In this document: positions 1 to 64,000 of the stretch, piece by piece
Layout of the letters: each line of letters starts with the position of its first letter
Numbering within the stretch: position 1 is the stretch's first letter
NCBI GenBank assembly: GCA_010093705.1
Contig: MU006092.1
Location: 68,623-132,622, forward strand
Length of the DNA stretch: 64,000 nucleotides
From: Patellaria atrata CBS 101060
Taxonomy: Eukaryota
Reading direction: 5' to 3'
Notes under the pieces: generated by a model
Database searches by the model: none
What the model saw: only the letters and a program-made list of their open reading frames with translations
Told to the model about the DNA's origin: nothing
Position numbers and translations under genes: made by a program

Positions 1-517
1 GATTATTACCCTTCAATTGAAGTTGATAAGGTGCATCACGTTTCTTTTGAAAGCACTAACAGTAAAGGTTATAGTACAGTAAGGTAAGTTACGGATTACA
101 GGACTAAGCTGCATTGAAACTGGCCTCACTATTCCCAACCTGGAACTCTACCAAGTTCAGCACCCGCTTCAAGCATCGTGAGATCTCACAGCACCTCATT
201 GCTCAACCCACCCTAATCCGCCACTACATGCGCCCTCCTTTACAATAGTTTTCTCAATTCACTAGTCCTACCAAGACTTTCGCTCATTCTAGGAGTTCCA
301 ACATTTAACAGTCGTCAATGGAGCCTCTCAACCGTTAACCATCGTGTCACTCAAGTGCTGCGGGGTCTTCCGCACACTGAGCCAGGCACTCAATAACAAC
401 AAAGGAAAAGAGGACTTGGACTAACGGGAGCATATCTGCTAGTACAGTTCGTAGGTTCTGCTGTTAGTGCATGTTCGCGCTAATGAAGGTTCGAGTACAG
501 GAGGGATCGCGGTCAAA

Positions 518-1784
518 ATGTCTCTTCCAAGCTCGAGTGTAGCACCTTCCGATTCTCAGCAATATGCTACCACACACTCCGCGGGAGATGAAGGCGTAGA
601 AAAGGCGGCTTCCTTTAGTCGTTCAACATCCACCATTGCTTTCTACTGTGCGAAGATGCCAAACTCCTCCATAAACAGTATTTGTGGAGCACTGGCCGGC
701 GTTGCTTCTGGTATCGTCACATGTCCTCTCGACGTTATAAAAACGAAATTGCAAGCGCAAGGAGCTTTCAGAATACAGGGACGAAGAACGATACCACGGT
801 CAAGTCAGGTATATCAGGGGATGATTGGCACAGCGCGAGTGATATGGACAGAGGATGGCTTTCGCGGACTGTATCGAGGGCTTAGCCCTATGCTTCTTGG
901 ATATCTTCCCACTTGGGCCGTGTATATGACCGTTTACGAGAGCTCTAAGGACTATTACTATACTAAGCTAGGTATGTATTGGTCTCCCTACTAATTATCC
1001 ACTCCTAACAATACATCCAGAAAGTAAGTGGCATGCTCGAATATACGCATCCATCACCGCTGGTGCATGCTCTACATTAGCCACAAACCCTATATGGGTC
1101 ATAAAAACGAGACTTATGTCTCAAGTAAGTTCTAGAGCATCAAAGCAAGCCAGAACACCCTGGCACTATAAGTCGACCCTCGACGCCGCTCGCAAGATGT
1201 ACCGCGCTGAAGGTATCGGCGCGTTTTATTCTGGCCTGACACCAGCTCTCCTCGGTTTAACACATGTTGCAATTCAGTTTCCGTTGTATGAATTCCTCAA
1301 GCAGAATTTCACTGGCCTCGAAATGGGCGAGAATACCCCTTCCGATAAAGATGTGCACTGGGCGGGAATTCTTGCTGCGACTTTTCTGAGTAAAATATGC
1401 GCTACATCCGCAACATATCCGCACGAGGTTCTTCGGACCCGATTACAGACCCAACAGCGATCCCAACCATCACACTCCCCAGAAGGCATTACTTTCAGAG
1501 GTGGCGCAGAGCCAGGTAATAGACAGAGATCATCTCTTGGCGCTTCTTCCGACGGGATGCTCAATCTACCTCGATATCGCGGGGTCCTACGTACCTTCAA
1601 GGTGATTCTTCAGGAAGAGGGTTGGAGAGCCTTCTATAACGGTATGGGTACAAACATGATCCGTGCTGTGCCTGCCGCAATGACGACAATGCTCACTTTC
1701 GAGACCCTTAAGAGCGCAATGTACTCACTTCGGGAGGAAGGGAAGAAACAAATAGAGGACGACGATTCAATGAAGCATGAATAG
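518..1784 (+). CDS. YIA6: Mitochondrial carrier, NAD+ transporter-like (YIA6/NDT1 family); exons 518-971 and 1021-1784
   Basis: Three carrier signatures (CPLDVIKTKLQ, NPIWVIKTRLM, YPHEVLRTRLQ). The intron 972-1020 (GTATGT..CTAAC..CAG) joins the two ORFs in frame. The exact start is uncertain. Confidence 0.85.
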
Positions 1785-2384
1785 CTGACTTTTTCCAACT
1801 GATTCAAATTCTCTTAGCACCTTTGAAGATTTTCTCTCCGTTGCGTCATCTGGCGTTGGAACTACAGCATTATTAGTTCCGAGGATTCTGGAACTTCGTC
1901 TTCTTGAAGGCTATTTTTCAAGTCCTTTTTTAGCATTATTGCGCGGTCCCGGGATTAAGGTAGTACGGTGTTATTGGTGTATGCGAGATATTGGTTCATT
2001 CTACACATTTGCAGCAAGTCTGCAGTCTTATCGTCCGGTTTAAGGGGGCTTACCTATTACAGTCACCAGATGTGACTTTATCAACTCATCGGGGACGGAT
2101 AAGGGTTATCGCATCGATCGTCGGAACTATAAAGTGGGGACAAGGGAGGAGACTGTACATTTGGATCAATTGTGCGCTCATAGCACTATCTGTACATGAA
2201 TTTTTTCCATGATCCTAGTATAAGTACAAGCGTACTGACTACCAAATCAAGCCTATAAATTCTAAATCTCAAACGCCGTTTTATGCATAATCCAGGCGAA
2301 ATAAGGTCGCATAACCGGATATTACCAATGCCTACCCACACTTCCATCTCCCAATATTCCCCCCTTTACCCTCTTCTAACACTC

Positions 2385-2920
2385 CTACCCCCCTCCTTCC
2401 TCCCTTGTTCCTTGTCTCTCGTTCCCACCTCCCATCTCTCTCTTATGTCCTTTTCCCCTTGCCCTCCTCACATCTTCTCTCAATGCCTCTCCAAAAGTCT
2501 TCGCATCATCCTCTACTTTCTCCATTACGCCATGTCGCCGCAAGTTTTCAGCATACCAGTTCATCTGCCCGCCGTCCGCTTCACGGTGCTTCTGTGCATT
2601 CAGTTTTGCCGCGCGGATCGAGGTGCGCGCGTAGATGAAGAGGAGACCGGCCATTGTTAACGCGGCGAGGGGGGCTGTGAGGGTCTGAGGTGGGGAGTTA
2701 GCGGAGGTGTTGTAGAGAGTGGACGACAGGATATTCCGGAGTTATCAGGATCATAGAGTAAGGGGATATATGTGTTTCGAGTCAAGGAAATTTGGAGAGG
2801 GAAAGGAGCAAATACTCTGCCATTGATACTGCGACCCCAGCTGCGTGCGTGTGGTGACGTTGGCTGGGAGATTTCGGAGGTTTTGTCTGGGGAGTGCGGC
2901 ATCGAGAGGCGGCCGCCCAT
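2385..2920 (-). CDS. Small uncharacterised fungal protein with one predicted TM segment; two exons
   Basis: Exon 1 reads MGGRLSMPHSP... A branch site and acceptor (CTAAC..CTCAG) near 2685-2700 lead into TLTAPLAALTMAGLLFIYARTSIRAAKLNAQKHREADGGQ. The donor position is uncertain. Confidence 0.7.
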
Positions 2921-3451
2921 TTTGATATTCAGTCGTCAGCCGTGCGGTTTGGGGTTGGGGGAACTAAGAGGTACGTGGTATATGATTTTGCGACTACATA
3001 TGTAGCGTTATATTTGGTATCTCTTTTCTCGTCTGATCTGAGCTTTAAAGTATGTAGAGCTCCTTAAGGTAGGTACTTCGTAGAGCCTGTGATGCCCCGA
3101 GCTTTGGGTTGATGTCATAAGGGGGCTAGGCTCGATCAGGAAGTGTATCACTGAATTCGGGCTTTACGGTTGACTTTACATTTTCCATCATCTCCACGTT
3201 CGTCGAGAGGGAGGATTCAAATTGACTTGTTACAGGTCACGATATTTTACTATCCAAGATGTCTTCCTTGAAGTAGTGCTAGAAGTAGATGGGAAGGTAT
3301 AAGGTATGCACCAAACTGAACATGCAATACATCACGAATTGCTTAACCACTGCAAAAATGTTTTGGGGGAGGTTCGTATTATAAGGTCGAAAGCCTATCT
3401 GATATTTCAAACGTTTAACCACTACTTCGCGTATGAACTCAATCTAACCCT

Positions 3452-4225
3452 TTAAGTAGTCCTCATAACTGTCATCGTATGGACGTAGCGCAACTTCCCA
3501 TTCTCAACACGGAACTCATGACTATCAGGCAGGCCACCATTGGTGCCTCCGAAGTCTAGGAAAACGTCAACGGTACCCAACACCTCGTCAATGACGTAGC
3601 GACGCCTAGTGAGCTGGACGCCACTCGGTACCCCAACGTTACAGCTATCAGTTGGGCTGTTTTTGCCAGTATATGCACCACCCTCGAGGCGTGCACACGG
3701 CGTACCCCAGGGAACAACAACGCTTTTGTCGTTGAAGAGATCTAGATAGGCATCTCCCGCTGCTTTGATAACAGCCCGGGTGTCCTGCGTTGTAACGGGA
3801 TCCCACTTCTCTTGCGATGCCCACTTGAGCGTATCCTTAGCGTTAAAGAGCCAGTCTCCTTGTGTGGTAACAATGCTCTCGACGTTTGTGGCATTACCCG
3901 CAAATCGTTGCTGGAAACCGATAACATATCCAACAGGGTCAGTGACAATCAACTCGGTGAATGTGGCGCATTCTGTTGTGTCGTATGTGCTGCGCTGGTG
4001 ATCAACCTTGAGCGCTTTGGAGAGTATGCCACTCGCGATGCTCATAGACTTCTTGTTCTCAATGTAGGAATCCGCAGCAATGGGTGTGCCTGCAGTCTGG
4101 GCTGCAACCAAAGCGGTGGTCTTTTCTTGAAGCCACGCGCGGTCGCAAGCGGCGCGCGCTGTGAAAGGTGCAGCCAAAGCTGGGGAGGCCACAAGGACCG
4201 CGCTGAAAAGGGTCGAATAAATCAT
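3452..4225 (-). CDS. Intronless secreted protein of unknown function (257 aa, 4 Cys)
   Basis: Signal peptide MIYSTLFSAVLVASPALA; an internally duplicated, beta-rich-looking body; TATA-like (TA)n run at about 4327-4338. Confidence 0.85.
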   Translation of the reverse strand: MIYSTLFSAVLVASPALAAPFTARAACDRAWLQEKTTALVAAQTAGTPIAADSYIENKKSMSIASGILSKALKVDHQRSTYDTTECATFTELIVTDPVGYVIGFQQRFAGNATNVESIVTTQGDWLFNAKDTLKWASQEKWDPVTTQDTRAVIKAAGDAYLDLFNDKSVVVPWGTPCARLEGGAYTGKNSPTDSCNVGVPSGVQLTRRRYVIDEVLGTVDVFLDFGGTNGGLPDSHEFRVENGKLRYVHTMTVMRTT

Positions 4226-5651
4226 CTTGCTCCTTTATCGATTTTGATAGCGTAGGTCGTGTCACGAGTCCTGCGGAGAGTGGAATCGAACCGTTTTTAT
4301 TCCATGGCGGCGTCTTGGATTTGAAGTATATATATATACGTTTCGAAACAGAGCAAGAAAGAGAGGGGAAATATAGTCCCAAGTATGTGAAGCGGGGCAC
4401 CCTGTCTAATCATAAACCAAATATGTTATTAGATATACTCATCGTGAGGGGACAAGTTTGTTATAGATGCGGTTGCACTATGTTTTATATGTCCTGGACA
4501 TGATAATATTATTCAACTGGCTATCGGCAATACTGCTTGCTCTTACCCTTGGCCGTCGATCCTCCACTGCCGGCATATGTAGTGGATCATGCATGTGTTT
4601 TGCTTCGATATTAACGAAATCGAAATATATGATAGGTCGGCATCTCGAATTTCGGTTTCATGGAAATTCGCCCGTGGTTCTCGAATCCATTCGGACTTCA
4701 ACTGTAGGTCACCGAGACTGGTTTTTGCACCCATCAGTATAGATCATCAAAATGTCCAAACCGACCGCTGGGGCCTAAAGCATAGGGAAGTCCAAGTAAG
4801 GACTCTACCGCGTTAGATACTAGGAGGAATAGAGCTCCTCTATTTTTCTTCGGCTTTGTGATGATGGGAATCGAATAACGAATGAACGAAAGAGAGACAG
4901 GGAGAGAGGGAGATCGCAGATTCAGATACAGAGTTGATGACAGAATGACTGAACGTGATATTAGATTTCTAAAAATTGACGTTCGACTGAGTGACTATAA
5001 ACCAATTATCTTGCAATAGTATGCGAGTAAAGAAGGTCAGTAAGATGATGGGTCTGAGGTAAGGAGCAGAAGCTCAAGCATTATTGCTGATTCTGACAAG
5101 TAGTTCAGTATGAGAAAGCGAACATTGTAGTTTAAGGATTTGTAATCACCATAGGATCCGCGTATTATCCTTTCAGTGTTCTGACAATAGGAGATTCGAA
5201 GGTATGAAGTTACTTTGTACATTTCAAGGGTTGATGGTTCGCCTATAAATAATTCAAGAGCTACTTACTGCAGCTGGTTCTACAATACAACCTCATGTTT
5301 CAAAACCGGTATAGACAAGCTAACTGACTGACTCGGGTGTTATCTAGTACAGTATATTATACGTATATGATATTGCAGCTTTCACTAATAAGGGGGTAGA
5401 CCAAAAATGAGACTAGAACTGACAATACTCCGTAGTTCATCACTGATCAGGGGTTGAGTAAACGTCATAAATAAACACACCGCGTCTCCCACATATAAAA
5501 GTCGCGTCATATCCATTACCTTTCACTTTTATCGAATTCCCTCGTCTTCCTACAAGTATTTCTTCGCTAAAGATTGTATCTCTGTCAATTGCCCTCCTCC
5601 TGTAATCTACTTTCACATGTTAATTCATTATGGTTGAGCCTCTACGAAAGC

Positions 5652-5675
5652 GAAGGCGAAGGCGAAGGCGAAGGC
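5652..5675. repeat. (GAAGGC)4 microsatellite
   Basis: Four perfect copies seen directly. Confidence 0.9.
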
Positions 5676-5789
5676 GATCCTTACTTGCAGCTTCGGCTGA
5701 CGCAGATGACCTATAACGAATACTCCGAGAGGGCCCGTCAAACAAAAATGGTAAGAAGAAAAATAATTCGATTAGCCATTGGATAAAGG

Positions 5790-7055
5790 ATGGAACCTGG
5801 CCGAAAGCTTTCTTCGAAACTTCTCAAATTGAACGCTCACGGTGGACCCCCGAGGTACATCGTTCACCGAAAAGACCAAAAAAAAACCGAGAAAATACCC
5901 GAGTCTGTATCATATGAGCAAGAGTTGGAAAGAGCGGGCATTTTCCTTTCTCCCTTGCGCTCGGGTTATGATCCCATTTCGACTGCATGTTCTCAACTCT
6001 GCAGAAGTCTGTTGAAGGGCAAATATGTTACTCCGGAAGGTATTCTATTTAGGAATTCCTCTTAATGGGTTGTACAACGTCGTATGACCAAGGAGAGAAT
6101 CTTCAGAGATATCACGCAATATCTTGTCCCTTCAGCCGAAGAACTTAATTTCCGCGGTTTTTACAAAATAAACACTTGGTGGAGGAGCTCAATGCCCAGT
6201 GGCCCAAGTGTAAGAACCTTGCACGTCCATCCCCGAGACCAGACTTCACTGTTGGACTTAATCTACGTGGCTTCGAGAATAATTAAAGGGAGAAGCTGAT
6301 GTCTTATTGTGGACTCGAGAAACCAGCACTGTTTACACTCGATCCCGCGTTTCCTTTCCTTTCGTGTGAAGTTTCTCACGAGAAAATCGAACCGGATAGC
6401 GCTGACCGTGAAAACGCCCATAACGCCAGTGTAGCAATGGACGCAATCGTACAATTATATAGGACGGTGTTAATAGCAGATACAATTCATGGAAAGATTC
6501 CTTTCTTCTCTATTTCACACAACGAGCAGACTCTTAGGATATATGGTTATTATCCGCTAATCTACGGTGAGAGAACCGTTTACTGTCGTCCTGCTATCCG
6601 CATGTTCGACTTCATAGCAAATAAGGAGAAAGATCAGTGGAAAGCGTACAATTTCACCCGGAATCTTTACGAACGATTTGCCCCAATACACTTGAAAAGA
6701 ATCCAAGACGCAACTATCCTTGATGCAAAGCTCGGATACGGAAACATCCCCGTCAAATGCGAGCTCGGAGCACATAACAGAAGGTACAGACTGTGAACTG
6801 TCTCAACCAGCGATATTCTGCGGTCAGGTCCGAGATACAACTCCTGTTGACGACAACGAATCAATGACGACCTCAGTCTCGGCATCTAGCTGGGGTGCCG
6901 TTATAAAGGAACTCCGGCGGCTAGACATACACACCAAAGATCTATTCGATCGACTTGAGAAGTGGACTGAGTGTCGGCATGCCGACCCTCTGGAACTTAC
7001 TGAATCAGGAGAACCAAATTCACCTTTGGCGACGCGAGCTCTTGGAAATCGCTGA
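5790..7055 (+). pseudogene. Disrupted fungal PD-(D/E)XK-like (DUF7924-type) gene
   Basis: Collinear family motifs RIFRDITQYLVPSAE, RPDFTVG, FPFLSCEV, ADRENAHN, FSISHN..LRIYGYYP and WKAYNFTRNLY. They are interrupted by in-frame TAA at 6063 and 6284 and by frameshifts near 6170 and 6715. Confidence 0.75.
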
Positions 7056-8616
7056 TGATGTGGTTGACAGGAGGTATCTGACTCGGGAAAGATATATTCA
7101 GCTTAACAACATGCGCACTGAATATAATGCGTGAGAGAAGGAAACCGAAGCCAAGTTTATGCAGCTTATAGTGGGGAGTTTTAATGGTTTCGAACTCTCT
7201 GGAGTAGCGTAGATACATCTACATGCTTTTTGTTGCGTAAGATGGCCTCGCAAATTATATCGCTTCTCGTCTTTTCTAAGATTATATATGAACTTAACCC
7301 TCATAAATAGCCGCTCCCTTTCCTTGTGTCATAAATAGATTTCTTAAGACATTAGCCTGTACAATACAATATGAATGTTCAGATATATCTAAACTTATCT
7401 TTCACCGTCGTAAAACTTTGCAAGGCTCGAAGGATAGTAACTATAAGAATGTAAAACCATATAGAGCCTGATATTAGCCATACGCAAAATTACTTTCAGC
7501 TTCCCGTTAAGGTAGTCACTGTAAACACTACCACTGGAGTATCACCCTAGTCTAATGACTTAAAAGGACAATAGTAACGCCGGTTTCAAGAAGTCTGATC
7601 GGGGACTGAGACAATATCATCACAGCTTTCATCCAACAACTTTAGATTTCACACCATAACAAGATCAGCCCTGTACAACTCAATGTGCACTGACGAAGAG
7701 TACGGACATTTATCCAGCGGGCACATATCATACGCGGCATTTTTCCCTTCCAGGAAGAGCAGGAAATAGTGGAACCGACGTACAGTAAACGAAGAACGAA
7801 CTCTCAAGGTGTGATTATAAGGAAGACGTGAACCGCATAGTGTACGTACAGCACCAAAAGACTTATTAACCGTGACAGGGCGAAAGATTACTTCAACCAC
7901 TCGTCTATGGGATAAGCAAAACCCTTAGGAACCCCGGAATGCCCTCGTAAAATGACGCTGCCCAAGTTGTGGCCACACTGCGGTCCATATCCAGTAAGCA
8001 ACCGTACAGGACTAATCGTCCTGGATATAGCTGAATATGAGACTGGGGAAGTGAAGATCCGCGATGTACGAGATCCAAATGGGGTCAACAGGAGAGCGTA
8101 TACCGCGCGTGGAACAGGTTTAATTGATGGACAGTACTCAAAGACTGCACTGTACAGTAAGATACTGCAAAAGAAACTGTTAGTTCTAGCGCAACGGACA
8201 AGCTAAATATCTGGCTCCGGAGAACGGAAAGACTAGTGTACAGCGTACATGAATCGACATTGGTGAAATGGATGGTAGGTAAGGGAGGAGATGTATGGCG
8301 AGGTAGGAGATGTCCAAGGGGTATTTTCCGATGTTGCGACTGACCGTACCGTAAGGCATAGTTGTTGAAAGATACACACGTTCAAATCCACGGGACCCGT
8401 TTAGAAAAACTGCGGGTAGTTGAAAGGGTAATTTGACCGTCCAATATCTTCAGTAGATGTTAAAGGCCGACTCTCCAAGTACAGTACGCATTCAAGTGTC
8501 ACTGGACGACTCACGAAACTTTCCTGTGGAATTTTCTGCATGGTCATTGGCCATTATGGAGATTCACAGCTGCCATACAAGTACTAACAATTCTTACCCT
8601 GAACACTCTCAATACC

Positions 8617-10890
8617 TCACAGCTTGAACCCACTCCCGACACTCTTCGGCCCATGTTTCGCCATCTTACCCTCTATATCCCTGATCTCACCCTTCTTCCC
8701 AATGACCTTAACGCCACCCTTCTTCAGATCTCCGATAATATTGATTCTCTCTTCCACCTTCTTACTGACCGGTTTGCCCTGTAACCCACCGGCCTTCTTA
8801 ACCCTCTGTTTCTCTCTCCGTCTACGCCTCAACTTCTCCTCTCTTGATAACTCTTCTCTCGCGATGGGCATACCACCCTTCGTCACCACCTCCCCATTTA
8901 CCTTCTCGGTGCCAGGTTTGTACAGCTCCTGTGGTGCAAGCATACTCGCGTTGCCCACCTCCCCACCGATGGTAGGCCTCGCATCCTCTATCATGATCGT
9001 AGGTGCATCCGTACGAATTTCTAGGCTAGGGGTCACAGTTTTCGGGCGATAATGCCACGAGCTCAATGAGTCGAGTTTTGCGCTAACTTCCTTCCACAAC
9101 TTCTCAATCTCTCTGTGCTCCGCCTTCAATTTTTCGTCTTTTACATCGACGAAGTTAGGATCCGTGGCGCGAAGATGCTCGTCCTCGTACTCCTCAGCGA
9201 GGCCCTTTTTCGCTTTCGTATCATCGAGTTCGAAGAGCCCACGTCGCGCTTTCGGGCCAGTTGCAAGGTTATCTGGGCGTCGACGAATCACTTCGTCAAA
9301 TTGGCGCGCGACGATGCGGCGTTTGATTAGTTCCTCAATGTCTTCGCTCACTTCAGCTGTAATAACTGGGACCGGTTTGCCGGCGCGTTCGAACTCCAAA
9401 TCCTCTTCCAGAAGGGAGTTTATGGGTCGGTCCACGGCGCGGGCTTCACCGGCAAGGACCCATTCGCGTTTGGCAACATTGGCGGCTTCGAGACGGCGGA
9501 TCTCTTCTGCGAGTTTTGCTTGCCGTCTCTCGTGGTTGGAGCGACGGGATTTGGGATCAGCTGGGTCCCTGTCGCTAAGAGCGTCATCGGAATCAGAGTG
9601 TTCGGATTCCGAAAATAGATCTCGGTGAACGGAGTCAATGGTACGTTGCATAGTCTCCTCGTCGTTAGGATGGGTCTGTGGCTTCTCTTGTTCTAGATCC
9701 TTGACTGGGAAGTTGTGTGGATTCGGACGACCTCGTTTATTTTTCCTTGCTTTCTGAGGTGGTGGCTCAAAGAAGTCGGCGTACATAACATTATTCGTGT
9801 TTGTTATGCCGTTTGTATCTAGCATATCTTCATCCTCGGACAGGTCCATATCACTTGCACCCTCGGGCGCATTAAGATCGACATCTCCAAATGTGGGACC
9901 CTCTTCGTCATCGTCATCATCATCATCTTCTTCTTCGTCCTCGTAGTCGGCTGAAGGGCCAGGTCTGAATTTGCTGCTCTGATTAGCAGCTAATGGATCG
10001 GCATCGAAGTCGATGTCTTCCTCATCACTTGCTCGACCGTCGTCAGGATCCCCCCTTTCATCCTGCTGAGTAAGAAATTCCGATTGTTTGTTGAAATCAT
10101 CAATCGAGAAGAAGCCATCATTTAGTCCGTGAGGATCGGGGACGAATGTTTCGCTGGATTTTATTTCCACAGAGGGGTCCGCGCCATCCTCGAGGATACC
10201 GTTTATATCCATATCTTCGTTACCCTCCAATTCTTCTTCATCTCCTTCTTCTATATCATCGCCCTCTTTCATGTCGGTGTCTTCCAAATGATCACTCCCA
10301 GATATACTATCCTCTTCGGAAAACCCGCTAACGTCCTCTCCACTTAAATTATCTTCTTCCTCATCTGAATCATCCACCTCGAATCCGTCATCAAATCTAA
10401 CCATCTTGACTGGTCCATTTGTACCCTGGTCATCAAGACTGTCTGAGTCTCCGTTGGTCTGGTGATGCGCGTTCTCGCCTTCGGGTAGCGCCTGCTCAAC
10501 CTCTTCTCTTGCAGCATCTAAAACCTTCCTTGCCTGCTCCCAGACTTGATCTACTCCGAACCCTTCTGTATGAATTTGTTTCAGTCGTAGAACCCGGGTA
10601 TTTGTCTCATTGTCTCCCCTCTTTCTCTTTTTTCTTAGATTTTTTAATCGGTTGGATTGGACTTCGCTAATGCCAGAAGCGAGGGGATCAAGGTAACGCT
10701 TAGCAAGCACAATTGATGCGGAATGTAGCGATGACGTAGGTTGTAAGAAGGAGTGTGGAGAGCGTTGCAAAGTGGCGAGGAGTGCCTGGGTGGAAGAGGG
10801 ATGCAGATCCATTGGAGGTGGGTGGAAAGACTGCGCGGATAGAGTATGGGAGGATATGGAACCTGTTGGGGAGAAGGACAGGGTTGTCAT
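8617..10890 (-). CDS. MPP10: U3 snoRNP / SSU processome protein Mpp10
   Basis: 757-aa intronless ORF with acidic tracts and the motifs GLNDGFFSIDDFN, W.LAGEA...RP.NSLLEEDLEFE and LDSLSSWHY.PK. Confidence 0.95.
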   Translation of the reverse strand: MTTLSFSPTGSISSHTLSAQSFHPPPMDLHPSSTQALLATLQRSPHSFLQPTSSLHSASIVLAKRYLDPLASGISEVQSNRLKNLRKKRKRGDNETNTRVLRLKQIHTEGFGVDQVWEQARKVLDAAREEVEQALPEGENAHHQTNGDSDSLDDQGTNGPVKMVRFDDGFEVDDSDEEEDNLSGEDVSGFSEEDSISGSDHLEDTDMKEGDDIEEGDEEELEGNEDMDINGILEDGADPSVEIKSSETFVPDPHGLNDGFFSIDDFNKQSEFLTQQDERGDPDDGRASDEEDIDFDADPLAANQSSKFRPGPSADYEDEEEDDDDDDDEEGPTFGDVDLNAPEGASDMDLSEDEDMLDTNGITNTNNVMYADFFEPPPQKARKNKRGRPNPHNFPVKDLEQEKPQTHPNDEETMQRTIDSVHRDLFSESEHSDSDDALSDRDPADPKSRRSNHERRQAKLAEEIRRLEAANVAKREWVLAGEARAVDRPINSLLEEDLEFERAGKPVPVITAEVSEDIEELIKRRIVARQFDEVIRRRPDNLATGPKARRGLFELDDTKAKKGLAEEYEDEHLRATDPNFVDVKDEKLKAEHREIEKLWKEVSAKLDSLSSWHYRPKTVTPSLEIRTDAPTIMIEDARPTIGGEVGNASMLAPQELYKPGTEKVNGEVVTKGGMPIAREELSREEKLRRRRREKQRVKKAGGLQGKPVSKKVEERINIIGDLKKGGVKVIGKKGEIRDIEGKMAKHGPKSVGSGFKL

Positions 10891-11018
10891 ACTCGAATGA
10901 AATTGGAAAACATTACGGTGTCGAAAGGCGCGGCTAGGTGAAACTGTTAATCACGAACTGTTTGTAAAGGAGTATTGACTTTCGAGAGATGTCGTAAAAA
11001 TTGGCTTCTCCAGAGGGC

Positions 11019-11037
11019 AAATTTTCCCGGGGATGAG
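11019..11037. promoter_or_regulatory. RRPE-like (AAATTTTC) plus PAC-like (GATGAG) pair upstream of MPP10
   Basis: Adjacent motifs about 130-150 bp upstream of a ribosome-biogenesis gene; both are short matches. Confidence 0.4.
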
Positions 11038-11117
11038 TAAGCAACTAAAGGCAACCTCACAATCGCTTAAACCTGCTTCAGTTCGCAGTCTTTCCCCAGT
11101 ATTATACTTGATACTTT

Positions 11118-11449
11118 GCTACCTGCTAACTTTCCTGACTTTGCTAACTTTGCTAACTTTGCTCACTTTGCTCACTTTGCTCACTTTGCTCACTTTGCTC
11201 ACTTTGCTCACTTTGCTCACTTTGCTCACTTTGCTCACNNNNNNNNNNNNNNNNNNNNNNNNNNNNNNNNNNNNNNNNNNNNNNNNNNNNNNNNNNNNNN
11301 NNNNNNNNNNNNNNNNNNNNNNNNNNNNNNNNNNNNNNACTTTGCTCACTTTGCTCACTTTGCTCACTTTGCTCACTTTGCTCACTTTGCTCACTTTGCT
11401 CACTTTGCTCACTTTGCTCACCTTGCTCACTTTGCTCACTTTGCTCACA
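11118..11449. repeat. 9-bp tandem repeat (ACTTTGCTC)n spanning a 100-N assembly gap (11239-11338)
   Basis: At least 20 visible copies on the two sides of the gap; degenerate copies (ACTTTGCTA, ACTTTCCTG) at the left edge. Confidence 0.97.
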
Positions 11450-11700
11450 TCTTCTGTATAGAGTAGACGCTATCAATCGATTCAATTGCGTACTTTATGC
11501 CAATTTAAGTAACATGGGAAAGCATGGAAGAGCTACAGACAACGGAGGTCATGATTGCTCAATACGGCATCCTTTAGAATATCTCACTTCCCTCATCGCA
11601 ACGGAATTACGGCCAGTTCTCTTTTGTCAATTCACTTTCTCGTTATACCGTATGCGTACTATCGAGATTTAACTCTAGTAAAATGAGGGTCGATCAGCAT

Positions 11701-11892
11701 CACGTGGGAGCACTTATCCCATCCTGGAAACGTCGAAAGCGTCTGAAGAGCCCCGCGAACGCATAGTGGAAGATCATTATTATTGCATACGATCGTTGTC
11801 GGTTATTGTTTGATTTATTCGCGGCTGTTAACATGTTCTCCATCGCTGCGTTTTCCTTCTACCCATTCAGGGCTGGAGGTTTACCCACGTGC
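11701..11892. promoter_or_regulatory. Two Pho4/NUC-1-type E-boxes (CACGTGGG at 11701; CCCACGTGC at 11884-11892)
   Basis: Both have the GG flank of high-affinity Pho4 sites and lie 1.3-1.5 kb upstream of an SPX-domain gene. Confidence 0.5.
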
Positions 11893-13163
11893 AATGCCAC
11901 GAATGCATAGACCGCAGGGCTCTGTACAGTAGTAAACAGTACAAGTATGGGTAGGGTAGTGAGTGTGGTGGGGTAGTTCTACGTTAGACGTACTTGCACG
12001 ACTTGTAAGGTAATAATAGGTACTCTAAATAATAGGATATGAAAGGTCATTATTATATCTCTTTGAGAAGCGTGACAATTTTCCTAATTGAGGGTGTGAC
12101 GGGATGTAAATCTGAGTCTGCACCTGTTGTGAGGAGGTTATCTGCTCGTCAAACATTGATTTTGAACTACCTCACCCCCCCCATACGGTCGCTGCGAGAG
12201 CAAAAGTTTTAGTATCAGATCGTCTCTTCTCCCTGGCCGACGTGAAAAGAGCACCTGACGGCGTCAGTCCTTAGTTGTATAGTACGTTGGTAAGGTACCT
12301 TAGTATTTCACACCGTCTATGGAAAACTGTTGGCGGCGGCGTGACTTGAGAGAATTTTACTGCGGCAACTACATTTATAATAACGATTCGATGGAGCTAG
12401 ATTTAGTTCTGCAGTCTTTACGGTCTCTGCAGTCTCTGCAGTCTCTGCATATCATTTCTCTAAGCTACTCATGAAGAAATTTTCCTGTGCACCCTAAATA
12501 GATTTAAGTCCATTGCTGTCTCTCCGTCGTTTGTAGAATTACTATTGTACAATTAATTGTTATCGCGCACCTCACCTCCCGAATTGAAAATCAAAGGTTC
12601 CTGCAGGAAGATCTAACTTATAACGTTTTCTGCAAGCCGCAGCGTAAGATTGTGGGAAAGCCGACGCTTGCCATCTTAAACTTTCCGAATCCGATCAATC
12701 TTCCGCCCATCAAAGGAATTTCTCGTCCTGTCCATTAACTTTGTATTCTCTCACAATTAAAGTACTGTATACATTATTCTACAGTTCGGTTCGCTTCTCC
12801 GTATTATAGCGCTGGTCGCCACTATTAACGTACCTTACCGTACCACCTTTTCCATCCCGCTAATTCGACCTTGGTCTCGTGCTTTGTTTCCAGGTTTGGC
12901 CTACCTCACCAATGCTTGAATTTCGGCTTGTCCTTGCTGACGTGCCCAGATAGACGGTAATTCTTGTCTGAGCACTTATCATTGAACCGTTATTACATTG
13001 CCTTGCTCTTCAATTGGACCTCGCCTTGGTGTCCTGTCCATCCCTATCAATGAGTTGCGGAATTGTCGTCGAAACCTCTTCAGCACACTCCGAATACCTC
13101 ATCTCGGTGTGATTGTGGCACCCATCTATTGATCTGGGGGAGAACATCTATCTATAACCTGAC

Positions 13164-16110
13164 ATGAAGTACGGAGAGACGCTTCGACAGCGTTCTATAC
13201 CGGCATGGGGACATTGTAAGTTCCTTGCTCCGCGGTCTCTGCTCTGTTACCTCAACTGACCATTGTTCTCTCCTTGTAGACAATATCGACTATGATGAGA
13301 TCAAACATCTGATTAAGCAACATACATCACCTGGAGGAGGCAAAGCCGTCTCGATACCGGGCAGCGGAAGTACCATCGAGCACGAGTTCGAATCACAACT
13401 GTACAAGGTATTGGTGGACCAACATCAACGTATACAACTTTTTGTTCGAAGCAAAGCTGGAGAGATAGATCGACGTTTGGGTATGTCAATCGTTGTTGCA
13501 ACTTATCAGGTTGCTAACCCTCTAGAACAGGACATCTCCAGAAACAACTCGTTCAGATCCAGTCAAGGGTCCCTATACACATTCAGGGTCGCATAACCGC
13601 AAAGCGTCTCGAGAGATATAGTAAGTTGGAGAAGGATGTACTAAAGTAGGTTGACATCATACGTGATCTTCGTCATAGCGTCATTGTTAACCGATTTCAT
13701 AGGGTGGGCGAGGAGATTCGATCGTTATCACGCTTCATTGGTGCACAGAAGATTGGATTTGTGAAGCTTTTGAAGAAGTATAAACGATGGACCGGTTCGG
13801 ATTTGTTGGCGCTTCGCTTCAATGATGAAGTACTCAATAAACCCACCAGTTTCACCAATTTGGATCTGGGAGACACATTAGATCAATGGACAGACTTACT
13901 GCACACTGTCAGAGCAGCCTTTAAGACCACCGTTGCGCGAAAGGGCTCTTTAACAGCGCAGCATGCTGACACTCCTGTCCTCAATAAACCGGAGGTCTAC
14001 GCAGTAGTTGATGATAGCTCGAGTACAATTGCTTCTGATCTAGCTAGTGTGGTGGAGGGAGGATCGGATATTGATTTCGATATCGCCCTTGCGACTACAC
14101 CGTTAGGGTCTTCCGGTAACAAAGCAATCTACTGGATACACGAGGATAACGTTTTAGAGTTGCATGTCCTTTTACTCCAGTTTATGCGGCTCCTAGTAAT
14201 TAAAAATGGAAGCAACTCCACTAGTCCATCATCGTCGAGAGCACTAACAAGGACCAACAGTGTTATCTCTATGGACAAAGAATTCGATTCCGGAGAGCTA
14301 ATTCTTGACGACCTCGAAAAATTTGTTCAGCGACAAAGTGGGAACACGATCAGCGGTCTGGAAACAACACCTGGCGTACTTCCTGTACAGGCCTCAGGCA
14401 TCGCTAGATGGACGGCCAACGGAGAAGCGTTGGTTACCGTGGGTTCAATGCTGAACAGTACTCCCATTAGAAGAGAACAGGAGAGAAGAGCTAGGTCAAA
14501 ACGCAAACACCTGCCGAACTGCTTGGACCTGCAGCAGCCGTTCCTCTCGAGAACTCCTTCAGAACGGAGTTCATCCGGTGGGGATACCGGTAAGAATGAG
14601 GACATGGAAAAGAAGAGCATGGAAGAAGTGAGAGAGTGGCTATCCTCACATTCCTCAGTAACTGCGCTCGCTGGAATCTGCTCAAGTAGAGCAAGATTCG
14701 TAGGTCTCGGAAATAACAAAACTCATGGTATCTGGGCGGTGTTGGACAAGGATATTGTCATGAAGCGACATATCTTGAGCGATTTGCGAAAGAACGAGTG
14801 GACAGTTGCTGTACGCCAAGACGCCGTACGATTCCCTCATGCGGTGCTCGAAGTCCGCAAAGAAGGCCCTCTCCAGCTAGAGCTCATCAAAGCATTAGAT
14901 CAAAGTCATCTTGTGAGAATGGATTTCAATGAAACCCCGTGATCTGAATTGCTAATGATTGTGATAGACCGAACGTGTACGAGGCTTTTCACTCGCGACA
15001 CATGCGGTCTGGGCATGTTGTCACCCACCACTTATGCCCCAGCCATTCTGGGTGAGTGCCTTACAACCACATAACTTCACATTTTCTTGTTATTAACTTC
15101 TTCATTAGGTGCACCAACTCTCCAAGGATATCAGGAAACTTCCGAGTTCCAGTAAACATCAGCGGAAAGGAACGTCCACCGTTACCTTTGCCTCTAGCAC
15201 GTCTTCTTCCCAGACAACACCCTCGACGACTTCAGTCACAGACGGGCAATCCACCAGTCCTGGCCATGCTGCTGTAGACTCTTCAGCTACATCTGTCGCC
15301 GATCTATTAGAAGCGCCGCCATTAAGCGTTTTTAGAAAGAAGCGAGAGAATTCCTACCATTCGCGTCGTCCTCTTTCCAACGAGTACATGAGTGAATCCG
15401 AATTTGGTTCGACGCGCTACTGGAGCGAATACGACCATCCAGAAGACGGTGACGAGGACGGATATTACTTATACATCGATCCGAACGCTTCCTCGACTTG
15501 GCCCGGCAAGGATACGGTTACCCGCCTGTGGACCAAGATGAGAGACTTCTTGGTACCTAAATCAAGCTCTTCGACAAACATAATGGGTAATTCTCATCAC
15601 CGTCCCCTGAACATTAGTGACGACTCCGAATCATCCACGGACGAGAGTCGACCACCAAGCCGCTCCTATGGTACCCTTCCAACTCAGACAGAACCTCCAG
15701 AGCGCGTAGGATATTTTAGGAGTCTGCCTTGGCGTAAACAACAAGCAGCAGCTCGTCAACGCCAACTATCAGCTCAGGCTGATTCCGCCCTCATTGAGCT
15801 TATAGAATCCCGCGCCGAGGAGGTCGACCATACGCGGAGTCGGGTGACCACCGTATCCCTATTAGCTTCTGCAACGATCCTAACCATCGTTTTCGTTCTC
15901 GCCTCTACCGGGCGTAACAAACAGCGTGGTGAAGTCGACTTTGGCATTATGATCGGTGTTATCGCAAGTCTGTTATTTGCGTTGACCGGTATTCTTTATT
16001 TACTACTGAGGGGGAGGAGAGCAAGCTTTTGGGAACAGTTGCTCTCTACCGTTATTGGGGTCACGATTTGCTTAGCGGACGGAGCTCTCTTGACGTGGAT
16101 CTTCGTATGA
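13164..16110 (+). CDS. SPX-domain protein with a VTC-like central region and C-terminal TM helices; 6 exons
   Basis: N-terminal MKYGETL..W..YNIDYDEIKHLIK and GFVKLLKKYK (SPX); RFPHAVLEVR and VRGFSL..HAVW (VTC-type); about 3 hydrophobic helices at the C-terminus. Five GT-AG introns join the ORFs in frame, the first at 13216-13279. Confidence 0.88.
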
Positions 16111-16695
16111 AGGAAGAGAAGTAACAGCCCTTGCTTATCAGCCTTTCCACTGCATATACCTTCATTGTGGGTTGAGTGTCTGAATTGCGTGGAGTCTTGG
16201 TTTCAGGGCGGAGTACGTGGATGGATGAAAAGGTCGAGTGATCTGTGGGGATCTATCCATTCTTACAGTACAATGCTAACGTAGCTCAAAAGCCTGGCGT
16301 TGGATAAGCTTCGGGTTGGAAGAGAGCTGAGTATCACATTATCAGTGTTGTGAATATATAAAGTACGAAGAATGGAAGGGTATTGATGTATATACTGTAC
16401 GTCTCTTCTGCTTTGATTGGTGGTGATAATAACCGCGGCTAATGCTTTGAAATCCCGAACCCGCCCCGCCTTTGACTACGGCATTGAGATATTAATGGTT
16501 TGGTATCTAGATTAAGTCAATCGGAAGGAATAAAATCTACCTTAGTCGTTTGTTCCTTCTCGAAGTGGGTTGGACTTTCATACCGTACCGGGAAGTCTCC
16601 CTGCCAACACTTGACCACTTCTGTTTCCAGTAAATCTCTGCCTTGGACTGATATCACAAACACCTCAGTGTCAAGTAGAACAAAACTGATACAAT

Positions 16696-18434
16696 ATGCC
16701 TTACGAATTGAAGGGCAGGAACGTCCTCGTCACCGCTGGTTCCCGGTACGTTAATTATTTCCCTTGATATACTGTTCCTTCTTACCTTAAGTTCTTCTTC
16801 TCCTTCTCCTCCTCCTCCTCCCATTGTCTCTTTCTCGCTTATTCTACTGTCCCTTCTCCTTCACTCAGAGAACACCCCCATATCGTACTTTCCTACTCAA
16901 AATATTCAAATTTCAAAAATGTCTTATACCCATCTTCCTCCTCGTCTATCCAATGCTCGCTCATTATCACACTTGCATCTACAACATTGCAGTGTCAACA
17001 GCTTTACTCTCGCTATCTATTACACCACTTGATGAACATCAAAGAGATACTCACAGCCATTTGGTTTCTCTCATTGATATACACACCCTCTATTCAACCC
17101 CCATCCACACCTTTCGATTTCCAGACCCAAACTCAACACCAGCACCAATGCGACTCGTTTCCTTCATTGTACTGTTCGTCTGCGTCGTCATCCTTCCCCT
17201 GTACATATTCAACACCGCGGCCCGGGAGACGCAGGCCGAAAAACTGATGCTTTCTGCTCTTTACCGAGAGCTCGAGCATAGAGTACTCGCCCGAAGACAA
17301 TTTGCTGAGATATGATCTCGGATCACAGGGGTCTCGGTGCCGCTATTGCGCTCAAGTTTGCACGCGAGGGTGCTAACGTGGCGATCAATTACTATTCGAG
17401 GGTTGATGCGGCGGAGGATGTTGCGAGGAAGATCAAGGCGGAGTGTGAGGGTGTTAAGACAGTGGTGATTCAGGGAGTGAGTCTCTCTCAACTCGTTCCT
17501 GACGTGTCTCCCCTTTGGAGCTTGCTATTGTCTATGCTGACGAATCACGGAACACTAGGACTGCGGCGTGATGGCAGACTGCAGGAAATGTGTTCAGGAG
17601 ACAATCAGGGCTTTCGGTGGGATCGACATCATCATCGGCAACGCGGTATGTTTCTTACGGTTCTATTTACTCTTATGACATATATACACCTTTGAACAGT
17701 TATTGACATACTTACATGTAGGGCTGGACACGTTTCTCCAACTTCACCGACTTGGATGCTCTTTCGGATGATGAATGGGACAAGGTACGCCATCCTTCAA
17801 ACACGCATATTCTCAACAGATGAGCTTACACCATCTTAACAGTGCTGGAACACCAACGTCAAGGGCCAACTCGCTCTGCTCCGAGAAGCCTTGCCGACGC
17901 TCAACCAGAACCCAGACGGCGGCGCCATGATCGTAACTTCTTCAATCGCCGTAAGTTTTTTAATCTCGTCTTTCTGATAACAGCAAATCTGATCCTTCTA
18001 TCGTCCTAGGGAGTAAGCGCAAAGGGAAGCTCAATGGCGTACTCTGTCACCAAAGCCGCTCAGATCCAACTCATGAAATGCCTAGCCAGAGCAGCCGCGC
18101 CTAAGGTCAGGGTCAATGCCGTGCTTCCTGGACTGCTTTTGACGGAATGGGTGAGTATTTGATGATATGTGGGATTAGATGAAAAGGTTGCTGATATGTA
18201 CTACCAGGGTATGAGATACAGCGAAGAGAGGGTCAATGCTCTCAAGGCGGAGGCACTCCTGCAGCATGAGACGTTTATCGATGATTGTGCGGATGCGTAT
18301 ATCATGCTGGCTAAGAATACCTCGATGACGGCGACGAAGATCCAAGTCGGTAAGTTTGTCGATTCGTGATTGTCTTGTGGTATTAGAGATGCTAACAGGT
18401 TTTAGATGCTGGTATCTGCATTGGTAATCCGTAG
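16696..18434 (+). CDS. Short-chain dehydrogenase/reductase (classical SDR); 8 exons, 583-nt first intron (16746-17328)
   Basis: Spliced product MPYELKGRNVLVTAGSR|GLGAAIA (TAGxxGxG), GNAG, catalytic YSVTK and VRVNAVLPG. All seven introns are GT-AG and in phase. Confidence 0.92.
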
Positions 18435-18519
18435 GGGTTTGTCCGATATACCCAGTAGCTCATTCCACCGTTCACTGTAGATTTGACCACCTGAGTCAAT
18501 CCACATAGACTGAAATCCA

Positions 18520-19974
18520 TCAGTCCTCTTCTGCTTGTTCCGTTTCATCGAGTGCCTTCATGACCTCTTCCGCTTCTTGCGGGGACGTGATTCCCCAGAC
18601 CCCGCCTCCTTTAACTGCACCCTTCATGCCTACTTCCTTCCCTACGAGATTACGCCCCACCTTTCCGGGTCCAATGCCGATCCATCTTCTAATTTGGACT
18701 TCTTGATGCAGGTACTTGACCGAATCCCACCATCTGACGGTCTCTACGCACTGTCTCGCCAACAAGTCCTTCAGCTGCTCACGCGAATTGAACGGTCTCG
18801 CAGATACATTCGACACACATGGCATGATACCAGGCCACCTAATAATATCTTCCCCGTCCTGACTCTTCTTCTCCAACAAGCGTCTCATGACGTCCTGCGC
18901 TGGCTTCATCATACTGCTATGAAAGGGACTATCACTCTTTAACCTCACATGTCTCGGATCATGACCGCCGAACTGCCTCAAATGCGTCAAAAGCGTCTTA
19001 ATCCTCTCGATGCTTCCACTTAAAACAATCTGATTCTTGGAATTGATGTTCGCGATCATGACTTGTTCGACAGGGGGGACGTCCATGGCGGAATCGTATT
19101 TCGACCCCTGCGAGGAGAGGAGTAAGAACTCGTAGACGCCGTCGATGAATTCGGCAAGGCGAGACTCGTTTTCAAGAATTAGGGCCACCATACCGACTTC
19201 GCCGCCGTAGTCCTCGACTGCTTTACGACTGCACTCGGCCATCGCCTCGGCGCGTTTCTGCAGAATCCGCAGCGCATCTTCGAACGTGAGATAGCCCCCC
19301 GCGACCAGCGCGGCGAATTCCCCCAAGGAGTGTCCAAGCGTGATGTCGACGCGTTCCTGAGTGTGGAAGCCGAATTCTTGTTCCAGGACGCGGAGGATAA
19401 TGATACTGGTGGCCATGATGGCGGGCTGCGAGTGTTGGGTGGCGGTTAGCGCGGCATTGGGACCTTCGGCGATAACCTTGGTGAGGGAGAAACCCAGGAG
19501 GGTGTCGACTTCTTCCATTAGGGGTTTTACGGTTCGAGGGTAGGCGGTGGCCCATGGGGTTAGCATGCCGACTTTTTGGACGCCTTGGCCTGGGGGAAGA
19601 AAAGTGTTAGTGGTGTGGGGTTGGTTGGTATGGCAAAAGTCAAGGGAGCTGAGGGTTTGTGGTTTCCGGAGCATGATGTACTTGGTGTAAGGGCGTTTAG
19701 GGGATGGCTTCAATTGGGGAGAGGGTTATTGGAGAAGGAGTTTCGGGAGAGTACTGCAATTTGGAGACGTACCAGGGAAGAATATCGCCGTCTTGGGTCG
19801 CTTGCTACCGCTGCTGCCACTCGTGGGCTGTTCCAATGAGCCATTTTGAGTGCTTGAGCTGCGAGAGCTCAGCCTCGGGAATGATCGGCGGGAGAGATGA
19901 CGTGCGGTAGAACGATAGAGACATGATGGTGCTGCAAGCGCAGAAGTACGTGTAGCGGAGATTGAGGCTGTCAT
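18520..19974 (-). CDS. MCT1: Mitochondrial malonyl-CoA:ACP transacylase (FabD-like); 2 exons
   Basis: Arg/Ser-rich presequence, AIFFPG|QGVQ across the intron, catalytic GHSLGE, SPFHS and V.W. Confidence 0.93.
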
Positions 19975-22900
19975 CTAGGTGCTTCAGAAGTCAATATGAT
20001 ATCGAGATGATATAGGCGCTTGGATATATGGAATTGAGGTCGAGATCGAGGGGGGGGGGATGGGATGAGATGGGATGGGAGGAGGTAGTTGCTTGGCTGG
20101 CTATAGCTCGCGGCGGGCCGAGGTGAAAGGCCAAGCGCGGGGGAGTCGGGGGAGCAGACGGGAAGCCTTACTTTGTATCACTACTGTTCTACTTTGTATG
20201 TTTTCTGTGTTAAGAGTCTTCTTTTTGCGGTAACCCGACAGTAGAAGGTCGAAAATGTCCTTCTTTCTTTTCATAACAGGATTTCCGGTCTCCAACGTAT
20301 CAACCAACCACATCTTGTCGAAAAGGCTAGTTATCTTATTGGTGTTTGGCCTGTCTGCACTATTCCGTTGCCGCCGTGGCCTGTTCTACGGCCGCCTCTA
20401 ACAATTCGAAACAGCTGGTCTCTGAATGATATAGTAGCAATGCTTGTCATTAGATGCCTTCGCGCCTTGCTACGGCTGATGACATGCTTACTCCGTATAT
20501 TGTGCTGTGTAGGAATATCTTTTTCCGACGCTGGCCAGATTACTTTGCATCACCCAACTAGGAAATTGGAATACAATACACACAGTGCCTCAAGTTTTCT
20601 TGAAGAGGGCGAGGCGACCCGGTGTCTTGGTGTCGGAGTCGCAAACGTCAGCCAAAGTGTCAGAAGCAAAAGGTCAGCGCCTAAGGTAGGTAAGGTGAGA
20701 AAGGTTCTCCTTACACACGCGCACGACGACTATGGCGATAATGGCGGGAAAGAGTGTGGTTGCACTGTTCTACAACAGCATGCTGGTTTCCAATATGTTG
20801 GCGGCACCGACGACATGGATACAGAACACCATCACTCCATCAGTCCATCAGTCCATCGTTCACTGACCACTTCATCATTTATCGCTCATGCCGACCCTGG
20901 ACGTATGAGACTGGCCCCCATCTACCCTACTTCCGTCGAATCTCTTTTGCCGCCCAAGCAATTTGGCCAGAGTCTTTGGTTTCGGTCGGTCTAGAAATTT
21001 AACCTGCGTCGGAGAGATGTCTCTGCTTGTTTCTACGCTGTAGAACTCATGCTATCGGACCGAGACAGATACAGATAGCAAGAGAGGAAAAACGCTCGAT
21101 TTAACAAGACCTTGAAGAAGGACAGAGAATTGCTGGAGAAGCCTGAGGACCGAACGGTCTGGTTCGGGAAATCGGTCGGCCCCCAAGTAACCGCTGCCGG
21201 CGCCTAAGATAGAATTCGGATCGTGATACCTTTCCGAGTTTTTAAGAGACGTGTCACAACTTACCTACAGTAGTTCTATCATCCTTAAAGGACTGCGGCA
21301 TGATGATCCGTTCCATGGTAACAGACGGGTAAGGACTGTCGGTTCCTTAGTCTTCGGACTCTTGTGAGTTCTTCATTATTGGTTGGGATAGAGAGCAAAC
21401 GGTGGAGACGGAGCTACTCGGAGCGTAGGAGCGCGGGAAACTCGTTCGTCTCGTCACGCTTCATTACGGTACAAGGATTATTGGCAGGGACAACTTGCAA
21501 ATATTCTGCCGCCATCATGTTGTCGAACTACTCTTACCTACCTACTCCAAACATCGCTCCTTCCCACCTCGTTGGTTCTCTTGCAGGCGGTGGAAAGAGA
21601 AAGCAAGGACCTTCTGTCCTTCTCGAACATATGCCCAAAGACTTTCAAGTTTTCAACCATCATGTCGACTGTCTAATCCTCCCCCCTGCCACGCAAGTTT
21701 GAACACTCGTATCATGCATGAGGGACTGCATGCGGCCCCGATGCCCTAGACGCATACTACCACTCAGCGAAACAATTAGCATGTCAACTGTTGGTTCTCC
21801 GCTTTCTTCCATTTAAATCAAAAGAAATCCTCTATCCCGTACTTTTCTCAAGGCAGATCATCTAAAGGTAATGGAAGCTCTAACCTAACGGATAGAGGCG
21901 AAATACATGATGGTGGCAGCGGCAACATACCGCGGGTCTTCGGCGCATATACGGTAAGCATCGATGATAAATGTTGGAGAAGGTCATGCCGACAAGCTAA
22001 ACACGCGCCCTCTGCAGCCCGTCGTAAGCAGGCGGAAGCAGGTAAGATATTGAGAAACCCGCCTAGAGCATGTAGAAAGAGCGAATCATGTCAAATACCC
22101 ACCGTTGAGCAGGGAACACGTCCGAGCAGGGCACTTCAACCGCTGAAAGCGATTGCTTTGCTGCCGATGGCGCCAGTGGAGGGGACGGAACTCCGGGGCA
22201 GGTAATGATGGTAATGATGGGTAAGGTAATAAATTGAGTGTAATTTGGAAGGTGTAAGGTAATAGAACACCGGACTCCATTAACCCCTCCATCATTACTA
22301 CGGTATTGACTTCGAGGATGGTTTTTGAGCATAAAAGATGTTGTCTATAAATGGGTCCGCTTGCACGTTCCAATCCAGAATTCTAATTTCGGAATGATAT
22401 TATATTGTAAATCCAGCGGTGAAAAAAAAAACCATACGCACTTTCTTCTCGGTGTTGCACAAATGGTGAAGTTAACTGACTTAGGCGGTTATATAAATAG
22501 ATAACGAACGGTAAAAGTGTAAATTTGACAAGTTTGTCGAATTGAATTATTGGAAGGAGGTGCCAGGCTAAACGCTGCTACCGAGCTAGGTCCCACACCG
22601 CGTGAGCTTCGACAAGATGGGTAGGAACGATGGGCGTCTCTCAAGTCTCTCTGCCTTTGGCTGGCGCTGCCCGTGCCGCTTAACTACTACTCTTTCCCTC
22701 AGACTCCCCCATACCGAACCTTTTCACACCCCGACCTGACAGCTCTATCGCACTCGTATGCCTCTTGTACGAGAGGCAATTCCGATGTATGCTCGTTAGA
22801 AAAGCTCGTCAACGTCCCGTTCCATACCTCCAATAGCCGATTAACCGCGCTATAACCTCAACGGTCCGCTTCGTGCGCGCAATTCAGCGTCACCGCAACC

Positions 22901-23314
22901 AATTTCACGCTCACTGTTTAGGAGCTTCAGTCTCAAATATTTACGTCCGTCTTTTGCTTCCAATACATCTAAACCCAATACGACTCCACCGTCGCTTCCC
23001 GACCGAGTTCAAAACACTACCAACCGCAGTGACCTTCTAGCCTAACCTACGCTACGGATAGTGAACATCTCCAAGAACGCTTGGACGTAGCGACAAGCTT
23101 GAAAACGAAAATTTAGCTACTTCTCACTCATCGAGACCGGTTTCTAGCCCTCGAAATAAGTTAATTTGTGTTTGGTTAACCGAAGGAGTAAGAGGTCGTC
23201 GTTAGGGTAACAGCTTGGATTAGTAGTAGAGTCTCTGCATAAAAAAAAAGATTTGGGTTGCTCCAGCAGAGCAATAGTAGCATTGGCGTGAGGCAAGTCC
23301 TCTGAAGTACTCCT

Positions 23315-25619
23315 ATGGATACCGAGGGAAATAGTCGAGGTGACCCTGAACGGCAGGAAAGGCTGCAGGATTCCTCTGCCGGATTCACTGCTGTAAACGG
23401 CCAGGATTCACCAGTCAGAGGCGTACCATCACACCCAGTGGGGTCAGATTTACACGCACGCTCTCGGCAGGGTTCCAGCGAACACAGGCCGTTAGAGACC
23501 AAACCGATGGCCCAAGATCCAGAGGGGTGGGCGTTCACGCCTCGGAATGTCGATAAGGGCACTACACGAGAGAATCAAGGCCCTCAAAAGAACGATTTGC
23601 CTATAAGTAGTCCGGGCAAGCGGAAAAGAGCAGATTCTGAAGCGGAAGAGGACAGTGGTTCTGCAATTTCGCCATACGACGTCGGATCTAGTTCTAGCGG
23701 GCAAATACGGCAAAGGATGGACTCTTACGCATCCAATGGGCCGAGAAGAGAGTCCACCGAGACGGCGGAGCATGCAGCTCCCGGTTCTGCAAGGCAACCT
23801 AGGGTGGACGAGCGAAGCGAACCTCATCCGATCCCTTACACCCACCAAGATGTAGACAACAATAAAGAAAGCGGTAGTTGGTATCATCGTGAGCGCGTTG
23901 AAAGTCCAGGTTCGGATATCCAGCTCGCAGAAGCACTCCAAAGAGATGCACAAGCACAACAGCAATCGCGCGCGAATGGAGATGGCGGAAATGAAAGTAC
24001 TTCCCCACAGGCTCCTAACGGATCTGGCGTACAACTTGACCCCAATGCCAAAAACAAGAGAAAACGGGTATGTCTCAATATAATAGAATGTTGAGCGTCT
24101 CATCTAACTATGTTTCAGATGTTCAGCAATCGAACCAAGACAGGATGTCAAACTTGCAGACGAAGAAAGAAGAAATGCGACGAACAAAAGCCTGAATGTT
24201 TGTCATTCTAACCACAATCCATGTTCACCTCCAGTACTGATTTTGAGTCGCAGGCAGTAATTGTATTCGCGGTGGTTTCGTCTGCGAAGGCTACACTGTT
24301 AAAACTGCTTGGAGCAAACCCGGCACCCTTACGAAGCAACCTATTCCCTTGCAGTCGAAAGAAGGATATCCTGACCAAAATAACATGTATCCGAAGTCGG
24401 TCACAAGTTTCAGTGATGCATACTTTTCCCGTCCAAGGGAAGAGAATTTCGAGCACCACTCAGGGTATGCCACGTCACATCCATATATCATCTCAAGTAA
24501 TAGTATTGCTAACTCTGTGATAGTTTCCCACCGCGACCACCCCGCGAGCAACAGTACGTAGAATCGGCTCCTCCAAGTGCGGTCGACGGTGCTCGCAATC
24601 GACCCATTATGGTGGAAGACGATCATTCACAGCAAAGACAACCTTCATGGTCTGCTCAGAGTTGGGGACCAGAGCCAGCGCAACGGAACTTCCCCCAAGA
24701 TCGTCCTATGACCAATGATTATAATAGACCGGCGATACAGCAAGAACAACCACGACCGATCGAACCGCATCGGCCCGGTTCTCACTCCAGTCAAGTTCAA
24801 CAATCGATGCCGCCTATGCACAATGCACCGATGACGGCGCAGTTGGCACTACAGCGGCAACCGACCAACCCAGCATCGAATGTCCGGCCGGCGCCACCAT
24901 CAACCCAACAACCTATGCTCTCCGAAAAGGAGAAGATGTTCAAGGGTGAGAAGTACCTACCCTTCTCTCAGCAGCTGGTGGAAGAACGAGAGAACTGCAA
25001 AGCGGCGCTCTGGCGTTTCAACCACTCTATGGACCCCGGTCGAGGCGTGACTCGCGAGGAGCGTACGCGCTTGTTTAAAGCGATTTTGCAACCATCCTGG
25101 ATACCACGCCGCACGAACCAGTCCTCGCCTAACCCCCATCCGATCGGTAGTTTGGGCAGCGATGTTTGCGTCGAGGCGCCGTTTTACTGCGAGTACGGCT
25201 ATAATATTAATATCGGTCCGGATGTAGTTATTGGACCCAACTGCACGATCCTGGACCCTTGCATTATCATCATCAGCGCCCGGTGTATTATTGGACCAAA
25301 CGTCAATATTTATGGGAACAGTGTTGATCTGCATCCCGCGCGGCGGCAGGGGAGCAAAGGCCCGGCACAAGGAAAGAGGATCGTTATTGAAGAAGATTGC
25401 TTCATCGGTGGTAATGTTACTATCTGTCCCGGCGTTACCATTGGAAAGGGCTCGACTGTTGCAGCTGGCTCGGTTGTCATTAATGTAAGTTGGTTCTCGA
25501 GCGAGATTTTCTCAAGAAACTGTTACTGATTCCTCGTGTAGGACATTCCTCGATACGTTCTGGCAGCCGGGAACCCGACAAGGGTAGTCCGCGGTATGTA
25601 TGGAGTCGGGCAAGGATGA
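23315..25619 (+). CDS. Zn(II)2Cys6 DNA-binding protein fused to a maltose/galactoside O-acetyltransferase (Mac + hexapeptide LbH) domain; about 5 exons
   Basis: Spliced RTKTGCQTCRRRKKKCDEQKPECSNCIRGGFVCEGY; C-terminal SEKEKM..GE.Y, VEAPFYCEYGYNI.IG, IGGNVTICPGVTIG.GS.VAAGSVV and A.GNP.RV. Confidence 0.9.
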
Positions 25620-26895
25620 ATGTCGAATACATCACGCTCAAGCAACAGAATCAAGTCAATTTCTTACAATGGTAAAGGGACGTCCTCTGTTCTATGACGC
25701 TTTGTTCTACTTGACTGTCACATTTTGGTAACCTCCCTTTATTACATGTTTTGGAAACCAACGTTACTATTTTAGTAACATCTTCCCTAATCTCCTATAC
25801 TTTCAATTTCGGGTGGGAGCGAAACAAGCGGCGCGGGAGCGTAGGTGGGAACACGCATCGGTTCGGAACAAGGCTTGGGGAAAACGGAAGCGGCACGACA
25901 CGGTACGGGAACTGGGGGGCCCACGGGAGCATTCTGAACATCTTATCCACCCTTTTGCATATGCGCTCGTTCATTTTCAGCTTCGGCACGACGGGACGAG
26001 TCTCCTTTCCAACCCTAGACTCACAGCACACTATTTCGTGACTATTGTTGGGTTCTTTTTTCTCACTGTATCTTTTGTATATATTCGGTATTTTCTCTTC
26101 TCTTTTCTTTCCTTAGGGGAGCTTTTTAGACCTCATAGTTGAGTAACGGTAGTGTTGATAGATTGAGGGTTGCTGGTCCCCCTGGCCTGGGCCAGGGGTG
26201 TTGAGGAGTGATGGGGGAGCAGCGACTCCTAGGAGGACTCCTGGGAGGGGTGATTGTATATACTGCCGGTCAGGCTATACATATGGTAGCATATGGTATG
26301 AATATTATGGTAATCTTTCAAAGCTAAGCCTGCGCAAGCAACACGTATACTCTGAACATGCCTGGGTTTCAGCTTGTTGGAGATCTATACCTTATGCGTA
26401 TCCTTTAAATTGCCTTTATGAAAATAGGATCGGTGGGAGTTAAAGTCTTTTACTCCCTCTGTGGATAGAAAGATCGGAACTGTGGGCTCTTAATAAGCGA
26501 TTGCTACCAACCTGTGATCATACGTACGATATCACCGAATAACGCTTGACGGATTCATCAGTCTGTGAGTTCGCATTCGAGATTTTGTCTTTTCTAGCCC
26601 ACCGCACGACTTGTCGGTCACTATACGCTTTTGCGGTACATATACCATTGTACTCTCTAGCTTGGCCCATTTTGAGATTTGCACCAGTTGTATTGAACAG
26701 TCGAGTCGGAAGCCTTGGGAGTTGAAAGATGAACGGAAAGCTAGGCGGGCCATTGAGTGAAAAAAAGTCGACACTCGATGCAAATAATACAATTCCCTAC
26801 CCCATAAAACAAAACTTTATGTCCAGATTTGATACTCGTACAATGTAGCAATTCTGAACATCGACTTTACTCCAACCCCTGGCCCTTCATCCAAT

Positions 26896-27751
26896 TTACC
26901 CTATCCACGCTTCATGCATCCTCTTCCTCTGCTCTTTCCTCTTTTTCTCCACCTGTCTGTCTAAATCATCCAGCTCCCTCTTCGCCCTCTTGCTCGGCGG
27001 ATAAACCAACTTCTTTTTAATCTCGCCCTTGGTAAACCACTCCTGCACCTCTTGATCCTTCCCACCTATAAACCCCTCCAACCTCCGCTCTTCCTCCGTT
27101 TCCCTCACAGCCTCCAGCTTCAGAAACTTTTCCACCAGCCCGTCCAACTCATTCGCACCATCCGGCCTAAACTGGGTTACCTTTTTGATATTTGATTCCG
27201 TAATCTCGTTGATGGGTTTATTGAGGTGATGTTGGTGCGCGAGGACTTTGGCTGTCATAGCGAAGCGCATGTCGCGCGGTCCGTCGACGAGCTCGAGGAT
27301 GGCAGATTCCGCTTGATCTTCTTTTGTGGGTTCGATGCGGAGGACGCGGGTGTAGCCGCCGGGGCGGTTGAGGTATCGCGTGCGGAGGGAGGTGAAAAGT
27401 TTCTCTACTAGAGGGCCGGGCGTCTATTGGATTCATCAGCTCACTTTCACCATACCAAGTCAGGGAACGGGTGGATGACAGATAAGTGTGTTATGGGATA
27501 TCGGATGGAAAGGGGATATAGGGAGGTAGACATACGAAGAATATCTGTGTCGCCCTCCTTCGACTCGCATTCGTATTCTTCTTGCCCAGCGTAATCAGCT
27601 TCTCTGCAAGCCGTTGCGCTTCTTTCGCCTTGTGCCATGTCGTTGTTATCGACTCGTGCGTGAAGAGGGATGTCACGAGATTGCGGAGGAGGGCTTGTCG
27701 ATGCGAGGATTTGCGGGAGAGATGGCGGTATTTGACTAGGCCGCCGGCCAT
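26896..27751 (-). CDS. MRPL8: Mitochondrial ribosomal protein bL17m; 2 exons
   Basis: [54 protein letters not shown]. Confidence 0.93.
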
Positions 27752-28235
27752 GGTGGTTCTCGTGTGGAAGAGAGAGCGTGCGTAAGTAGGTGTACAAAGT
27801 GGTGGGTGGGTTATCTCATCCGGTTCACAGATCGGTAGTTATCGAATTGATTATAACTCGACTTCGAGATCAATTGAGAGAATACACTTCTCCCCGATAT
27901 GACAGGTCGAGGAGTATTGTAGTACTCCGTGTAGGTGGTGGTTTAAAGGTTGCGCTTCATGGGGATGCGGCTCGAAAAAGTCCAGGGCTCGGATGTGCAC
28001 CGATTTGCCCGGTTCCGATCTCACTTACTGTAATTCAACGTCAATCGCATACAACACCAAATCACACGCATAGCACTACTTCGAATCCGAATGACACAAA
28101 GCATAAGCATCACAACTCTCAATTCTACTCGTACGGTATACTAAACTCCTCGGTTGGCGGCCTGGGTCGGACGACTGGGCACTTGTCTTGACATCATCCA
28201 TTGTATACTCCGTAGATTTAAGTCATAAGATCGCA

Positions 28236-28634
28236 ATGGGCTTCACGACCGGCTTAGTATGTAGCTCTTAGATACATATTATTGTTTACAATCGCTAATA
28301 GTGTTCCCAGCTCTCGGGCCTCACCCTAACCAGCACGCTCCTCTATCTTACCGTCTCCCACCACCACCTAACACGCAGCAACCAACGGGCCTTAATTCAC
28401 CGCTCTACCTTATTACTCACCAACATCGTGGAACCCCTTCCTCCCTTACCAGAACCTGTAGCTAGAGAGGCGCGCGGCGGCTTAGTCGAGACAGCGAAAG
28501 ATATCTGGAATCGGGAGTTGGAGGGACTGGTGAGGCGGGCACAGGGGGTACGGTGGAGGGAGGTAGAGGAGAGGGTGGAGGGGGTGGTGGGAGGAATTGT
28601 GGGGAAGGTACGGGAAGAGGGTGGGAGCAGTTGA
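28236..28634 (+). CDS. MIC12: MICOS complex subunit Mic12 (Aim5-like); intron 28257-28310
   Basis: MGFTTGL|LSGLTLTSTLLYL N-terminal TM segment and an ETAKDIWN.ELE motif. Confidence 0.8.
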
Positions 28635-29248
28635 TGGTAGTGTCCAAGAGGATATATTTGAAGGGGGTGCGGTGGGAAAGAGAGTGTTTGTGTATATATA
28701 TGTCGGGAGTGTATAAAGAGCTTAAGGACGAGGATACCCAGATAGTGCTAATTATCGGAGTAATGAGACCATCTTCGAGAAGATGAGCGACGAATGCCGA
28801 AAAGGAGCCCTATAATGTTACTATGTTACTTATCTTATGATTCGAGCTACGAAGTGTCGGTTTTCTATCAAGCATAATTCGAAGCATTAGATATCCCGTT
28901 GGAGATCATATGAAATAGATACTTAAACAAGAACCTCGCACCACAACATCTGTCATACGCAGGATTCAATTTTCTCACGCCACTAATGCTAAGCTAATCA
29001 AACAATCCACAGACGCGGATAAATCATCAGACCAATGCCCATAACTCTCGATTTACCCCAAAGCTAGGTGATACGGCTCCAAGACACATGCGCCTCACCC
29101 TGACCTACTGAGGAAAAGGAAACAAACAACACCGCTCGTCCGCTCAAGATGATGCCGAACCTATCGAACCTAATTTTGCTCCGTCCTAACATGCTTGACC
29201 TGAGACAAGACGCCTGAAACGCCAGACAAACAGAATTCGTGAAAGTCA

Positions 29249-31851
29249 TTATGTCCTAGGCAGAGAGCCTCCGTTAGGAGTAGGATTGAGAGGACTGGCG
29301 TTAGCGCTAGCAAGTCGAGGGTTATTGGGAAGGTTGGGACGATGAGTGGTCGGTGGCTGCATCGATACGGGAGGGGGAGGTTTCGGTGGAAGTGAGGATG
29401 GAGTGCCCCACTTGGCAATGGTGCTCTGAGATGAAGTTGGCGCCGACACTGGTTGCGGAAGCGGGTGAGATGTTCCCTGATTTCCATTCCTCACAGGAAG
29501 ATTGTTCTGGGGTTGACGCGGAGAACTGAACGACGATCGCTGCGCCATCGGTGGGCTTTGTCGAGGAATTTGAATCTGTCCAGGAAACTGATAGTTGTAC
29601 CCGCTCATATTCGGCGAGTTCATGACAGGCACAGGTGGTTTTGCAGGTAAACCTCCAGGTACAAACGCTTGACTTTGAGGATTGAACTGCTGCCTGTTAA
29701 AGCTGCCAGGAACCGGATGGTGATTCCTGTTCTGTTGAGCAGCTTGATAAGGAGAAGCTTGAACTGAATTGTATGTATAGGTGTTCTGTGCAACACCTTG
29801 ACTGGGAGGCACAGCGCGATCAGGGTAACCTTGCTGTCCGTATGGAACTTGAGGCATCTGGTACGGTTGTTGAAATGACATATGAGGCCAAGCTTGACTC
29901 ATCTGGGGTTGCGGTGCTTGGTAGTTGTCGGGGAAGTTAGGCATGGATGGTGGCATCTTAGGAGTGCTTTGTGAATTAAGACTCGTAGATTGTAAGGACT
30001 GCATTCCACGTTGGAAGTCAGCAGGCAACTCATAGTTTGGTATACCGTATTGCTGAATGCCCAAGCCCGGGTTGGGAGAAGGATAAACTTGTGTTTGCCA
30101 AGGGAACTGCGCTTGGGAATCGTGCTGAAGTGTTGGAGAGAGGCCATTGTTATAAGGAACTGCTGCTGTCAATTGCGAGGGGATCGGAGTATAACCTGGC
30201 CCTGCCATCATCTGAGGATAACCAGCGTAGTATGTAGCTTCAGTAACATACCCTCCTGGCGCGTATTGCGGGCTGGAGTAATAAGTCGTAAAAGATGATC
30301 TGGCCTCGAAGCCATCGTCATCATTGTTGCGTTGCTTTTTGCTCTTTTTCTTTCCAGAAGCAGAACTCGAGCGAGAAACGTCGTTAGGCTCGGTCGACTC
30401 CTTGATCTCAGCGTTCTCGTTCTCGGGGGTGTCACCAAAGATCCTCATTCTGACCTCTTTGTACTTGGCTTCGCGTTCTTCACGTGTCAGTTGAGCTTTG
30501 GATTTTGAGTTCTGGTCATCGCTGCCGCTATCGCCACCGGCTTCTGAGGTAGTTTTTGACGGGCCTTCAGAGTTTGTCGTAGTATTCGTACCAGAGTTAC
30601 CGCCACCAGCATTGGCCCTACGCATGATGGTTCGCGCTTGGACGTTTAATGGAGGGGTAGGAACTGAGGTCGGGTTTGACAGTCCTGAAAGACGCGGAGG
30701 CCTAGCGTTCAATGGTTAGTAATATCCAACGCGATATGTGCGCGTGACGTACATTCTAGCGTAACTAGTCTTGAAAAGTTGGACCGCGCTCATTGATGGA
30801 TCGACCACGTGACCTAGAAGATAATAATCTGCGAGCCGATGGGCTAACATTCGGTAGAAAGCATTGCATTGTGGAAGGTCGAGTTTCGTTTCTCTGAAAA
30901 GCCAATGAGCGCCTTGCCAACAAATTAGCGGAACAAACTCACTTTGAATTATTGACAAAATCAATTATGTCCTGTTCTAACTTTACAACGAAGAGACGGT
31001 CTCTGGGTGATTCTAGAGCCTCAAGAAGCTTTTCATCAGGCTGAGGATTGACAACCTCAGCTATACCATCGGCGGACACAGTCCTAGCTACGGGTAGAGG
31101 GTTTGCTTGGATGACCTCGGGATTAGGTGGAACTTCAAACTCAGAGATACCAGGAGGGACAGATGTCTGGGGGAATCTCCCATGGGGAAACCTCTTCTGT
31201 TGAGGTAGTGTGCCGATAGCAGATATCTCATGCAACTGATCACGGAAAGCTCGGGCTATGCCACTATCAGAACCAACCCTGGATCCCGCTACAACTGAGC
31301 CTGGGGCTGAAAAGACATCTTCTTCTTCCACTGCCCTGAGGCTTGCACTGTCATCCGGGCGAAGAGATTCTTTCTCATCTAGGGCAAATGTGGTTGCTGA
31401 TGCCACGCTCTTGCCATCTACGCTTGCAGGTTTCCCGGAGCTATTGGATGATGACAAATTAGTCACATTATCATCAGTAACAATCGCAAGTGGCGGAACA
31501 TCCAGCCTAGGTAATCTATCGCTGTTATCAGGCGAGGCGAATTTTACAGCGTCAACTTGTGCAATTCTCAATGGCAAGTCCTTTCGAGCCATATCACCCT
31601 GGCCTCCGCGTGCTGGTTCATGTTTGGGCTTCTCTTGACTCTCCTTCTCCTGTTTCTTCACTACCCTCTCCTGTATCTTTGTCGGAGCAATTTTAGGTGC
31701 GGTGTTCTCCTGAGGCTGACGTAGAACATAAGAAGATGCTGCAACCTGCATAATGTGAGCGCAAGCACGATGGGAACTAAATGGGAGGGTATAGACGCAC
31801 CTTCGCGAAGGATGGCTTCAGAGTCGCTGTTGTAGCCGGAATAGACGCCAT
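29249..31851 (-). CDS. R3H + SUZ domain RNA-binding protein with a Q/P/Y-rich low-complexity C-terminus (Rbs1-like); 4 coding exons
   Basis: Exon 1 reads MASIPATTATLKPSFAK. R3H motif FYRMLAHRLADYY; SUZ motif TREEREAKYKEVRMRIF; FNPQSQAFVP. Confidence 0.88.
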
Positions 31852-32833
31852 TCTCCAAAATTACCCGCCCAGTCCTGAAAAAGTAAGATAAATGAGACTT
31901 GGTGTCACGAATGTGTTTTTTTCGAGCTCCGCAAACGTTGATCACGGATGGCAAGCAAGTAATGTATATGGAAGGTTGATCTAGAACGGATATTCAGGAA
32001 GCAGACTGCTCAAGGAAAGTTGTGACAATCATGGAGGCCAGGATGCTGGACATGATTGATTCTCGACATAGAGCGCTATCGCTAGTTAATGAGCATGAAA
32101 TCCAGGTGGTGAAATTATGCTGGAGGAGGGAAGGATAGCAGTAAGTGAAGGGCAAAAAGTAAAAGTAAGAGGGACGAGGTTTCTGGTTGTCGACTTCGAC
32201 TATTGAGCTGTCAAACCATGGGATCACGGTGCGGGCCACGGAAGGGGTACAGGTGGAAAAGTGAGGCACTAGCCACCTGATCAGAGAAACTTATATCCTC
32301 TTTTCCGCAGACCTAGACAAACGAAAAAATGGTAAGCTGGAAAGCTGGAGGAAGCGTAATATCTATAATAGCGAAGAGAGGTATAAAAAAAAACCGCTTT
32401 GCGTGGGAGACTAACCTGGAACTGAAGTGGTAGTGGATGAGGTTGTGGTATTGGGGTGCCTTTGCGGTACAAAAGTTGATTCTTTGGGTACAGTAAGGTA
32501 GAAACCACTTCCGACGAGATTTTCCGCTCCGGTATAATTCTTCCAAAAATGGCAAGATACCACATCTAGTGACTTGTGGCTCTTGCTTAGGTAGTAACCG
32601 TGGCTGGTGCTCTACATATCTTAGACCAACCTAACTTAACTTGGGTTAGGTCTTGTATCGCTGACTACTTTACGATCTAAGGCTTTTATTGTTCAGGTAC
32701 CTTATACCTTACATTGAATCCTCACTTTCTCTGGCATCAATCATGCAATTATATTCTACTTTCACATAGATTGACAGCATTCTCAGGATTTTACCCTCTC
32801 AATCAAACCCATCTGGGCAACTAACCCGCTCAT

Positions 32834-33914
32834 ATGCATCGTTTCCAACGAGGCCCAGGATATTCTGGTCCCTCGAAAGCTTCACCTTCCACTGTGTGTC
32901 AAAAATGCTTGAAACGAGATATGTCATTCCTGGACCATAAACATGATATGCAAACTGACCTCAATTTTACGACACTACAGTTATGAATGTAAGGCTACAA
33001 TCCAGGATCGGCCGTATGTGTCGCGACCCTCGCGCAGTCAGCAGCTTGCGAATCCCAAGCTAGTACCCCAGCTGAACAGCGATATTCCCAACGAATTATT
33101 ACGAAAGTAAGATTTCCTGCTCGAGTAAAACAATTCTCCCTCTCACATCTTTCGTAGGAATGGTATTGCAGACGAAGAACTGGCCAAGATAGCGGAGGAA
33201 CGTGGCCGAAAGCGTAGTCGGGAAGACGAAGATGCATCTCCTCCACCCCAACGGAAACGCTCGAGATCTGCCTCATCATACTCTTCCTCGTCCGTGTCGA
33301 CAATTTCCACCAATCATTCTAGATCGCTATCTCGGGATATTGAGGACACTTACATGACCTCGCAAAGGACCGATTTCTTACCGGCAAAACCACAGAATGG
33401 CTATGGCAAACGTAGGCGATCTAGGTCATCATCTGTGGACTCATATACCTCGTACAATTCACGTGACGAGAAACGTGAAAAAGATTCAGACAGGAATACC
33501 AGAAGAAGGATGAGCTCATATAGCCCCGGGGCACGAGGTCGCCGAAGAAGTAGGTCTTTGACATCCAATGTACGACACAGGGTCCACTACAGAAGTCGAA
33601 GCCCGTATAGAGCTACTACCCGCCACAACGACGCTCCACGGGGTATAGGCAAACGTGTATCATCCCCAAAACGCAGAGACGGTCGACCCAGATCACGCAT
33701 GCGGTTTCGCTCCGGTTCTAGAAGTCCTTATAGGCCTAGAGGAAGTTCGAGATCAACGACTCCGGTACACCGATCTAAAGATACAAATCAGGACCGGAGT
33801 ATAGCCCCTAACATTCATCAGCGGCAAAACCCCTCTGCAAAACCGAAGGAGAGAAGTTTGAGTCCCTTCAGCAAACGCTTGGCTCTGACCCAAGCGATGA
33901 ACATGGAAAGATAA
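32834..33914 (+). CDS. ZCCHC10-like CCHC zinc-knuckle protein with an RS-rich tail; exons 32834-32918, 32971-33106 and 33158-33914 (first intron AT-AC)
   Basis: Spliced CQKCLKRGHYSYECK..RPYVSRPSRSQQL.NPKL; RS-rich region; terminal RSLSPFSKRLALTQAMN. Confidence 0.85.
32919..32970 (+). other. Non-canonical AT-AC intron (52 nt) with U2-type signals
   Basis: 5' end ATATGT, branch ACTGAC at 32954-32959, 3' end TTTTAC. Removing it gives G|GA CAC = Gly-His and completes CX2CX4HX4C. Confidence 0.8.
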
Positions 33915-34392
33915 ACAAAGTCACATAATTCGCGGCGTTTTTGGTGTTCGATAAGTCTGGAATGGCCTTTCTTGATACCCATCTTCTGGCGATTTCATTT
34001 TGGATTTGTAAAAGTAGCTATCTGTCTCCACGCGTTTCCACGTAGCGCCTCTTCTTCGATGCCTTCTAATTCGCTCGAACTATGTAGTTCTACGTCATCT
34101 GGAGAGCCAGAGCTATCGAAGGACAGTGCATCAAGTGTCTCCTCAGTACTAAGCAACATGACCTAAATAATTCTCTGCAACAGCGCATGGAAGTTTTCTT
34201 CACAGTACTCGCAACATAGCACAACGTCACCCCTCCAACGCGACCTCGGCTTCGCATTTGCCTCATCAGAGTGTCATATCATGTCATATCGACGACCTCC
34301 TCAATTCAGTTCTTGTTGCGGACGCTTCCTTTGTTTGAAACCTTTTCAGCGCTTGTGACATGCAGTCACTTTGTTTGGTAGATAGTTAATAT

Positions 34393-35037
34393 TCATGAAT
34401 TCTCTAAATTGAATTCCCGTTCCAGCTCCCGCTCCCTCCTCTCATCTTCCTCTTCCTCGCGTTCCCGCACATGCATGGCCTCAACCAAATCTATCCCTGC
34501 CATTCCCGGTGCCTCTTCTTCTTCTCCACTTGCGCCGTCTGTCTTTTTCTCCCTCGCAGCGTTTTGCGCAGCTTCCACCCTCTCCCTCACCATTCTGGCA
34601 ATAGCATTGTCAGTCCTCACATTCAGAACCTCTAGTTTCTTGTTGAGGTCCCTCTTCAAATCCCAATTAGGCTTTTTGGGCTGTAACTTGAACAGATCTA
34701 ACGGTGCATTCCCTTTCTCTTCTTTCTCAGCCTCAGCTTTCGTCTGTGCCGCTATAGCAGCAGAGCGCTCCTCGAGTGTTTCCTGACCAGCTGACGGCGC
34801 GTTCTCAAAACCTAGTTTCGGACCACGGGTCGCTATATCATAATTTCGGCCGGAAAGGTAGGTCGACGTCACATCTGGAGAAGGGGATTTTGCGGGTTGA
34901 GCTTCTGCATTAGCAGTGTCTCTATCGGCTCCGGCGTCTTGCGAGCTGTCTGGTTGTTTCCGTTTCAATGATTTGAGCTTTGCGAGGCGGGCTTTTCGCT
35001 CTTGAGCGGCAGCATCAAGCGAGGCGTGAGAATTCAT
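34393..35037 (-). CDS. cwf18: Pre-mRNA splicing factor Cwf18 (CCDC12 family)
   Basis: SLDAAAQERKARLAKLKSLKRK, LSGRNYD and DLFKLQPKKPNWDLKRDL..KLE.L..RT.NAIA. Confidence 0.92.
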   Translation of the reverse strand: MNSHASLDAAAQERKARLAKLKSLKRKQPDSSQDAGADRDTANAEAQPAKSPSPDVTSTYLSGRNYDIATRGPKLGFENAPSAGQETLEERSAAIAAQTKAEAEKEEKGNAPLDLFKLQPKKPNWDLKRDLNKKLEVLNVRTDNAIARMVRERVEAAQNAAREKKTDGASGEEEEAPGMAGIDLVEAMHVREREEEEDERRERELEREFNLENS

Positions 35038-35240
35038 CCTGACGGGAGGTGGTGATGTCTTAACCTTTTTTGAATTGCTACCTTTCGGTTGGGATGTGGT
35101 TGAAGATATGAGCGAGCGCACAGACCATCTACATTCTGTTCGGGGAAGCTCCGCATGGCGCGTCTATCATAAAATTCACCTCCATTCACACCGCCCACGC
35201 TTATGTCTCTCACCATGGCCCGATGAATATTTGACTTTCC

Positions 35241-38200
35241 ATGCCGTCAAAGTTGGTTGCAGACAAACGATGTCTTTCCATCGCTGCAGACACCAATATA
35301 CCTCTCTACCTCGCGCCTCGCCTACTTACTCCTTGGCCGAAGCAAACATGGACTCGACGAAAGCATACTACCATCCCAGCAGGAGGAAGAAACACTTCGC
35401 CGATTTGCAACCACAATGATAGAACAATAATACTTCCTCCCATCCGTAACTCATGTCAGTCGCAATACCATTCCCCTTCCACGGCTACAGGACGATTGAT
35501 ATCCCGCTCCCGTTTTCAATCCGAGAGGTCCCTCGATATACTAGTAGGAGGATCAGCAAGATTTTCTAGTAGCTCGAAGATATGGGAGGAATCGACCTCT
35601 GTCCTGTCATTCCCTTCATCGGGGATTGACAGTTCTGCTCAACGATCGGAAAAGAATTCAAGGACGCATGCATCCGACGATACAACACAAGCGGAACCCA
35701 CTTCATGGTTGTTCAAATCAAAACCGAGTAAATCTGATTCTATGCTATCCGGTCAAAGTTCAATGGCTCACTCGTCGCAATACAACGAACTAACCCCAGA
35801 AGACTATCTTGAAGATTATGACTTCAAGCGTCAACCCATTCCAGAAGCAAATGAGTCGGAAATCACCTCAAAAAAGATGCGCAATTGGCACTTTACCATG
35901 CAAACTGAGATGGGTCGCCATCAATTACGTCTCCTAAATGCACTTAAACGGGACTTCGCATCAAAACCTCTCGCAGTTCGCGACATTGCGGATCCCCAAG
36001 AATACCCTGAACTCTGGGATATGGCCGAGCGAATGTCAAACGGGGAGAAGTTCTTTAGGCCTTGCGGTTCTAATTTCGATTATATCTGGTTGAAATGGTT
36101 CCCCCTGATTGTTGCTAGATTCGATTCAAGACTTCCGAGAGAAATGCGCCGTGAAACTTTCCCGGAATTTGCATCTAACGATTTGGAACCCATCCTCAAT
36201 CGTTTCCTAAAAAAGTGTCCAACCCAGAGTTTGATGCGCCAGAGATGGTATCGCCTTAGAAAGTCCACGAGATTGTACTATTGGTCATTCATAGTTTTCC
36301 ATCTGTTTGAAAACGATCCTTTGACAGCCATCAGATTCCTGGCAGTAACGAGCCCCGACAAGCTCATTCCTCGGTATGCTATCCAGGATGCGATAGAGTA
36401 TATAACATCACTTTTCGCAGAGATCGCCGAAGCAGAAGGTCATGCTTCACTACCGGACGACCTTTTTAACTTGTATTTGAAAGTTTTGGATTCCATCCAA
36501 TGGTGCGGACTTTCACAAAAACTACTTCACCATGTTATTTTGCAATCGACAAAGGAGAAAAAGGTCATACTTTACAAAACTCTCGTGGATAAGGTCTCTA
36601 CATCCCGCATAAGATGGAAGACGTACCTTCAGTTTGCGTCTCATTTCGGTAAAGCCGGTCTTTCCCAGGACGCTCTCGATGCGCTTGATAGAGCTACTCC
36701 CAAAGGTGTGATTGCGTCTCAACGTGGACCAGAACTAGAAGCTACGATCTGTCATATACTGAGAGGTGTTATGCAATCACCTGGTGGTTATCATGACGTA
36801 GGCGAAATAAGCTCCCGAATCCTTCGAAGAGGCGTACAATTTACTACGCGGAACTATAACATGATAATATGGAACGCTTGCGATGCCGGAGACTATGCTA
36901 CTGCATTGCGCATATTGAACACTATGAAGCAGCGAGGACCAGAGCCTAATATATACACGTACCGTATACTCCTTCATCCTCGAAGAGCCGATAACCGTCC
37001 GGTGGAGGTCATCCAAGAAGGCGTAAACTATGCAAAGGCAGCGAGTTCCCCTGAGATTGCTAGTCTCGTGGTCCAAACTAGCTGGCAGTATATGGACAAT
37101 CTGTCATCATCGTTCGGTTATCATTTTACTCGCTTGTTCAATATATACCGAGAATTTTTCGATCTTCGATTTCTTGAAAAGTTGGGTATTGTCGATGACA
37201 GAGCAGAAGTTGATGGAATGAATATGGAAGCTCTGTCAGAGATTCTTGGCCAGACTAAGTCGAGCGCTGATAGAGAGATCCTCAATAGTGGAAATGAGTT
37301 ACAAAAACTTATGCCTTCCAGAACCGTTCTCTGTCTGATGCTCATGGTCTACATTCGCTCCAAACGCAACCGAAATCCTGAGCACATATGGCACCTCTAC
37401 ACAAACCTCAAACACCTCACGAAAGCAGGCGATCCAGTCATAGCTCCGATGGTCGAATCCCACCATGTCTGGGCCATGTTCCTACACGAATTCATTCGAC
37501 ATCCCGAGACGCTTAATTGGTGTCTCACCCTCCTCAAAGACATGCTCACACCCTTACCCTCAAGCGCCACCCACCACACTGCCCAACGCCCTATCCGCAT
37601 CCCCCCTCCCGCTCCCATCATCTGGCAACTCCTCATCAGCGCCTTCATGCGGCACCGACAACCGGAAGCCGCGCGCAAGGTCCTCGACATGATGATTTCG
37701 CGAAACGTCGAGCCTGAGGACGCGCATTGGGACTCGATGTTAAGGGGCTATGCGAAGGCACAGGACTTAGACCGCGTAGCAGAGACGTTAAGGATTGTAG
37801 AGAGGGGTGGGTTTAGGGTGAGTACTGAGACGACGGGTATGTTGAGTCGGATTAGGCAGAAGGAGAGGTTAATGACATACTTGAACATGCCGGAAGATGA
37901 TCCGTTTGAGCCAGAGTTTTACGAGGAAGGAGTTAAGAATGCGCAAGCCAGGCTAGGTGTTGAAGATGGTGACGTCGCTTTGAACGAGTATGAGCGAGAA
38001 GTTGATGGTAGCTTTGGAGCGGTGAGCCCGATGGAGATTACGGGTGATGTGTCGAGTACACCTCAATTCGCTGCTACTGTTGCTAAGGGTGGGAGACGGA
38101 AGCAAGAGAGAAAGACCGACGCTTTCAGTGATGTGTGGCCAGTAGAAGAATTAAAGGAAAAGGAGAGCGAGCACGCAGAAGCTCTGCTGAATATAAACCC

Positions 38201-38285
38201 ACAGGAGGAAAGGAAACAAAAGGAGAGCGAACGTACCGAGAGCATGTTAGAGATATTACGCCAGGCCCGACTATCACAGAAGTGA
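35241..38285 (+). CDS. Pentatricopeptide-repeat (PPR) protein, probably mitochondrial
   Basis: 1014-aa ORF with PPR-like units YNMIIWNACDAGDYATALRILNTMKQRGPEPNIYTY, WQLLISAFMRH..PEAARKVLDMM and WDSMLRGYAK. Confidence 0.88.
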   Translation: MPSKLVADKRCLSIAADTNIPLYLAPRLLTPWPKQTWTRRKHTTIPAGGRNTSPICNHNDRTIILPPIRNSCQSQYHSPSTATGRLISRSRFQSERSLDILVGGSARFSSSSKIWEESTSVLSFPSSGIDSSAQRSEKNSRTHASDDTTQAEPTSWLFKSKPSKSDSMLSGQSSMAHSSQYNELTPEDYLEDYDFKRQPIPEANESEITSKKMRNWHFTMQTEMGRHQLRLLNALKRDFASKPLAVRDIADPQEYPELWDMAERMSNGEKFFRPCGSNFDYIWLKWFPLIVARFDSRLPREMRRETFPEFASNDLEPILNRFLKKCPTQSLMRQRWYRLRKSTRLYYWSFIVFHLFENDPLTAIRFLAVTSPDKLIPRYAIQDAIEYITSLFAEIAEAEGHASLPDDLFNLYLKVLDSIQWCGLSQKLLHHVILQSTKEKKVILYKTLVDKVSTSRIRWKTYLQFASHFGKAGLSQDALDALDRATPKGVIASQRGPELEATICHILRGVMQSPGGYHDVGEISSRILRRGVQFTTRNYNMIIWNACDAGDYATALRILNTMKQRGPEPNIYTYRILLHPRRADNRPVEVIQEGVNYAKAASSPEIASLVVQTSWQYMDNLSSSFGYHFTRLFNIYREFFDLRFLEKLGIVDDRAEVDGMNMEALSEILGQTKSSADREILNSGNELQKLMPSRTVLCLMLMVYIRSKRNRNPEHIWHLYTNLKHLTKAGDPVIAPMVESHHVWAMFLHEFIRHPETLNWCLTLLKDMLTPLPSSATHHTAQRPIRIPPPAPIIWQLLISAFMRHRQPEAARKVLDMMISRNVEPEDAHWDSMLRGYAKAQDLDRVAETLRIVERGGFRVSTETTGMLSRIRQKERLMTYLNMPEDDPFEPEFYEEGVKNAQARLGVEDGDVALNEYEREVDGSFGAVSPMEITGDVSSTPQFAATVAKGGRRKQERKTDAFSDVWPVEELKEKESEHAEALLNINPQEERKQKESERTESMLEILRQARLSQK

Positions 38286-39398
38286 ACGGCCAGCATTTAG
38301 AATAGCTCTCCTACTCCGATTTTCTCCCAAAAGAGCAACATCGTTGTATCTCGTCCAAGAATTCCTTTCTGGGTCTGAGCAAACCCTTATTGTCGGAACC
38401 GCACCGGTTAGACAACCCTTGAACCGAACCTTATTCATACGAGTACAACCGTGGTTTATTCTCAAGGAATGTTCTTTCCGACCTCAATGGAAACTTCCGG
38501 CAAGGTTCGTACCGGCCATGGAATAACTGTACGGCATCTAGTACTGTATGGCGCCTTACTTATTTATCGTAATGCGGGTACCTCCTCCGATACCCCTCAA
38601 CCCTTAGCTACTGTTGTACTGTGTACGACAGATGTACTATCTGTGTAAATATCGGGGATATAGACTTTCATTGATCCTCAACGCTACTCCCAGCAAAGAT
38701 CGTTGTACGGTACAAAATTGCAACATAGATTGATGAAAGCGGGTCGCTTCTCAAGACACGTGGTACCTTGAAATGAAAAGGGGAGAGTAAAATTCAGTGG
38801 TCCCATCGCGGGTTAATGGAGGTCGTCTCATGGCCAAGTTGTTGGGTGCTGGCATATGGTGCACGAGTATGAAATGGATTTAACTGCAGGAGGACCTTCA
38901 GTGTACTGTACGAACACCACGGGTGTTAATCTGGCCTCAACTATAAGTTAGACATATGGAACAAAGTCTCGATCCGCTACAATGCCCTAGTACAGTTGCA
39001 TTTCAACTGTAGAGCAATCGAGGAGCGTCAATTGTGGCAGGCCGTTACCAACAACAATATATATTTCCGAATTGATATGTCAAAAGTTGAAAGGTTAAAC
39101 TCATTCCATATTGCTCATTATAGCAGTAGATCATGTAAATATATAAATGCGAACAAAAGAGCCTGTGTCCACCCACGCGTTACTTATTCCTATAACCAAT
39201 GCAGGTACCAATCAGAAAGTCATGACAACCAGACTCAAAAGACATGAACCTGAACCCTAAAGGACCCGTAGAACAATGAGGCCACCCACGCCATACCGTA
39301 GTATATGTACACTTAACCCATTTCAATCAATGCGTAACACTAGGCCTTTCCCGCCCGTACAAGCCCCTTATGCCCTAACCCTTACCTTAACCTTAAAA

Positions 39399-42284
39399 CT
39401 ATGCATGACCCTCCTGACGCCCCTCCCCCATCCCCTCAACTTCCCTCGCAATCTCCTCATACCAACTCCCATGTCCCATCCTATCCACCTCACTCACCCG
39501 TCCCAACTCCTCTACAATCCCCCCAACTCTCTCCACAAACTCCGCCAGCCCCGTCGCCGCAAGGCCCTCAATCGCCGTACTCGCCGCCCTGACCCTTTCG
39601 CCCGAACTACTCGCCGCAACGCGGGTCAAGATGTGTTCTTTGAGTCTGCCAAAGACAACTTTCATGACGGGGTCGAGAAGTCTGCCGGTAGAGGCTTGGG
39701 AAAGGAAGCGGGTGATTGTGGCGAGGAGTTGGGACCGGGAGGAGGCAGGCATGGGATGCGAGGACTCGATTATTGAGAGTAGTTTGGTGGCCATGGGGTT
39801 GGTATCGATTGACTCAGTGGTGTCGGGTCCGATGTAGCCGTCCTTGAGCGCGTCCCACATCCGAATCGCATCGGCCTTCCACTGGCTGCGGACGTCCCGC
39901 TTAAGGAGGTTCTTAGCGGTCAATAAAATGGACCCGACGGTAGCGATTCGAAGCGTCGTGGTGCGAATGCGAGAGAGGCGGGCCTTGTCGAGGTCGAGTG
40001 TTTCTGGAACGTCTTGGTCCTGGAGAGGTATAGTTGCTATCGCAAGGTCGACGAGGCCATAGGCATAGATCCGCTGAGGGGTGGGACGGCGGGGAGGTTC
40101 CTGGCGGGAAGCTTCGGTAACAACATTCATATATGCCCCTTTATACCAGTGCTTAGTCTTCTGCAGCGTTATTGTTCCGCTCTCGAGATCTTGGGCGAAC
40201 ATGCGCTGTTCGTAACCTCCCGCCTCGCGTATAAGGGTCGGAGCGGCGTTCATCAAAAGGAAGTTGGAATAGTCAAGGGACAGAAGATCGATGAAATGAA
40301 GAACTTTGAAGAGTTTCTCAATCATCAGGTCCAGGTCGCCTGATTCCTCTAGCTCCTGGATTAAAGCCTTAACCTGCACATCGCGGAATGGAGCACACAG
40401 CTTGGGTAGGATAGAAGCCATGAACTGGAAGAATTTCTCATATGAGAAAACCCCTCGAACGCATTGTTGTTGAATCCCTTGGGGATCCAGCACCTCGCTT
40501 ATAAGGGTATATGTGGGATTACCTTCTCTAAGCAACCGAAGAAGCTTTGCGCGGATATTCTCCGCCATTGCGACTGTCCATTGGTTGTCTTCTCCACGTC
40601 GAAAACCTTCACGCATGCTGTCGCAAACACTCTGGTTGAACGCATCTCGGATATCTGAATGCGGGCCAACGTCGATCCGATACTCCTTGTCGATGGATAA
40701 CTCGTGTACAAGTACACGGTTGGAGGGCACTGGCGAAAAGATTTTCATCAGTACATCGGATGCGTCGGCATCACGTCCACTACTGCCCTTTGGGAGCTTG
40801 GGTCCGTCAGTCGAGGTGATACTTCCCTCCGGATTTGATGCAGCGGTATCAGTCATTAGGGCATCAGCAAGCCTTGGACGTGTCTCGGCTACAGGTCGTC
40901 TCCTGACTTGTGCGCGCCTGCTTGCTTTGATGGCTCTCTGAATCATAGCATTTGCTCGTTCCAGTCCAGCCAATTTCTTGATTTTGCTGTATAGAATAAC
41001 CTGGTTATCACGTATCCCCTCTTTATAATCACTAGCGACCTCTCCGTCCGTATTATTTTTGACACTCTGCCATATGGCGTCAAGATTGACGAATGAAGCG
41101 ACCATGGTCTCAATCAAAGTAGATGCGTCCTGCGCTTTCCAGTCCGAAAAGGCGCTAACGAACGCAGCGTGCGCCAATGATACGTTTTCCAATTGCGTCG
41201 GCGACGCTACGTAACGATTTGATGGCGAAAGAGTAGATAGGAGTGACTCGAATGAGATAATGAGATCCTTAGCCTTATTTATCAAATCTTGCTCTTGATC
41301 CCCGTTTTTACTACTCAGCACCTCTTGCGGATGGCCAAGGATAAGGTACGCGCTGAGAAACGTTCGGGTACTTGTGCTCTCTGCGACTGGGTTATTTTCC
41401 GGCTGCAATAAGTCTAGAAGTGACAGGAGTTTTGCGCTAGTATCTAGCACAGTCTGGTCAGAAAGCAATGCAGTCATTTCTTCGAACTCTGCTTCATGGA
41501 CATAGTCAATGGACAGATCGAGAGCTTGGTATCTTCCGATGATATGTTTCCTGCGTTGCATTCTCCAGATCGCCTGGATCCTCCTAGCAGCAGTATCTTG
41601 GTCCAGTGAACGTTTCTTGATCTCTACCGGTTTTTTGCTCTCCAGAGAAGGTGAGCTGGACGTTCTGGGGCGCCTAAGGTTCTTCTGATATTGTAACCTT
41701 CTCCTTTCCGCCTCTGCGTGTTTTTCTTCTATCTCCATTCGATATCTCTTCTCTTCCGCAGCTTTCCGCTCCTTCATATCCTCAGCAACTTTCTTTGCGC
41801 GCCTGACCTCCTCCGCACAAGCAGCAGCAACCTGAGCCAATATCTTTTCCCGCGCTTGTTTAGCAGCCAGTGCCCTCTCTTCGCTATTTGTCGTTCGCGG
41901 TGCAGCTTTTACGAGCGCTGCTCGAAGTCTAACCTGCTCCGCATGTGCTGCCCTCTCCGCGAGACGGGCTTTGCGAGTTTCGAGGATTGCAACGCGGCGC
42001 AAGTGCTGAGCGACATGATTGCTCTGGCAACCGCTGCGAAATGAGCGACCTGATGTATGTGAATGAGTAGAAGAGAGAGAGTTCCGCCGCGAAGATGCAG
42101 CGGACGACTTGCGCCTTGTATTTGAAGGGCGATAGAACCGTGCAGCTATCCTTGCCGGTGGTGCATAAACTTGACCATTATCGTCTGATAGATTCATAAG
42201 CTCTGTTTCTTCTGGAATGTCGTCGTTGATCGCGGTGATATTGTTTAGATCTACATCGGGGGACGTAGGCATGTCGGAGTGCAT
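39399..42284 (-). CDS. IQ-motif / T-complex protein 11 (Tcp11/Sok1-family) protein
   Basis: About 960-aa intronless ORF: coiled-coil N-terminus, IQ motif AARRIQAIWR, and Tcp11-type KLCAPFRD, LDYSNF and PETLDLD..RL. Confidence 0.85.
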   Translation of the reverse strand: MHSDMPTSPDVDLNNITAINDDIPEETELMNLSDDNGQVYAPPARIAARFYRPSNTRRKSSAASSRRNSLSSTHSHTSGRSFRSGCQSNHVAQHLRRVAILETRKARLAERAAHAEQVRLRAALVKAAPRTTNSEERALAAKQAREKILAQVAAACAEEVRRAKKVAEDMKERKAAEEKRYRMEIEEKHAEAERRRLQYQKNLRRPRTSSSPSLESKKPVEIKKRSLDQDTAARRIQAIWRMQRRKHIIGRYQALDLSIDYVHEAEFEEMTALLSDQTVLDTSAKLLSLLDLLQPENNPVAESTSTRTFLSAYLILGHPQEVLSSKNGDQEQDLINKAKDLIISFESLLSTLSPSNRYVASPTQLENVSLAHAAFVSAFSDWKAQDASTLIETMVASFVNLDAIWQSVKNNTDGEVASDYKEGIRDNQVILYSKIKKLAGLERANAMIQRAIKASRRAQVRRRPVAETRPRLADALMTDTAASNPEGSITSTDGPKLPKGSSGRDADASDVLMKIFSPVPSNRVLVHELSIDKEYRIDVGPHSDIRDAFNQSVCDSMREGFRRGEDNQWTVAMAENIRAKLLRLLREGNPTYTLISEVLDPQGIQQQCVRGVFSYEKFFQFMASILPKLCAPFRDVQVKALIQELEESGDLDLMIEKLFKVLHFIDLLSLDYSNFLLMNAAPTLIREAGGYEQRMFAQDLESGTITLQKTKHWYKGAYMNVVTEASRQEPPRRPTPQRIYAYGLVDLAIATIPLQDQDVPETLDLDKARLSRIRTTTLRIATVGSILLTAKNLLKRDVRSQWKADAIRMWDALKDGYIGPDTTESIDTNPMATKLLSIIESSHPMPASSRSQLLATITRFLSQASTGRLLDPVMKVVFGRLKEHILTRVAASSSGERVRAASTAIEGLAATGLAEFVERVGGIVEELGRVSEVDRMGHGSWYEEIAREVEGMGEGRQEGHA

Positions 42285-43783
42285 CACGGAGTATATGGAG
42301 TCGCTGAAGTTGAGAAGGGTCTTTGGACTACGTGGTATGACTACGGAGTAAATGTACAGGTTGTTAGAGTAGATGCACGGGCGCTGACAGAAAGATGGTG
42401 CGACGAGGCCAGGTGTTCGGTGGAAGTCAGACGAGTATGCAAACAGACGGAGATTGTTGGTAGCGAAAGCGGGCTCCGACAGTGATGGATGCGGATAATA
42501 GAATGGTTAACTGGACTTTTAAAAGATGGAATGCAGATCAAGTCAACAAAGGAAAGATGGAGAAAAATAGTTACATGAAGAGAAGAAGAGGAGGGAGTAA
42601 TGGTAAGGTATGAAGAAAAGAAATGTAAGGTGGTAACTGCCAGGCTTCAGAGGTTGAAGAAGCAGCAGCTCCAAATGGATGACGAAGAAGGTGGAAGTGG
42701 ATGGAGGAGGCTGGACTTTTGCTCTGCTGCTGACCATGCCGCGGATCATCCTCGAAGCCAAGAGAACATAGAGTACTACCTTTTCCATCATACCAGTAAG
42801 GTACACTTGTAACCACGTCAAGAAGAGGCGCCGGAAAGTATTTTGTACTGCACAGTATAATTCTACCGTACCCGTGGCCTAAAACCTCAATATTGCGTCA
42901 AGCGTCCAGTGTCAGTTCTGACGGGAAATGTGACGGGAGCCCAGGGTATTGTGCGTTTTGTAACGTACTGTACGATATCTTACTCCGTACTGTACAATAT
43001 ACCATTGTTAGCGCGATATTCTGGGCCGCGGATATATCTCCGATTTTTAATAGTCTAGAGGAGATAACGGACGACATAATGACATATCCAGTTCCATTAG
43101 AACTACCGTAAGGTATAAGTGTGATCCTACTGTAAATAGAAAGGGTAAGGTACCGCACCATACTGTAATGTGCATAGTACTCGACGTATAAGGTAGGTTA
43201 GGTACCTTAAAAAGAGGGTGAACTTGTATAAAACACAAACCTCTGAAATAGCTCTAAAAGTTTTTAAAATATGGTCTGACAAGAGGATAAGTTTAGAGGT
43301 GGTTTAATTCAATTATTGACGGGAAGTTGTCCAATCGATATGAATTTAAAATGCTTACCTAGATTGCAGCTGTGTAAAATTTACAATCGGTAAATAAAAA
43401 CGGGCCGTTCCTTCTCGGTCATGACTCCCGAAAGCGTGGAAGGTCCATCCCATCTCATCCCACCCCGACTGTTCCTGCTTCTTAATGAGAATTACCTTTA
43501 CCTTACGGTATCAACAAGCCTACCTTAACCTGGAATGCGCTTTCCCTCTTCGCTCTTTCCCATTCGCGCCTTCTCGCTCTCTACGTTATATGCATTCGCT
43601 CTTACTTCACTTGCTCAATACCCGACAACTGTCTCCTGTCTCCATATTCGTACCAAAGTACAACCAGGATGCTATGATGCAATGATCACATTTCACCTTG
43701 ACCTTTGAACCCCCACAATATGAGCCGCTTCTTTAACACGCGACTCTCCGTCACTTTTCCTTCTACTACTATTCATTAGAAAT

Positions 43784-46588
43784 ATGGTGCGACCTCTCCT
43801 CGTTAAAGAGCAAGGCGACGAAAGCAGCCAGTCACCCCCAGCCCCACCAGAGAGCGCGAGGGCATCCAGCAAGAGAAAATGCGTGGCCAGCGCATGTGTG
43901 CCATGTCGAAAGCGCAAGAGTAAGGTACGAAACTATTCCCCGCCATTGGCGCTCATTCCTCTCCTACCTGGTTATTCCCCACACGGGATCTTTATCAAGA
44001 TACGACTTCGCATACGCTTTCTTTGAGCTTTTTGTACTGTTGCGTCGGGTGTCTGTTCAAGAAGATCCAGTAGACGAAGCCATGAGCGCTATATAACCAC
44101 AGTGCCGGAATTTCCTTGCTAACAAGGTGTTCGGACGAGATAGTGCGATGGTAGTACTCCAGTCTGCTCAACTTGCACGGCCGTATACAAGACGGAATGT
44201 TTCTATGACGGCGACAACGATAATCGGCGAAAGGTCACACCTAGGAAAGATAAAGGGACGGAGAAACAGAGAGATGGCGTGCCTGACAAGCATGATTCCA
44301 TGGCCCAAGTCCTTGCCAACATACGAAATCTCCAAGAGCCAGACCTATCTGAACTCATACAGAGGATACGTAACAATGAAGACCTAGACGTACTAGCTGA
44401 ATCATACAAACACAGCAGTGTCACAATCCCACGGACCTCGGCTTCGCAGACACTGGAGGGCGAGTTGTCCGTTCTCATGGGAAAGCCATCTGTGGCACAA
44501 TCAGGCGTTAGAAGGCATTTCAGTCATGCCTCAAATCTAGGACTTGTACCCGAAAAAGAATCCAGCTATTCCCTGACTCATCCTGCTCCTGGCTATCATG
44601 AGAGTTGGACGACCATCACTGATGATCAGGAGTTTATTGATCACCTACTCAAGCTATACTTTACATGGTGTCACCCGTTTTTCGAGTGTTTCTCGGAAGA
44701 GTGGTTTCTACATGACATGAAACACAGGAGAACTACATTCTGTAGTGGAATACTTGTCAATTCAATCCTTGCTTTTGCCTGTCACTTCTCCGAGCGACCA
44801 GCGGCTCGTACAGATCCGTCAGATCCTAGAACTGCGGGAGATCACTTCCACGCCGAAGCGAAGCGACTATTGAATGAAGACGATAGATCTTGCCTAACTA
44901 CAGTGCAAGCGCTCGCTGTCCTTTGTCTAAGGGAGCCAAGCATGGCGCGGGACAGCACAGGTTACCAATATGCCGGTCGGTGCATGAGAATGGCCATAGA
45001 GCTGGGTCTACATCTGTCTTTTTGCACCCTTGAAAACCTGTCATTGACAAAGGCTGAGCTCGAGGTTCGTAAAATTACCTTTTGGGGATGTTTTACAATC
45101 GATACGTATGTGCATACACCCGATCACATGGAAATCGATGTGCTTGATTAACGTCCTTTTGTAGTGCTTGGTCTTTGTGCATCGGTCGACTACCCCAACA
45201 TCCGAGAACGGCTATTGAGCTTGATAAACTTACTGTAACAGGACAGGAGGAGAGCAAAATCTGGCGGCCCTACTATGACGAAGATGTTCGAGCTCCACAT
45301 CAGCTTGAGCACAAGTCCCACGCTCGTCAATTTTTACTCCAATTTAGTCTCCTTTCAGAGTTAGTCAACGATGTAACATACATGTTCTTTGCACCAAGGG
45401 AACGGCTCACCAGCCGCAAAGTACTCGATTCCTATCAGAAATATAGAATATGGTATGATACTCTACCGGACTGCCTTGACCTCAAAGCAAACAAGACTGC
45501 CCATAATTTAGTCCTTCAGTAAGTTTCAATCCGCCCTCTTACTTCACATGTTCACGCTCTAATTATACTATGTTAGTATGTTCTACCATACCTGCGTCTT
45601 ACATCTCTTCCGACCCCTCTTGAAGGTTGATGTATTGAATTCAAGACTCGTGCCAAGGGATGTGTGCCTCTCGAGTGCCACTGAGGTTTCGAACCTCGTG
45701 GATGAGTACCGCGGACTGTATGGGCTACGATGCACTACAGTTCTAATGACGCACATCCTACTCTCCTCCTGTACAGTCCACCTTCTCGATCTACCTGCCA
45801 AGGCTGCCTCGGATAGGTTATGTCAAGGTCTCCGCGACTTAGAATCGATGTCTATAAATCATCGCTTCGCCGCTAGAGGATATAAGATCATTGTGGCTCT
45901 TTCTAAAAGCTGGGGTTACAGTCTTCCAGCAAACATTCCCCAAAGCCCTACGTTACTTCCAAAGGATGATGTGAACCTGCCAAATTCTGCCTTCTTCGCA
46001 TCTACCGTAGGACACTTAAACACAATAAATATGACGCAAGGATTAGCCTCGCACAACTCATCTCAGAGCGAAAAATTACTAAAAGATTCGTATTCTCTTA
46101 CTCCTACATTACAACTACACACTCAAAGTACATATCCCACGTCGACATCGTACGTGACTCCGCCCTCATATAGTTCAGCGGATGCAGTAACGACAGCAAC
46201 AGTTACTCCGCCTTCTTTAGCTCAGGTCACACAAGAACAACAACAAGGTCCTTTCCTATCCCCTCATCCCTCTGAGCAGTTATTCTGGTCTCCATTTCCA
46301 GGCCAAGGTATCCCTCTGCTGGGCTCAAACATTAACGTTTCACCGATGGACCTCTCAAACATGCTTCAGACGGTAGATGAGTGGGAACAGTTTAACAGAG
46401 ATGGTTTTCAGATAACAGATAACTGGACTCAGAACCGGGCACTCGCGATGGATTTGTTTAACCTCCAACAGCAGCAGCAGCAGCAGCAACAACGCTCTCC
46501 GCAGAACCAGTCAAGCACGCAGGAAGACCCGAACTTCCAAGGACAGCAGAACTGGACCGGAAATTGGAGTGATGGTGGAATGGGTTAG
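43784..46588 (+). CDS. Zn(II)2Cys6 transcription factor with a fungal MHR domain (NirA/Nit-4-like); 4 exons
   Basis: ACVPCRKRKSK|CDGSTPVCSTCTAVYKTEC; LYFTWCHPF; RMAIELGLH; RKITFWGCF.ID; LHLFRP; Q-rich C-terminus. Confidence 0.92.
46466..46492 (+). repeat. Coding CAA(CAG)6(CAA)2 repeat giving a 9-residue polyQ tract
   Basis: Seen directly in the last exon of the TF. Confidence 0.9.
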
Positions 46589-47653
46589 GATCGAATGTAG
46601 GGTGGTGCAATGTATTTATGGACTTTTGGCTTTTGGCTTGGGATCAAGGGAAGACATGGCCGTCTCACGATGTTTCCGGCACGGAGTTGGCGGCTTTCGT
46701 GAACTATCTAGCCTTCCTTGAGGCATTTGTAGGCATTTAAGCATATTTCTTTGTAGATACTTTGCCTTCGATTGGCGAATCTGAATGAATGTACACAGAA
46801 TTCACGTACTCAGTGTACAGAGTACGGTGTCATATTGTAGCAACGTCGGCTCACCTACCAATATTCGTCATATTCGTATAATTCTATCACAAACTCCACA
46901 ATCCTTATCCCCCTATAATTCCTCAACGCCCTCCTCATCCAAAAACCCCAAACTCAATAACAACGATTCTCTCACATCTCAAAACTCGCATTTACCGCCA
47001 GTACACCGGAGCCAACACCATACTGACTGGGTCAGTCTCTTTAATTTATGGGATTTTTTAACGCCTAGATAGCTTTATATCTCGTCACTCCTGTTTTGCT
47101 TGGATTTAAATTTCTTAAGGCTTTCTACATATTTTGGCTGCGAGGAGGTCTGATGTGAGGCCTGAGGTATATGAAATCAGTTGATTGTACAAGGTAACAT
47201 GACTGATCGGTGGAAGATATCGATATACAAGACCAAACTCGCACTTTTAGAGCACTTAGGGAAGTATATGTAAGAAAGCAGAGCAAATCGATCAGCGTGA
47301 TATGGACGCTATTCTGTCAGCCCAGGGAGACAAAGAACAGTTGTAGCTATTGATCTTTTTAGTTAGATGATTATGATAAAGTCCGTCATTATGGTTTCTA
47401 TAATCATGCAATCGTATTCGCCACTGATTGGAGTCGTAAACTTGGACCATTGAATGTCGCATTGATTATCGGGCCTTAGAACACATTTGAGAGATGGTTG
47501 AATGGTGGTCAAGCGGTCAGATTTAATATTTCCAGCTATGTCCTATGCTCACGCAAACAGATGTATCATCTTTAGTAGGAAAACCCATGAACCCACGCCA
47601 AGCAACATGTCTCTTCCTCGCAATCGCCTCGCATCATCAGCAATTTTACACGT

Positions 47654-48224
47654 CTATGATCTTGGCTTCTCCTTCTTTTCCTTCCATAGAGCGGACAGAC
47701 CGACACCGGAAACCTTGACGACCTTGAAACGCACACCGGGAATATCACCCTTAGCCTTGCCTTTACGACCGAAACCGGCGAGGAGGACTTCGTCGTTCTC
47801 GTCTACGAAGTTAAGACAACCGTCGTTGGGAACTGTAGTAACATCTGATGTCAGTTTCCCGTTTAGATAATCAAATCCAAATCCACACTATCCCCAAAAC
47901 TCGTGAATCCCTCCCGTCTCAAACACACAGGATAGAAATATACAGTTCTCAGATTTGAGACGTACCGAAGGCAGTAACTTTCTTTCCGTTCTTGATCAAC
48001 TGTACCCTCACGCACTTCCTGATAGCGGAGTTGGGCTGCTTGGCCTCAACACCGACCTTCTCGAGAACGATTCCTTTGGCATGGGAAGAACCACCGAACG
48101 GCGACGACTTGAATGCGGTTCCGAGGAGGCGCTTCTTGTAGTGGAGATCGGCCCATCGACCTTCACGGCGATGGTTGCGCAACTTGCGGGCGGCGTTGAG
48201 ACCTCTTGGCTTTCCTTTACCCAT
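47654..48224 (-). CDS. RPS23: 40S ribosomal protein uS12 (S23); intron 47833-47965 and a likely 5'UTR intron
   Basis: [51 protein letters not shown]. Confidence 0.98.
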
Positions 48225-48533
48225 GATTGCTGGTGTGCTGTCAGAATAGTGGGTTGATTAAACGGTCGAAGTGAAAGGGAAGAATACCGGTTTTTGTTGA
48301 GGTCGCTGGGAAATGGGTGGATTGGGGTTCGTCGTGGATGTTGTCGAAGTCACGATAGTGGTGTGGTTTGATGGATTTTGCGAGGTGCGGCGAAGAAGGC
48401 GGATTGATTGGCTGCTAAGCGAGTCGGGGATTGTAAGTCATTATCCCCGATCCACTCCAGTAGAGCTTCCCAAAACACGACAAAAGAATAATACAACAAT
48501 AACAAGAACAACAATTCCATATTTTTAGATACA

Positions 48534-49364
48534 ATGTCCTCATCTAAACACCAGTCAAAATCAAGCGTAACCCGCCTTCCCGCCCCCTCCCTCTTCATCG
48601 GTCCCCCCTCCCGCAACGCATCCCACACCTCCCTCAACCCCCCACCAGCCCACACGCAGCACACAACCCCCAACATCCGCGGCCCCCTCGCCCGCCAGCG
48701 CTCTCAACTAGGCCGATCCACCGACCCTCCGACTGAACATTACTCCACCCTCCACAATGACTCCTCGACCGAACCTCTGCAATCCCCAGCCCTCCCGCGG
48801 CGCCCGCACCCCCTCGAAAAGCACTCCACCTCCCGCACCGACGCGATATGGGCGGAAATGCAGAACACGCTGGAGGAAGTAGAGCTGAACGCACTCTCTG
48901 GGACGCACGTCTTTGGATCCGAGCATAGTGCCGCCTTGGACGCTTTACGGGGCGCACAGATCGCGTTGGCGCAAGCGTGGGCGTCGAGCGAGGGGGAGGA
49001 AGCCGAACGGGGCGGCGAGGATGAGGTCAAGGCGGTGGAATCGGCCGCGCCGGGTGTGGTCGGATCTGGTGCCAGTGCTGAGCGATTGGAGGGACAGGGA
49101 AGGGAGAGGAGTGGTACCGGGACAAGTAGGGGCAGTACGAGAAGTAGGCTGGAAGAGGACACGGAAAATGATATTCTGCTGGCGAGGAAGAGGAGGGAGG
49201 CGAATGATCGGTATTTTCATAGGGTTAATGAGGGTGTTTTGGATGTGGTTAGCAAGTTGGAGGATGTAGCGAGGGCGATGAAGGCGGTTGAGGCCGAGAG
49301 TAAGGATATTTGGGGGGATAACGGGTCGAGTATTGCGAGTGGTACGGAGGGGAGCGTCACTTGA
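48534..49364 (+). CDS. Uncharacterised fungal protein (276 aa) with coiled-coil segments
   Basis: Intronless ORF with strong codon structure, divergent from RPS23; ordered blocks DAIWAEMQNTLEEVEL and ARKRREANDRYF. Confidence 0.8.
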   Translation: MSSSKHQSKSSVTRLPAPSLFIGPPSRNASHTSLNPPPAHTQHTTPNIRGPLARQRSQLGRSTDPPTEHYSTLHNDSSTEPLQSPALPRRPHPLEKHSTSRTDAIWAEMQNTLEEVELNALSGTHVFGSEHSAALDALRGAQIALAQAWASSEGEEAERGGEDEVKAVESAAPGVVGSGASAERLEGQGRERSGTGTSRGSTRSRLEEDTENDILLARKRREANDRYFHRVNEGVLDVVSKLEDVARAMKAVEAESKDIWGDNGSSIASGTEGSVT

Positions 49365-49692
49365 TGGGGGGTTCACGCAAAATCGTCCGTGGAATCCGTC
49401 AATCAAAACTCGTAGAACGCCGAGATATACTATACATGGAAGAGGATCAAACCAGAACAAGCCCTAGGATTCTAGATTATAATTATCTGCAAGATCAGAG
49501 CGTAACTTTCGGTATATGCTGAAGTAGACGGACGGCGGGTAGAAGCAAGGCATAGCGGACGTTCTGTGCAGAGGGATAAAAAAAAAAGCTTTGCATTGCC
49601 CAATTTTGTACAAAAAAGACTATCTAAGTAGTCGAATGCTAGCAAGATGCATTGCATGTAAACGCCAGAAACCGTCGGAGAAATGTACACGC

Positions 49693-50587
49693 CTACTTCC
49701 TATACCACATCCGGGTGATCTACGTTAAAGTCAGTATTTTTTTCAGTTATAATGGCAACATAGCCTACCTTTGTATGTCTCATCTTCTTCTGTAACTGGA
49801 AGATGCCATACATTAGTGCTTCTGATGTAGGAGGGCACCCGGGAACATAGATATCAACAGGTACTATCCTGTCGCAGCCTCTAGTGACGGAATAGCTGTA
49901 GTGATAGTAGCCGCCACCGTTTGCACAACTGCCCATGGAGATAACCCATCGTGGTTCTGGCATCTGATCGTATACCTGTCGCAGAGCAGGTGCCATCTTA
50001 TTTGTCAATGTACCCGCCACTATCATAACATCCGATTGTCGCGGTGAGGCACGAAAGATTATACCGAGTCTGTCCTGGTCGTAGCGAGGAGTGGAAAGAT
50101 GCATCATTTCGATGGCACAACAAGCTAGACCGAATGTCATGGGCCAGAGCGAGCCTTGCCGTGCCCAGTTGGCGATTTGATCGAGAGTTGTTCTGGATAT
50201 ATCTATTAGCACCATGCCAGAAACCTTTCACGTCTTTCAATTTCGAATCTCCACCGAGTGCCTGCGGTTCACATACAATGCATATTGCATAACGCCCTTC
50301 TTGCCCTCCTGGCTCGGTAAAACGACTTCTCTTCGCTCCTTTCCCGTTACACTCTTCATCGGAGGTGGCGTTCCCGGCCCATCAGATACGAGTCCCGGTC
50401 TTTGCATCGTCGATGCCGGCTTTGAGGAGGATGTCGAGATAAAAGCTGCAGGAGCAGCGCGAATAGGTACGAGCGCGGTAATTGGTTTCGCTGTATAAAA
50501 TGTTAGCTTTGACAAATGCGGTCGAATGAACAAACAATGCGCACCTCGGAGCGCCATTGAAGCGCCTGAGCGCACGGATGAGTACAT
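49693..50587 (-). CDS. NDUFS7: NADH:ubiquinone oxidoreductase PSST (20 kDa) subunit; 4 exons
   Basis: [34 protein letters not shown] and PGCPPT; last exon ITRMWYRK. Confidence 0.97.
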
Positions 50588-50933
50588 CGTCAACCCTCAA
50601 TCAACAAGCGAAGAGATAAAGAAAGAAGTTGTAAAAAGAAGAAGAGGTTAGAGGAAAGAATTGTGGGGTATTTGCGGGTGGCGGAGTGAAAGGTTCGATG
50701 AGATTGTCGTGATGTCGACAGGATAGCTCCAAGTCGCTTACGCTCAGACTTCAGAGCAGTTCTGATTGGCCAGAATCACCACCCCTTAACAAACCGGACG
50801 AAGGTTTTAGAGCTATTAAGGTACATCGACACCATTGATCATTGCAACTCTACGGGTAGGGTATTAAAGCGAGGAGAGATAGGATATTGTGATATCATCT
50901 TTGTGAGCTTGAAATAGAATTGAGGTTGTCCCA

Positions 50934-51622
50934 ATGACTACCAAAACATCATCTATAGCCTGCATAGGCATTATAGGGAAACATGTATATTATCCCTTCA
51001 AACGTGACTCTGAAGTCTATACAGCTCACAGTCATATAGAATAACCCTCTTCACATCTCCCTCTTTCCAGCTACCGGCCCTTCAGCTCGCGATGCACTCT
51101 CCTTTTCGTTTCTACTCTCCACATCTCTGGACATATTCGAAGCCCGGCTCCCGCATAAGACCGTAGACCAGGACTTCGGCCTCCTCCAAGCAGTCGATGA
51201 AAGACTAGCAATGTACGGATGGTTAACGAATACGGGAGTGAAATTTGTCATTGTGGTTGATATGGAAGGTAGGGATGTAGAGAGGACAGCAGCTATAGCG
51301 GCAGCGAGTGCTGGTGGCTTGAGAGAAGCGGACTTGAAACCTGTGAGTACTCCTTCTTTCAGTTCCCTGCCCTTAAATATACTATGAGGTCATGTTCATG
51401 TGATATCAAGTCCTTTCATTAATGTTTTTGTAGGCCTTCAGAGCATTGCAGTCAGCATATATTGGTCTACTACGAAATCCATTCTACGATCCAGATCAGC
51501 ATTCCCCCTTGATCGCGAATGCCGAACATCGAGTTGGGTCAACCCAGATTACAAGTCGAGCGTTTATCAAGGAAGTACAGAGGATTGGGGAGAATTGGAT
51601 TCCTGGATCTTCGGATCTATGA
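50934..51622 (+). CDS. TRAPPC2L: TRAPP complex sedlin-family subunit (TRAPPC2L/Tca17-like); 3 exons, not in the ORF track
   Basis: Spliced MTTKTSSIACIGIIGKH|NNPLHISLF..DFGLLQAVDERLAMYGWLTNTGVKFVIVV..LKP|AFRALQSAYIGLLRNPFY. Confidence 0.88.
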
Positions 51623-51689
51623 GCTACTGCTAACCAACACGAGATACCCAGAAAGCTATGCTAGACACATCTAACGGAATTGGTATATC

Positions 51690-54001
51690 CTAACCTTCCT
51701 TCTTCATAAACTCTTCTCCCGAGTATCTTTCGCGTTTCCGCTCATTGAGGCCGTCTACACCTTTACCCCAACTTCCGGCTTTCTTACCCCATTGTGCCAT
51801 ACCCCACGCATGTACCCAGCCGAACTTAGGCGTCCGCTCTGAACTCGTTCGAAATGGACTAGCTCCATCTTTGAAAAGCGTATCTTTGTCCTTTTCACTG
51901 AGATCTTGGCTCTCACCAAGACCCTCGGACCCAATGCGTCTGCTGTCAGAGATTAAAGTATCTGTCCCCTGTTGAACACTGGAGGCATCGATAGGTCTTT
52001 CCCACCTTCTGATCTCCTTCGGAATAGGCCTCCACCAATCTCCCTCTCGGTCCCACCATTTCGTACCACACATTTCCCATAACCGACTTGCAGCGCGCTT
52101 ATATGCGAACTTTTCATCCTCACCAGTGAAAGCGGCGGTCTGTGCAAAGTTTGGAGATCTTGGATCAACCTTGCGCTCACTATGCCCGTCATCCTGGAAG
52201 GAGAAATTATCACTATTCCGGCGAACCCGATTTGGTGGGTCGTCCTCTATAGCATCGTCGGACAGGATTCCCTTTAGTCGAGCATGTGTATAATCGGGTT
52301 CTGAGGAATAATCTGCGCTGTAAGACGAAATATTAGGTCTGAACGGACTTGTGAGGTCTTGATGGATTTCGGAAAACGTCTCTGGGTGGACTGCATCCAC
52401 ACTATCAGCTGGCTCCCCCTTATCAGTTAATTCTATCGGAATAGAAGCCTTCGTTTCAGGAAAGAAGATGCCATCAGGATCAGCAGCAGCAGTAACCATC
52501 AACTTGCATCGTGCTTCGTACAGCGCATCGAGAAGCGTAATAAAACGGCGAGCTTCATTCTTTTGCAATACGGTCAGAAGAGGTACCGAGAGTAAGATGA
52601 GTGTGTGATAGGTGGATGCGAGAGTGATCATGTCTGCTGGGCCTAGACGACTGCCGCAGAGCTCCGAGAATGTCCAGCATGTCACTCCAGAGTTCTGACG
52701 CGGAACAATAACCTCACGGCCGTACACCCGCATAGAGCCACTGGCCCAACCGGAAGAGTCTAGCGGGCCCTCAACGTCAGTTCGAGGCACAGCTGCATTG
52801 TAGAGCCTAGTCCAATATCCCAGATTCACTTGCTCAGTATCTGGGGTAAGATGGTATTGTTGAGGAAGTCTGCCTCGGCTCCCCAAGTCGGGAATTCCAT
52901 CTCCATCTGATGCTGCAGACTTCGTATCGTCGAGTACAGGGTTAGTCGGAAACATGTTCTGGGTAGAGTCATTGAGATGTAAACCCATAGATATATGTTT
53001 GGCATCCCCCTCATGTCTTCTATAATCCTTAGCACCCTCCATTTGCCAAACATCACATCTAGCTCGTAAGACTTCAAGAAAAGCAGCGAACTCCCCCTGG
53101 CCAGCAAACATATTGCCGCTTCTCCTCCCCATCGGTGCCCGCATCCCCAGCTTCCATTTGATAGAGTGAAGTCTTGAGGGTGGGTGAGAAAACTCGACAC
53201 CAGCAGCATTGGCTAGATCTTCGGGCATACGGTTGCTCGTGGCAATCAGTACACCGCCGAGGTGGAAGAAGCTGGTCAAAAGATTCGACATGATCTTCGA
53301 GGTCGCTCTATCGGGCAGCTGAAATTCATCTAAGAATAAGATCGGCGATTCTTGTATCACTTTGCTGGCAACCCAGACCAATGAATGGTCATCTGACTGT
53401 CCATAAGTTGAAGAAAATTCGCCTAATCGATTATGCCTCAACTGTTCAAGCTGCGCAATGATTTCCAGCATGAACGTGTTAAAGTGCCATCGCCGCTTCT
53501 TGCGGTTCGGCAGACAGTCTGCGAACAGGTCTACCAGCATGCTCTTACCAGTTCCAACCTCCCCATGGAGCAGGAGTCCTTTCGGACTGTCCAGATTTTG
53601 CGCGGCTTCGTGGCTGGTCAGAACTCTAGTCAATGCTAGACTATCAATGCTTTCTTTTTGCGATAGGAGGGATGACCATATTCCACCCCCGCTAAAGCCT
53701 CTATCTTGGACATTTGGGGATGCTTCAGGAGTTCCGAGCGTACGTGAAATCTGACGGAGACGTTCACTGTATTGTACAGTAGGAGAGTAGTCCTTTAGTC
53801 TCTCGTACAGTTTCTGCAGGTGTAAAGCTGCAACACATTGGCCCTATGAGAATTGTACCGCTGAAGAAAGAATACAGAAGTCTATGACGTACCTAGTCGA
53901 TATTGCCCCGGATCTTGACGCACTTTATTTGTTGCAAGCAATGCTCTATAGAGTACCAGTGGGTTGGTGATTGCAAGTTCTCTCGAAGTCTTAGGTGGCA
54001 T
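51690..54001 (-). CDS. AFG1/LACE1 (ZapE)-like mitochondrial AAA+ ATPase; 2 exons
   Basis: Walker A GEVGTGKS, Walker B LFLDEFQ, HFNTFM, ATSNRMP and NEARRFITLLDALYE. Exon 1 reads MPPKTSRELAITNPLVLYR. Confidence 0.92.
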
Positions 54002-54379
54002 CTGAGAAAATCTTCTCCGAGCTGCGTTCGCAAAGTTGAGAAGTTATAGAGTGGTAAGTTAGTGACCGGAGGACTCGCCTCGGCTTCCCTAGCATTTCAT
54101 CTTTGTCGCTACATATGACGCTAGTCCTCATCTGGTACTCGTATACTTCTCCGCTCCTAAAGATGATTTTCAGGGTGAACTTTTTGTCAGTCAGAAAACT
54201 CCTATTTAAGGGATTTGCGAGTTTTTAGAGACAGTTGCAGTGTCTTGAGTGCCTTTAGAAAGGTCGTCTTAGAATAATGCCCTCTGAGCCTTGGAACATA
54301 GTCCTGGGTTAGCTCCGCGATATTTGCATGAATGTTACACTTCTTATATTCACTACCTCGTTCCTGTCGTGGCATCCAT

Positions 54380-54700
54380 GAGCTCAGAAGGCAGAGTGTG
54401 TCATTGTGTGGTTAGGCCAGGCGACAGAGAGGAGCGATAACTCGATTGGTGTACTTCTCTCCTTCACACAAATCGAAAGATGTTTTCGAATCTAGCACCC
54501 TCTTCCCGGTTTTCGAGAATCCAGCCACCTTCTCCCACCCATGGACTGATCTCCTTGATCGAGAATGGTGGAAGAGGATCTGTGTATTGCAAGGGGTGGC
54601 TCACGCACGATCTATAATTTTGATGCGTGGTTCAAAACGGTTAACTGGTCATCAATTCTCAAGGATGGTGCGCTTCCTGATGAGAATATTAAGTCGTCGT
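54380..54700 (+). pseudogene. Degenerate HET (heterokaryon incompatibility, PF06985-type) domain remnant
   Basis: AQKAECVIVWLGQATERSD followed by LLDREWWKRICVLQGVAHA, versus the canonical A..VIVWLG and W..R.W..QE. There is no intact N-terminus and upstream stops are present. Confidence 0.65.
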
Positions 54701-55396
54701 TATATTACATTTGTTTTTTGTTTGTCATTTCGTACTTTCCTAATAAGTCACCTCTTCGTTTAATATGTGACTCGAAGTCATTGTACTAATGACTTCCGTG
54801 ATGACCATTCAGGGGCGAGATATGTCGCTGGGACGGGTCGATGGCATATGAGACTGTATATGAAACGTTTAGACTGTGGTCCCAAACTGGACGGTAAACG
54901 GTTTTGGAGGAGTACGTCAAGTTGTTACCGCGTCGGAAAAAACATATCGTTTTTGAGTAATGAGCCTTCAATACCTTACATAACAGCTGTGCGTAAAGGC
55001 TGGATTAAGTAAGCTTGATATCCAATATCAGTCAACGATTATCTTAGTAGAGTCGGATAGATACGGTACACAGTCGTTTTAACTTTCTTTATCTCATTGG
55101 AATGTTGACTCCAGTCGTCATCATGAGCAGTCTGCCTCACGCTTCTAGACAGAAACTAGGGGTTCCACTAATACACATGTAGAAATCAAAGATCTGCCCA
55201 CCATTCCAACCATTGCATGGATGGACGAACATACCATATTTCATCCGTAAGATTCGTGATCATCAGTAATGAAAGGCCACCAACAAGTCACAAAATAACG
55301 CCGACAGGGGTCCCACAACTCGAGCCAGCGATTGTCCCCGGTTCCTTCCATAAGATGAGAACAAATATACAGACGTTGTTGCGTGTAGAAAGCTAC

Positions 55397-56141
55397 TTAG
55401 GCCTTCTTGACAGCTTCTTCCTCTTCAACGCTGGTGTTGCTGCTATTCGTCGATTCCTTCTCCGAATCATCGATAGTGGCACCATGCAGTTCTTCCTCGA
55501 AGACAGGTTCTGGATCAATAGTCTCGAACTTAGTCTTGAAGTCTTTTGGACCGGCTGTTGAGCTATTGGAGCGACGACGTGGGTTCGTCATATTATACGC
55601 ATAGTCTTGGATCTCGTCACCGTCGCGGCCCCTACGTAAAGGTAGAGGTTAGTCAGGGAGCAATGAATAGATGAAGTATCGGATATAATCTACCAATTGC
55701 CTTTACCGCTGCCGTCCTTCTTTGTCTTCTTCGGGTCTTGGTCGACATGACCATGCTTGGCGAAATAGCGAGGAAGATGCTGTTCTGGTTCAGCGGTTCC
55801 GTCAACGAGTCCAGCGTGATCACGATCGTTGGCTTTGTGTGAACGAGTCACTTTGATCTTATGTTAGTGATGTGCTTTACCGCATATAAGGTAGTTCTCT
55901 GGTCAAATGTGGCGGGGCATGAAATGCATGAGGTGCTGGAAGATGGGGGAATTGGCGGGTAATGCATGGTAGTAGCCGGATCAGTACGGAATAGTAGAAA
56001 TCGAGATGAAGGGTAATTGTCCAGGACTTTCAGGATGGATGTGAATTACGTCGAAGTGAGAAATCAAAAGGAAAGACGTGGGGAGCTAGGAAGGGCAATT
56101 GCATCGGAAGATCAAAGGAGGGGTATGTGAGTGTACTTACT
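55397..56141 (-). CDS. Stf2-like small hydrophilic protein; exons 56141 (the A of ATG), 55850-55694 and 55631-55397
   Basis: MTRSHKANDRDH..PRYFAKHG..DPKKTKKDGSGKGNW|GRDGDE..RRRSNS matches the STF2/TMA10-type motif. The start codon is assembled across an intron. Confidence 0.85.
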
Positions 56142-57372
56142 TGTTGTCTTAGGGGGAGTTGCAAGCTAAGTGGATGAAATTGGGAGGTATCTGGAAAAAC
56201 GTCGAGTGCAAAGTTGTTGTAGCCAAGGTGACGATGAGTAGAGGAATGAGAAGATTTTAAGTTGGAGCTCTGGGAGGTTTAATGGATGATGAGATTGGGG
56301 TTCCCCTCGCGTGACCACCATACTCGGCGAGCTTGGACCGGTGGCTTTGTAGTCACGTTGCAGATCAATCTATCTTGCCTACCTAACCAGTTGCTTGTTT
56401 ACGTTCGGTACCTTGCAGCTTTCATCCTGATGGAATCTTCGAGATATTCAGGTCAACATGTTTCGATGGTATTATTGGGGCTGGTGGCTCTAATTAACAA
56501 GCTCAGATATTCAGTAGTCGAAAGAGGTTAAGTGATTCATGTACCTATGGCTACCCCTCAAGGACATACTCTTAATCCCACAAGATCTAGAGTACTATAC
56601 TTTGTATCAGCACACGGACAGAAGTCTTAACCACCCGATTTTGTGTCTCATTATTTGGGCGCGCGAAGTTTGGCGGAGTCCGCAAGTTTCGGGAAAAGTT
56701 CCATAAGCAATGGCCAACTTATGTACTTGTGGCTTCATGATTCGGATTCTGGTTCTAGTGAATTCATTCTTCGATAGTAAGAGAGAGGGGAGTAAAACCC
56801 AAGCATACTTGCACTGCACTCAATACGGAGTACTGCAAGAAGCGGTCGAAGCAGCCAGCTCAGTTAAAGGCTGTTATAACTTAGTCCTTCCAGGAACCGC
56901 TAACCCAAGAGCTTTCCCCGTACCCCGGATTCTAGCCTTTGCAGATGGAATCCCGCTTACCTATTTCAAGTTAGATGCAGGATTCGTCCCGTTCGGATGC
57001 CTACCTTACTTGTAGTAGGCTGGGCTGTCAGTGAACGCACGGACTATGTACCGGTAAGGTACTGCCGTTATGTACCGCTTACGGAATGGCTTTTATCACG
57101 TGAGCTTCATGTAGACAGTGCCGAGTGAATAATATACCGGACTTGTTCCGCCAATCATAGACTGTTATAGGTAAAAGTGGGATTCTGTCAGCGTTCATGT
57201 TATCAGTAACTTTCTCCGAGGCAAGCACTAACTACTGCGGAAAGTCTAATTTTTTGCTTTCAAATCCACTTCTCTCCTACGGAAGCCCCAAATAATAGCG
57301 TATGATTCTCTGTATTCACTTCTGGGTCGACAATACAATTGTTCCTTACCAGTTCTCCAACTCTGTGCAGTA

Positions 57373-58445
57373 ATGTCGCCCTCCATTACTTTGGACCTTG
57401 AGTCCGACTTCAACCCCTCTACCGCCGCTCCACACTCCCTACTGAAAACAAGCCAGCGCACACTCCTTCTCGCTCCGCCCTCGATATCTGCTCATCCCGA
57501 AGCGCTAGACCGTATATTTGAAGCTCATGATCGGAGTGTCACAGACATTCAGATGCTCGACCGCCTTGCCCTAGGATTAGCTGCCTTGCCCTCGGAGACG
57601 TACGATCTCATTCTCCTGCTGACAGATGCGGATGGGTCTCGTCTAGAGAGCCAAAAACTACTTGGGAGAGAGCTGATCGGTAAGCTGGTACAGTCATTGA
57701 AGGCTGGTGGCAAGTTCCGAAGTCAGGATGGACAATATGGTCTCAATAACGACGAAAGAACAGAAGCAATACTAGCAGGTTTAGTTCAAGAAGAGAGTAA
57801 TTTCAGCAAACCGAACGATTCAGAGAGTCACTCCGTTCCACTGCGTCTCGGAAGAAAAGCCAATGCTGCTGCCAATACAACGACAAATGGAGCGGTCACG
57901 CTAGCCTCGAATGGGAAGCGGAAGAGTTTCGATGCACAACCTGTCAAGCCCGCAGGCGTAGGTTTCGTTGACTTTAGCGACGACTTTGGTGTCCCATTGG
58001 TGACTGGTGAGGATGATGAGTTAATCGATGAGGATGATCTACTTACCGAAGAGGATCTTACGCGACCAATAATCCAACGTGAGTGTTGAAATCAATAGTT
58101 TTCCTCTGGAACCGAGCTGATGGCTGATGTGTTGCAGCTGCAGAATGCAGACCCAAAGCAGGCAAGAGACGCCGGGCATGTAAGGATTGCACGTGTGGGC
58201 TGAAAGAGAAGATCGAAGCGGAGGATAGTGCGAAACGAACTGCTGCTGACAACGCGCTCAATACCATGAAACTCGGTGTGGATGATTTGACGGAGGTCGA
58301 CTTTACTGTTCAAGGTAAAGTTGGCAGTTGTGGTAACTGCGCGTTGGGAGATGCGTTTCGATGTGACGGCTGCCCGTATATTGGACTCCCTGCGTTCAAA
58401 CCGGGGGAAGAAGTGAGGTTACTTAATAACGATATCCAGTTATAA
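57373..58445 (+). CDS. DRE2: Fe-S cluster assembly protein Dre2 (anamorsin); intron at about 58079-58137
   Basis: N-terminal SAM-like domain, [23 protein letters not shown] and twin CX2C ([17 protein letters not shown]). Confidence 0.96.
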
Positions 58446-59076
58446 TATTTACACAAAATTCAGTGGTGGGTGGATCGCGGGAATCCTCTTTGGGTGGTTC
58501 ATCTAACATGGGACCTGCTACCTTTTCTGGGATTCGTTTCATAAGGGGCGGAGTAGACAAACCACCTCCAGCGTGTTTGCTAAGAGATGTATGTATTTGA
58601 CTCAAAACCACTGGTGTCAAAGAGTAACTGCGGTCCTAGCTGGATCACTTTCTGTAGATAGCGATTTAATCCGAGAATAAACGCCATAATGTTACTGTTC
58701 GTGCAGACATCAAGCTTGCACTTTGAAATAGAGCTGTCGAGTGACCTGTAAATGATACATTAGAGGCACATGATCAACACAAATTCATCTGCAGAATGAG
58801 CATTGACATGTTAAAGCTTATAGATGTTTTATGCCTTTGATCAGTCCGGGTGAGCCGTTAATAGAAAGGTGTGGTGGATTTAATATGTCTTGGCACGATC
58901 TTACCTTAAAAGTTACAACTCACTTGGTCCTTGCGCGCTTTTGCGAGCTTTCTCGAGTTGAACCTAAGTCAACAACAAAAGGCTCCTCACCAACGATAGC
59001 GGGAAGCTGACCTCACTTCATCCTCTCCTTCCTTTCTTCGGACTTTGCGTCTTTCATTTCCATTTACTGCGTTATC

Positions 59077-62000
59077 ATGTTTTCTCCAGATGCAACTATA
59101 CACAGCGGCCACACGAACTCGCTCCGCAACCCGCGACGGCGCCAGCGCAACGACTCTGAAGGCGTTCGCCATCCTCGAAAGCGAAGCAAAATCTCTAGCG
59201 AGACATTCTCCCCATCTCCTGATAAAATCCCCAATGGAAATGGGTTCCTAGGTGTTAATGGTCATGCGCGGAACGAAAATCGAGCTGAAAGCGTCTCCCT
59301 TCGAGAAGTCCCTGTGCGAGAAAAGAAACTCAATGGCGTGGGGAAGAGGGCCACGAAAGGAGACGGGAGCATTGTTCTCGTAGGATAAGCCAAACGATTG
59401 CCATCTCGCGTGGGTATAGCTGACAGAAATCATCCTAGACACAGAATCCACACTATAGCGTTAGACAGCTACCGTCGATCCCCGATCAACTGGAAGCGGA
59501 GTCAAGTATGCTATTCCAATCAACCATATACTTTGAAGGTCTCACTAGCTGATACACGGATGTAGCTCCTTATCGTGGATCATCTCTTCCATTTTCAAAT
59601 TTGGCATTAGCTCTCACATTTAACAAAGCTTTTATTTGGGATTATACGCTCCCAACAACATCGCCTACTACTCGGACTGTGGACTTGCCGTACTCGACAA
59701 GACTCACCGAACCACTTCCATTAGGGTCTTTGGTTACAAGTGGCCCTTCGAGAGAGGTAGGGCTCGTAGTAGTCTTTCCTAGTACAGGACATATCAAGTT
59801 TTGGGAGGATGTCGACAATGTTGCATCTCTCAATCTCTTGAAGAACCATCGCGGGGGCCTTGATAGCAAGGTTCACCTTCCAGACAAAGCAACAATTACC
59901 GAAATAATCGACGCAGGTCATGCCGGCTTCATTCTCCTCCTCAGCAATGGTCAGCTGGCGCAACTTATGGTCCGAGACTCTCAAGGACGGTCAAATATCA
60001 ATGTTGACTTCCTTCCGTTCGACGGAACGAGCGCAAATAATGGTCTGTTCTCCATTTCCGGTTTTGGAAAAATATTCCGTGTTCATAAGTGCAAACATGA
60101 TATTGCTGCTGCTAAAGTTCGACCATCGACAACAAAGGGTCAGATGGAGGTTGTGGCGACAAGTTCCTCTGGTTTGTTTAAGATTTGGAATATCAACTGG
60201 TCCGGTCAGCACGCACTTGACTTCGAGGTGGATGCTCATGAGGAAATCGCTGCAGCCGTCTACTCCGATCTCGACCACGATTCAAGTCATAACTCAACTA
60301 TAAAGGTGATTGACTTTGCGTTTCTACCGGAACCTTTTGGGACGATAAGCGATGTTGCGAGACAAAAATCAAAACGGACCATTCAGACCTTGGCCTTAGT
60401 GTCTGTTGCTAATACTTCTAGTTTGCGCTACTCATTAGTCGAAGTTGACCTTCATTCTGGAGGTTCAGACATACGCCGTGCCTTTCCCCTTGATTCTTAC
60501 CGAAGTTCTATCACAAACCACGACTGCAAAGTACCAAAGTTGCTGCTCCCGCACCCGGGGCATACGGTTACCATAGTATTCGAGGATGCTGTTGTGCTAG
60601 CTTCGCTGCAGATTAAAGAGTCGAGTCCGGAGAGTCAACTGTTAGCCGACTCTGGAGAACTCCAATCGCCGTATCAAGATTGTTTCTACCTCAATATCAA
60701 AGACGGGTTTTCGCTTCAGGGACACGAGATCGAAGATCGGACTGGAAAGGATACTCTGTCTCAATGTATATTATTCTCATACCCAGCTGGAATAGTACGA
60801 ATCACTACCCTAGATCCTGAAAAATTTGATAACGGCACGGATACCGCTCGCGTTACCGCTAAAAGCAAGATAGAGCAGGTTGTATTCTTTAGTGGTGTAC
60901 CCGGCCAAATCATCGACTTCTCCCGTAAGCCGGAATTGCAATTCTCCAATGACGAGGTTGAGTTGGCGGCTCTTCATGTCAGTAAAGATATCCTGAGATC
61001 GAATTCCGAAACCTTCCAGGCTATGGCCTTCAATATGGATCGACAACTCTCGATGCGTGCGCAATCACTGCATCTTTTGGCTGTGTATATTTCAGCAAAC
61101 TATCCATCGATATCGCATTCTTGTAAGTGGAAACTTCTCCGGGATGCTGAAAAACTAGCCAGTGTAAGAAAGGTTTGGAAATATCATGACCGAAACCTAC
61201 AGAACGAAACACCTCAACAGCGGCTACTTCTCCCAGAATGGCTCGAAATAGTTCATGGTCGTCATAAGACGGAGGCCCGCGTGGAAATAGGTGAGCTTGA
61301 CTTGGTACGCCAATGGTTCACGAGGGATGTATCTCGCTGGGAATCACTGGTACCATCTGCGTATGCTTATCTACAGGTCAACTGCAAGGGGGGCGGCTTT
61401 GCTCTGGCTGACCTCCTACATCAAGCTTTGGAAACCGTTGAGATTGTATACGGCTCACTTCACGCAGCTTTGGAATTCAGAGAGCTGCATGCGGAAAATT
61501 ACGGTCTGATCGGCGAGGATTTTGAAAACGGCATTCTCCGAAGTAACTACGAAGGGCTCCCAGAGTTTTGGACATCTTCACACAATCTCGTTAACACAAC
61601 AAGAACATTGGTGAAATTGGTTTCACAACAAATTGGCAGACCCGACGATGATATAGACGACACATTGAATGCTGAAGTAGCTCAGTCACTCCCTAAACTC
61701 GCTAGACTCTGTTGCGTACTCAACATTGAGCGGTATACATGGTATTTACACCAGGATGACGCGGAAAAACGAGTCATTGGGGAGAGAATCAAGAGAGAAT
61801 TTGATACGGTTGTCCAGCATGAATTACTCACTGCCCTTAATTTAGCGGATCAACAAGAACAAGGGATCGAAATTGCCGAATGGCTTCGCAACATGACCGA
61901 ACTCGTCAATCTCATCTCCACACAGTTCAATATGTTGTTTGATACAGTGAGAGACTTTGGAGACAGAGAAGGCCAATACAAATCTATGGCTGATAACCAA

Positions 62001-63353
62001 CTTGATATTGCCAAAGAGCGCCTCCAACATTTCTTCAACAAATATGGCAACGATTTTGCGACCCCATACTTTCTAAGATACCTCGAAACAAAACAACCGG
62101 CTTTGATTTTCAACCCTAGTATGTCTAATTCGCAATATCGCAAAGAATTCTTACAAGCGGACCCCAGCCGCGCCAAATTGAGATGGATCAATGAGGTGAT
62201 AGTCGAAAAGAACCCTCACGAAGCTGCGAATGCTCTTCTGACCGTAGCCGAGACACAAGAGACAAACATTTGGTGTAAGAAGGTTGAGTTGTCGATTGCG
62301 AAGCTTTCCCTGCTTGCAGCCGACAAAATCGCCGCTCTCCAGAGAAACTCCACCGAACTCAAGCTCACTACACTTCAAAACAAGCTATACAATCATATTA
62401 GCCTTACTGTACTAGAATCCCTAGATCAAGACTCGGCCCTAGATCTTGTTATGGGTACGTACGCAGCTAAGCGTGTACATCGACGTCCCGGTGTTAGGCA
62501 AGTCATCCGCCTCGGCTTCGAGCTTCTGATCAATCAACGTGTGCTCGACGCGGACATGCTTATTGATATCTTGACTCTAATGGACCACGAAAAGAGTCAG
62601 TCGAGCGCAGACGATATCAGTGGACAGCAATTTTATCTCGCTCTGGATGTGCTTGCAACATCTAAGTCTAGCAAGAGTCCGTTCATATACGAGTCCCTTC
62701 AGAAACTCATTTGGAAGAGATGTTACTTTATGGATGACTGGAACACGATCAATAAGACAGAAGGAAAGTCGGATGAGCATGTTGGCCGGGTGTTGCAGAA
62801 AACAGTACTCTTCAGGACACTGAAAGCATGCGCAAAGGCCAGTAAGTTGCGTCCTCTCACTTTCGCTTCACGCCGTAATAGCTCGTTGTAATACGGTCTG
62901 CTAACTGCAATACTAGCTCTACTAAAGGGCGCACCTCATGTGATCCCGATTCCTCCATCGGAATGTGTATCTGCGGGGTGTTCTCCTCAAGAGCTCATCC
63001 ATCGTTTCCCTTCGGAGGATATGCATCATCACGTCATGTCGGATAATGCCAAAGATGGCGAACAACTAACTAAGTACATAGAGCATGCCCGTTTAGATGA
63101 GTGGGTTAAAGCGTGTGATGACTTGGCTATTCAAATAGTGAATAAGGAAGGGGATGATGAGGCAGAAGAGAAGAGACTAGAGCAGGAGGGTGTGCTGGGA
63201 TGGAAAGAAAAGCCTTCGACTGACTGGGTGTTGGAAGAAGAAGACGACGAGAGAGTGACAGGGGCTCGAAGTGCTGCCACAAGCACATTTAATGGAGATG
63301 ATGAGGCTGAAGGAAGCGGGGAGCAGAGCGATACTGAGATGGGAGGTATGTAG
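59077..63353 (+). CDS. NUP133: Nucleoporin Nup133; 4 exons
   Basis: About 1350 aa. Disordered N-terminus (RNPRRRQR), propeller with GLVVV.P.TG.I.FWE, helical C-terminus with WINEV and KKVELSIAKL, and IWKRCY..DDW. Confidence 0.9.
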
Positions 63354-64000
63354 GACGTGCGTGATATAGGCTCGCGCCTAATCGCGGTCTTTTACTTAAG
63401 CTTTGGTGAAGCCACTCTTAGGCGCGGTTTCTTGTACATATCATATTCCGCAGCGGGATTGCATACGGTTGGCGTTGAGCGTGCATGCTCCATTTGGGGA
63501 ATATCGTGATGCTGGATGCATCACCGCTGACAACTAGTCTGGATGGGTTGGGCGTTTTTATAGTTTAAAAGTTCAAAGACGTTAGAGTGATATATGTACA
63601 CTCAGGCTTTGGAAGACGTCTCATGTTGAGTGTTGTACTGTACCCATATACCGATACAACCATAGCATCGAAACCAAAGGCGACGTGCAGACTTTAAGGG
63701 TAAGTATCTGTAGAAGGTGGGTTTAGATTTCTTGTCAGATACAGTCGTGCTCTTGATTGCAGTAAGTTCGGGGTCGTCTAGAAGATACAGTGTGGGCCTG
63801 CGTGGATGCCGCACTCCGGAGAAGGCTCCTACATGATACCTTATTGTACCTGCATAAGGGTAACTTACAGGACCGGTTACATTACCTGACAGTTGTTAAT
63901 CCTGCGACTTAAATATCGTACTGTACTGTACGATATTATATAGATGAAAGAAGAGAGTCTACCTTAAGTACTCTCACCCCAGTATAGTGGAGGGATGCAA

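Follow-up and report, generated by a model that had tools for sequence, protein, structure and literature searches.

We asked whether a zinc-knuckle gene of Patellaria atrata carries an intron that begins with AT and ends with AC and, if it does, how far this intron is conserved and which spliceosome would remove it. The gene lies in a 64-kb stretch of DNA, referred to here as the window (positions are counted from its first letter), and is a ZCCHC10-like zinc-knuckle gene (Pfam PF13917) of a Dothideomycete. A first-pass annotation of these letters had proposed that a short AT-AC segment must be excised for the knuckle to be built. It had placed the segment, the donor, the branch and the exon junctions, and all of these elements proved exact to the base (Table 1).

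Table 1. Features of the ZCCHC10-like gene in the window
Feature	Position	Strand	Basis
Start codon ATG	32834-32836	+	letters of the window
Exon 1, coding part, from the ATG to the first base of the Gly codon	32834..32918	+	sequence and orthologue N-termini
AT-AC intron, 52 nt, phase 1 within the Gly codon	32919..32970	+	sequence, orthologue loci, FGSG_10073
Cryptic in-frame GT-AG pair, GTCATT...CAG, 58 nt (GT 32923-24, AG 32979-80)	32923..32980	+	sequence
ATG inside the intron, start of public model P0004 (MICKLTSILRHYSYECK...)	32943..32945	+	sequence, homologue search
Exon 2, GA finishing the Gly codon, then HYSYECKATIQDRPYVSRPSRSQQLANPKLVPQLNSDIPNELLR and part of a Lys codon	32971..33106	+	sequence, homologues
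TGA met in the exon 1 frame on intron retention	32984-32986	+	ORF 32825..32986
Intron 2, ordinary GT-AG (GTAAGA...TAG), 51 nt	33107..33157	+	joined reading open to the stop
Exon 3, Arg/Ser-rich tail, ending ...SPFSKRLALTQAMNMER	33158..33914	+	sequence
Stop codon TAA, end of exon 3	33912-33914	+	sequence

The AT-AC-spliced reading encodes a complete zinc knuckle

Exon 1 (translation MHRFQRGPGYSGPSKASPSTVCQKCLKR) reads MHRF...CQKCLKR, in agreement with the N-terminal pattern of the orthologues, M[NH]R[YF]...SKA..T.CQKCLKR, and supplies the first two cysteine ligands of the knuckle. Its 3' end, TGT CAA AAA TGC TTG AAA CGA G, is followed directly by the segment in question, which begins with A32919 T32920 and ends with A32969 C32970. 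The 5' site, ATATGT (32919-32924, in the context GAG|ATATGT), follows the U2-type consensus pattern except at +1, as Sheth et al. 2006 (PMC1557818) require of U2-type AT-AC introns. A CTGAC branch motif at 32955-32959 places the branch A at 32958, at a distance of 12 nt from the end of the intron, and the 3' end is TTTTAC, with TAC at 32968-32970. Exon 2 then opens with GA CAC TAC AGT TAT GAA TGT and reads HYSYECK... from 32973. With the AT-AC segment removed, the frame stays open for 325 aa and the protein has the whole CX2CX4HX4C knuckle and an RS-rich tail, and the conserved C-terminal motif of exon 3, RSLSPFSKRLALTQAMN, is present in orthologues.

Translation bore out the proposal that AT-AC removal is needed for the Gly-His of a perfect knuckle. 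It also agreed with what had been said of the two other outcomes: retention of the intron runs into a TGA, and splicing at the cryptic GT-AG pair stays in frame but removes Gly-His-Tyr-Ser, giving KRDIYEC (product ...CQKCLKRDIYECK). The complete set of ligands is confined to the AT-AC-spliced reading; both the GT-AG alternative and the annotated model lack it. When scored against an HMM of 40 intact orthologues, the AT-AC product reached 150.7 bits, the GT-AG alternative 127.5 and the annotated model 108.1. A search of solved structures with the protein returned only weak generic CCHC-knuckle matches (E >= 0.039).

As AT-AC and GT-AG differ by two bases only, a sequencing or assembly error in an ordinary gene with GT-AG termini could in principle produce such letters, a possibility that the first-pass annotation had itself raised. 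However, contigs from two DNA runs, with word depths of 321 and 452, agreed with the window in every letter at 32600-34100, although both runs represent one sample, possibly the assembly's own source, and are therefore not independent of the assembly. In addition, the same termini occur in 62 orthologous loci from many samples (among the best 80 of 429, see below), and their protein signature is visible in public models of other species. An error at this site is thus hardly credible.

Public protein models routinely miss the intron

The model deposited for this gene, P0004, starts within the intron, and if it were right, the upstream CQKC stretch would be noncoding. P0004 does pass the PF13917 threshold (38.8 bits, cut-off 27), but its match is confined to positions 15-41 of the 41 in the profile and the model has only two of the four zinc ligands, whereas the intact orthologues P0011 and P0006 reach 69 bits over positions 2/3-41 (PF13917 was scored for P0004 and the orthologues, the AT-AC-spliced product only on its own HMM of 40 orthologues). 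Moreover, the upstream Met...CQKCLKR frame is conserved as protein in 79 of 80 orthologous loci (the best 80 of 429) while the interior of the intron is not conserved, and intronless orthologues encode a contiguous knuckle. It is therefore very improbable that the public model describes the gene correctly.

The first-pass annotation had warned that annotation restricted to GT-AG would mis-model the gene, and the fault extends well beyond P0004. Among 101 homologues found at E<=1e-3 in a protein search, the intact knuckle is missing in 61 public models, P0004 included. In-frame retention of the intron is seen in 13 models, all of which show K[RK]-D...R-H, that is, G|AT... at one border and ...C|GN at the other; 14 models follow the +1 frame and show ...RYV... 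(G|ATATGT), and R precedes His in 56 of the 61 defective models. The rule by which this signature reports the intron termini was checked by comparing the window with P0004 and by locus L057, where the DNA shows AT-AC and the protein matches P0026 of Hyaloscypha finlandica at 100% identity across 266 aa. Judged by this signature, in model P0048, Trichoderma reesei probably carries the intron as well. The AT-AC intron is thus routinely overlooked by gene annotation and most public fungal genomes mis-model this conserved gene, because predictors accept only GT-AG or GC-AG. The remedy is to permit AT-AC at this Gly codon.

The AT-AC intron is conserved at one codon position

Orthologous loci were obtained from a metagenome scan, of which the best 80 of 429 relatives were used. 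At the identical phase-1 codon position, 62 of these 80 loci carry a complete AT-AC intron; three have AT-AA, 13 are intronless, one is truncated and ends in ..AC and one is undetermined. GT-AG was found at this site in none of the best 80 of 429. Near-duplicates are numerous among these loci, and the independent evidence consists of 42 distinct intron sequences, the window included. In these, positions +1, +2 and -2 never vary and C stands at -1 in 40, while the interior is mixed (e.g. +4 is A in 16, T in 18, G in 6 and C in 2) and the length ranges from 46 to 61 nt. The donors are ATATGT (18), ATAAGT (11), ATGAGT (5), ATAGGT (4), ATACGT (2) and ATAGGA (2), which gives the pattern A1 T2 [A37/G5]3 N4 G5(42) T6(40), in short AT[AG]NGT.

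The last intron base is not absolutely fixed, as two lineages have AT-AA. The only partners seen at the first and last intron base are A with C, G with G (in a Mycosphaerellaceae-like lineage) and A with A (in two Leotiomycete-like lineages); mixed G...C or A...G pairs were not seen. From the sequence comparison the AT-AC intron appears to be old, being common to Lecanoro-, Leotio-, Eurotio-, Dothideo-, Xylono- and Geoglossomycete-like lineages, where the labels of metagenome loci are nearest-reference guesses only, and it is probably present in Sordariomycetes as well. A profile search returned 1399 proteins, and among the best 120 all named ones belong to filamentous ascomycetes.

What do the intronless orthologues encode? 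They read exactly ...K[RK]GHYSYEC..., with no codon gained or missing, as expected of copies of an AT-AC-spliced mRNA, and those with ...KRGHYSYEC imply removal of exactly the AT-AC segment. At least five of them keep intron 2 and two sit on contigs of 27.8 and 80.6 kb, indicating that they are genomic. Among the metagenome loci no intronless one came close to identity with an intron-bearing one (crude identity reached 0.65-0.79 at best), so that none can serve as the spliced transcript of an AT-AC gene.

The splice signals are of the U2 type

The signals had been described in the first pass as U2-type rather than U12-type, and the wider comparison agrees. The 5' site of the window is ATATGTCA, unlike the U12-type /ATATCCTT, and a U12-type branch (TCCTTAAC, about 10-15 nt from the 3' end) was not found. 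None of the 42 distinct introns starts with ATATCC or contains TCCTTRAY. Instead, 40 of the 42 have a CTRAY branch motif, and in 39 of these 40 the intron ends 10-12 nt after the branch A. Rfam models gave no matches to the 64-kb window at gathering thresholds. The statement that most ascomycetes are without the minor spliceosome is also in accord with two surveys (PMC10639083, PMC2846911), according to which neither minor introns nor minor snRNAs have been convincingly demonstrated in Ascomycota.

Could the intron nevertheless be the relic of an ancestral U12-type AT-AC intron that lost its U12 signals together with the minor spliceosome and kept its termini? The AT-AC termini are ancient and fixed, and the intron is in phase 1 and close to the 5' end of the gene. 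The branch-to-3' distance is also tight: the 10-12 nt seen here compare with roughly 10-18 nt in intron 2 of the same genes, a figure that is indicative only, as it comes from a rough boundary heuristic that over-extended some 3' ends, called 23 loci without intron 2 and left 8 without the anchor motif. In U12 introns the spacing from branch to 3' site is similarly constrained. Furthermore, conversion from U12 to U2 type is a documented fate of minor introns (PMC2846911). However, selection of a non-AG 3' site by distance would lead one to expect the same tight spacing, and a double change, G>A and G>C, in an ordinary intron fits the data equally well. U12 motifs are lacking from all 42 introns, and ZCCHC10 was not found in the supplementary tables of PMC6865273, PMC11347168 and PMC10639083, which is a weak negative because these catalogues are partial. 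The suggestion of a relic made in the first pass has so far found no support, and we consider it unlikely. The accessible part of the PMC11347168 supplement contains ZCCHC8 instead, as an entry in a table on responsive introns.

The cryptic GT-AG pair and regulation

A second suggestion of the first pass was a regulated switch between AT-AC splicing and the cryptic GT(+5)...AG(+10) pair, yielding knuckle-intact and knuckle-dead isoforms; a related idea is that a hard-to-splice intron acts as an autoregulatory sensor for a spliceosome-associated protein. The cryptic pair is indeed available and preserves the frame in 36 of 43 distinct intron-bearing sequences, and retention leads to the premature TGA. 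For human ZCCHC10, the catalytic C complex was the only spliceosomal complex with spectra (PMC3923134), so that feedback through an intron sensitive at the second step is conceivable. On the other hand, the AG at +9/+10 of exon 2 is part of an AGY serine codon and is present in 8 of 11 intronless as well as 38 of 43 intron-bearing orthologues, and the GT at +5/+6 belongs to any U2-type 5' consensus. Moreover, 13 of 80 loci (the best 80 of 429) have lost the intron altogether, indicating that it is dispensable in several lineages. The switch is without support so far, and we regard both it and the sensor as distinctly improbable.

Splicing of the intron and its persistence

The spliced junction itself is in print for the Fusarium graminearum orthologue. 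Supplement file 4 of Zhao et al. 2013 (PMC3577648) records an AT-AC intron of 52 nt at 738569-738620 in FGSG_10073, which is homologue P0074 of our homologue search. File 8 gives the primers for confirming non-canonical sites in seven genes, FGSG_10073 among them, and the text states that all seven sites were confirmed by Sanger sequencing (RT-PCR). With the sequence, its conservation, its signals and its effect on the frame directly observed, we are highly confident that 32919-32970 is a genuine spliceosomal AT-AC intron removed by the major (U2-dependent) spliceosome; for Patellaria atrata itself we infer both the splicing and the type of spliceosome.

The proposed course of splicing is as follows. 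The 5' site would be read as the fungal GTATGT consensus with A in place of G at +1 and exonic GAG before it, and because of this likeness U1 and U6 can recognise it. The standard branch CTGAC would act 12 nt from the 3' end, and at the second step A(+1) together with C(-1) would replace the usual non-Watson-Crick contact of the first and last guanine. CGA G would thus be joined to GA CAC, creating the Gly-His that provides the third ligand of the CX2CX4HX4C knuckle in a predicted 325-aa protein with an RS-rich tail. The persistence of the termini would be explained most simply by a mutational trap: single-step GT-AC or AT-AG intermediates would presumably splice poorly, leaving precise loss of the intron (13 loci) and a double change to G...G as the only ways out. 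This account of persistence is a matter of reasoning.

Several consequences follow. With respect to evolution, a non-canonical terminal pair can persist across fungal classes and leave only by precise loss or a double switch. With respect to mechanism, dozens of natural variants with near-fixed termini and a tight branch-to-3' distance make a ready comparative data set on how the major spliceosome chooses a non-AG 3' site, and the series A...C (in most lineages), G...G and A...A would amount to an evolutionary experiment on the contact of the first and last base. The human member of the ZCCHC10 family, to which the host gene belongs, was detected in catalytic spliceosomes alone (PMC3923134), which makes autoregulation a testable idea: second-step-sensitive intron termini in the gene for a homologue of a C complex protein could couple production of that protein to the spliceosome. 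The locus is also a concrete place to ask whether ascomycetes keep converted minor introns. More speculatively, and we think it rather doubtful, this could be among the oldest known U2-type AT-AC introns, with A(+1)/C(-1) frozen since before most classes of filamentous ascomycetes radiated, could sense spliceosome performance and could be the last trace of a U12 intron.

Comparison with known systems

U12-type AT-AC introns have the terminal dinucleotides and a short, fixed branch-to-3' distance in common with the present intron. They differ in the /ATATCCTT 5' site and the TCCTTAAC branch, found in none of the 42 present introns, and the host phylum is reported to be without minor snRNAs (PMC10639083, PMC2846911).

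Yeast, a fungus without U12 components, can splice AT-AC. Parker and Siliciano (1993; cited in PMC5029451 and PMC1557818) engineered an /AT-AC/ intron, with A1 and C(last) in the actin intron, that yeast splices, and a nested AT-AC intron occurs naturally in RPL30 of S. cerevisiae (Gould et al. 2016, PMC5029451); in these systems the first and last bases compensate each other. The RPL30 event concerns ~1-2% of transcripts, uses a 5' site unlike the U2 consensus and is not needed for the protein (PMC5029451), whereas here the 5' site is close to the consensus and removal of the intron is required for a functional reading frame.

The U2-dependent (type II) AT-AC introns of animals, such as those of SCN4A/SCN5A (Sheth et al. 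2006, PMC1557818), likewise combine AT-AC with a U2-type 5' site, the metazoan consensus being /ATAAGT (PMC5029451). They are very rare: 24 were counted among about 610,000 introns of five model species, 15 in human, 6 in mouse, 3 in fly and none in worm or Arabidopsis (PMC1557818). Long conservation is common to both groups, as introns of the SCN4A/SCN5A type are conserved from human to pufferfish. Unlike them, the present intron is ~50 nt long, has a fungal CTRAC branch, is spread over several fungal classes, splits a metal-ligand motif and resides in a lineage reported to be without the minor spliceosome.

The intron of FGSG_10073 lies in the orthologous gene and has the same 52 nt and the same AT-AC termini, and its position is probably the same, judging from the R-His signature. 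It was found by RNA-seq and was among the seven junctions checked by RT-PCR and Sanger sequencing. In the accessible portion of PMC3577648 it is one row in a list of non-canonical introns, with no mention of the zinc knuckle, of fungal conservation or of the type of spliceosome, and in the literature searched on fungal AT-AC introns and on ZCCHC10/U12 we found no description of the conservation of this intron. F. graminearum belongs to the Sordariomycetes, while the present intron is from the Dothideomycetes. The present intron belongs to a known and rare kind, that of the U2-type AT-AC introns, to which it adds a member of deep conservation.

An AT-AC intron within the zinc knuckle of a ZCCHC10-like gene

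The first-pass annotation had placed an AT-AC intron inside the zinc knuckle (CX2CX4HX4C) of a ZCCHC10-like gene, and all of its coordinates match the window sequence. When the exons were joined by coordinates with a script, excision of this intron gave an open protein with a complete knuckle. The sole GT-AG alternative, a cryptic pair made of a GT at intron positions +5/+6 and an AG at exon-2 positions +9/+10, is also in frame, and its scripted product reads ...KRDIYEC..., without the His ligand. If the AT-AC intron is left in, the window reading frame meets a TGA. Only two public runs contain the stretch, both DNA and from one sample, possibly the source of the assembly itself; their contigs span 32600-34100 (word depths 321 and 452) and agree with the window in every letter, free of insertions and joints. 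The letters of the AT-AC termini are identical in both, so the termini are not a sequence error.

Features of the ZCCHC10-like gene and coordinates of the AT-AA intron regions (window positions unless a locus is named)
Feature	Position	Strand	Basis
Start codon ATG	32834	+	window sequence
Exon 1, frame MHRFQRGPGYSGPSKASPSTVCQKCLKR, last bases ...CGA G	ends 32918	+	sequence, translation
AT-AC intron, 52 bases, ATATGT...TTTTAC	32919-32970	+	sequence
Branch motif CTGAC in AT-AC intron	32955-32959	+	sequence
Exon 2, GA CAC TAC AGT TAT GAA TGT = (G)HYSYEC...	directly after 32970	+	sequence, translation
Cryptic GT-AG alternative	32923-32980		scripted joining
TGA reached if AT-AC intron is left in	32984-32986		window reading frame
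Intron 2, ordinary, GTAAGA...TAG	33107-33157	+	sequence
Long Arg/Ser-rich exon after intron 2, stop TAA	ends 33912-33914	+	sequence
Deposited model P0004	32943-33914	+	
Stop-to-stop open frame	34393-35163	-	
Region of AT-AA intron, locus L059	1116-1250		
Region of AT-AA intron, locus L072 (same intron as L059)	395-529		
Region of AT-AA intron, locus L075	1201-1335		

A search with the exon-2 peptide returned 101 fungal proteins, every one with Pfam PF13917 (zf-CCHC_3), and one homologue from a profile search (best 120 of 1399 matches listed) bears the name 'zinc finger CCHC-type containing 10'. The 100%-identical match, P0004, is labelled a hypothetical protein from Patellaria atrata CBS 101060, which belongs to the Patellariales (Dothideomycetes). 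This deposited model (306 aa) begins MICKLTSILRHYSYECK... at an ATG inside the intron and is without exon 1, leaving two zinc ligands missing; correction would yield a product of 325 aa. Because exon 1 is omitted, P0004 aligns only to profile positions 15-41 of 41 of PF13917, with 38.8 bits; intact orthologues reach 69 bits over positions 2/3-41. Just downstream of the gene lies a Glu/Lys/Ala-rich open frame of 256 aa on the opposite strand, which is probably a neighbouring gene.

The same splice sites are recorded in protein models of other species

The annotation of P0004 is no isolated case. The prediction that GT-AG-only annotation would mis-model this gene held for 61 of the 101 homologue models, in which the knuckle is not intact, among them P0004, which starts inside the intron; the remaining 40 carry ...K[RK]GHYSYEC. 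Arg immediately precedes His in 56 of the 61 defective models. In-frame retention of the intron is seen in 13 models, every one of them reading CQKCLK[RK]-D......R-HYSYEC. Asp after Lys/Arg indicates the donor G|AT, where a GT intron would give Gly, and Arg before His indicates an intron end C|GN, where an AG end would give Gly. In a further 14 models, which begin or continue in the +1 frame, ...RYV... appears, corresponding to G|ATATGT. His is wholly missing from three models: P0035 (KRDNFEC) is consistent with usage of the cryptic pair, and P0037 and P0078 start just ahead of ...YEC. The rule was checked twice against DNA: the window agrees with P0004, and metagenome locus L057, AT-AC in its DNA, matches P0026 of Hyaloscypha finlandica, a partial model starting LR-HYSYEC, at 100% identity across 266 aa. 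The signature occurs in Helicocarpus, Emmonsiellopsis, Ascosphaera, Glutinoglossum, Claussenomyces and Hyaloscypha, and in many Trichoderma, Fusarium, Claviceps, Tolypocladium and Ophiocordyceps.

RNA evidence comes from Fusarium graminearum. Among the models reading ...TER-HYSYEC is P0074, which is FGSG_10073 of strain PH-1, and supplementary file 4 of an RNA-seq study lists for this gene (supercont3.7, minus strand) an intron at 738569-738620 of type AT-AC (PMC3577648); at 52 nt, its length equals that of the window intron. The seven genes with non-canonical sites in Figure 7A of that study were all Sanger-confirmed, and FGSG_10073 is one of the seven for which its supplementary file 8 gives primers (PMC3577648); the newer F. 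graminearum model P0073 has an intact knuckle. The orthologous intron of one Fusarium species is thus already in print, in a supplementary table. Our literature searches found no account of cross-class conservation, systematic mis-annotation, terminal covariation or AT-AA variants.

Orthologous DNA carries AT-AC termini with major-spliceosome signals

One scan of metagenome contigs gave 429 relatives, and in the best 80 the CQKC and HYSYEC exons were located by script. A complete AT-AC intron was present at the same phase-1 site in the Gly codon in 62 loci; one truncated locus (L040) ends in ...AC, three have AT-AA, 13 have no intron, one (L047) was left unassigned and none has GT-AG. Near-duplicates are many among the 80 loci, which together with the window yield 42 distinct introns, 40 AT-AC and 2 AT-AA, of 46-61 nt. 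At the 5' end, A at +1, T at +2 and G at +5 are invariant, +3 varies between A (37) and G (5), and 40 have T at +6; at the 3' end, -2 is always A, 40 have C and 2 have A at -1, and a pyrimidine stands at -3 in 41. Mixed bases occupy +4, +7 to +9 and -4 to -9. The donors (ATATGT 18, ATAAGT 11, ATGAGT 5, ATAGGT 4, ATACGT 2, ATAGGA 2) correspond to the fungal consensus GTRNGT carrying A in place of G1. Of the 42, 40 contain a CTRAY branch motif (CTGAC 24, CTAAC 9, CTGAG 4, CTGAT 3), followed after the branch A by 10 nt in 9 sequences, 11 in 25, 12 in 5 and 7 in 1, i.e. by 10-12 nt in 39 of 40. In intron 2 of the same genes the branch-to-3' distance was ∼10-18 nt by a rough and imperfect boundary heuristic; against this rough control the spacing in the AT-AC intron looks tighter, and it may mean that distance guides the selection of a non-AG 3' site.

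These donors and branches are U2-type signals and would point to the major spliceosome. The first-pass annotation also held that most ascomycetes lack the minor one, which agrees with surveys that, where they treat Ascomycota, report no convincing minor introns and no minor snRNAs (PMC10639083; PMC2846911); in the window (1-64000) no Rfam family reached its gathering score. It is unlikely that the intron is a relic U12 intron: the close branch spacing and the location in phase 1 would fit such an origin without being diagnostic of it, but neither an ATATCC start nor TCCTTRAY occurs in any of the 42 distinct introns, and ZCCHC10 was not found in partial supplementary tables of three minor-intron papers. 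A regulated isoform switch between the AT-AC site and the cryptic pair is speculative. The pair occurs in 36 of the 43 distinct sequences that bear the intron, but its GT belongs to the 5' consensus and its AG to an AGY serine codon that is about equally common in intronless genes (8/11 versus 38/43).

Precise intron loss and the states of the terminal bases

The 13 intronless loci (L029, L030, L031, L035, L038, L044, L070, L071, L073, L074, L076, L077 and L079, among the best 80 of 429) read contiguously ...K[RKF]GHY[ST]..., with exactly the codons expected from AT-AC removal. Intron 2 is still present in at least five (L029, L035, L044, L073, L076), and the contigs of L038 and L074 measure 80.6 and 27.8 kb; the intronless loci are therefore genomic genes with precise intron loss, as expected from copying of spliced mRNA. 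Both introns are absent from L038, L074 and L077, the latter two nearest to Pleosporales references (77-78% identity). At the level of sequence comparison, the intron-loss loci confirm the AT-AC junction.

Besides precise loss, three terminal states were seen: A/C, G/G in a Mycosphaerellaceae-like lineage and A/A in two Leotiomycete-like lineages. The G/G state is from protein models only: P0101 and P0103 read the retained intron as Gly...Gly at the same site, not Asp...Arg, which indicates G...G termini. Ramularia collo-cygni comes closest to P0101 (72% over 94 aa), and the three named relatives, Fulvia, Dothistroma and Ramularia, are all correctly modelled, as a GT-AG intron would predict. 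The models point to a change at both ends of the intron in that lineage, from AT-AC to GT-AG. The AT-AA introns, two distinct sequences from three samples, have intact flanking exons and Leotiomycete nearest references; if spliced, they would be natural U2-type AT-AA introns.

Mutation of a single end would leave GT-AC or AT-AG, and the second step should then suffer, judging from yeast, in which a last-base G>C change rescues G1>A (as cited in PMC1557818). Neither the 42 distinct introns (from the best 80 of 429 and the window) nor the protein signatures show such a mixed pair. The observed states would be the pattern predicted by a two-base fitness valley, which could explain the persistence of the termini, and they are, as read from sequence, natural covariation evidence for contact between the first and last bases. 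The 62 AT-AC loci among the best 80 of 429 were 23 Lecanoromycete-like, 23 Leotiomycete-like, 8 Eurotiomycete-like, 5 Dothideomycete-like, 2 Xylonomycete-like and 1 Geoglossomycete-like, labels that are rough assignments by tblastn to the nearest of 60 named references (40-100% identity). Sordariomycetes are represented by protein signatures and F. graminearum. The most parsimonious reading would make the intron, termini included, older than the split of the sampled classes.

Comparison with known AT-AC introns

Taken as a whole, the core interpretation is supported: a U2-type AT-AC intron is required for the knuckle and has been overlooked by GT-AG-only annotation. This is relevant to specialists in splicing and intron evolution and of practical use in fungal genome annotation. 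The C complex is the one spliceosomal complex for which spectra of human ZCCHC10 are reported (PMC3923134), so an intron sensitive at the second step in the protein's own gene could, by analogy, serve feedback on its production.

The kind of intron is already known. U2-type AT-AC introns number 15 (human), 6 (mouse), 3 (fly) and 0 (worm and Arabidopsis); those of SCN4A and SCN5A are conserved from human to pufferfish, and others were hypothesised in fungal xylanase genes (PMC1557818). The metazoan consensus is /ATAAGT (Gould et al. 2016, PMC5029451), which also describes AT-AC splicing as a minor natural event in RPL30 and cites an engineered AT-AC intron spliced in yeast (Parker and Siliciano 1993). 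Judged by its splice signals, the window intron fits this U2-type AT-AC ('type II') class, defined by a U2-type 5' site except at +1 (Sheth et al. 2006, PMC1557818).
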